Notes under the pieces: generated by a model
Databases searched by the model: none
What the model was told of the DNA's origin: nothing
What the model saw: the letters and a program-made list of their open reading frames with translations, nothing else
Assembly (NCBI RefSeq): GCF_006345805.1
Contig: NW_021834280.1
Span: 1-49,768, forward strand
Reading direction: 5' to 3'
DNA length: 49,768 nt
Origin: Octopus sinensis
Lineage: Eukaryota
In this document: positions 1 to 49,768 of the stretch, piece after piece
Layout: every line of letters starts with the position of its first letter
How positions within the stretch are numbered: position 1 is the first letter of the stretch
Position numbers and translations under genes: made by a program

Positions 1-52
1 TGCATGTCGTTTAAGTCCTCCTGCCGATTACACTCTCTTCCACATGTCTGAC

Positions 53-54
<2 letters not shown>

Positions 55-83
<29 letters not shown>

Positions 84-126
84 CATACATACATACATAC
101 ATACATACATACATACATACATACAT
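55..126. repeat. (TACA)n microsatellite
   Basis: Pure tetranucleotide run. Confidence 0.95.
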
Positions 127-481
127 GCATAGACCTAGATATGTAGACATACATGTAAGAACTCACATAAATGGGGTTGCAAGTAAAAAGTAAACCAAGA
201 AGGAAGCAAACATTCTGCGCTAAAGTCAGACCGGTAACTTAAAATATAGAAATTTATTTCTATGAGACAACATGTGACGGACTCAAGTGAATATGAAATG
301 TGATACAGACAATACTTTCGCAAAACACTGAAATAATATAAAGTAGATACTGGAAAAGTAGTTCGGAGGCACACGGGTGAAAGCATAGAAATGTGAACTG
401 CATGAGCTGAAAGAAAAACTTACATTCAGAACAGAGAAATAAAAACATATAAATCTAACCCACCATCAGTCAGGCGCCCTC

Positions 482-865
482 CCTCCCTGCGTCCAGAGGT
501 CCTCCTTGCCAAGACTCCCCAGTTCCTTCTGTGTTGAACTGCAGGCATACAATCAGCCAAGCTCTGTTTCCAGACCATTCTTTGACGTCAATTATCCACA
601 AACATCTCTACTCTCTTATTCACCACACTTCCAGTCGGGATGGACTTAGGCAATGATTTGTGGCGCATTCTATCACCAAAATATGATAACTTCTCGGACT
701 TGATTCTCCACATTGTGTCATTGGACTTTCAGCTTTCCTAATACTCCAACGTTCATTACAGTGTCTTTTTAGTTTATTCTTCTCAATCTGCAAAAGATCC
801 ACATATCAACGTCAGCTATTTTCTTTTTCATTGCTCTGTATATAGTTCAGATTTCTGTCCCCGAG
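482..865 (-). pseudogene. Decayed RTE-clade LINE, C-terminal part of the ORF
   Basis: Minus-strand translation across frameshifts gives GTEI*TIYRAMKKKIADVDMWIFCRLRRIN*KDTVMNVGVL, KLSYFGDRMRHKSLPKSI, WIIDVKEWSG and SLADCMPAVQHRRNWGVL. These match the RTE pattern YGxETWTL..KKI.AFEMWCWRR.LRI.W, KL.YFGH.MR and W.DD.KEW.G; both stops fall at expected Trp codons. Confidence 0.85.
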
Positions 866-1099
866 ATCACAATCGACATAATATAACAAGATAATATAAT
901 AAATCTACCTTTATAACGCCAAATACTGAACAGTTTATTTGTCATAAATCCTAAATTTGTGCGCTTTAGTTTCATCGTAAACAACGCAATCTTTGTAAAA
1001 GGAATCCATCAGAAAAACCGTGTCTAAGCGACTTGACGTCCATATGAAGAAGACAGCGAGGAAGCTGTAAAGATAGAAGAGCTAAATCAGGGCTAATGT

Positions 1100-1438
1100 A
1101 AATATGTTGAACATAAATAATATAGAATTAATGGCACAGTATTGGAAAGTATCTCAACGAATAACGAACGGAAAATTCGTAATCCTAGATAATGTAACAG
1201 AATATTGGTTCCAGAATTTCACCTCTTATTCTCAAGATTTGATTACACTGCGTGAAAAAAGTACAAACTTGGTAAATGGTTGTCAACTGCCTCGGTCCCG
1301 TTGAAACTTCTGGGAACTTACGCAGACACCCTTGGACTACATCTCTGGAGCCACCAGGTCTTGTATTTGGGATCTTTGAGATAAAGGGGTAAAATTAAAA
1401 TAATAAATAATAAATAATAAATAATAATAAATAATAAA
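1100..1438 (+). mobile_element. Possible highly decayed R4/Dong-like LINE fragment with AT-rich tail
   Basis: Peptide TNGKFVILDNVTEYWFQNFTSYSQDL resembles the pre-RT motif NWKSPGxD...FWxK.LT of RLE-type LINEs; followed by (TAATAAA)n at about 1400-1438. Weak similarity only. Confidence 0.35.
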
Positions 1439-1734
1439 CGCTTTAGTTCCATATTGAAAATATTCCAATAAAAAGTTTTCCTGTATTTGCGGGTATTAAT
1501 CCTTGTCAAAAGTTTTAGATATTTTACATGTAAGGGCACCAATATTCAGTCTGTTCGGGGACCCAGGATCCCTTCTGCTCAATCCTTCCATTACTCGTAA
1601 TCAATCATTCCAAACCATAACCAAAACTTAGTACCCAATATCCTGCCAGAACATCATTTATGAGCTATATACTGTCCACTGCAATTTCTCCATAGAGGAT
1701 CATTCTCCCACCACCAATATTTAGCATCTGAACA

Positions 1735-2491
1735 GGTGAGGTTGTGTGGGTGAGAAGTTTACTTCCCAACCACATGGTTCCAGGTTCAGTCCCACTGCGT
1801 GGTACCTTGGGCAGGTGTCTTCTACTATAGTCACAGGCTGGCCAAAGCCTTGTGAGTGGATTTGGTAGACGGAAACTGAAAGAAAGCCATCGTATATGTA
1901 TGTATATGTATGTATGTATATGTATTTATATTTATATGTGTGTGTGTGTCTGTCGGTGTTTGTGTGTGTCTTTGTGTCTGTGTTTGTTCCCCACCACCGT
2001 TTGACAAGCAGTGTTGGTGTGTTTACGTCCCTGTGACTAAACGGTTCGGCAAATAGCGACCAATAGAATAAGTACCAGGTTTTACAAAAAATAAGTATTG
2101 GGGTCGATTCGTTCGACTAAAATTCTTTAAAGGGAAAAATTTGACAAGTCAGTCGGTCACTGGCTGACATTCGCTGACGATACATCGAAGAGGCCAGGGA
2201 ACAGAAGAAAGAAGATATGCAACCAACACCAGAGCTGAAGACACCTCCGAAAGGGGGAGGGGGGCCCGCCACGTCAAAATGGTAGAGGATTAGGGGCCGA
2301 AACCGGACTTGGTTCCTTCTGATGATGTCTTGAGCTAACTGGATCCTGTAAAGGAGCTGTTGTGGTAGCAGACCACGAAACACGGTTGTAATTCTTTTCA
2401 ATTAGGGTCCTTTTTCTTCGACTAAAACGACCCTTGCAGAGCGATGCTCCAGCACGGCCGCGATCCAGTGACTGAAAACAAAACAAAAAGA
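1735..2491 (+). mobile_element. SINE family A (tRNA-like head, CORE-like domain, internal (TA)/(TG) tract), interrupted by an insertion at about 2123-2404
   Basis: Head ..ccacatggttccaggttcagtcccactgcgtgg, CORE-like accttgggcaggtgtcttctactatag and tail ccagcacggccg..gactgaaa; colinear with copies at 45621 and 46904. Confidence 0.9.
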
Positions 2492-2865
2492 CTTTGATTA
2501 TATTGCTGCGTACATCATTTTCAAATTCGCCATTGCTGTTGTCTGATGGTTTTTCGCGTCACAGACGTTTGTCTTTCCTATTTTTATTACATAACTCGTT
2601 ATTATCAGGTTAATATTATTTGACACGTCTATTATGTAATCACACTGCTTCACTTCATATGCTACTATTTAAAAAATGGCCATTATATATATTTTTTGAT
2701 TATGCTCTGTTTTATTTATTTTATTCATATATTTATTTTCTGCTCCGACAGGGCGCTCCATCATGACCTCAACGTTGATAGAGAACACAAATAGAAAATC
2801 TAATAAAAAAAAAAATATATATATATATATATAATAGTATTGTTGTTTATATTTTGTTATAATTT

Positions 2866-2982
2866 GTGTGTGTGTATGTGTGAGTGTGTGTGAGCGAGTA
2901 AATGTTATGTTTTATGTGTTTGTTGGTTCTTTATTCCGTGGAGGTTCATTTCTTGTGCATATGCGTGTGTGTGTGTATGTGT

Positions 2983-3024
<42 letters not shown>

Positions 3025-3142
3025 CATATCTGTATGTGTATCTGAATCTTTTTTGTGTATGGGTGTGTGTATCAGGAGCTGTGAGTCAATGAATGTGTAT
3101 GTGTATATAAATGAGCGTGTAGATATGTGAAACTGTGTGTAC

Positions 3143-3174
<32 letters not shown>

Positions 3175-3690
3175 ATCTTTCATTGCGTCTATGCATGTGT
3201 GTATGTGCATTTCTGAAAGTATATATACACATATGCGTATGTGTATAGAGGTATGTGTGTGTACCTGTCATTGTGCACGTTGTCTATGTGAATGTATATG
3301 TGTGTGTGACTAAGTGTAGTTATGTGTGAAAGAATATGTGCGTATGACTGTGTGTCGATGCATATGTATGTGTGGCTGTGTGTATAGGTATGTATGTGTG
3401 TGTAACTAAAATTTTCAGCACCCAGTGTGTCTATAGCTATATGTCCATGTGTGTATACCTTTAGGCGTGGGTTTGTGTGTGTGAATGAATGTGTAAGTGG
3501 CTGTATGCGGCCGAGTGTGCACGTGTGGTGCATATGCATGTGTATGTTTCACTGTATTTGAGATTGCATAACGTATATATGTGTGCGCATGTGTACCTGT
3601 ACGTGTTCGAGTAACTGCGTGCGTTTTTGTGTGTCACCGAGTATGAGTGTTTGATTGTATGTCTGTAAGTATGTATGCGTGCATGTAAGT
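2866..3690. repeat. Degenerate (GT)n/(GTAT)n low-complexity tract
   Basis: Direct inspection. Confidence 0.9.
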
Positions 3691-3693
3691 GAG

Positions 3694-4012
3694 GGCGCGT
3701 GGCTTAGTGGTTAGGGCATTCGGCTCATGATCGTAAGGTTGTGAGTTCGATTCCTGGCGACGCGTTGTGTCCTTGAGCAAGACACTTTATTTCACGTTGC
3801 TCCAGTCCACTCAGCTGGCAAAAATGAGTTGTACTTGTATTTCAAAGGGTCAGCCTTGTCACTCTCTGTGTCACGCTGATTATCCCCGAGAACTACGTTA
3901 AGGGTACACGTGTCTGTGGAATGCTCAGCCATTTGCACGTTAATTTCACGAGCAAGCTGTTCCGTTGATCGTATCAGCTGGGACCCTCGTCGTCGTAACC
4001 GGCGGAGTCTTT
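3694..4012 (+). mobile_element. SINE family B (tRNA-derived, CORE-like), near full length
   Basis: Pol III A box TGGCTTAGTGG, B box GTTCGATTC and CORE-like tgtgtccttgagcaagacacttt; candidate TSD ATGCGTGCATGT at 3675-3686 and 4014-4025; homologous to copies at 17283 and 19525. Confidence 0.9.
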
Positions 4013-4429
4013 AATGCGTGCATGTCCTGTTATGTGTGTATGCGTCTGTATGCATGTCTCAACACATGTATGTATATGGGTGTCTGGGTTTCGTTTGCGT
4101 CTGACGAAGACCTGAACGAATCTCTACGTGTGTCTATCTTCACACATGCGCAGACGTATGTATCAATGTTTGCCTGTGTGTGTATGCAATTGGAATATTT
4201 ACACATAAGACTGAATGTGCGTCTGTAAGCGTGTGTTTATGTGAATGCGTGCATATGTGTCTATGTGAATGTGTGTGTGTGTATCTGTTTGTTTGCGTGT
4301 GTGTTTATGTAAGTATGACTGTGTAAAAGCGAGATCTCTTCGATTCTCAGTGTCTGTGTGTGCGTGGATTTGTGTGAGCGTGTCTGTATGTTTATATGTG
4401 AGTGACTGTGTGTGTGTGTGTGTGTGTGT

Positions 4430-4475
<46 letters not shown>

Positions 4476-4764
4476 TGTGTGTTTAAGCGTCTGTATGTAT
4501 GTGGGTTTCTGCATGTATTTTGGAATATATAGCTTTGCCTGAACGTAAGAAGTAGTCAATCCGTGAATGGATGAATGACTGAAAGAATGAGCGAATAAGC
4601 AAATGAGCGAACGAGCGAATTAGCGAATGAATGAATGGAAATAAAAGGGAAGGAGAGGAGAAGGAAGGACCATAATTAGTTTTCCTCTCTTGAAAGGCAG
4701 AGTAACAGAATTTTCCCACTCAAGCTTTTTCTTGTGGAATGCATGGACACCCCTGTGTGATTTG

Positions 4765-4872
4765 TGTGTGTGTGTGCGTATACACACACACGCACACACA
4801 TCTATATATACATACATATAGACATATATTTACATAGATACATATGTATACATAGATACACATTTATGTATA

Positions 4873-4919
<47 letters not shown>

Positions 4920-5076
4920 GTATATATATGTATATATATGTATATACATGCATGTGTGTGCGCGTGTATGTATATACACACACACACATATATATATGTA
5001 TACGTGTGTATGCGTGTGTCTGTATTTGTATGTATATGTATGTATACATGTGCGTGTGTATATGTTTGAGTGTGTA

Positions 5077-5109
<33 letters not shown>

Positions 5110-5310
5110 GTTTGTGTGTGTGTATAAATATATACATATATACATACACATATATATATATATGCCAGGCATATGTACACATATATGTATATATTTATAT
5201 ATACATAAATATATACACACACATATATGTGTGTGTATGTGTGAGCAACTGGGTGTGTATGTTTGCATTTGTGTGTACGTCTGTATGTACGTCTGTGTGT
5301 GTGTGTGTAC
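4765..5310. repeat. Compound (TA)n/(TG)n/(CA)n microsatellite
   Basis: Direct inspection. Confidence 0.95.
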
Positions 5311-5496
5311 TTTTACTCTTTTTAATTTAGCGCTAGTTTTGCCCGGTCACCTACTTGGTAGCAAGGCTTTCAAAGAAAGCAATCTTCTTTTGTTCAACAT
5401 CTTTTAAATCTCGAAAGGTGCCCCCGCTTTTATTTGATACAGGCATCTTGCACGTATGTATGTTTGTGTGGATGGATTGATGGATGGATGGATGGG

Positions 5497-5531
<35 letters not shown>

Positions 5532-5561
5532 ATGGATGAATGGATGGATGGATGGATGTCT

Positions 5562-6268
5562 GACAGGTCACTAGTGAGGTTTCTGTGAGTGCAACTGGTA
5601 ACATGGAATCCAGTACAAACTGTTGCATGGTCGGGTCATCGGCGACTAAACTGGCACCCACACTAGGCTTGCCGGGTGAGGAGGGTTGTTCGAAACTCAA
5701 CGGGACTATATACGAGACCAGTCAAAACGACGGAAGAACCTAGTGTAGGTTCAGCAACTACCTTGCAAAAGCACAGGCCAGGCCCTAAAAAATTCCAGGT
5801 TGGTGTCCTGTGTGTTGGGAGACCGCTGGGAGTAATGCACTCCTTAGATTTTGTTAAAAGCGTATCTCCAGGAGAAGGTTACTCTGATATAAAACCAGAT
5901 ATACAGGGAAATGCACTGAATAATTTAGGGATCTTTTACTTCTGTTTGAAATCATGGCACATCTACATTCCTGAGCCTATCAACCATATTGGCACTGTGT
6001 GTCTTTCCCCGGAAGGGTCTGTGAGGTACTGTGCAAGCGTAATTGGGCCTAACAGTTTGGCTAGTGAATTGGTGGTGAAGCAACTATCAGGTGCCTGGTC
6101 GAGTTGCAGGGCGCCGTGGGTAGCATGGAAGGCTCGGACGCGAACCCTTGTTAAGATGATTACTGGAGCACTAAACTACTAAACTCATGCAAGGGTATTG
6201 CTGGCACTTTGCATGGGCAATAGTCAGTGATGATCTTCCTCGGTCCTGAGTGGGCCGCTACCACTTTC
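5562..6268 (+). mobile_element. Probable non-autonomous RTE-related element (5'UTR-like), between (GATG)n and an (ATGT)n tail
   Basis: Island richer in GC than its surroundings. ctccaggagaaggttactctgatataaaacc resembles the RTE 5'-region motif ctaggagaagg-aaactctga..aaacc (from memory); ends in a tetranucleotide tail. Confidence 0.4.
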
Positions 6269-6364
6269 ATGTATGTATGTATGTATGTATGTATGTATGT
6301 ATGTATGCATGTATGTATGTATGTATGTGTGTATGTATGTACGTACGTACGTATGTATTATTAA

Positions 6365-6578
6365 GGCGGTGAAATGGCAGAATCGTTAGTACGCTGGGTA
6401 AAATGCCAAGCGGCGTTTCATCCGTCTTTACGTTCTGAGTTCAAATTCCGCTGAGGTCGACTTTGCCTTTAATCCCTTCGGGGCCGATTAAATAAGTACC
6501 AGTTAGGCACTGGGGCCGATGTAATCAACTTAATAACTTCCCGCACATTGGAGGCTTTGTGCTTTCAGTAGAAACGAA

Positions 6579-6647
<69 letters not shown>

Positions 6648-6878
6648 CATTATTATTAATTTTGAAGGTGGTAACCTGACAGAATCGTTAGTACGCCGGT
6701 CAAAATGCTTAGCAGTATCTTCGTCCGTTTTCACGTTTTGAGTTCAAATTCCGCCGAGATCGACCTTGCCTTTCATCCTGGCGGAATCGATAAAGTAATT
6801 GCCAGTGAAACACTGTGGTCGATGTAATCTAGTCTCCTCCCCAAAATTTAGGACCTTGTGTGCTTATAATAGAAAGAA
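6365..6878 (+). mobile_element. Two SINE family C copies (about 6365-6577 and 6667-6878) separated by (ATT)n
   Basis: ggcggtga..ggcagaatcgttag head, B-box-like gagttcaaattcc and central gaggtcgactttgcctttcatcc..ggggtcgat..aagtaccag; same family as 34962-35610. Confidence 0.9.
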
Positions 6879-7215
6879 TTATTATTATTTTTATTATTAT
6901 TATCATCATCATCATCATCATCATCATCATTCTTGCACCTATGTTTAAGACCTTAGGATCTACGTTCAAAATTCATTCATTCCAAGCAACAACGGCAATC
7001 TGTGGAGAAGCATATACGCCACGGAATCTCGTGTTTGAATTACAGCTTCCCAAATTTCAACCCACCCCACACACCACCCCGTCCTTCGTTTTTCCCAACA
7101 ATGCAAAAGGTTTGTTGGTAAAAATAAACATTTTTTTACTACAAAGCTAACAACGGAAGAAAGCTAACCGAAACAGCTTCGACAAGGAAACTCACTTATC
7201 GACGGATGTTAACGC

Positions 7216-7270
<55 letters not shown>

Positions 7271-7442
7271 AATGATGATAATAATAAATATGATAATGAT
7301 AATAGTGATTTCTTTTATTTGCCAGTGAAGGATGAAGGGGGCAACAACAACAACAACAATAATAATAATAATAATAATATGAATAATAATAATAATATTA
7401 ATTATAATTATAATGATGTTGATAATTATAATGATGATCATG

Positions 7443-7500
<58 letters not shown>

Positions 7501-7505
7501 TAATA

Positions 7506-7591
<86 letters not shown>

Positions 7592-7640
7592 GATGATGAT
7601 GATTATGATGATGATGGTGATGATGATGATGATGATGATG

Positions 7641-7671
<31 letters not shown>

Positions 7672-7680
7672 TAATAATCG
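7216..7680. repeat. Compound trinucleotide tract (TAG)n-(AAC)n-(AAT)n-(GAT)n
   Basis: Direct inspection; source of the poly-I, poly-M and poly-D ORFs. Confidence 0.95.
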
Positions 7681-7884
7681 TCGTTAACATTTTCATAATC
7701 ATCATCACCTCCACCACTACCACCATCACCATTCTCAACATCATCATCAGCAGATGCAGCAACAACAGCAGCAACAGTAACAACAACACACGACCAATCA
7801 ATCTACAAGAATAACAACAAAATCAATTCACGTCAATAACAACAACTGCCAAAATAGTAACAACAGCAACAGCAACAACAGTTT

Positions 7885-8560
7885 GTATTTTTTCTTTATC
7901 CTTTATCTTTCACATCTTTCAGGCATTGGGCTGAGGCCATACTGGAGCATCGACTTGCAAGGTCTTTCTGGAAGAAATGCAAGCCCCGTACTTATATGTT
8001 ATGGAGTTCGATGCTTATTCTATCAGTTGCATTTGCCAAGTTACTGGGACATAAACAAACCAACACCAGTTGTCAGCGGTGGGGGCGAAGAACTCAGAGA
8101 CACATGGATACATGTGCCCGTGTGCGCGTGAGCGTGTGCGTGTGTGTGCGCGTGTATGTGTGTGTGTGTGTGCATATTCTTTTATTTTTTTATTTGTTTC
8201 AGTCATTTGACTGGAGTAATTTTATAAGCTTTGTAATTATTCTATTGGTTTATTTTGTCGAACTGCTAAGTTACGGTTGTCAAGCGGAGCTAGGTGGGGA
8301 GGGGGCAAATTCAGTCTCACAGACACACACACATAAATATATACACATATATATTGACGACGGGATTCTTTCAGTTTCCGTCTAGCAAATCTAGTTACAA
8401 GGCTTTGGTCGGCCTGAAGTTATAGTAAAAGACATTTGCCCAAGTTACAAGGCATTGGCCAGCCCTGGGTTATAATAGAAGTTACTTGCCCAATGTGCCG
8501 TGAAGTGGGACTGAACCCGAATCCACGTGAATGTAAATCAAGCTTCTTAACCACAGAGCC
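7885..8560 (-). mobile_element. SINE family A: tail fragment (about 7885-8130) plus near-complete copy (about 8175-8560) with a duplicated CORE segment
   Basis: Reverse complement of family A head and tail; about 50-bp tandem duplication ttgggcaa..gccttgtaac at about 8394-8493. Confidence 0.85.
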
Positions 8561-8709
8561 AAAAAACCAATCTGCCGCAGCAGTAACAACAATTTAGAAT
8601 AAGAAAATGTTAGCAACAACAACGAACATTCATCTACAAATAGGAACAACAACAACAACATCAATTACAACAATAACATCAGCAACCAGAATAGTCTATA
8701 AACTTAATA

Positions 8710-9318
8710 TATTTCCAAATTTTGACACAAACCCAGAAATTTTAGTGCGAGGGGACTCGTGTTTATATCGACCCAAATGCTTGACTGGTTATTATTGTAT
8801 CGACCCTGAAAGATTGAATGCTTATAAGAATTCGCCCTCCTCCCTCCCACCATGCTAACGATTCTGTCAGCTCGCAATCTTGATAATAGTTTCAAATTTT
8901 GGCGCAAGGTCAGCAAGTTTTGAGGGGAGAGGAGAGGTCGAGTACATTGACCCCTGCAGCAGTTGACGGCTAATTATTTTACCGACCCCAAAAGAATGAA
9001 AGGCAAACCAACCTCAGCAGCATTTGAACTCAGGGAGTACAGGATGAGGAAATGCTGCGTAGCATTTTGCCCGGTGTGCTAACTCACCGCCTTAATAGTA
9101 ATCCTTTCCACCACAGACACAAGGTCTGAAAATTTCGGGGGAGAGAGTTAAGTCGACCACATCGACCTCAGTGCGTAACTGGTACTTGTTTTATCGAACC
9201 CCGAAGGAATGGAAAGCAAAGTTGACCTCGGTGGAATTTGAATTCAGAACGCAAGGACGGACGAAATACTGCTAATCATTTTGCCAGGTATGCTAACGAT
9301 TCTGCCTGCTCTCCGCCT
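8710..9318 (-). mobile_element. Three decayed SINE family C copies in tandem
   Basis: Repeated atcgacccc..aaaggatgaaaggcaaagtcgacctcggcggaatttgaa-like blocks ending in ccgcc. Confidence 0.8.
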
Positions 9319-9340
9319 TATTATTATTATTATTTTTATT

Positions 9341-9865
9341 ATGGCTTCTGATCTTAACTGATTGGAAGTGTCATCATGTACCTTGTTTTGTCTTGGTATA
9401 AAAGATGGGCTACAGCAAATATTCTGCTCAATACCACAGATTTGCTTGTCAGTTTTTTTACCTTAACCAGTTGACCATGACCCTTAATGGCTGACAATAT
9501 GTGCATCTCTGATCGCAAGCAGAAGTAGCAGGGGAGCACCATAGCGATGTACTGCGAATAACTCTTTGGGTTTTGGATAAGTCAACTCTGGAAACATGAA
9601 TGTTTCGTTAAACCTCCTTAAACAACTCTTATTCAGGGATCTTTTGAGCGGGATGGGCTACTCGACCTGAAGAAAATTCCAACAGGGCCTCACCTGCAAC
9701 GTCATGCGTTTTTAATCTTGATATGAGATCACCATGTCGCGCACACATGGTTATGATGCATGGACCTGGTGTACCCTTATCAGACGGGTAGTTATGATGG
9801 GTATACTGGGCTTCGTATATTTGTACCCCAGTGTCACTTTGATGGCATGCACTGCCTTCTCACTC
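9341..9865 (+). mobile_element. (AAT)n-tailed 0.5-kb non-coding retroposon, copy 1 (5'-truncated)
   Basis: Highly similar to 23330-23864 and 41551-42076; same 3' end ctcactc followed by (AAT)n. Confidence 0.85.
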
Positions 9866-9915
<50 letters not shown>

Positions 9916-10304
9916 TACTAATAACTTTTTTATTGGTCACAAAGGCCAAAGACATGGAGGACAATATCGAAGGATGAGTTACAGCAGACACACAAAAAAA
10001 TTACAAAAATTCGTGGGGTTAACATCGATCAAGGGGAGATACTACCACATTAAAGGATATAACAGAGGATATATAATAGAAAGTAGAGAAATAAATTAGT
10101 AAATAAATAAATAGAAAAATTTCAACAACAATAGTAACAAGAAAAACAACAACAACAACAACAACAACAGAATAACAATTGCAACATCGACAACAACAAC
10201 ACAACAGCAAAAACAACAGCAGTAACAATAACAGCAGAAAGAATAAAAGTATCTTCAACTTGAATAAAGTTTTATCAGTATTTCAAGGAACTTTTTTGAC
10301 GTTG

Positions 10305-10845
10305 AGGCCTGGCCGAATCGTTAGGCTGCCGGAGAAAATGCTTGGTAGCATTTCGTCCGTCTTCACGTTCTGGGTTCAAATACTGCGGAGGTCGACTTGC
10401 CCTTATCCTTTCATGGTGGATAAAATAATTACCATTTGAGTTGTGAGGTCGACGTAATTGACATTTCTCCCCCCTGCCCCGAAATTGCTGGCCTTGTGCC
10501 AAAGTTTTCAAGAAGTATTTCAAGCATTTTTAAGGCGGTGACCTGGCAGAATTGTTAACGGTATTTCGTCCATCTTTACGTTCCGAGTTCAAGTGCCACC
10601 GAGGCCGACTTTTCCTTTCTACCTTTTGGGATCCATAAAGTAAGTACTGGGGTCGATGTAATCGACTGGTCCCCTCCCTTGAAATTTCTGGCCTTTAGCT
10701 AAAATTTTAAATCAATATTTTATGTATTTTTGACAAAAATGTGGGCGTAGGCTTGGTTGTGTGGTAAAAAGGTTGCTTCCCAACCATATTGGTCCGGGTT
10801 CAGTCCCACTATATGGCACCTTGGGCAAGTGTCCTCTCTGCTACC
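10305..10845 (+). mobile_element. Two SINE C copies (about 10305-10510 and 10533-10710) and a SINE A head fragment (about 10744-10845)
   Basis: Similarity to the other copies in the window. Confidence 0.8.
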
Positions 10846-11299
10846 CACTGCTACCTATATCCCCACCAACACCAAAACTATCACCAGCCACTCAACCAGG
10901 TATAAGTGAGGGAATGAAATTTGCAAACCCATTTTTTCAGGAGGTTGTTAAAAGCGTTTTCATTGCACCCCAACCCCAGCTCCAAAATAAGATTACTGGG
11001 TGCATTTGCATCCTTGCGGTCCCTGTTCCCAACCCTATGCAACCTGGATCCAACCACAAAGTCTCTTCGTTGTTGGTCAGTCTGCTAGAAATAACTCAAC
11101 CGAATTGATCTCCATTAAATCACAGCCTACAGTCTCAGGAGACATTGGATAATGTAGACGTTGGTAGACTTAGCCAGTAATGTTTATTTTTTATGAAGGG
11201 CTGGATGGTCACGAATGAAACGGCATTTATGATAGGGCTCCTTGATCAAAACTGTTGCTTCTTGTTACTGTTTAACCAGAGATGACCCAACGCTTTTCA

Positions 11300-11520
11300 T
11301 GTTTGTGTGTCTGTGTTGTTCCCCCCAACATCGCTTGACAAACGATGCTGATGTGTTTACGTTGCCGTAAATTAGCGGTTCGGCAAAAAGCGACCGATAG
11401 AATAAGCACTAGGCTTACAAGGAATAAGTCCTGGGTCGATTTGCTCGACTAAAGGCAGTGCTCCAGCATGGCCACAGTCAAATAACTGAAACATGTAAGA
11501 GAGTAAAGAGTAAAAGAGTG
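11300..11520 (+). mobile_element. SINE A 3' half
   Basis: ccaacatcgcttgaca..ttagcggttcggcaaaa..gtaaaagag is near-identical to 47190-47370. Confidence 0.9.
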
Positions 11521-12154
11521 TCTAAATCTTGTATGGACCCCGCAGAGATTTGTGTGGGCGCTGTTTGAGGACCCTTGATAAAGATAAAGGGTTAGTCAGA
11601 CGTGAATTGCTTTCAGTTATGTATGAGTTTAAACAACACCATCAACAGCAGCAACAGAAACGGTGAGAACAGCGTCGCGAGCAGTAACAGCAGTATCAAC
11701 TCCATCTGCAGCAGCAGTAATAGCAGCAGCAGCAACAGCATCAGCAGCGGTGGCAGCATAAACAACATCGGCAGCGAGCACATTCGACGGCATATCACAT
11801 CAAAAACACAATATGATTTCACTGCAGTGGTTGGATTACAAGGAGGATGGTTTACGTAGGACTTCGTTTCGGAACAACCTGAAAGTTTGGTGAGAATTTT
11901 TTTATCGACAAAAGGAAAGACGAAAAGTAAGAAGGAAGGAAAGGAAAAAAAGTAAGTAGAAAAAGAATGAGTGAAAGAAAAAGTGAATGAGTGAGAGAGA
12001 GAGAAGGAGAGAAGAAAGAATGAAAGTGAGTTTAGATAACAATAAATAAACGTTTAAAGAGAAATATATTTGGATAATTAACACATTATATTATATTAAT
12101 AATATAACATAATATGATATTATATAATATAATACAACATGGTAATATTATATA

Positions 12155-12185
<31 letters not shown>

Positions 12186-12186
12186 T

Positions 12187-12322
12187 GATAAAAATGGTAA
12201 GATAACAAAAGAAAGAAAGAGACCTCAATATTATGTAAATAGAGGAATTTATCTGTAATTGTAATATGTGACAATTATTCGGTAGCCAAGATAAAACTCC
12301 GAGTTTCGGACGCCGAGGTGCA
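12187..12322 (-). mobile_element. (TA)n-adjacent short fragment carrying a possible 3' half of a hammerhead motif
   Basis: Minus strand reads ggcgtcc-GAAA-CTCGGAG-TT; no CUGANGA half is present. Confidence 0.3.
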
Positions 12323-12689
12323 CATATACGTGTGTGTGTCGTGTATATGTGTACAAAATATATACATATACATACCTGTGCACACACACAAACATACACA
12401 CACACACAAACAAAAACACACGCATATACACACACTGATGTATATATACGCACAAAGATGTATAGTTTACTTTTTCAAATTTGAAAACACGTGCGCGTTT
12501 ATGTGTGTGCATGTGCATGCGTGTTTGTGTGTGTATGTGTGCGTGCGTGCATGTGCATGAGGGTGTGTGCACGTGTGTGCATGCGTGTGTGTGTGTGTGT
12601 AAATATATATAGACAGACACACCTATATATAATGCATATTCATAGACATAGTATGTATATTTTTGCAAGACAGGCCCAGACAGTTGAGC

Positions 12690-12798
12690 AGGTAGATAGA
12701 AGGAGAGATCGAAAGGGAGAGAGAGAGTAAGAAAGATAGAAAGAGAGAGTAAAGAAGTCTGAGGTAGAGAGAGAGAGAGAAGGAGAGAGAGACAGAGG

Positions 12799-12830
<32 letters not shown>

Positions 12831-13050
12831 TGCAGCGTGTGACAGACAGACATATAAACAAAGACTGTTTTTATTTTTGTAAAGAGGACGAGTCGGAAAG
12901 AGCGCGCTAAAGATAGAGAGACTGTATGTAGGGAAGAGAGACAAAGAGAAGGAGAGATAGAAAGATCGAAAGAGAGAGAGAAACAGAGAAACAGAGAGAG
13001 AGATGGGGGAAGAGAAAATGGAGACAGAGATAGAGAGTGAGTGAGAAAGA
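12690..13050. repeat. Degenerate (GA)n purine tract
   Basis: Direct inspection. Confidence 0.9.
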
Positions 13051-13397
13051 AAATGTGTTTGTGCAGGTGCGCGCGTGTGTATGTAATTAGAGTTGATTGC
13101 ATTTCTCGTGGAAGGCATCATTCATCGAAGAAAGAACAAACGATAGACAATGGTATCGACCGTAGCATATTACAGGTACACGTGCTGTCTGCACATACAA
13201 ACTCTGTATTAAATACAAACATACATATATATATATATACATACATATATATATGCATATATATGTATATATATATATATGCACACACATAAATACATCC
13301 ATCTATCTATCTGTCTATCAATCTATCTATATACACAGACATGTATATGCACGTACATAACTATTGAAAGAGAGAAAGAAGAGGGGAGAGAAAGAGA

Positions 13398-13442
<45 letters not shown>

Positions 13443-13715
13443 AGGGTGTGAGAGAGAGAGAGAAAGAAAGAGACTGTGCCAATAAAAGCGATGACTCAGT
13501 CACTACCTACTCGGAGTTTTTTTAGGTTTACAACCGTTCACATACACTAACAGTTGATATTCGTGAACGTGTGCACATTGCGTACACATTCACCTACCTT
13601 TATATATATATCTACCTAACCATCTGCATTCATACATGCATACACATGTACAAACACGTAAACACATAAACATACATATTTATATAGATACATATGCATA
13701 AATATATATATATAC

Positions 13716-13760
<45 letters not shown>

Positions 13761-13793
13761 GATATATACATGTATTCATACATATAGATATCA

Positions 13794-13824
<31 letters not shown>

Positions 13825-13872
13825 GATAGATATATACATATATTCATACATATATATATCAATAGCAATATA

Positions 13873-13904
<32 letters not shown>

Positions 13905-14306
13905 GCCTGCATACATGCGTACATACATAGGCGCGTACACACATAAATACAGACTGTATACATACATGCATACATCCATCCATATATATATGTGTAAATA
14001 TATATATATATATATGTGTGCATGTATGTATGTATGTATGTATGTATGTATGTATGTATGTATATATATATGTGTGTGTGTGTGTATGTATGTATGTATG
14101 CATGCATGTATATATAGCCGGCACACCGTGTTGTTTGTCACTTTCAGGAAACACTCATGTAAGTGTGAACAACAAGTGGTATATATATTGATATATATAA
14201 AGTGGATTTCTAAACCATCATCGATGAAGACATACTTAGCAACTGTTGCTCAGGCAAAAAAAGTAAGTACGCATACCTGGAGGGCCATATCTATGCCTAT
14301 ATATAC

Positions 14307-14363
<57 letters not shown>

Positions 14364-15083
14364 CATATATATATATATATACATATATATACATACATAC
14401 ATATATATATATATATACATACATACATACATATATATATATATACATATATACACATGCATACATGCATCTATTGTCTCTGTTGTTGCATTTCGATTCT
14501 ATACTCTCTTTTAGTTATTCATTCTTTCATTGCAATCATTCATTTCATCTGTCGTTCGTTCTTTCTTTCTTTCATTCACGCTTTCTTTCTTTCTCTCTTT
14601 TCTCTCTATTTATTTGTTTGTTTGTTTATTTGTTTGTGAGTGTGCATCTGTCTGTCTTTTCTATTCGTCTGTCGCGACACCTGTTTGTTCTGTCAATCCG
14701 TTTCCTTGGTCCGCAGCTTTGTTACATCCACTTCTATGTTTATATGTTTATATATAATATTTATACATAACTATATATGTGAATGTGTGTGTGTGTGTGT
14801 GAGGATATTATTGTATATAATAATATCAGTGGCTTAGCATACGTAAAACAACATAAAGATGAAATTATCATTTAATAATTAAAGGTACAACAGGCAGTAT
14901 AAACATATTGAAATAGCAGTTAAAAGCGCTCAAATTACAAGTTTTCACTTAAACCCAAAGTTGAAGGCGTGCCTAAGATTCCACACCAATGATGAAAATA
15001 CTTTGCATCTTTTAAGTTAAAACATGTGTTTGTGTCAGTTTGACTGCTATTTCAGCAGGTTGGTACTGCCTGTAGAACTCTTA

Positions 15084-15127
<44 letters not shown>

Positions 15128-15131
<4 letters not shown>

Positions 15132-15170
15132 AGAGTTTACGAAAAAAACGAAAGGCGAAGACAGGTGGTG

Positions 15171-15171
<1 letters not shown>
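15128..15171 (-). mobile_element. 3' tip of the TA-embedded hammerhead family 1 element
   Basis: gggagagtttacgaaaaaaacgaaaggcgaagacaggtggtg matches 24665-24708 and the reverse complement of 37620-37661; flanked by (TA)n on both sides. Confidence 0.75.
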
Positions 15172-15203
<32 letters not shown>

Positions 15204-15224
15204 TATGCTTCCACGACTGCTTCA

Positions 15225-15796
15225 CGATCGCTGTTGGTGTGTTTACATCCTTAGCTGCTCAGGAAAGAAATGACTGAGAGAACAGGTATCAAACTTTAAA
15301 AAGGATTTCTCGGGTCGATTTGCTCGACTAAACCCTTCAAGGCAGTGCCCCAGCATGGTGGCTGACCAATGACTTAAACAGGTAATAGATAAAAGATTAT
15401 ATATATATATACTTTGATTTGTTTCAGTCATTTTGCTGCGGCCATTTTGGAGCACCGCCTTCAAGGATTCTAGTCGAACAAATCAACCTCAGGACTTACT
15501 TTTTTTAAGCCTAGCAGTTATTCTATCATCAGTCTTCTTAGCGCGAACTGCTAAGTTACGGGGACGTAAACACACAAACACCGGTTGTCAAGTGGTGATG
15601 GTGGGGGAAAAATGCACATATAGATACCCTCCCCTACATATATATATATATATACGGTGGGCTTCTTTCAGTTTCCGTGTACCGAATCCATTCACAAGGC
15701 TTTAGTCGGGCCGAGGCTATAGTAGAAGACACTTGCCGAAGGTGCCACGCAGTGGGACTGAACCAGAAACCATGTGATTACCACACAGCCACGCCA
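15225..15796. mobile_element. Inverted SINE A pair: + tail fragment (about 15225-15395) and - near-complete copy (about 15411-15796)
   Basis: Family A tail occurs on both strands, tail to tail. Confidence 0.85.
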
Positions 15797-15922
15797 ATAT
15801 ATATATATATTATGCAATACATGTCTACAAGTATGAATGTGCACGCAAATATATATTGTTTACGGGGTTTTACTTGTCGCGGTTGAAGCCATGCTAGGAC
15901 AGAGTGGAAGTTCCATGTAATA

Positions 15923-16715
15923 CGAGGTGGCATCAGAAAGTTCCCAGACCAGTTATGTTTAATAAAGAATAACTTATTTGCTTAAGTTTTAACATCATCT
16001 CCTTCGAAATAGTCACCTTGCGCAGCAATGCACCTGTCCCAGTGTCCCTGCTACTTTTGGAAATCCGGCCTGGAAATCCGAGGACCGTCTGCGATTCCCT
16101 CTGGATTTCGACAACGGTGTTAAAACGGTACATTTTTAGCTGCATTTTCATCATCCATAGATGCTAAATCTGGTGAATAGGGAGGGTGCAGAAACGATAC
16201 CTATTTTGTTTTTGGCGAGAAACTCACGAGTAGAGAGAGCTCATGCTAGGGTGCATTGTGGTCGTGAAGAACCCAACTGTTCGCAGGCCACAAATCCAGT
16301 CGCTATCGCCGAATGTCTTCCCTGAAACGCTTCAAAACGTCGCAGTTGAACTCTTGGTTGACAGTCTGGCCCTAAGGGACACATTCTCTATGAACAATGC
16401 CACGGGTGTCGAAATAATGATGAGGATGTTCTTGATTGAGCTACGACTCTGTCGTGAGCCCGTGCCACTTGAAACATTGCCTGGTCACCGTAAGGTTGCC
16501 GAAGCATGCTCAATGTTTCTGAAGCAGACTTCACAAGTTTAACGCCAAATTTCATGTTGGCCTTTTGTTCCAACTTCCTGTCTATGAGAAAAATCTCAGC
16601 ATAAAATATACACGTGATCACAAAAACACTAGCTCTCACTCCACACGCAACCATGTGCTGCCACCTGTTGGCGTGCTGCAGAACTGGTCTGGGAACTTTT
16701 TTTGATACCACCTCG
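15923..16715 (-). mobile_element. Internally deleted mariner (DD34D-type) transposon with pseudogenised transposase
   Basis: About 32-bp TIRs CGAGGTGGCATCAGAAAGTTCCCAGACCAGTT / AACTGGTCTGGGAACTTTTTTTGATACCACCTCG, TA on both sides. Minus-strand remnants EQKANMKFGVKLVKSASETLSMLRQPYGD (HTH), WVLHDHNAP, HPPYSPDLAS and WDRCIAAQGDYFEG, with stops and frameshifts. Confidence 0.95.
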
Positions 16716-17074
16716 TATATGATATCACTGAGTAGTTACAATAGCCGACCAGGTCTGTCTGTGCCCTCCATCGCTGGTGGTCCCGTGTCAGAGGGTCTGA
16801 CAAAGAACCGCCAGCAATAGGGAGCACTGGTCGAGCTGGTCAGCTCTACGCATGATGATGTCTCTGAATGACCACAAACCTAGGATGAACCCCAGCCTCA
16901 TGAAGCATGAGCATGAAGCAAATAAGATAGTGCGGTTACAAGGTCTTCTTTCGTTGTTTATAAGTTATACAAGCGATGGTGTGTCGTACGTTACGTATTA
17001 TTCTCACACAATCAAAAATGCATGAATATCTGCGCGCGCGCGTGAGTGTCAGTCAGTCTGCGTCCTTCATCGTT

Positions 17075-17270
17075 TATTTTTTACTTGATTTAATCATTAT
17101 ACTGCGGCCCTGCTGGGGCAGCGCCTTGAAAAATTTCAGTTGAATAAATCGAGATTCTTTTTGTTGTTTTGGCGGGTGCTTATTCTCTCGGGCCCTATTC
17201 CCCAACCGCTATGTTATAGGGACGTAAATACTAAGATCGGTCGTCAAGCAGTGATGAGGAGGACACATTC
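17075..17270 (-). mobile_element. SINE A tail fragment, decayed
   Basis: ttttacttg..ctgcggcc.tgctggggca.cgccttgaa. Confidence 0.75.
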
Positions 17271-17282
17271 ATACATACATGT

Positions 17283-17595
17283 GGGGTGTGTGGGTCGATG
17301 ATTAGGGCATTTGGCTCACAATCGTAAGTTCGTGGTTTCGATTTCTGGGGGTGCGTTGCATTCTTGAGCAGGACACTTTATTTCACGCCCCTATACTCCA
17401 ACCAACTGGCAAAATGAGTAGTACTTGTATTTCAAAGAGTCCAGCTTTGTCACTTTCTGTGTCATGCTGAATCTCCCTGACAACCACGTTAAGGTTGCGC
17501 ATGTCTGTGGAGTACTCAGCCACATGCATGCTAATATCACGAGCAGGCTGTTCGCTCGATAGGATCAGCTGGAACCCATTTCAGCGTAACTGACT
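17283..17595 (+). mobile_element. SINE family B, decayed
   Basis: Colinear with 3694-4012. Confidence 0.85.
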
Positions 17596-17648
17596 CACAA
17601 GGCTTAAGCTCGTCCGTGGCTCTAGTGGAAAACACTTGCTCAAGGTGC

Positions 17649-17691
<43 letters not shown>

Positions 17692-17973
17692 CAGCGTGAT
17701 CACCGTGACCGACGAGGCTATCCGATTTTGCTACACATCGCTGGTCACAATGCACTTCGCATTGTTTTAGCCTTCAAACGACGCCGCCCCGCTGGCTAAG
17801 CGAGCAGGCCAACAGAAGAAAGAGTGAGAGAAAGTTGTGGCGAAAGAATACAGCAGGGATCACCACCAACCCGTGCCGGAGTCTCGTGGAGCTTTAGGTG
17901 TTTTCGCTCAATAAACACTCATAACGCCCAGTTTAGGAATCGAAGCCCCTAACCACTGGGCCATTGCGCCTCC
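17692..17973 (-). mobile_element. SINE family D (tRNA-derived)
   Basis: Minus head ggaggcgcaatggcccagtggttaggg (A box) and cttcgattcc (B-box remnant); 3' part shared with 47990-48110. Confidence 0.8.
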
Positions 17974-18078
17974 ACGCATTCATTATATAAGTATACATAA
18001 ATACACACACACACACATATGTATACATACCTGCCTATGTATGCAAAAATATGTACGCGCGTATGCATGCATGCATAC

Positions 18079-18136
<58 letters not shown>

Positions 18137-18657
18137 AATGGAAAACAGTATATGTATAGAAGTATACCAGCATTTGTCTCATATAAAATTCTTTTGGAAA
18201 TGTAAAGTCTCTCTGGAACCATATCAACGGTTGTGGAACTGTCGTTTGCAATTTCTACCTGAACTGATAATGCCAGCAAAAATACCAAACCACCTGCCTA
18301 CATACATATCTTCCTACCCATCTTTATTCCTTACCTACCCGCATACCCCAATACAATAAAAATATGTAATAAGATCTTTTCTCAAGTTTAAAAAGGGGAC
18401 ATTGTTTTTTGGGGTTTTTTTTTTCTTTTCCACATTACAACGATGGAGCCTGGTATCTTTGTTAGAAATCAGATCCTTCTGCAAAGGAAGAATTTAGATA
18501 AGAATTTAAATAAATAAAAACAGAAGAAAACGTCCCCCCACACACACACACAACACAAACACACACCATATATAACTCCCTAGCTACCTACGTAATTACA
18601 TACAGACCTTCATACAAACTACGATTATATACGTGTATACATCTACACCTTAATATA

Positions 18658-18860
18658 CAGGGCGTCCCAAGAGGTCGCGCACCATTCTGGTTTTCATTTA
18701 AATTAAATTGAAGCATTTTCTTTTATTGTATTTTTTCTGCATGTTTTATTGTAGAGGGTGCTCAATTTGAGCATTTGTTATGATTAATTTCAATAAAGTG
18801 GTTTTGAAATCAAGAGGGGTGTAAAAAACCAGGGTGGAGCGCGACTTCTGGGACACCCTG
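18658..18860. mobile_element. Tc1/mariner-type MITE (about 200 bp)
   Basis: TIRs CAGGGCGTCCCAAGAGGTCGCGCACCATTCTGGTTTT / AAAACCAGGGTGGAGCGCGACTTCTGGGACACCCTG, TA flanks, AT-rich non-coding middle. Confidence 0.9.
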
Positions 18861-19524
18861 TATATATACATATATATGTGTGTGTACGTGTGTATATATA
18901 CATATATACATATGTGTGTGTACGTGTGTATATATACATATATACATACACACGTACACACACATACACTCACACACACACACACACATCTTCATGCAGA
19001 CAAGCATGCATTTATATATACAAACATAAACGCATATACATCTATTTACATATCTACAAACATACTTGCATACTTGCAAGCATATATTTAAAATCATATT
19101 TGGATATATGCCATTTTAGAAGTTTTCATAAGTACATACATACGTGCATAAAAACATACACACACATAGATACATATATTCACACATACATAACATAAAC
19201 ACATACATACATTCATACATATATACATGCATACATACACACATACACAAACTTACGTACATACATACAAACAAACATAAATACATACATGTATTCGCAC
19301 ATACATAACCAAATATCTACCTCCGTGCACACCTGTCTATTTACCTGCATATTTACCTGTCTATTTACATATGCGCCTCTACCTATATACAAACGCATCA
19401 CAATCACTAACAATCTCTCTATCGATCTTTTATTGATAAACTCTTTATTTATCTTTCACACTGTTAATGCCTGTCATATACAGCCGTGTGTGCGCGTGTG
19501 TGTGTGTGTATGTGTGTGTGTTAA

Positions 19525-19842
19525 GGCGCGTGGTTTACTGGTTAGGGTATTCGGCTCACAATCATAAGGCCGTGAGTTCAATTCCCGGCGACGCGTTGTG
19601 TCCTTGGGCAAAATACTTTATTTCACGTTGCTCCAGTCCTCTCAAAAAAGTGAGGAGAATCTGGATTTCAAAAGGGGTCAACCTTGTCACATTCTGTGTC
19701 ACGCTGAATATCTTTGAGAACTACGATAAGGGTACATCAGTCTGTGGAGTATTCAGCCACATGCACGTTAATTTCACAAGCAAGCTATTCCGTTGATCTG
19801 ATCACCTGGAACCCTCGTCGTCGTAGCAACGGAGTGTCAGTT
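19525..19842 (+). mobile_element. SINE family B
   Basis: Colinear with 3694-4012. Confidence 0.9.
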
Positions 19843-19889
19843 ACAAACACACACACACATACACACGCATATATATAAAATCTATATAT

Positions 19890-20302
19890 AACTTTTACTT
19901 GTTAGAGACTACGGCCACGCTGGGGCACCGTCTTCAAAATGTTTTGGTGGAACTGATTGAGCCCAGTAACTATTCCATCGATTACTTCTGCCGAACTACT
20001 AAGTCACTGGGACATAGACACACCAACACCGGTTTTCAAGCGGTGGTTGGTGACAAACACATACAAATACACACTCACACACACACATGCACACACAGAG
20101 ACAAACACACACACACACGACGGTCCTCTATTTGTGTCCATCTACAATATCCACTTACAAGTCTTGGGTAGAAGACATTTGTCCAAGGTACCATGCAGTG
20201 AGATTGAACCGGAAACCATGTAGTCTTTAGTAGAAGATATTTGTCCAAGGTTCCATGCAGTGAAATTGAACCGGGAACCATGTGGTTGGTAAGAAATTTC
20301 TT
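19890..20302 (-). mobile_element. SINE A with about 60-bp tandem duplication of the B-box/CORE junction
   Basis: tagaagac/tatttgtccaagg..ccatgcagtga.attgaaccgg.aaccatgt occurs twice (about 20169-20221 and 20230-20283). Confidence 0.85.
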
Positions 20303-20795
20303 ATCACAGACATTCACGTTTGCATTTTGATGTGTTTTGTTTGTATGTATGAATACTTGGGCACATGCAGAGACGCATAGTCTCACCAGGGAGAGATCGG
20401 GTGTGGTCACATTTGGAGAGGGATAAGCTTCGCTTGTGTATGAAATGCGATGATGTCATGCGCATCCAAAGCTGTCGGTAACGTCCAAGAAATAGAGAAG
20501 AAAAATAAACGACTGTTGAAAGAGGGAGAGAGAGAAGGAGAGAGGAGGGGGCTGAGGTACTGGACGGGTTCTTAATTTGTTGACCCTGCAAGGTAATGTT
20601 CACTTCGGGTTGGGTTAGAACTCAGAACAACGTAAAAAGCGGCAACTCATACGGTAATGTTTCTGTCAAACTCTCTCACGACTCTGCCATGCTACTTTTC
20701 TCTTTGTCTTTCGCTCTCTCTATCTCTCCCCTCCCTCCCTCCCTCTCTCCCTCCCCTCTGTCCTTCTCTCTCTCTCTATCTATCTCTCTATTTAC

Positions 20796-20828
<33 letters not shown>

Positions 20829-20915
20829 AATCTATATTTAGATAGATACATAGAATTGGAATAGGGGTAGATATATATGAAGACGAGTACAATACGTTCT
20901 TCACTGTGTGTGTTT

Positions 20916-20949
<34 letters not shown>

Positions 20950-21162
20950 AAGAATTTCAGATATTTACATTACTGCACTGATAATCCAACAGGTAAGTTG
21001 TGCATTCTAATCTGGTTGTATAATCTATCTATCTGTCAGTCTGTTTGTCTGTTTGTGTATCGATTTGTATATTGATCTATTTGTATGTTTGTCAGTCCCT
21101 CTGTTTTCCTATCTACCTACCCATCAATTTATTTGAGTGAGAGTGCGTCTGTTTAACAGTCA

Positions 21163-21650
<488 letters not shown>

Positions 21651-22079
21651 TTCACTCTCTTTTTCTCTCTAGTTATTTTTGTTACCTCTCTGCCTATCCG
21701 TTTATCTGTTTGTATACTGTCGCATCTTCGTAACCTAATGTATACCTTAATGAATGTATCTAAATACGATATATTTATATATTATCTAACGGTTATACGT
21801 CTCACATATGTCTGTGACCTGGTGGTTAGTGTGTTGAAGTCAAGTTCTTAAAGTTTTAGTATCGATGTGCGAAAACTCTGGCGGGTTTGGGATTTTTCGG
21901 AATTGATTTCGTATAGTTCCAGTCCACTCGGCTGAAAATGAAAACCAGCGGAAGCTGGCAGCCCACCCTGCCACAGGTTGACGTTCCGCTCAATGTGGTT
22001 ATTGTACTCAAAATTCCATAAAGCTCACGCCGCCCTAACATTGGTAGAAAACCCGGAAGAAAAAGAGGTGTGTAAGAGG

Positions 22080-22601
22080 CAGGGCCGGATTAAGACCCAT
22101 AGCAGCCCTAAGCTCTTAGAAGGTTTTGTAGTCCCCATTTATATGCAATTCAAAATATAAACGATAATACACTGCAATTTAAATTTTTATTTATCAAAAC
22201 GAAACAAAACTTCGTTCATATTTGAAAAGTTTTCTTCTACTTTTTTTATTGCAAAGTCTTTGCTCAGATCTTTAGAATTAATCTTCCATAACACATCTGA
22301 TAATTATATTTCTGATCATGTAAACCACTTGAAATATTATATTGGCAAGTAGGTCTGCTTTGCCATTCCTCTTTCAGGGTCGATATAATAAGTACCAGTT
22401 GAATACTGAGGTCTATGTAGTCAACTTTGTCCCTCACCACAAAGTTGTGAGCCATGAGCCAAAATTTGGAGCTAATAGCATTTTAGCAAGTTTAAAGCGA
22501 TGTCTTTCGTCTCGTAAACACTTACCATTTCTGTGGTGCCTCCCACTTTCCTTGATGTTCTAAGTACGTGCTTTTTTCGCCTAACGGTTAATCCAGTGCT
22601 G
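22080..22601. mobile_element. Non-autonomous hAT element with nested SINE C fragment (about 22355-22465)
   Basis: Termini CAGGGCCGGATTAA / TTAATCCAGTGCTG (11 of 14 complementary); 8-bp flanks GTAAGAGG (22072-22079) and GTAGGAGG (22602-22609) match 7 of 8, the hAT TSD length. Confidence 0.75.
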
Positions 22602-23277
22602 GTAGGAGGGAATAAAGGAAGGCGGTTTTTCCTACTTTCAGTCCAAGGTGACAAGGGGTAGCTTAGTTCCACATTCTTGCACTCAGCGTCTCGGACCTTA
22701 GGGTACTTGTCGATCCCTCGTTCGTAATATTTATTTCCATGACTGAAGCTAATCACATAAATACACGCACACAGGCTTACATAATTCAATTCCCTGTGTG
22801 TGTGTGTGTATGTGTGTGTATGTGTCTGTGTGTGTCTGTGTGTCTGTGTGTCTGTGTGTCTGTGCGCGTGCGAGCGTACGTATGTAGCTATTTATCTGTT
22901 CGTGAATGAACGACATCGCTTGCCTAACATCATTATAACGCCGATAAAATTGAAGCAGGTACGATCACCATTCAGGTACCAAACACACACACACACATAA
23001 ACACACACACAAACACACAAACACACACACACACACACACATACATGCACACACATACACACACACAGGGACAAACAGAAATACGCGCATACAACGGCAA
23101 AAAAGCACATGCACGCACACATATATACACTGATACAAACATATACACACGCGCACACATACACAACACGCACACATTTATTCATACGTACACGTACGTA
23201 CGCGCACATACACAACCAATCTTACAGATGCACACATGCAGGAGATAACACTTATCATATACTACTACTACTACTAC

Positions 23278-23329
<52 letters not shown>

Positions 23330-23864
23330 CAGTGGCTCTCGTGGCTTCTGATCTTAACTGATTGGAAGTGTTATCATGTACATTGTTTTGTCTTGGTATA
23401 AAAGATGGGCTACAGCAAATATTCTGCTCAATACCACAGATTTGCTTGTCAGTTGTTTGACCATAACCAGTTGAGCATGTCCCCGAGTGGCTGACAATAT
23501 GTGCATCTCTGATCACGAGCAGAAGTAGTGGGGGAGCATCATAGCCATGTGTTGAGAGGGATTCTTTGGGGTTTGAATAATTCACCTCTGGAAACATGGG
23601 TGGTTCTTTCAACATCCTTAAACAACCCTTATTCAGGGACCTTTTGAGTGGGATGGGTTACTCAACCTGAAGAAAATTCTAACTGGGCCCCACCTGCAAG
23701 GTCATGTGCTGTTTATCTTGATATGAGATCACCATGTCGCGCACATATGGTTGTGAAGCATGTGCCTGGTGTACCCTTATCAGACGGGTAGTCATGATGG
23801 GTATACTGGGCTTCGTATATTTTACCCCAGTGTCACTTTGATGACATGAACTGCTCTCTCACTC
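23330..23864 (+). mobile_element. (AAT)n-tailed 0.5-kb retroposon, copy 2
   Basis: As copy 1; (AAT)n on both sides. Confidence 0.85.
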
Positions 23865-23893
23865 AATAATAATAATAATAATAATAATAATAA

Positions 23894-24221
23894 CGTGTCC
23901 TAGGAATGATAGCAAAAGCGGCTGATTACTACCTAGTTCAGATACCAGGAAACCCCAAAATGGCAGAAATCCAAACGATAGAGCTCATGGGACCTGCCCA
24001 TATCCTACGCAAAATAATTTCTATGTAATCTCAAGTTTTAAAACAAACTCGTAATGTTCTTATGGTTTCTTAAACGTTCTCTAGAACAACACTTATGTAC
24101 AAAACCAAATATATGGCACCCTAGGCATAACACCAACATGAACTTCTAACTTGTTGTCTCACGAGGTCTCTGGGTGAGACTTGGAGCCAACTTGTACAAA
24201 TGCAAAGCAACAGTCAAGCAT
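23894..24221 (+). mobile_element. 5'-truncated R4/Dong-clade LINE 3' end (C-terminus of restriction-like endonuclease region plus 3'UTR)
   Basis: 23897-24028 translates VLGMIAKAADYYLVQIPGNPKMAEIQTIELMGPAHILRKIISM*, matching the R4/Dong C-terminal pattern GALG...IQK..L.GTA.ILRK.L; inserted at (TAA)n, the known Dong target. Confidence 0.85.
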
Positions 24222-24660
24222 TTATACTTTAACATTATTCAACTGATATGTGGTGTGTGTGTTGTGCGTGCGTGTGTATGTATGTATTTATGTGTGTGTG
24301 TGTATTATAATGTGAATCCTCGTCCACTTGTATGTTGTTGGCAATGTAATATTCTTGTCGTTGCTATTATGTTGTCGCATTATTCCGCGTCTTGTAATAT
24401 TCTTGACTCGTCAGTCGTGCGGTCGCTGACGGCTCCGCTAGACAATGACTTTTAAACGTCTCCTTTGACAGTTACACGAACTCGTATATAACACGCAACT
24501 GACACTCACTTCAATTGACAACTTGTACAACGACTCTACTACTACTACTACTAACATATTACAACAACCTGTTGTCTGACTTTACAGTGGCTGATTCATA
24601 CCACTTTGTCACATGAGAAGGGGAGTACCATTTTCACTACAACTATATATATATATATAT

Positions 24661-24822
24661 AAAAGGGAAAGTTTACGAAAATAAACAAAAGACGAAGGCA
24701 GGTGGAGTACAAACAAACAAATGTATTAGTATAACGCTCAGGAATAGAAAAAGTATTTTACGTTTCGAGCCTACGCTCTTCCACAGAAAGATACACAGAA
24801 AAAAAAAACGAGAGAAAAAAAT
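24661..24822 (-). mobile_element. TA-embedded Penelope-like pLTR fragment, hammerhead family 1
   Basis: Minus 24790-24756: CTTT-CTGTGGA-A-GAGC-GTAG-GCTC-GAAA-CG-TA-AAA; homologous to 37510-37662. Confidence 0.7.
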
Positions 24823-24854
24823 ACACACATACACACACACATATATATATGTAA

Positions 24855-25030
24855 CCACATGTGAATCGTTGGCGATTTTCTTCCTCCGTCTTCCTTTTCT
24901 ATTGGACTTTCTTCTGTTCTTGAAGAAGAGCTTTGCTCGAAACGTTAAACCATATTTATTTCCTTCCCTAAGCGTCTGCTAATACGTTACATGTACCACG
25001 TCGTCACATTGTTGTTTTTTTGTGTTTGTT
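24855..25030 (+). mobile_element. TA-embedded Penelope-like pLTR fragment, related subfamily with decayed hammerhead
   Basis: 24916-24950: GTTC-TTGAAGA-A-GAGC-TTT-GCTC-GAAA-CG-TT-AAAC; downstream part homologous to the minus strand of 37045-37156. Confidence 0.65.
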
Positions 25031-25145
25031 CTTCATTTTGGGATTTACGATATATATATATTATATATATATAATATATATATATAATATATAAACTATA
25101 TATATATATATATATTATATATATATATATATATATAGTGAAGGT

Positions 25146-25209
25146 AAGAACATGATGTCTTCACTTCATCTTAGTAGCTTCTAAGCTGAAGTGAAGACAG
25201 AATGTTCTT
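25146..25209. other. 29-bp-stem hairpin (pre-miRNA-sized) inside (TA)n
   Basis: AAGAACAT-ga-TGTCTTCACTTCA-t-CTTAG / CTAAG-c-TGAAGTGAAGACA-ga-ATGTTCTT, 26 of 29 paired, 6-nt loop. Confidence 0.7.
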
Positions 25210-25276
25210 TGTCTATCTCCTCACCTTCTTGGAGGTTTTAGGTAAAACTATACTGTGTCCTGTCCATTTGCTTTGT

Positions 25277-25317
<41 letters not shown>

Positions 25318-25408
25318 CCTAATGTAGGATAACATTTTTTTTATCGGGAAAAAAATTTATCAATGGCCGGCATATCAAAAAATACTTTTAAAGGTATTTA
25401 ATATATTT

Positions 25409-25471
<63 letters not shown>

Positions 25472-25474
<3 letters not shown>

Positions 25475-25519
25475 CGGGAAGCTTTATGAAAATAGACAAA
25501 AGACGAAGGCAGGTGGAAA

Positions 25520-25520
<1 letters not shown>
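25472..25520 (-). mobile_element. 3' tip of hammerhead family 1 element
   Basis: gggaagctttatgaaaatagacaaaagacgaaggcaggtgga matches 24665-24707. Confidence 0.7.
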
Positions 25521-25553
<33 letters not shown>

Positions 25554-25864
25554 AATGTATGTATGTATACTATGCGGAGAGGTATTCTAAGCATTGTACA
25601 TTTTACAGTGTTGTTGATATCAGGGAAAACCGTATAAAAACTAAATACAGAAATCGGCAAGAATCCAAGCTACCCAGAAATGTCCCCTGATGAGATGTAA
25701 AGTGATGCCAATTGCTGTCATCGGTGTCTTCGACATCTCCGCCGCTGTCAACGTTGTCATCGTCGTCATCATCCACTTCAGCATCATTGTGTTCGTTGTC
25801 ATCGTTATTGTCATTGTCGTCGTCTTAATTGTCATCGTCATATCATCATCAGAGTCATCACCAT

Positions 25865-26122
25865 TACCTATTTCTTTATTACACACAAGGGGCTAAACAC
25901 AGAGGGCACAAACAAGGACAGACATAGGTATTAAGTCGATTACATCAGCCCCAGTGCGTAACTGGTACTTAATTTATCGACCCCGAAAGGATGAAAGGCA
26001 AAGTCGACCTCGGCGGAATTCGAACTCACAACGTAACGCAGACGAAATACCGCTAAGCATTTCGCCCGGCGTGCTAACGTTCCTGCCAGCTCGCCGTCTT
26101 TGCTAACGTTCCTGCCAGCTCA
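25865..26122 (-). mobile_element. SINE family C, young full-length copy with short 5' duplication
   Basis: Near-identical reverse complement of 35211-35445; tgctaacgttcctgccagctc occurs twice. Confidence 0.9.
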
Positions 26123-26573
26123 TCACCATTACCAGCCACGACCACCACTACAACCACCACCACCACCACCACCACCACCACCACCTCCACTACACCACCA
26201 CCACCACCACCACCACCACAACCACCACCACCACCACCATCATCGTGATCATTATCATCGTAAGCTTCGTGGTCGTCATCATCTTATCAAAATCAGCAAC
26301 CACCACGACGACCACGATCACCTCCTCCTCTTCCTTCTCATCCACGACCACCACTGCTATTGTCATCATCGCCGTCGTCGTCGTAGCTGTAGTCATCGTC
26401 ATACTTTTAATCCTTATTGTTTGTTGTTGCTGTTCCTGTTCTCGTCCGTCTGCAGACATGTTCTTACATAGATTCCAACCATTTCTGAACTCTTCTCCGT
26501 CAATTCATCTGCACCAAATAACACACAGTAGATATAAAATAACAAAGGATAAAAGCATGAAATTCTTTGAGCT

Positions 26574-26605
<32 letters not shown>

Positions 26606-26972
26606 CATATCATCATCCGCCATCCTCCACCATCATCATCATCATCATCATCATCATATCATCATCATCATCATCATATTATCATCATCATCATCATCAT
26701 ATCATCATCATCATCATCATCATCATCACCATCATCCTCATCATCATCATCAATCATCATCATCATCATCATCATCATCATGTCATCATTCTTATGTTAT
26801 TATTTTTATTTTTATTGGTGGTGGTAGTGGTAGTAGTAACAGTAGTAGTAGTAGTGGTGATGGAGGTGGTAGTGGTGGTAGTCTTAGTAGTAGTAGTAGT
26901 AATGGTGGTGATGGTAGTGGTGGTGGTGGTGGTGGCAGTCGTCGTCGTCGTCTTCGTAGTAGTAGTAGTAGT

Positions 26973-27048
<76 letters not shown>

Positions 27049-27060
27049 GGTGGTGTCATC
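26123..27060. repeat. Compound (CAC)n/(CAT)n/(GTG)n/(TAG)n tracts
   Basis: Direct inspection; explains the 307-aa ORF. Confidence 0.9.
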
Positions 27061-27373
27061 ACAACCGTTATCCCTATCGTTATTATCATCATTCCTTATA
27101 CCGTTATCAACCCTTTAATCCTGCGCTGGTCAATTATTTGTCTATGGCTCCAAGGATATTTTCTTTGATTCTTTGTTTTTTTTTTTGGTGTCCTTTTTTT
27201 GTCTATTTGCTTTCAGTAAAGAAGTAACAAAAAAAAAGAACAATAATATGAAAAATAAATAAATAAGTGAAAATTCTCGATAACCTTTTATGACAATCCT
27301 CGATATAACCTTTGAAGACAATAACCCATTCTGCACAAACAGTATATACGTACACAATACATATATATGTATA

Positions 27374-27498
<125 letters not shown>

Positions 27499-29481
27499 GT
27501 ATAGATAAATATATATATATATTTGTATATATATATATATATATAGGCACGCACGCACACACACACATATAGATATATGTATATGTATATGTATGTATTT
27601 GTGTGTGTGTATGTGTGACTGTTCGCTATACAAAAGGAGAGAACTTTGCAAGAAAATTCTTTAGTTCTCTGAATCGTTAATCCTACTCAACGAACACATT
27701 CGCTCTACAGACTTGCCCACCATACACACACACACACACACACACATATTTATATATACACGCGAACGCACACACAAAGAAACAGATGCGCACGCACGTA
27801 TACATGCACACACAAGCACACACGCATAAACACAAACACACATACTCGCGAGCGCACAATCTGTACTTAATGAATAACGAATGCTCTGTTAGTAGAGAGT
27901 TTTGAAATCTCTAGCTACTAAGACATTGTGCAATTCCGTTATTCCCTTAATTCGTCCATTGCCGTTACAGTGGTCTACTCTCGAAAATACCACCTCTGGC
28001 CCTGAAGCATAAAACGAACGGAAGAATTAATACATCTCTCTCTGTTTTCTTGTTAGTCACCTAGTGCTGAATCTCAGCTCACTAATTGATGAAGAACTAT
28101 TGACCGAAGCGTTTTAGGCTTCTTTTTCTTCTATTAACCCCATTCAATATATTCCACTACCTGTATTATTTAGTTGTTTCAACCCAGTCATTTGCTTACA
28201 AAGATCACGTGTCTCATACTTTAGTTGTACCGAATACTTTGCCTGAAATGTTATTTCATCAGAATTGCATTCCTTCTTAACCGATTTTCTCCCTAACGTA
28301 TCTCCTATAACCGATCTTCAGTAATTCAAGTTGAATATTAATTTATCTTCAAGAGATCATCGTGTACTGAAACTGAGGCAATTACATTCTGGAAGTCGAA
28401 GTCATTTCAGCCATTTTGCAACACACAAACGCGGTTATCTTCATTCATTTTTCCCGTTTATTTCTTAATCTGTCTGCAATTTTGTTACTCTTCTGCGATA
28501 TGATCACTAAAATAATTCCACTGTATCTCGTTAATCTATCTCGGTTTCCTCTTAACGAGGTTTTTAAAACGTTATTTTTATTGTCCTGTTTAATATCAAT
28601 TTAAGTAACGGTGGCCATGTTTTATCACGGAGCCACTTAAACGAATGCAGTCAACTAATTCAGAAACACTTCTGCACAAATATAGACCCAATGTCGTCTC
28701 CTAAATGAACTCTTCCTGCTCTCTGACTTTTCTACTGATACTATTAAGTTATGGAGTCCTTTGACCACACAAACTATATACCACATCTATCTATGTTCAT
28801 ATTGGACACACTCGTATATTTCCCTTTGTCATCCCATCTTCAATTTCTCATTCACAGATCATATACTAACCTGGTTTCTTTTCCCCAATTTACATTCTCA
28901 TTTCTGTACACCTCTGAAAACATTTCCTCTAACCCATATTTCCCCTGTAAACGTCAACTCATTTCATTCTGACTGAATATAAAATTTGGGGAAGACTAAA
29001 CAAGTCCTGACCATTTACGCTCCTTCGCAGATTAACTTTCACTGAAGTCCTTCTGCTAAATATCGGTTTCTAACGAAAGCGAAAATTTGCTTACAAAAAT
29101 TACGGATCTCATATTTTAGTTGTATTTAATCTAATTGATTTTGGTGTATTTGAAATCAGCATGTAAACAGCCGGAACAAATACCGGAAGTTATTTTGTCC
29201 AATGTTTTAAAGATTCAGCCAACCCGGGACCTCCCCCACGCTAATAGTTTATAACATTGGCACTGGACCAACAAGTTGCTAGGAGGCGGTTAGTCGATTA
29301 ATTCTCAGTCGCGTGTTTTCTTTATATAAATCGCCCGATCTTGTTAGAGACAAGAGATTGAGAGGAAATGCGGTTAATCGAGCATAAAAGTCATAATGTA
29401 ACTATTGCATGAATACGGATAAAATTTACTGATACAATGCAACGGTCGTCGGTGTACGTGGTAAACATGGTTTTTACCTGT

Positions 29482-29634
29482 TGTTGATTTTTACCTGTTG
29501 TCGTGTCACATGACAAAATCTGTTGATTTTTACCTGTTGTCGTGTCACATGACAAAATCTGTTGATTTTTACCTGTTGTCGTGTCACACGACAAAACCTG
29601 TTGATTTTTACCTGTGGTCGTGTCACATGACAAA
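29482..29634. repeat. 39-bp minisatellite, about 4 units
   Basis: Unit TGTTGATTTTTACCTGTTGTCGTGTCACATGACAAAATC starting at 29482, 29521, 29560 and 29599. Confidence 0.95.
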
Positions 29635-30059
29635 GTAATCACGTTGAATACAGTCACGTTTATTGCATGCGTTTTCACATTTATTCACAAAATATCGATT
29701 CCTAGGCATTTAATTCCTAATTGAATCATAAATAAATGATAAATAGATCGTTGCTAAATGATATCTCCAAATTCTAACTGACTAATTGAAGTATTAACCG
29801 CCATTAGCCTTGAAAATCAAAGGAAGAAAAAAATATGGAGGGTTTTACTTGATGAAGCGCAGAAATACATGGGGAAAACTGAAAGTGTTTTAGCAGAAAA
29901 TTCTTTCTAAAATGAGACTAATGTTGGTTTCTGGCAGAGAAAAATGCTTAGTTCTAGTTAGCGAGCTCCAAATAACTGTAGTATTTTAATTACAGTTCCA
30001 CGCGGTTCAAGATTTGGTGACAACTGCAGACATCTGCGAAATGGTTGAGGAATACGATA

Positions 30060-30432
30060 CTTCATCGACTTTGGACGGATGAAAGGATAAATTGACCTTT
30101 CAGCGGAAAGTGAATACACAATTTTAAGAGTAGAAATACAGAATGTGATACGATATTTTGTCTGATACTAACGATTATATCAATTCATGAACTGTCCTCA
30201 GATGCTCAATTTGTTTTCAATTTTCGCACAGGGCCAGCAATTTTAAGGTTGGGGTAAATCAGTTCCTCAACCCCTCCTTCCGCTCAGTAGGTACTTATTT
30301 GATCGACTCCCAAAAGAATGAAGAGCAAATTCGACCACGGTGGGGTGGGATTTGAATTCAGAACATAAAGAACCGGACGAATATACTTAAACATTTTGTC
30401 CGTGACGCAATCGATTCTGCTTGTTCGCTGCC
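30060..30432 (-). mobile_element. Decayed SINE C copies
   Basis: atcgac..ggatgaaagg..aaattgacc and gatcgactccc..gaatgaagagcaaattcgacc blocks. Confidence 0.7.
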
Positions 30433-30479
30433 TGATGCTAAATAACAACACTGACTCTAAATAATACCATGAGTAATCG

Positions 30480-30700
30480 CTTTCATCACCAAATTTTCCG
30501 ACCGACTATTTCTGACTTGAGGCCGACTGTCAAAGTTTTCGACACGTTAGATAATATCAAACATTCATACAACACTTGGTGTGACAATCTGCTTTCAAAG
30601 TTTCCGATTATATCTGGTGTGAGAAACGGCTGTCAAAGATTCCTCCTGCCTATAAAGTATTTACAACTTTAGCAATATAGATGACAAACTTTCGAATGTA
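30480..30700 (+). pseudogene. Reverse transcriptase relic (RTE-like non-LTR)
   Basis: ORF 30469-30672 contains DL...KVFDTL (cf. DLxKAFDTV) and SKFPIISGVRNGC (cf. FPI.SGVKQGC), consecutive RT motifs brought together by a deletion. Confidence 0.65.
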
Positions 30701-31114
30701 ATATTAGCTTACTGTGCATTCCGATGCATCAGTATTATGTAAAATTCTTGGCTACAGTTGATGCGTCATTTTAATACATTTCTGGGTCTGATTTCAGTAA
30801 AAGCCAACACGAAAGTACATCATAGCTCCTTTTCGATAAGTAGTTTAGCACTTGTCAACAAGCCTTGTATGATGGTGCTAGATATATCTTTTGGCGCTGT
30901 TTCGGCATAGCTTCCACTTAGAATACCAACACAAAATCCAGGCCATGCTGAATTTATCCAGATCAATGTAAGAAATCCTACATAAAATCTTACCTGTTTA
31001 AAATTTTACTTGATGATGGGGTATCACGTGTTATGATGTAATCTTCTATGAATGCATTAATAAAATTCTTCCAAAATTATACTAAATTTTAAGCGCCATT
31101 TGTATTTAATTTTT

Positions 31115-31188
<74 letters not shown>

Positions 31189-31206
31189 CGTATATATATA
31201 TATACA

Positions 31207-31260
31207 CTCTCTTTTTACTCTCTTATATATATATGTATGTATAAGAGAGTAAAAAGAGAG
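31207..31260. repeat. Perfect 21-bp inverted repeat inside (TA)n
   Basis: CTCTCTTTTTACTCTCTTATA (31207-31227) / TATAAGAGAGTAAAAAGAGAG (31240-31260). Confidence 0.9.
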
Positions 31261-31611
31261 AGTATATATATATATATATATATATATATAACTGTCAGAA
31301 TTGTGGGAGCGTCGGATCTGTGGTGCTTCACAGAATTGTTGTTATGCTCTTTTTAATGATGATTATGCTCCGTATCAAATCACATCACGTGGTCTAGAAT
31401 GAGGAGTGTATTGTTGTGGTTTTGGGCTTTTCCTGCCCTGTAATTTACCAAATGGGCGAAAGAAATCGATAGAATAAGTACCATACTTAAGAAAACAAAA
31501 AGCAAAAAGCGTAAGTACTGGGGCGATTTGTTTCGACTAAAACTCCAGCATGGGCACCGTTGAATAACTGATTCACCTAAAAGATAAAGATAGCTAGCAT
31601 CTTCGAGATTC

Positions 31612-32730
31612 CCCCTTCATCTTTTTCTCATTCCTCGTTCTGATCCTCGTCTTCCCTCATTCCTCCTCCTGCTCCTCATCTTCCTTCGTTCCTCGTTCTG
31701 CTCCTCATCTTCCTTTGTTCTTCGTTCTGGCCTTCATCTTCCCTCATTCCTCCTCCTGCTCCTCATCTTCCTTCGTCCCTCCTCCTGTTCCCCATCTTCC
31801 CTCATTCCTCCTCCTGCTCCTCATCTTCCTTCGTCCCTCCTCCTGTTCCCCATCTCCCCTCATTCCTCGTTCAGCTCTTCTTCTTCCCTCATTCTTCCCT
31901 CATTCCTCGTTCTGCTCCTCATCTTTCCTCAATCTTCATTCTGCTCCCCGTCTTCCCTCATTCCTCGTCCTGCTACTCATCTTCCCTCGTTCCGCGATCT
32001 GCTCCTCATTTCTCCTCATTCTTCATTCTGATCTTCCTCTTCCCCCATTCCTCCTTCTGCTCCTCATTTCCCATCTCATCATTCTGCTCCTCATCTTCTC
32101 TCATTCATCATCTTCCTTCGTCCCTCGTTCTATTCCTCTTCTTCCCTCATTCTTTATTCTGATCTTCAATCTTTCTTCATTCTTTATTCTGCTCCTCATC
32201 TTCTTTCATTCCGCGTTCTATTCCTCTTCTTTTCTCATTCTTCGTTCTGCTTATCATCTCCCCTCATTCCTGATTCTTCTCATTTCCCATCATTCTTCAT
32301 TCCATTCCCCTTCTCTCATTCTTCGTTCTGCTCTTCCTCTTTCCTTCGTTCCTCGTTCTTCTCCTCATCTTCCCATCATTCCTTCTTCTGATCTTCATCT
32401 CTCCTCATTCCTCGTTCAGCTCCTCTTCTTCCCTCATTCTTCATTCTGCTACTCATCTCCCCTCATTCCTCGGTCTGCTCCTCCTTTCCTATCATTCTTC
32501 GCCCTGCTCCTCATCTTCCTTCGTTCCTCGTTCTTCTCCTCATCTTCCAATCATTCTTCGCCCTACTCTTCATCTTTTTCTCATTCCTTCTTCTGCTCTT
32601 CCTCTTTCCTTTGTTCCTCGTTCTGCTCCTCATCTTCCTTCGTTCCTCATTCTATTCCTCATCTTCCGATCATTCTTCGCCCTGCTCTTCACCTTTTTCT
32701 CATCCCTCCTTCTCCTCTTTCCCTTCCCAT
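31612..32730. repeat. Pyrimidine-rich degenerate minisatellite, about 29-bp unit
   Basis: Recurring TCCTCGTTCTGCTCCTCATCTTCCCTCAT-like unit over about 1.1 kb. Confidence 0.85.
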
Positions 32731-33336
32731 TATAACCAATCCACATCAATCCACATCCAACCGCGGATGCGTGTTTCTATGCATTGTGACTTGCTTCTTC
32801 ATCTTCCCCTCTTCATATCCTTCAGCTCATCCGTCGTCCACCATTCATTAATTCCTGCTTCATACCTTATTAGCGATCCTACCCTCAGGTCCATTGCATA
32901 CATACTTCCTGCATTCAATTTGGATTATGAAATTCGCATTTTGCGAAAATATTCTTTTGTAAAGTCTTCGTTCAGTTGTAAAATTTAGAATTTTTCGCTT
33001 TCTACTATTCTCATGAATTATTCATGATTCTTCCCCCATTCAATTAGTTCATATTTCTCATCATTAACTAGATATATTCCAATACTTTCTTCGGTGGATT
33101 ATCATCGATTAATTTCTATCATAAACATATTTCTCGAATCCGAATGTCACCCTTATGTCGTTACCGAATATTTCTTACCTTTTTTCTTTTTTGCATTAAG
33201 GATATCAGTTGGTTGTTATTATTATTATTATTAATTCCGCCGAGGTCGACTTTGCCTTTGATCCTTTCGGGGTCGATATAATCGACTTAAACCCTTCCCT
33301 CAAATTTGAGGCCTTGTGCTTCCAGTAGAAAGGGCT

Positions 33337-33368
<32 letters not shown>

Positions 33369-33433
33369 CATCATCATCATTATTATTATTATTATTATTA
33401 TTGTTGTTGTTGTTGTTATTATCATTATTATTA

Positions 33434-33497
<64 letters not shown>

Positions 33498-33508
33498 CAC
33501 CATCATTG

Positions 33509-33545
<37 letters not shown>

Positions 33546-33565
33546 CATTATTATCATCATCATCA

Positions 33566-33605
<40 letters not shown>

Positions 33606-33625
33606 CATTATTATCATCATCATCA

Positions 33626-33672
<47 letters not shown>

Positions 33673-33697
33673 GTTATCATTATTATTATCATCATCA

Positions 33698-33749
<52 letters not shown>

Positions 33750-33757
33750 CATTATTG
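33337..33757. repeat. (CAT)n/(TAT)n tract with about 60-70-bp higher-order periodicity
   Basis: Block gtt(att)n-atc-att-att-(atc)n-att repeated 3-4 times. Confidence 0.9.
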
Positions 33758-33789
33758 TGGACAAATCATTCAGTTGATCGAACAACTTG

Positions 33790-34135
33790 ATCCACGTCGT
33801 CGATCACTTTGCATCCGCGTGGTTCCGGGATCAACTTCAGTTCGCCGCAACTTGGACAAGTGTCTTTAGCTATAGCCTCAGATAGACATGTGCCTTGAGA
33901 GTAACTATGGTAGATGGAAACTGTAAGGAAGCCCATTGTATATATGTTTATACGATTGTGTGTCTCTCCCTGATAGGAGGTGGCGATTTGCTTATGATCT
34001 CGTAACTTAGGGATTCGGCAAAAGAGATGAATAAAATAAGGACTCGATATAAGAATAAGTACCGTCGTCGATGTTTTCGACTAAAACCTTCAAGGAGGTG
34101 CCCCAGCATGGCCACAGCTCAATGGTCAAACCATG
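33790..34135 (+). mobile_element. Decayed SINE A
   Basis: gtggttccggga..cttggacaagtgtctt..ggtagatggaaactg..ccccagcatggccacag. Confidence 0.75.
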
Positions 34136-34256
34136 TAATATATACATATAATGTAGATATGCATATATATAAGCATGTATACATGTGTATATATATGTAT
34201 ATACGTATATGTATATCTATATATAAATGTACATATATTTATATGTATACATGCAC

Positions 34257-34322
<66 letters not shown>

Positions 34323-34355
34323 CATGTATACATATAAATATATGTGCATGTATAC

Positions 34356-34386
<31 letters not shown>

Positions 34387-34961
34387 CATATGTATATATA
34401 TGTACCTATGTATGTATGTATATATATATATATATATTGTGTGTGTGTGTATGTATATATACATACATACATACATGCATGCATACATACATACATACAT
34501 CATACATACATACATACATACATACATACATACATACATACATACATACATACATACTACATACATACATACATGCATATGTAGTGCAATGCTATTGTGT
34601 TTCTGCTAACCCAGCTCCCCCCTCCGAACCAATAATAGTTAAACGTCATTGGCCGGGCAAGTTTCCAACGGTGTTATCCATTAAACCACATTGGTTCACT
34701 ATTAATAACTCTGCTAAAACTACACGGAGATCATCACTAATGATTTCCACTTCAGACAAAAATAAATATATCTGAAAACACTTCCATCATTATATGAACT
34801 AATTTCGTTGTAGCTGCAGTAGTATTTGTAGTAGTTATATTATTAATGGTGGTTGTTTAGCCCCATCTTGGCCCTGATCAAGCAGTTTCTTTCAAAGGCG
34901 TTGCAGGGCATTGCATGTTTGTATAGCTACGACTGTATTGTTTAATGTCTCTCATCTTGAA

Positions 34962-35610
34962 GGCGGAGAGCTGGTAGAATCGTTAGCACGCCGGGCGAAA
35001 TGCTTAGCGGTATTTCGTCCGTCGCTACGTTCTGAGTTCAAATTCCGCCGAGGTCGACTTTGTCTTTCATCCTTTTGGGGTCGATAAATTAAGTACGAGT
35101 TACGCACTGGGGTCGATATAATCGACTTAATCCGTTTGTCAGTCCTTGTTTGTCCCCTCTGTGTTTAGCCCCTTGTGGGTAGTAAAGAAATAGGTATTTC
35201 GTCTGTTTAAGGCGGCGAGCTGGCAGAAACGTTAGCATGCCGGGCGAAATGCTGAGCGGTATTTCGTCTGCCGCTACGTTCTGAGTTCAAATTCCGCCGA
35301 GGTCGACTTTGCCTTTCATCCTTTCGGGGTCGATTAAATAAGTACCAGTTACGCACTGGGGTCGATATGATCGAAATAATCCCTTTGTCTGTCCTTGTTT
35401 GTCCCCTCTGTGTTTAGCCCCTTGTGGGTAGTAAAGAAATAGGTCATTCGTCTGTCTTTACGTTCTGAGTTCAAATTCCGCCGAGGTCGACTTTGCCTTT
35501 CATCCTTTCGAGGTCGATAATTTAAGTACCAGTTGCGTACTGGGGTCGATCTAATCGACTGGAATCCTCCCCCCCCTAAAATTTCGGGCCGTGTGCCTAG
35601 AGTACAAAAG
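34962..35610 (+). mobile_element. Head-to-tail array of SINE C: two full copies (34962, 35211) and one 5'-truncated copy (about 35441)
   Basis: Three near-identical cgttctgagttcaaattccgccgaggtcgacttt blocks. Confidence 0.95.
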
Positions 35611-35849
35611 AATATCATGATGGAGTACGGCCATACAAAATTTTGCATTATCGTAATATTCGTACTTTATCAGAGGACGAAGACCTTTTCGACTTCTTTG
35701 GTGTTATTGGCGATATTTGCAGACATAAAGACGTGAAAGAGAGGAAACTGCTGAAGATAATGGCCGATGGATATTCTTGCTGACGCAGCTTCACGAAGCA
35801 GATGCGGTAGCTTGAAGGAGGAAAAAAAGAGCGGCAGAAAAATGATTAT

Positions 35850-35957
35850 GATGAGGAGGAGGAAGAGGAGGAGGAGGAGGAGGAGGAGAATAATAATAGT
35901 GATAATAATAATAATAATAATAACAATAATGATAACAATAATAATAATAGTAATAAA

Positions 35958-35998
<41 letters not shown>

Positions 35999-36325
35999 TA
36001 ATAATAATAATAATAATAATATTAATATAATAATAATAATAATAATAATAATAGTGATAATAATAATAATAATAAAATAATAATAATATATAATAATAAA
36101 ATGATAATAATAATAATAATATTATAAAAATAATAATAATCTTGGAGCCAACTTGTACAGACATAAAGCAAAAGTCAAACATAGAATAAGAGAAGAAGAA
36201 GAAGAAGAGAATAAGAAGAAGAAGAGAAGAAGAAGAAGAAGAAGAAGAAGAAGAAGAAGAAGAAGAAGAAGAAGAAGAAGAAGAAGAGAAGAAGAAGAAG
36301 AAGAAGAAGAAGAAGAAGAAGAAAT
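35850..36325. repeat. (GAG)n-(AAT)n-(GAA)n compound tract
   Basis: Direct inspection. Confidence 0.9.
36141..36187 (+). mobile_element. Extreme 3' tip of the R4/Dong element
   Basis: cttggagccaacttgtaca..aaagcaa.agtcaa.cat matches 24180-24221; directly follows (AAT)n. Confidence 0.75.
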
Positions 36326-36624
36326 GATGGAACGTTACTCGTTCTTAATGAGAGCTGGTTATATGTCTTGCCAATTAAATGCGATATGTGAAAGGATAAC
36401 ATATTAACTGATTTAGTATTTTGTAGCAGCGAGTGGTAGTAATAACAATGTAGTACGAAGAATCATCAGCGGGATATTCTTTAATGCGTGATGAATTTTC
36501 TTGATTAACCAAATAATCTACCAAAGATGTATTTCGACATTTTCAGGTGAACGACCCATCCTTGAGTATGTGCTTGTGTGTACATCGGTATATATACACA
36601 CAAGCACATATATCTATCTATTTG

Positions 36625-36672
<48 letters not shown>

Positions 36673-36687
36673 ATCTATCGATCTATC

Positions 36688-36730
<43 letters not shown>

Positions 36731-37026
36731 ATGTGAAATAGAAAGATGAATAATCTTGTATTAGATAATCAAAGTTAACCGATACCTTAGTAGAAAAATC
36801 ACAGCATGGGCTCTTAGGAGCACAGTTCGATTTGTTTTTGCTCCGCTCTGTTCTGTTTTTGTTTTCCAACGGATTTCCTTTTTTCTTCCTGAAGAGAAAG
36901 ACACAATATGGTCCCATTATTCAATCGGATTTTGGTATTTGTGCCTTTCGAAACACGTTTAGAATGAAATAAACGATTTCTGTTCAATCTGCGTTCAGCT
37001 CCTTTTCTTCAATTCACCAATATGTT
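36731..37026 (+). mobile_element. TA-embedded element, hammerhead family 2 (long stem II)
   Basis: Contains the hammerhead motif at 36886-36964; both ends are homologous to 48896-49050. Confidence 0.7.
36886..36964 (+). ncRNA. Type I hammerhead ribozyme motif with extended stem II (stem III probably mutated)
   Basis: TTC-CTGAAGA-GAAAGACACAA..TTGTGCCTTTC-GAAA-CACGTT-TA-GAA. Confidence 0.6.
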
Positions 37027-37044
37027 TATATATTATATATATAT

Positions 37045-37156
37045 AAAGTTAATCCAAAGAAGAAAACACAGAAAAAAAGAGAAAAAAAACACAGCACGCA
37101 GGACGTGGAACAATTAAAGTATTATGACGCTCAGGAAAGAAGGGAAGGAGGGTTTA
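37045..37156 (-). mobile_element. 3' part of the subfamily seen at 24855-25030
   Basis: Reverse complement aaacc..ttcctgagcgtc..taatac..ccacgtc..ttttt..ggatt.ac; in (TA)n. Confidence 0.6.
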
Positions 37157-37170
37157 TATATATATTATAT

Positions 37171-37224
<54 letters not shown>

Positions 37225-37509
37225 TTATGTATGGATATATTAATACACACAAACACAACAAACAATGTATGCATTTTGTTTGTGTGTGTTTGTATATAGA
37301 TACGCATACTTGTTCATACAACGATACATGCATATACACATACATACAGCGGGAATAATTGTATGTCGCTATATATCTATATATATATATATATATATAA
37401 TATAAGATTACCATATTAGTATGGCGATAACTATTAATTTCCAGTAACGCTGCCGTAATCTCCTTTAGAGAAATTTAGTAATTTTAATATTTCTAATATA
37501 TATATATGT

Positions 37510-37662
37510 TTCTATCCTTGTTTTTTTTGTGTTCCTTTCTGTAGAAGAGCGTAGGTTGGAAACGTAAAATACTTTTTCTATTCCTGAGCGTTATACTAAT
37601 ACATCTGTTTGTTTTCTACACCTCCTGTCTTCCTCTTTTGTTTTTTCGTGAACTCTCCCCCT
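37510..37662 (+). mobile_element. TA-embedded hammerhead family 1 element, decayed stem II
   Basis: CTTT-CTGTAGA-A-GAGC-GTAG-GTTG-GAAA-CG-TA-AAA at about 37535-37569; highly similar to the minus strand of 24661-24800. Confidence 0.7.
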
Positions 37663-37697
37663 ATATATATATATATATATATAATATATATATATAT

Positions 37698-37748
<51 letters not shown>

Positions 37749-38334
37749 TAATTATATATATATATATACATATGTCAAATTAACATACACACACATACAC
37801 ATATATTATATGTATAAGCACACATATATACAAATATACGTAATTATCGCTTCTCGAGATATATATATAATATATATATTCATATTTATATTCATATTTA
37901 TATTCATATTTATGTATGTATACACACAAACATACACACACATACACACACACACACATATATATATATACATATACAAATACATAGTATGTATATATGT
38001 ATGTATGTATGTATATGTATGTATGTATGTATATGTATGTATGTAACGCGTTAAAGAGTACTTGTTTCCCTTGTAACATTTTTTTACCCAACATGAAGAA
38101 CCGGAAGACTTCTACAATAACAACTCGAATATATGCTGGCCATACCAGTCTGCGAGAATGTGAGATTAGAAGGAAATCGTTAGCGCTACGCGTATATTTA
38201 ACAAGGTATTATTTCAAGATATATTTCCTTTGATCTTCCAACAGCACAATTTTTCAATTATCGATGTTTTTGATGTTGCAATTAAAATCATTTGTGTCAT
38301 GGCGGTGCTTCAACAGATTATCTTTGATCTTTTA

Positions 38335-38870
38335 TATCTGTTTTTATTTGTTTCAATTACCGAAATGCGGCCATGCCGGAGCACCGACTTGAAATATATA
38401 GCCGAACAAATCGACTCCTGTACTTATTCTCATATGCCGAAGAACTAATTTACAGGAACGTAAACAAACCGGCACCGGTGGAATTCTGTTTTATGCACGC
38501 CATATAGCTGCTCGTGATATTTTTCATTTTGGGGAATTTTCAGAAACTTTTTGAGAAATTGGTTTCTACACAATTCGTAAAATTTACCAAAAAATTCTGT
38601 TTCTCGTGTGTAGAATTTTGCAAGAATTTTCTGAGAATTCCAAAACATAAAAATAATGATGAGGGTTTGTATGGTGTGCTTAAAGCAGAGTTCTGCCCAA
38701 ACACCGGTTTTCAAGAGATGTGGAGGCGACAAACACAAAGATACACGCACACATATATTTATATATTTATGTTCGAAGGGCTTCCACACAATTTCTCTCT
38801 GATTCACTCACAGTGCGTTGGTCGACTAGGGACTATGGTAAAAGATTCTTGCCCAAAGTTTCACCCACTG
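38335..38870 (-). mobile_element. Decayed SINE A split by a foldback insertion
   Basis: Tail part at 38335-38476 and head part at 38698-38870; caccgg occurs on both sides of the insert. Confidence 0.7.
38478..38696 (+). other. About 220-bp foldback (palindromic) insert
   Basis: 38478-38572 pairs with 38607-38696 over about 90 positions with few bulges. Confidence 0.85.
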
Positions 38871-39055
38871 GAACTGCTTCTTCTTCTTCCAGACACTGCA
38901 AGTGAAATAAAAGGAAAATGCAAATGTGCGTGTGTGGGTATATGCATGTCTGTATGTAAAGGGGTGTATATAAATACATGCATAGTATAAGACATATACA
39001 TGTATGTATGTATGTATGGATAGATGGATGGATGGATGGATGGACGGATGGATTG

Positions 39056-39116
<61 letters not shown>

Positions 39117-39482
39117 ATATATATACATACACGCTTGTATATATGTTTGTGTGTATGTATGTATGAATGTGTGTGTGTGGTTTTATGTGTATAATCTCGT
39201 TTATATATGAATTTATTTGCAGGTGAAGAAACAGTGAGAGAGGAAGTAAGGTGACGTACACAATTGTGTGTGTGTGTATGTGAGCATTTGTGTGTGTTTA
39301 TATGTCTATATATATATTTGTGTGTGTGCATGCGTGTATGTGTTTATGCATATATATACATATATTCAGTTTATATGTATATATACATACATAAACACAC
39401 ACAAATATATATATATATATATTTGTGTCGTCTTCTAAATGTTTCACGTTCTTGTCCCAGTTTGTATATTTTTTTACTTTAC

Positions 39483-39513
<31 letters not shown>

Positions 39514-41479
39514 AATATATATATATACGGAAGTACAACCGATACCGATATTGAACTAGTGCACTACTGAGTGACACAATGTTCCATAAAATGTACGAGT
39601 TCTTGTATTCTCAAAACATCGATCGATTAATCAATCGAACAATTAATCAATCAATCACCCCCACGGTATCTCTCTCCATTCTATGCCCACACATGCATAC
39701 AACTATGTGTATGTGCGTGGATTTTCCTCAAATATTTATCTGCATATAGATCAGGCTGTTTGGCTATCCATCTATCAATCAACATACCTGTTTACGAATT
39801 TATTCTTCTATTGATATCAAGCTTTCACAGTCTATCGTCATATATATATATATATATATATTTATATACATAAATAGATGCATACATATATACGTCCAAT
39901 AATTGCCCATGGTGACTTACCATTTAAAACTCCGACTTGTACTGTACCTGTTGAAGCCTCCAAGCCACGGATGGCTATAAGTGGTTTATCATTGAGCAGG
40001 TACATGAAGAGTTGAAAGAAAGAATGAACAGGCGAACAACTCGTATCAGTTTAAAGCATGCAATTTATATATTTGTTACACTAGAGTTCCTTTAAAATGG
40101 CTTTATTCTTTATATTTAAAAACTGAGTCTTCTACCTTGGATGCTAAATCTTTAGGCTTTCTTGTTAGCACGTTTTACGTAGCACATTTCTCATATTATT
40201 ATGCGTTTCCTTGGTGATTCCACCTGTGCAAGCGTCCCCAAATGCTGTATCTGCACTTAACCCCTACTCATACTGACGGAACCGGATTAAGAACAAGGGC
40301 TTCACCTGCTATTTGCGCATTCTCTTTCGTCTCATCCTATGTTTAAAGTGTTACATCCACTACTTCTGTGTCATTTGTTGTCACTCTCCCTTTCTCTCTC
40401 TCTTTCTATCACTTTCTCTCTCTCTCCCTCTCTCTCTCACTTTTCTTTATGAGACAGAAGATTGTGTGCATGTGTATTTGTGGGTCATCGTGTGCATGAT
40501 AAAAGTACGCACACACAACCACGTATGTGTATGCCTGTGTGTATGAAATAGAATTGGATTGTGTGTATGGATATGTATGCATGGATATGTATAAGTAGGC
40601 AAGACATGCACACACGCATATGCATGTATGGGATTACGTGGGTCTCTGTGTGAAAGAGTGTGGGTATGTGTGTCTGTGTACGTGGCTGAGTGTAGGAAAA
40701 CGAGCATGTATGGCGGATATTTTACTTATATCTGCCAGATATGTTCCACCTCTTGCTCGAATGGAACAAGACAAACTACAGCTTTCCGTAAAGTAGAAAT
40801 ACATTACTTGTCTCTTCCCACCGGTTCGGTGATTGATTGCGGAAGGTTGACGCAATCCGAGGGGCAAAATATTTCCAGGCTTTCGGCCTTTCAGCAAAAC
40901 ATTCTTAAGAGAGGAGTTTTCTTTTGCTTTTTACACATTTGGAAAGCAAGTCAGTGAAAAACATCTCTTCGCCATTCATCTTCACGCCCACATCATTACG
41001 CGCATGCCTAGCATTGTTTTGTTCTTGTTGTTGTTGTTATCATCAAATACATTATTTATTAAACTATTTTTTTTTATTGGTGTATTATTCTTCCATTTTT
41101 TTTTCGTCGTTTGTATTGCGTCTAATTAATATGTTTTCATTCAATTGTTTTCGTGTTCTTGTTTGGTGGTTGTTTTATTTTGTTGATTGTAGTCTTTGTG
41201 AGAGGTGAATTCGTGGAAGGAAGCCATTTTGAATTAACGTTAGGCAAGAGAATAAAATTAGTTTCAAAAAGCCTGCATTGTCGTCTGCTCTCACCTGGAG
41301 TAAATCTTTCAAAATGTTCAATGCGGATACTTCTTACTCTTTTACTCTTTTATTTGTTTCACTCGTTTGACTGCGGCCATGCTGGAAGACCACCTTAGGA
41401 TATAAAATCTAAAATAACAATTACCTCCTACACTTGCACTTGGAAACGAAAGACCGAGCAAGTAACCAATAATAATAAT

Positions 41480-41550
<71 letters not shown>

Positions 41551-41552
<2 letters not shown>

Positions 41553-42076
41553 GCCCTGATGCAATACCAGGCAGTTACTCTCATGACTTCTGATCTTAAC
41601 TGATTGGAAGTGTTATCATGTACATTGTTTTGTCTTGGTATAAAAGATGGGCTACAGCAAATATTCTGCTCAATACCACAGATTTGCTTGTCAGTTGTTT
41701 GACCTTAACCAGTTGAGCATGTCCCTTAGTGGCGGACGATATGTGCATCTCTGATCACGAGCAGAAGTAGTGGGGGAGCATCATAGCCCTGTATTGAGAG
41801 AAATTCTTTGGGGTTTAGATAATTCACCTCTGAAAACATCATCCTTAACGAACCTTTCGAGTGGGATGGGCTACTCGACCAGAACAAAATTCTAACTGTC
41901 TCCATCTGCAAGGTCATGCACTGTTTATCTTGATATGAGATCACCATGTCGCGCACATATGGTTGGGAATCATGTACCTGGTGTACCTTTATCAAACGGG
42001 TAGTTATGATTGGTATACTGGGCTTCGTATATTTTACCCCAGTTTCATTTTGATGGCATGCACTGCTCTCTCACTC
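41551..42076 (+). mobile_element. (AAT)n-tailed 0.5-kb retroposon, copy 3 (longest 5' end, small internal deletions)
   Basis: As copies 1 and 2; (AAT)n on both sides. Confidence 0.85.
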
Positions 42077-42123
<47 letters not shown>

Positions 42124-42149
42124 TAATAACAATAATAGCAACAACAAGC

Positions 42150-42510
42150 CTTTCTGCAATAGGCACAATGCTTGAAAGTTTAGGGGTAAATGATAAGTCG
42201 ATTACATCAACTACAAAGTCCAACAGGCACCTGTTTTATCGACCCCGAAAAGATAAAAGGTAAAGTCGACCTCAGCAGAACTTCACTTCCGAAAGTAGAG
42301 CCGGACGAAATACTGCAAAGCATTTTGACCGTTTGTCGAAGGAGCTAAATAAGGGAAACGGAACGGGTGATTATATTAACGCTGGTTTTCAACTGTTACT
42401 CATTTTATCGATCGCGAAACGATGAAAAGCATTCTTAACATTTGGTGGCGTTTGAACTCGGAGTATAAACAACTGAAAAAATAACGCGAAGATATTTTGT
42501 TCGACGCTCA
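42150..42510 (-). mobile_element. Two decayed SINE C copies
   Basis: ttttatcgaccccgaaag..aaagtcgacctcagc and ttttatcgatcgcgaaacgatgaaaagc. Confidence 0.7.
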
Positions 42511-43625
42511 AACAATATCAGTGTTTGAGTTGTTCTTAATCGACTCTGAAGCGATTAAAGACACGTTTGACCTCAGCGCGGTTTGAGTGCACTGACAAGT
42601 CTTATAATAGTCATTAGAATTATAATAGTCGCCATCATCATCATCATTATCATCATCGTCTCCACCACCACCATCACTATCGTCCCCATCATAGCCATCA
42701 TCATCATCTTTATCACTACTGCCAGCTTCGTTACCATCATTCCACCACCACCACCACTACCACCACCACTACCACCACCACCGCTCTCACCACCACCACC
42801 GCCACTGTCATCATCGTCACTGTCATCATCATGATCATCATCATCATCTTTATCACTATCGCTAGCTTCGTCATCATCAACATTCCACCACCGCCACCAC
42901 CACTCTTATTTCCACCATCACAACCACCACCACCACCACCACCACCATCTTCCTCATTATCATCATCCTCATCGTCGTCGTCCCGTCATCATCAACAGCA
43001 ACGGTCATAGCATCACCAACAGCATTGCCAGCAGCAACATTAATGTACAGACATTGTTGTAATGTTGGCGAATGCGAAAATATTTTTTTTATTGTATTTT
43101 CGTTTATCCTAACTTTGTGATGAGTTCAAATCCCAGGGGAGCCGACTTTTTTTTTAATCTTATTAAGGGACCGAAAAGATAATTAATCGTAGTCATCTAC
43201 GTGTATATGTATGACGGTCTATATATGTGTCTTTCTGTGTATGGTTGTAAGTGTGTGTTTTTGTGTGTGTGTGTCTGTGTGTTTGCGTGTGTGTGTGTGT
43301 AGATTTAAGAAAGAATGTGTGTTTGTATGTGTGCAAGTGTCTGTATGTATGCGTAGTAGGTGTATACGCAGATAAATATATGCATGCGTGTTCGACTCGG
43401 TGTATGTACATGTATAATGTGTATGTGTGTGACAGTCTTTGTCTATGTATACATGTGTGTATATATGTATATGTATGTGTATGTGGCCGTGTGTGTATGT
43501 AAATACGTGTATATTATGTATGTACATGTCTTTATATACACAGACACACTCACACACACACATGTATAAACACATATACATGTATTATATAAGTGTATGT
43601 GCATATATATACGTGTGTGTATGTA

Positions 43626-43657
<32 letters not shown>

Positions 43658-43791
43658 CTTGTATGTGCACGTGTATTTATGTGTATATGCGTCTGTGTGC
43701 ATATATCTGGATGCGTGCGCGCTTTTCTATACGTGTGCATCTATGTGTATATGTCTGTATGATGATGCATGTATCTGTGTGTGTATATCTG

Positions 43792-43852
<61 letters not shown>

Positions 43853-44004
43853 ATGTATTTATGTGTATGTGTGTGTGTGTGTGAGTGTACGTGAACTGGA
43901 GCAGGTTCGATCGATTATATCTCCCCCAACACCACCTTACCTCCTTACACGTCTGTTGCCTTCTGCCAATTCCAGACACCATTATCAATGTCTGCCCTCC
44001 TAGC

Positions 44005-44150
44005 GTCATCGCCATCATCATCATCACCACCATCATCATCACCACCATCATCGTCACCACCATCATCATCACCATCACCATCATCATCATCATCATCATC
44101 ATCACCACCATCACCATCATCATCATCATCATCATCAACATCAACATCAC

Positions 44151-44190
<40 letters not shown>

Positions 44191-44206
44191 ATCATCATCA
44201 CAGTCG

Positions 44207-44238
<32 letters not shown>

Positions 44239-44259
44239 TTAACCATCATCATCATCATC

Positions 44260-44303
<44 letters not shown>

Positions 44304-44337
44304 AGTCGTCATCATCATCATCTGCATCAACATCATG
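44005..44337. repeat. (CAT)n microsatellite
   Basis: Direct inspection. Confidence 0.95.
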
Positions 44338-44956
44338 TCCGCAGCACCACCTGCAGAAGCAGCAAGTAACGACAACAGCAGGTGCAACTGCACACAACAG
44401 CACCACACGCTTGTTCTATTTACAGGTAGATTGCACCTTGATGCATCAGTCTGCATCACCTGACGCAGATATTGTTGAAACATAAAATCACTTTGTTTAC
44501 GTAGACTAACACCGAAAAAATACCCAGGCCCCCACCCTTTACTCGTGCCTAGTTTACTTGTCTGCACCACTGGCTGAACCCCTTCTGGGCCCCACTAAGA
44601 AAAAAATGAAAAAGAAAACGTTGCTATAGCGTCCTTAGATTTGCTAGAAATAATAGTCAAATTTCTCTTAAATTATACATTTGTTGTCTTAGAAAAAGAA
44701 GGGCAGGTTGGTTACTGTTGACGTTGCTGTCAACCTATCTATCTATCTATCTATCTATCTATCTCTCTCTCTATATATATATATATATAACCATCTATCT
44801 ATTTATCTATCTACCTATTTATCTATCTATCTATCCATCTATATATCTTTCTGTGTCTATATGTCTGGGCAGAAACCCTTGTTAATTAATGCTACGCAAA
44901 AGCTATTCAAAGTAGTGGCAGTAGTAGTAGCAGCAGCAGCAGCAGCAGCAGCAGTA

Positions 44957-44999
<43 letters not shown>

Positions 45000-45274
45000 C
45001 AACAAAAAACCTTTACCCATCATCCTGTTGTCCTGCAAGAAATAGCAGCTAGATCTCTTTACAAATTTTATGTATATACACCTACATAACTACCTGCCTA
45101 CCTGTCTACCTACCTAACTACTTACCTATATACCTACCTACAATCTATACATATACACAAGCATGCATACAAATATATAGATAGATACATACATATATAC
45201 GTTCATACATGCACACACACGTACACATACACGCGCATGCACACACACACGCACACACACACAAACACACACAC

Positions 45275-45362
<88 letters not shown>

Positions 45363-45470
45363 TTAGACAATGGGATTCTTATACAGTGAACGCGACGAAC
45401 GAAGGGATGGTCGATGCTGGAACGTTTACTTAATTGCCTGTTTTAATCAAACTTTACCTGAAGATAAACC

Positions 45471-45506
<36 letters not shown>

Positions 45507-45620
45507 TGCAACAGCCATTTCCAGCGGATTTGGCAGCTATCGTAATGTCTTCTTCCCTCTCTAGGGTCACAGCCGGCCAAGGTTGATTATGTATTTCAAT
45601 TGTATTTTTTATCTTCATTT

Positions 45621-45774
45621 AGTGGCTGTGTGGTAAGTAGCTTGCTAACCAACCACATGGTTCCGGGTTCAGTCCCACTGCGTGGCATCTTGGGCAAGTG
45701 TCTTCTGCTATAGCTCCAGGCCGACCAATGCCTTGTGAGTGGATTTGGTAGACGGAAACTGAAAGAAGCCTGTC

Positions 45775-45821
<47 letters not shown>

Positions 45822-46079
45822 GTGGTGTGTGTGGTGTTGTGTGTGTGTGTGTGTGTATGTGTGTGTGTTTGTGTGTGTGTGTTTGTCCCCCTAGCATTGC
45901 TTGACAACCGATGCTGGTGTGTTTACGTCCCCGTCACTTAGCGGTTCGGCAAAAGAGACCGATAGAATAATTACTGGGCTTACAATGAATAAGTCCCGGG
46001 GTCGATTTGCTCGACTAAAGGCGGTGCTCCAGCATGGCCGCAGTCAAATGACTGAAACAAGTAAAAGAGTAAAAGAGTA
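45621..46079 (+). mobile_element. SINE family A, young full-length copy
   Basis: Head, CORE-like block, internal (TA)n(TG)n and (GTAAAAGA)n tail. Confidence 0.95.
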
Positions 46080-46188
46080 TAATTAGTTATGAGTCAATAA
46101 AACCTAGGTACATCAGCACGTAGGACGCCAGAAATGGCTAGGTACAATAACGTGCGTTTCCCAGTGACGTAAAACAACAATAAAGTAT

Positions 46189-46491
46189 CAAATTTCGAAG
46201 GGAATGAAAAATATAAACATTTACCATCTATCTCCTGGACCAAGTAATGTCGGCATTATTTTATTTTCTGCCGAGAAAAAAAGACTGCGCTTGCACGGTG
46301 GATTTGAAAAATTAAAATATATAACCACGGGACACATGCTGGATTGCCTCGTATTTATATGTTTAATCTAGGCGTACCTGTTGATGAAGACTTCGCCTAG
46401 CAAATCATTTTATTTGCTAACATAAAGTCAGAAACCATGGTCCAGGAGATAGATGGCAAATGTTTTTATTTTTCATTCCTTTCGAAATTTG
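46189..46491. repeat. 54-bp inverted repeat pair with 195-bp spacer (probable DNA-transposon relic)
   Basis: 46189-46242 versus 46438-46491, 51 of 54 complementary. Confidence 0.85.
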
Positions 46492-46621
46492 TCCCTAATA
46501 GAGGTTTGGATTTTAGCTGTTCCTTCAAGCATGCCAGGTACCCTATGATGGATACCTCTTATGTGTTTAAATGGACACTGTATTTTTATATATATATATA
46601 TATATATACTATATATATATA

Positions 46622-46853
46622 ATATTATTAGAGACAAAACCACTATTTTGCAAAACAAACAAGGAAAGACTTAATCAATACATAAAATTTTAATAAAAAG
46701 TCAAAAAAACCGCCACTACAATTGTTTCTTGTCCTGATCGACAATCTTCAGGTGGACTTCCAATAATATTATATAATATTTTACTATAAAATTGGATTTA
46801 ATCCTAAATCTGATTTTTTCCCTGTAAATTTGGATTTATTCCCTAATATTTAT

Positions 46854-46858
<5 letters not shown>
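46622..46858 (-). mobile_element. TA-embedded about 235-bp element, hammerhead family 3 (Penelope-like pLTR / retrozyme-like)
   Basis: Non-coding AT-rich insert with (TA)n on both sides and a canonical hammerhead in its middle. Confidence 0.7.
46713..46755 (-). ncRNA. Minimal type I hammerhead ribozyme, all core nucleotides intact
   Basis: CCAC-CUGAAGA-UUGUC(GAUCAG)GACAA-GAAA-CAAUUG-UA^GUGG: stem I CCAC/GUGG, stem II 5 bp, palindromic stem III CAAUUG, GUA cleavage triplet (predicted cut between 46717 and 46716). Confidence 0.85.
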
Positions 46859-46888
<30 letters not shown>

Positions 46889-46903
46889 TTTTACATGTTT
46901 CAA

Positions 46904-47066
46904 GGCGGAGGAGTGGCTGTAGGGTAATTAGCTTGCTTGTGAACCACATGGTTCCAGGTTCAGTTCCACTGCGAGGCAGTTTGGGCACATGTCTTCTACT
47001 ATAGCCTCGGGCCGACCAAAGCCTTGTGAGTGGACTTGGTAGACGGAAACTGAAAGAAGCCTGTCG

Positions 47067-47142
<76 letters not shown>

Positions 47143-47370
47143 CGTGCGTGTTTGCGTGCGTGTGTGTGTTTGTTTGTCTGTGTTTGTCTCCCCAACATCG
47201 CTTGACAACCGATGCTGGTGTGCTTACGTCCCCATAACTTAGCGGTTCGGCCAAAGAGACCGATAGAATAAGTACTAGGCTTATAAAGAATAAGTCGATT
47301 TTCTCGACTAAAGGCGATGCTCCAGCATGGCCACAGTCAAATGACTGAAACAAGTAAAAGAGTAAAAGAA
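46904..47370 (+). mobile_element. SINE family A, young full-length copy
   Basis: Colinear with 45621-46079. Confidence 0.95.
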
Positions 47371-47844
47371 TATAAGAATTATATAACATGAAGATGGATG
47401 ATATTAGGTTTTATAATAGATCACCATGTTTGTTTCTCTCCTGCCCACCAGCATAAAATCGCTGAGGTTACATCCATATACCATTACACAAGCTCTTTTT
47501 ATTACAATTATTACAATATATTGGAATATTTTTTCAGCAACAGCCCTGCGTGGGCGCTTCGTCGGGTGGAATGTGATTAATCATTTCCACACGGTGAAGG
47601 GCCTACATACTGCTTTTAACAGAGAGTAAATGATTTGTAGTTGTTTATGCCTTTAATGCCTTCTTCCGAGCCAACAACGCCTTCGTCCTTTTTTGCCTCC
47701 CGCTGAAAAACAAGAATCCGATACATTAGCTATTCTATTACTTGTGTCCATTCATCTTATCATAAACTCTTCTTTAGATTAATTGTTACCGAAGCTGATC
47801 TCCTGTATTGACTCTCCTTCTTCCTCTCCATCGACATAAGTAAA

Positions 47845-47985
47845 CTGTTCGGCCAAAAAAGAAGATCCGATAGATTAAGTCCCAGGCTTTAAAAATAAAA
47901 TACATTGGAATTGATTCATTCGACAAAAAATTCTTCAAAGCGGCGCCCCAGCATGGCCGCAGTCGGAAACAAGTAAAAAGGGAAA
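47845..47985 (+). mobile_element. SINE A tail fragment
   Basis: gttcggccaaaa..ccgataga..ccccagcatggccgcagtc..gaaacaagtaaaa. Confidence 0.75.
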
Positions 47986-47989
47986 GAAT

Positions 47990-48499
47990 ATGTCACGTGA
48001 TCACGTGATCGACTGGACTAACGGATGTTGTTATATATCACTGATCACAATGCGATTTACGTTGTTTCAGCTTTTGAATAATGCCAACCCGCTGGGTAGA
48101 CAGGTGCAGACCGATACTCCTTGTGATCGGAAGGTTATTTTGTTGCGGGGTTACCCGAACACAGCCGAGTGGACTGGAGCATGTAAATGTTGTGCCCAAG
48201 AACATAATGCGACGTCCGGTACAGGAGTCCGAACTCAGGATCTAGCGATAGTGAGTGTGACCCCAAGGCCACGTACCTGCACCAAGAAATTTACTCTCCG
48301 AGGCAGAATTTCGGGTGAGGTTGTTTGTGTAAAGTCAGACCAGCAATCGCCCATGCATACCAGACTCTACACTCCCCAAAATGGAACAACGTGAAATAAA
48401 GTGTCTTGCCCCAGAACACAACACACAGCCCGCGCCGGGAATCGAACTCATTACCTCATGATTGTAGGCCTGACTCTCTAACCACTGAGCCATGCACCT

Positions 48500-48500
<1 letters not shown>
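47990..48500 (-). mobile_element. Two tRNA-derived SINEs (D-like tail about 47990-48290; B-like head about 48300-48500)
   Basis: Minus head gaggtgcatggctcagtggttagag (A box), gagttcgattccc (B box) and gggcaagacactttatttcacgttg (CORE-like). Confidence 0.75.
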
Positions 48501-48565
<65 letters not shown>

Positions 48566-48589
48566 TATACATATGTGTGTGTGTATATA

Positions 48590-48631
<42 letters not shown>

Positions 48632-48650
48632 TGTATGTGTATGTATATAT

Positions 48651-48753
48651 GTAAAAGTCTCTCACTTCCCGAGCGTTAAACTAATACATCTGTTTCTTGT
48701 TTACACATCCGTCTTGGTCTTTTGTTTTGTTTGTTTTTTGTAAATTCCAACTA
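48651..48753 (+). mobile_element. Hammerhead family 1 fragment beginning at the predicted cleavage triplet
   Basis: gtaaaagtct..cttcccgagcgttaaactaatacatctgttt..gtcttttgtttt..gtaaattc matches 37564-37660. Confidence 0.65.
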
Positions 48754-48895
48754 CACACACACACAACACTCACACACACATACACACAAACGGAAAGGTA
48801 GACAGACAATTAGACACCGGTTCTTCTAGCTGGGCACTTCAGAGCCACTAAGGATGTTAATTTTTCTTCAAATATATATATATATATATATATAT

Positions 48896-49050
48896 GAGTA
48901 GTTGAATGAATTATCTTATTATGGATAATTCAGTTAACCGATACCTGGGTAGCAAATTCCCGTCAGAAAAACACATATGCAGCCTTCGAAACATATGTCG
49001 AGAATAAAGGAATTTTGTTAATTCGTCGTTCAACTCTATTCTTTCATTTA
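48896..49050 (+). mobile_element. Hammerhead family 2 element, internally deleted
   Basis: gaattatctt..gataattcagttaaccgatacct matches about 36747-36787; retains ccttc-GAAA-CATATG-TC (48983-48999) but not CUGANGA; in (TA)n. Confidence 0.65.
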
Positions 49051-49088
<38 letters not shown>

Positions 49089-49768
49089 TATATGTATGTA
49101 TGTATTTTTTTGCAGTCGTCTAATTTAATCTCTTTGCAGTTTTCAATTTACAATGAATTATTCTGGTCTTATTTATCAAATCTAATAAACGACGCACTGA
49201 AACAGATAAAGTCAGCTTGGTGTTATGTTCTGTATAGAAACAGCGTAAACTCTCTCTTTCACTGTGTTTATAATCATTAATAGTTGAAGTAGGTTCCGTG
49301 CAACAGCACATCATTTGGCCAAGTTCACCAAGGCCTGTCATCAAAGGCCTGCAAATCCGTAAGTGCAGAACTGCAGGCAAGGGAATATTAATTTGTTGGT
49401 GTACAAGCATATAAGCAAGTAATAATTAATTAAATATCAATAATAGTATTCATTAATGATGATTTTTTGACACTATAATTATTTATAGTAGGCTTTTTAA
49501 AGCTGGTTTTATTAAATATACTCACACTAACGGGCTTTTGAGAACTGGGACCATTTGAGGACCATTTAAGGACCGTGATCGGTGTAATCGACTAACCTAC
49601 TCCCCATAAATTTCAGGCATTGTGCCTATTGAAGAAAGAATTATGAAAAGCATTCTAAATTTCTATAATGATGTGGTTGCTATGGTCAAAAGAGTGAAAA
49701 TTGATCGTCTTTAAACGAACTTTGACAAGTGTTTGTTGTTTCTCACTTACGTTTATCACCCTTTTTCT

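What the first reader, a model, noticed from the sequence alone, without database searches (positions are those of the whole stretch)
46713..46755. Fully canonical minimal hammerhead ribozyme in a 235-bp TA-flanked element
The minus strand reads CCAC CUGAAGA UUGUC GAUCAG GACAA GAAA CAAUUG UA GUGG. All conserved core positions are present, stem I (4 bp) and stem II (5 bp) are perfect, the triplet is GUA and stem III is the palindrome CAAUUG. Established: this short palindromic stem III is the hallmark of Penelope-type and retrozyme hammerheads that self-cleave as dimers. Here it is a solitary copy with no ORF nearby. Inference: if the locus is transcribed on the minus strand, cleavage could require pairing with a second copy, in cis or in trans.
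Basis: partly seen in the sequence, partly recalled or inferred. Interest (0 to 1): 0.8.

Follow-up and report, generated by a model that had tools for sequence, protein, structure and literature searches.

The report
Spliced Penelope copies carrying a hammerhead
This ribozyme motif is one of about 4,000 copies left by a Penelope-like jumping gene, and short copies like this one were likely copied from the start of its spliced messenger RNA, which would explain how such elements keep their introns.

Summary
The hammerhead is real, letter for letter (46755-46713, minus), but neither solitary nor fully canonical (U-A, not G-C, at pair 10.1-11.1). Its 3' half has 4,092 exact matches in the genome. 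It is the terminal-repeat ribozyme of a Penelope-like retroelement with Hydra-clade protein motifs, 4-8 kb long. The known part ends there. The new part: an intron of mostly 1.1-2.8 kb ends 9 nt before the ribozyme. 1,429 copies carry the spliced junction and 1,185 the unspliced one. Spliced copies pile up at one initiator-like A 23 nt upstream (often with an extra G, likely the cap), and 0 of 133 reach the ORF. All 30 ribozymes followed by the ORF are unspliced, and unspliced copies run through the initiator. So the spliced sense mRNA likely gives only short dead copies, primed just downstream and joined head to head, while long copies come from unspliced RNA. The window's 235-bp element fits this short class. 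Copies starting at the cleavage site are about 1% and hardly enriched, so the copied RNA was uncut or religated. Dimer folding is favoured in silico; cleavage itself is untested.

The parts
46713..46755 (-). Type I minimal hammerhead motif of the element's pseudo-LTR (U-A at 10.1-11.1, 8-nt palindromic helix III, GUA triplet)
   Evidence: conserved in 11 subfamily representatives
46716..46717 (-). Predicted cleavage site, between 46717 (position 0) and 46716 (+1); intact in this copy
   Evidence: hammerhead numbering (established); activity untested
46622..46766 (-). Ribozyme arm: from the splice junction (about -49) to the 'short' end at about +103, joined to (TA)n
   Evidence: matches the pseudo-LTR of long copy L034
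46757..46764 (-). First bases after the 3' splice site (46764 is the first base of exon 2); no intron sequence is present upstream
46762..46766 (.). Junction overlap between the two arms: 5 nt if the template was spliced, 3 nt if unspliced
   Evidence: spliced origin of this arm is inferred
46762..46858 (+). Tail arm: element positions about +85 to +195, in opposite orientation, joined to (TA)n
46588..46621 (.). (TA)n target, left side
46857..46884 (.). (TA)n target, right side

Best explanation
The motif is the terminal-repeat hammerhead of a high-copy Penelope-like retroelement with Hydra-clade protein motifs, and the 235-bp window element is likely a dead by-product made by reverse transcribing only the 5' end of the element's spliced mRNA. 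Shown in DNA: long copies run initiator-like site, 23-27-nt exon 1, GT..AG intron, 9 nt, hammerhead, tail, ORF; short copies carry the exact spliced junction, stop at or within exon 1, end at about +103 or +195 to +211, and sit head to head in (TA)n. Inferred: the element's RT starts inside the RNA at these two sites, each primed by one side of a break in (TA)n; on the capped, spliced mRNA it runs off the 5' end after 150-280 nt, and the two cDNA ends are joined through short overlaps. Inferred: long copies come from RNA that reads through the promoter, in which the intron is not next to a cap and stays unspliced, so only intron-keeping copies can propagate. The ribozyme is predicted to cut only as a dimer; the most likely role (about 45%) is to cut a two-ribozyme precursor into a unit-length RNA that is then circularised and used as the long template.
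For: Long element with RT, GIY-YIG and two ribozymes. Six exon-1 ends seen before a GT donor in long copies each also occur fused to the acceptor in short copies, including a 4-nt donor shift in the subfamily whose first donor is mutated. Genome counts: spliced 1,429, unspliced 1,185; spliced with 22 or more nt of exon 1: 264; with 29 or more: 20. Of the 30 loci returned, 22 stop at 23 nt, 1 at 24, and 7 (from 3 places) run further. In 45 arms from other samples none exceeded 23 nt. 124 of the 264 have G where the template has C; L316 has this G on both arms of a blunt joint. 0 of 133 spliced arms reach the ORF; 30 of 30 ORF-leading ribozymes are unspliced. Unspliced arms reach 157 to over 3,500 nt upstream (45 arms), and 21 of 22 unspliced donors run on past the initiator (script 18, plus 3 with point changes by eye). 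42 of 50 head-to-head rows pair one short with one tailed end. Two-site internal initiation and use of uncut RNA were shown in vitro for a Poseidon element (PMC11167929).
Against: No RNA evidence: the splice site, start site and cap are read from DNA copies only. For the extra G, 20 of 30 sampled cases can also be read as part of the partner arm, 8 are irregular, and only 2 are clearly untemplated. For this window copy the junction sits at the acceptor, so the spliced origin is likely, not shown. Some read-through RNA is spliced (20 matches; L151, L156-L158), so the split is not absolute. No sign of cleavage: arms starting at +1 number 16, against 10 at +2 and 12 at -1, out of 2,288. Covariation is thin: stem I never varies, 2 of 13 pairs change on both sides, 3 of 11 subfamilies have U-U at 10.1-11.1 and 2 of 11 break the centre of the palindrome. 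Metazoan minimal hammerheads cut poorly even as dimers (PMC4209133). Samples come mostly from contig C1.
Confidence: 0.82

Rival explanations
1. The short elements are a self-propagating non-autonomous family (MITE-like or retrozyme-like) founded by one or a few spliced copies and then amplified as a unit.
For: One junction (23-nt arm against 19-nt arm) recurs in about 17 of 30 G-bearing loci; non-autonomous Penelope derivatives are known (bioRxiv 10.64898/2026.07.22.740005; PMC8557442).
Against: That junction occurs with two exon-1 types and with the tail on either arm; other junctions vary widely; six exon-1 types each match a different long subfamily; copies lie head to head, not in head-to-tail tandems.
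Confidence: 0.1
2. Same origin of the short copies, but the long template is a linear read-through transcript of tandem arrays, and the ribozyme is dispensable or nearly inactive (a passenger).
For: No clear pile-up of copy ends at the cleavage site; tandem units exist (L072/L073, L083/L084, L198, L208); ribozyme mutants did not affect insertion in vitro (PMC11167929).
Against: Core and stems stay fixed across 11 subfamily representatives while N7, loop 2 and flanks change; all 30 ORF-leading ribozymes are unspliced and the two repeats of one copy differ by 0-2 substitutions in about 260 nt in 13 of 17 copies, as a circle would give, although close relatives are often as similar, so this does not separate the models.
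Confidence: 0.4
3. Head-to-head copies arise by fold-back or self-priming on one strand (possibly an antisense template), as proposed for rotifer Penelopes.
For: Palindromic junctions are the rule; proposed in PMC3846280.
Against: A spliced junction and a stop at the initiator need a sense template; in the window neither arm contains the other; at the recurrent junction the full-exon arm is the short-ended one in 4 rows (L169, L179, L309, L310), which fold-back cannot give.
Confidence: 0.07
4. The window copy itself is a working, host-relevant ribozyme that cleaves with a partner in trans.
For: Core and palindrome are intact; thousands of possible partners exist; dimer fold is favoured.
Against: It has no promoter or exon 1, lies between simple repeats and short interspersed repeats, and is unchanged from the subfamily sequence (26 distinct contexts with the same 43-mer), so intactness is explained by youth.
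Confidence: 0.04

Closest known systems
Hydra clade of Penelope-like elements (Craig et al. 2021, PMC8557442), including Hydra-1_Obim of Octopus bimaculoides
   Same: C-terminal GIY-YIG, DKT motif, CxCx5C linker, no CCHH, CxxC and CxH around E and N, (TA)n target, hammerhead near the 3' end; many listed Hydra hammerheads also lack G10.1-C11.1.
   Different: Units are 4.1-8.0 kb against 'generally <3 kb'; kilobase intron and repeated promoter modules; asparagine-rich linker; protein and hammerhead differ by eye from Hydra-1_Obim, so it is another family; no intron or spliced copies are described for Hydra in the parts read.
Penelope of Drosophila virilis (PMC2377424; PMC4209133)
   Same: Internal promoter in the pseudo-LTR, short exon 1, 5'-UTR intron ending at helix I of the hammerhead, small palindromic helix III.
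   Different: Intron is 75 bp there, mostly 1.1-2.8 kb here; spliced RNA was seen there by RT-PCR, whereas here spliced copies are fixed in the genome by the thousand; different clade.
Poseidon element PAc of Anolis (Frangieh et al. 2024, PMC11167929)
   Same: Two internal start sites downstream of the hammerhead that define the 'tail'; AT-rich targets; uncut RNA used as template.
   Different: There the sites lie inside the ORF, about 30-40 nt apart, and no strand difference was seen; here they lie in the 5' UTR, about 95 nt apart, and 42 of 50 paired insertions use one of each.
Metazoan non-LTR retrozymes (PMC7229834; bioRxiv 10.64898/2026.07.22.740005)
   Same: Short, non-coding, type I hammerhead, 170-400 nt size range, linked to Penelope elements.
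   Different: Retrozymes are head-to-tail tandems with canonical hammerheads and circular RNAs; these copies are head-to-head pairs bounded by the mRNA start and the RT start sites.
Processed pseudogenes and twin-primed L1 inversions (recalled, no call)
   Same: Loss of intron, extra 5' G, inversion from two primers on one RNA; the window copy's two arms nearly tile one RNA.
   Different: No poly(A) tail; priming is internal and near the 5' end of the mRNA.

Membership tests
Type I minimal hammerhead ribozyme | Core CUGANGA, GAAA and UH in correct order with helices I and II | tested here: met
   invariant in 11 of 11 subfamily representatives
Type I minimal hammerhead ribozyme | G10.1-C11.1 pair at the base of helix II | tested here: not met
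   U-A here; A-U 5, U-A 3, unpaired 3 of 11; many published Hydra motifs also lack it
Type I minimal hammerhead ribozyme | Short palindromic helix III allowing a dimer | tested here: met
   8-nt palindrome; two-copy lowest-energy fold is the dimer; 2 of 11 subfamily rows have a central mismatch
Type I minimal hammerhead ribozyme | Covariation of stems | tested here: inconclusive
   96.5% of cells paired, 2 of 13 pairs change on both sides, 18 of 500 shuffles reach the score; sequences are close relatives
Type I minimal hammerhead ribozyme | Self-cleavage | not testable with these tools
   No assay; genomic ends show at most weak enrichment at the site
Penelope-like element (EN+) | Single ORF with RT and GIY-YIG endonuclease | tested here: met
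   Motifs read directly in natural open frames L042, L046, L050; Pfam gave no match
Penelope-like element (EN+) | Pseudo-LTRs with hammerhead, inverted 5'-truncated partner, tail at one end | tested here: met
Hydra clade | DKT in place of DKG; RWK motif | tested here: met
   DKT present; the RWK site reads KWK in RIKWKAF against RMRWKAF in the published set
Hydra clade | CxCx5C linker, no CCHH, CxxC and CxH flanking E and N | tested here: met
Hydra clade | Insertion into (TA)n | tested here: met
Hydra clade | Generally shorter than 3 kb (descriptive, not strict) | tested here: not met
   Ribozyme-to-ribozyme spacing 4.1-8.0 kb in 13 copies; one 2.5-kb copy is internally deleted
Hydra clade | Placement in the RT phylogeny | not tested
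   No named Hydra proteins were available as tool sequences; compared by eye with the published alignment only
Non-LTR retrozyme | Head-to-tail tandem units of 150-450 bp, each with a hammerhead | tested here: not met
   Single in the window; close neighbours in the genome list are mostly opposite-strand pairs

The most novel reading that the evidence does not exclude
This family is a genome-wide fossil record that settles how Penelope-like elements keep introns and what their hammerhead is for: the capped, spliced mRNA can only yield short dead copies because RT starts near its 5' end, while a dimeric cut between the two ribozymes of a read-through transcript releases an unspliced unit that circularises and templates all full-length copies; two RT start sites are used once each per insertion, making the head-to-head junction and the one-sided tail.
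Probability: 0.4. Interest if true: 0.85.

Novelty: new variant of a known kind. Interest (0 to 1): 0.66.

Why it matters
Penelope-like elements are unusual in keeping spliceosomal introns although they move through RNA; the reason is stated as unknown (PMC8557442), and an antisense template was proposed while an unspliced sense template was left open (PMC3846280). Here both outcomes are in one genome in the thousands, which gives template polarity, a predicted start site and splice sites at base resolution, and a simple reason for intron retention. It also suggests that many 'solo' minimal hammerheads in animal genomes are run-off copies of mRNA 5' ends, not random truncations or host ribozymes; that is directly testable in other genomes by looking for a splice junction upstream. 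The hammerhead as such is ordinary.

Tried and rejected
Rfam: nothing at gathering thresholds in the whole window, no hammerhead at E<=10 locally. Pfam: no useful match for the element's proteins or four homologues. Protein searches gave unnamed relatives at 35-42% identity and 6,093 hits at E<=0.001 without names; they do not fix the clade. Expression: no RNA holder on record was listed; four runs guessed to be RNA, all contigs, were laid on L195:4300-8700: no joint across the intron was listed and no ends piled up, but a 23-nt exon is too short for contigs to bridge and short genomic copies confound the signal, so this is no evidence either way. Pile-up of copy ends at the cleavage site: 16 against 10 and 12; allowing for the A-rich flanks that hide some +1 cases it could be about twofold, not more. 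Repeat identity within copies did not separate circle from tandem read-through. A first reading of the long 3' region as a plain 3' UTR was dropped. Earlier scan notes: none found. Literature searches for spliced or intronless Penelope copies listed no paper that, in the parts read, reports them; Arkhipova 2003 (Nat Genet) and Pyatkov 2004 were not read and could.

Full report
Observation. Rfam does not detect it. The monomer's lowest-energy fold is not a hammerhead; the forced hammerhead fold is -5.5 kcal/mol, while the lowest-energy fold of two copies is exactly the dimeric hammerhead at -22.2. Pair 10.1-11.1 is U-A, not the highly conserved G-C (PMC4209133), so 'fully canonical' overstates it.

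It is a repeat. The 237-bp query gave 1,013 first-look candidates in the 2.7-Gb genome; the 22-nt 3' half has 4,092 exact matches, control 0. The host is likely an octopus: this rests on a weak hit to an Octopus bimaculoides protein and on my recall of the flanking short interspersed repeats, not on a label.

Parent element. L034 holds ribozyme, RT and GIY-YIG ORF (frameshifted in this copy), about 4.8 kb of further sequence, a second ribozyme, then (TA)n. The protein shows DKT, a CxCx5C linker, no CCHH, and CxxC and CxH around the conserved E and N, the marks given for the Hydra clade (PMC8557442 section 11). The published octopus member, Hydra-1_Obim, has a visibly different protein and hammerhead. 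Ribozyme spacing is 4.1-8.0 kb in 13 copies, against under 3 kb for most Hydra families. No tree was built.

Conservation. Across 11 subfamily representatives the core is invariant while N7 is A, C or U and loop 2 varies from 6 to 27 nt; 96.5% of cells pair; two pairs change on both sides; stem I never varies; three rows have U-U at 10.1-11.1 and two break the palindrome centre. This fits selection on a hammerhead but is thin as covariation.

The intron. Many short copies leave the parent sequence exactly 9 nt before helix I, and what precedes them is a stretch found 1.1-2.8 kb upstream in long copies (range 721-2,835 nt), there followed by a GT donor; the parent has a pyrimidine-rich AG at the other side. 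Six different exon-1 ends each occur both before a donor in a long copy and fused to the acceptor in a short copy. In the subfamily whose first donor is mutated, one short copy shows the junction shifted 4 nt to the next GT (L275). Exact genome counts are 1,429 spliced and 1,185 unspliced junctions. D. virilis Penelope has the same layout with a 75-bp intron.

Where spliced copies stop. 264 matches keep 22 or more nt of exon 1, only 20 keep 29 or more. Of the 30 loci returned, 22 stop at 23 nt and 1 at 24; the other 7, from three places, run further and were listed under the set in the same script. In 45 arms from other samples none passed 23 nt. Position 23 is the A of TCACT, which PMC3846280 calls initiator-like in another Penelope repeat. 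124 of the 264 have G just before that A where the template has C. In 30 sampled, 20 can be read as overlap with the partner arm, 8 are irregular, 2 are untemplated; L316 has the G on both arms of a blunt joint. Copying of the cap as an extra G is recalled knowledge; I rate it likely here.

Two template classes. 0 of 133 distinct spliced arms reach the ORF start; 30 of 30 ribozymes followed by the ORF start are unspliced. In 40 regions taken from the first part of the list (contig C1 only), 45 unspliced arms with enough flank reach 157 to over 3,500 nt upstream, and 21 of 22 unspliced donors run on past the initiator (the script scored 18, three more differ by point changes). So RNA begun at the internal promoter is spliced and gives short copies, and RNA begun further upstream is nearly always unspliced and gives long ones. 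That cap proximity drives the splicing is inference from recalled knowledge.

3' ends and junctions. Copies end at about +103 or +195 to +211 after the cleavage site, in AT-rich patches joined to (TA)n. 42 of 50 head-to-head rows have one of each (one row is duplicated and one is a doubtful pair). This matches two internal start sites defining the tail, as shown in vitro for a Poseidon element (PMC11167929). The window copy is a short-ended ribozyme arm (-49 to +103) joined to a tail-only arm (+85 to +195); neither contains the other, so fold-back cannot make it. Its arm stops at the acceptor, which none of the 45 unspliced arms come within 150 nt of (the search required 6 intron bases), so a spliced template is likely but not shown.

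Does the ribozyme cut? Only 23 of 2,288 matches lack the A before the site; 16 of these are true junctions, against 10 of 27 at +2 and 12 of 26 at -1. Spliced short copies therefore came from uncut RNA. Long copies could come from uncut read-through RNA or from a cut and religated circle; DNA cannot tell these apart. A dimer-only ribozyme would cut a two-copy precursor and spare a one-copy mRNA or circle, the model of PMC4209133; I put this at about 45%. RNA data were uninformative.

Literature seen. PMC4209133: parts 1-2 of 4. PMC8557442: passages, section 11, supplement part 2 and supplement search hits. PMC11167929: parts 1-2 of 4. bioRxiv 10.64898/2026.07.22.740005: part 1 of 5 and passages; its supplements were not seen. 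PMC2377424, PMC3846280, PMC3681739, PMC7229834: passages only. Searches listed nothing that, in these parts, describes genomic spliced copies of a Penelope element; papers outside the library may.

Verdict. The hammerhead is a real but ordinary member of a known class. The family is a long, intron-bearing variant with Hydra-clade motifs whose thousands of short copies record a sense, spliced, probably capped template. That bears on an open question, intron retention, and is cheap to test. Interest 0.66.

Noticed in passing
window 45620-46080, 46905-47375, partial 47830-47990: Copies of a short interspersed repeat with an internal (TA)n/(TG)n tract flank the element (families D9, D12, D13); from recall, an octopus SINE.
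   Followed up: no
L104:1300-1830 (G000:C1:8142962-8145983): Both arms carry about 140 nt of a GC-rich foreign exon spliced to the element's acceptor, suggesting a host or other transcript was spliced into the element and copied.
   Followed up: partly
L034:8471 and L031, L033, L192: A subfamily has its first splice donor mutated; one short copy (L275) shows splicing at the next GT, 4 nt on. Many long copies carry two initiator/exon-1/donor modules 0.7-1.5 kb apart.
   Followed up: partly
L082:2961 (minus): Telomere-type TTAGGG repeats directly follow exon 1 in one long copy.
   Followed up: no
L050:439-3015 (minus): A 119-aa stretch with 40% asparagine lies between RT and the linker, like the asparagine-rich inserts of rotifer Penelopes; frameshifts cluster there.
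   Followed up: partly
L317, L318, L319 junctions: Short templated repeats of exon 1 between the two arms, as repeated failed priming during end joining would leave.
   Followed up: no
L157: A spliced copy that also holds tail and ORF start upstream, with most of the element deleted: a rare spliced read-through template.
   Followed up: partly
L034:5865-6858: A 1-kb segment is inverted relative to most other long copies.
   Followed up: no
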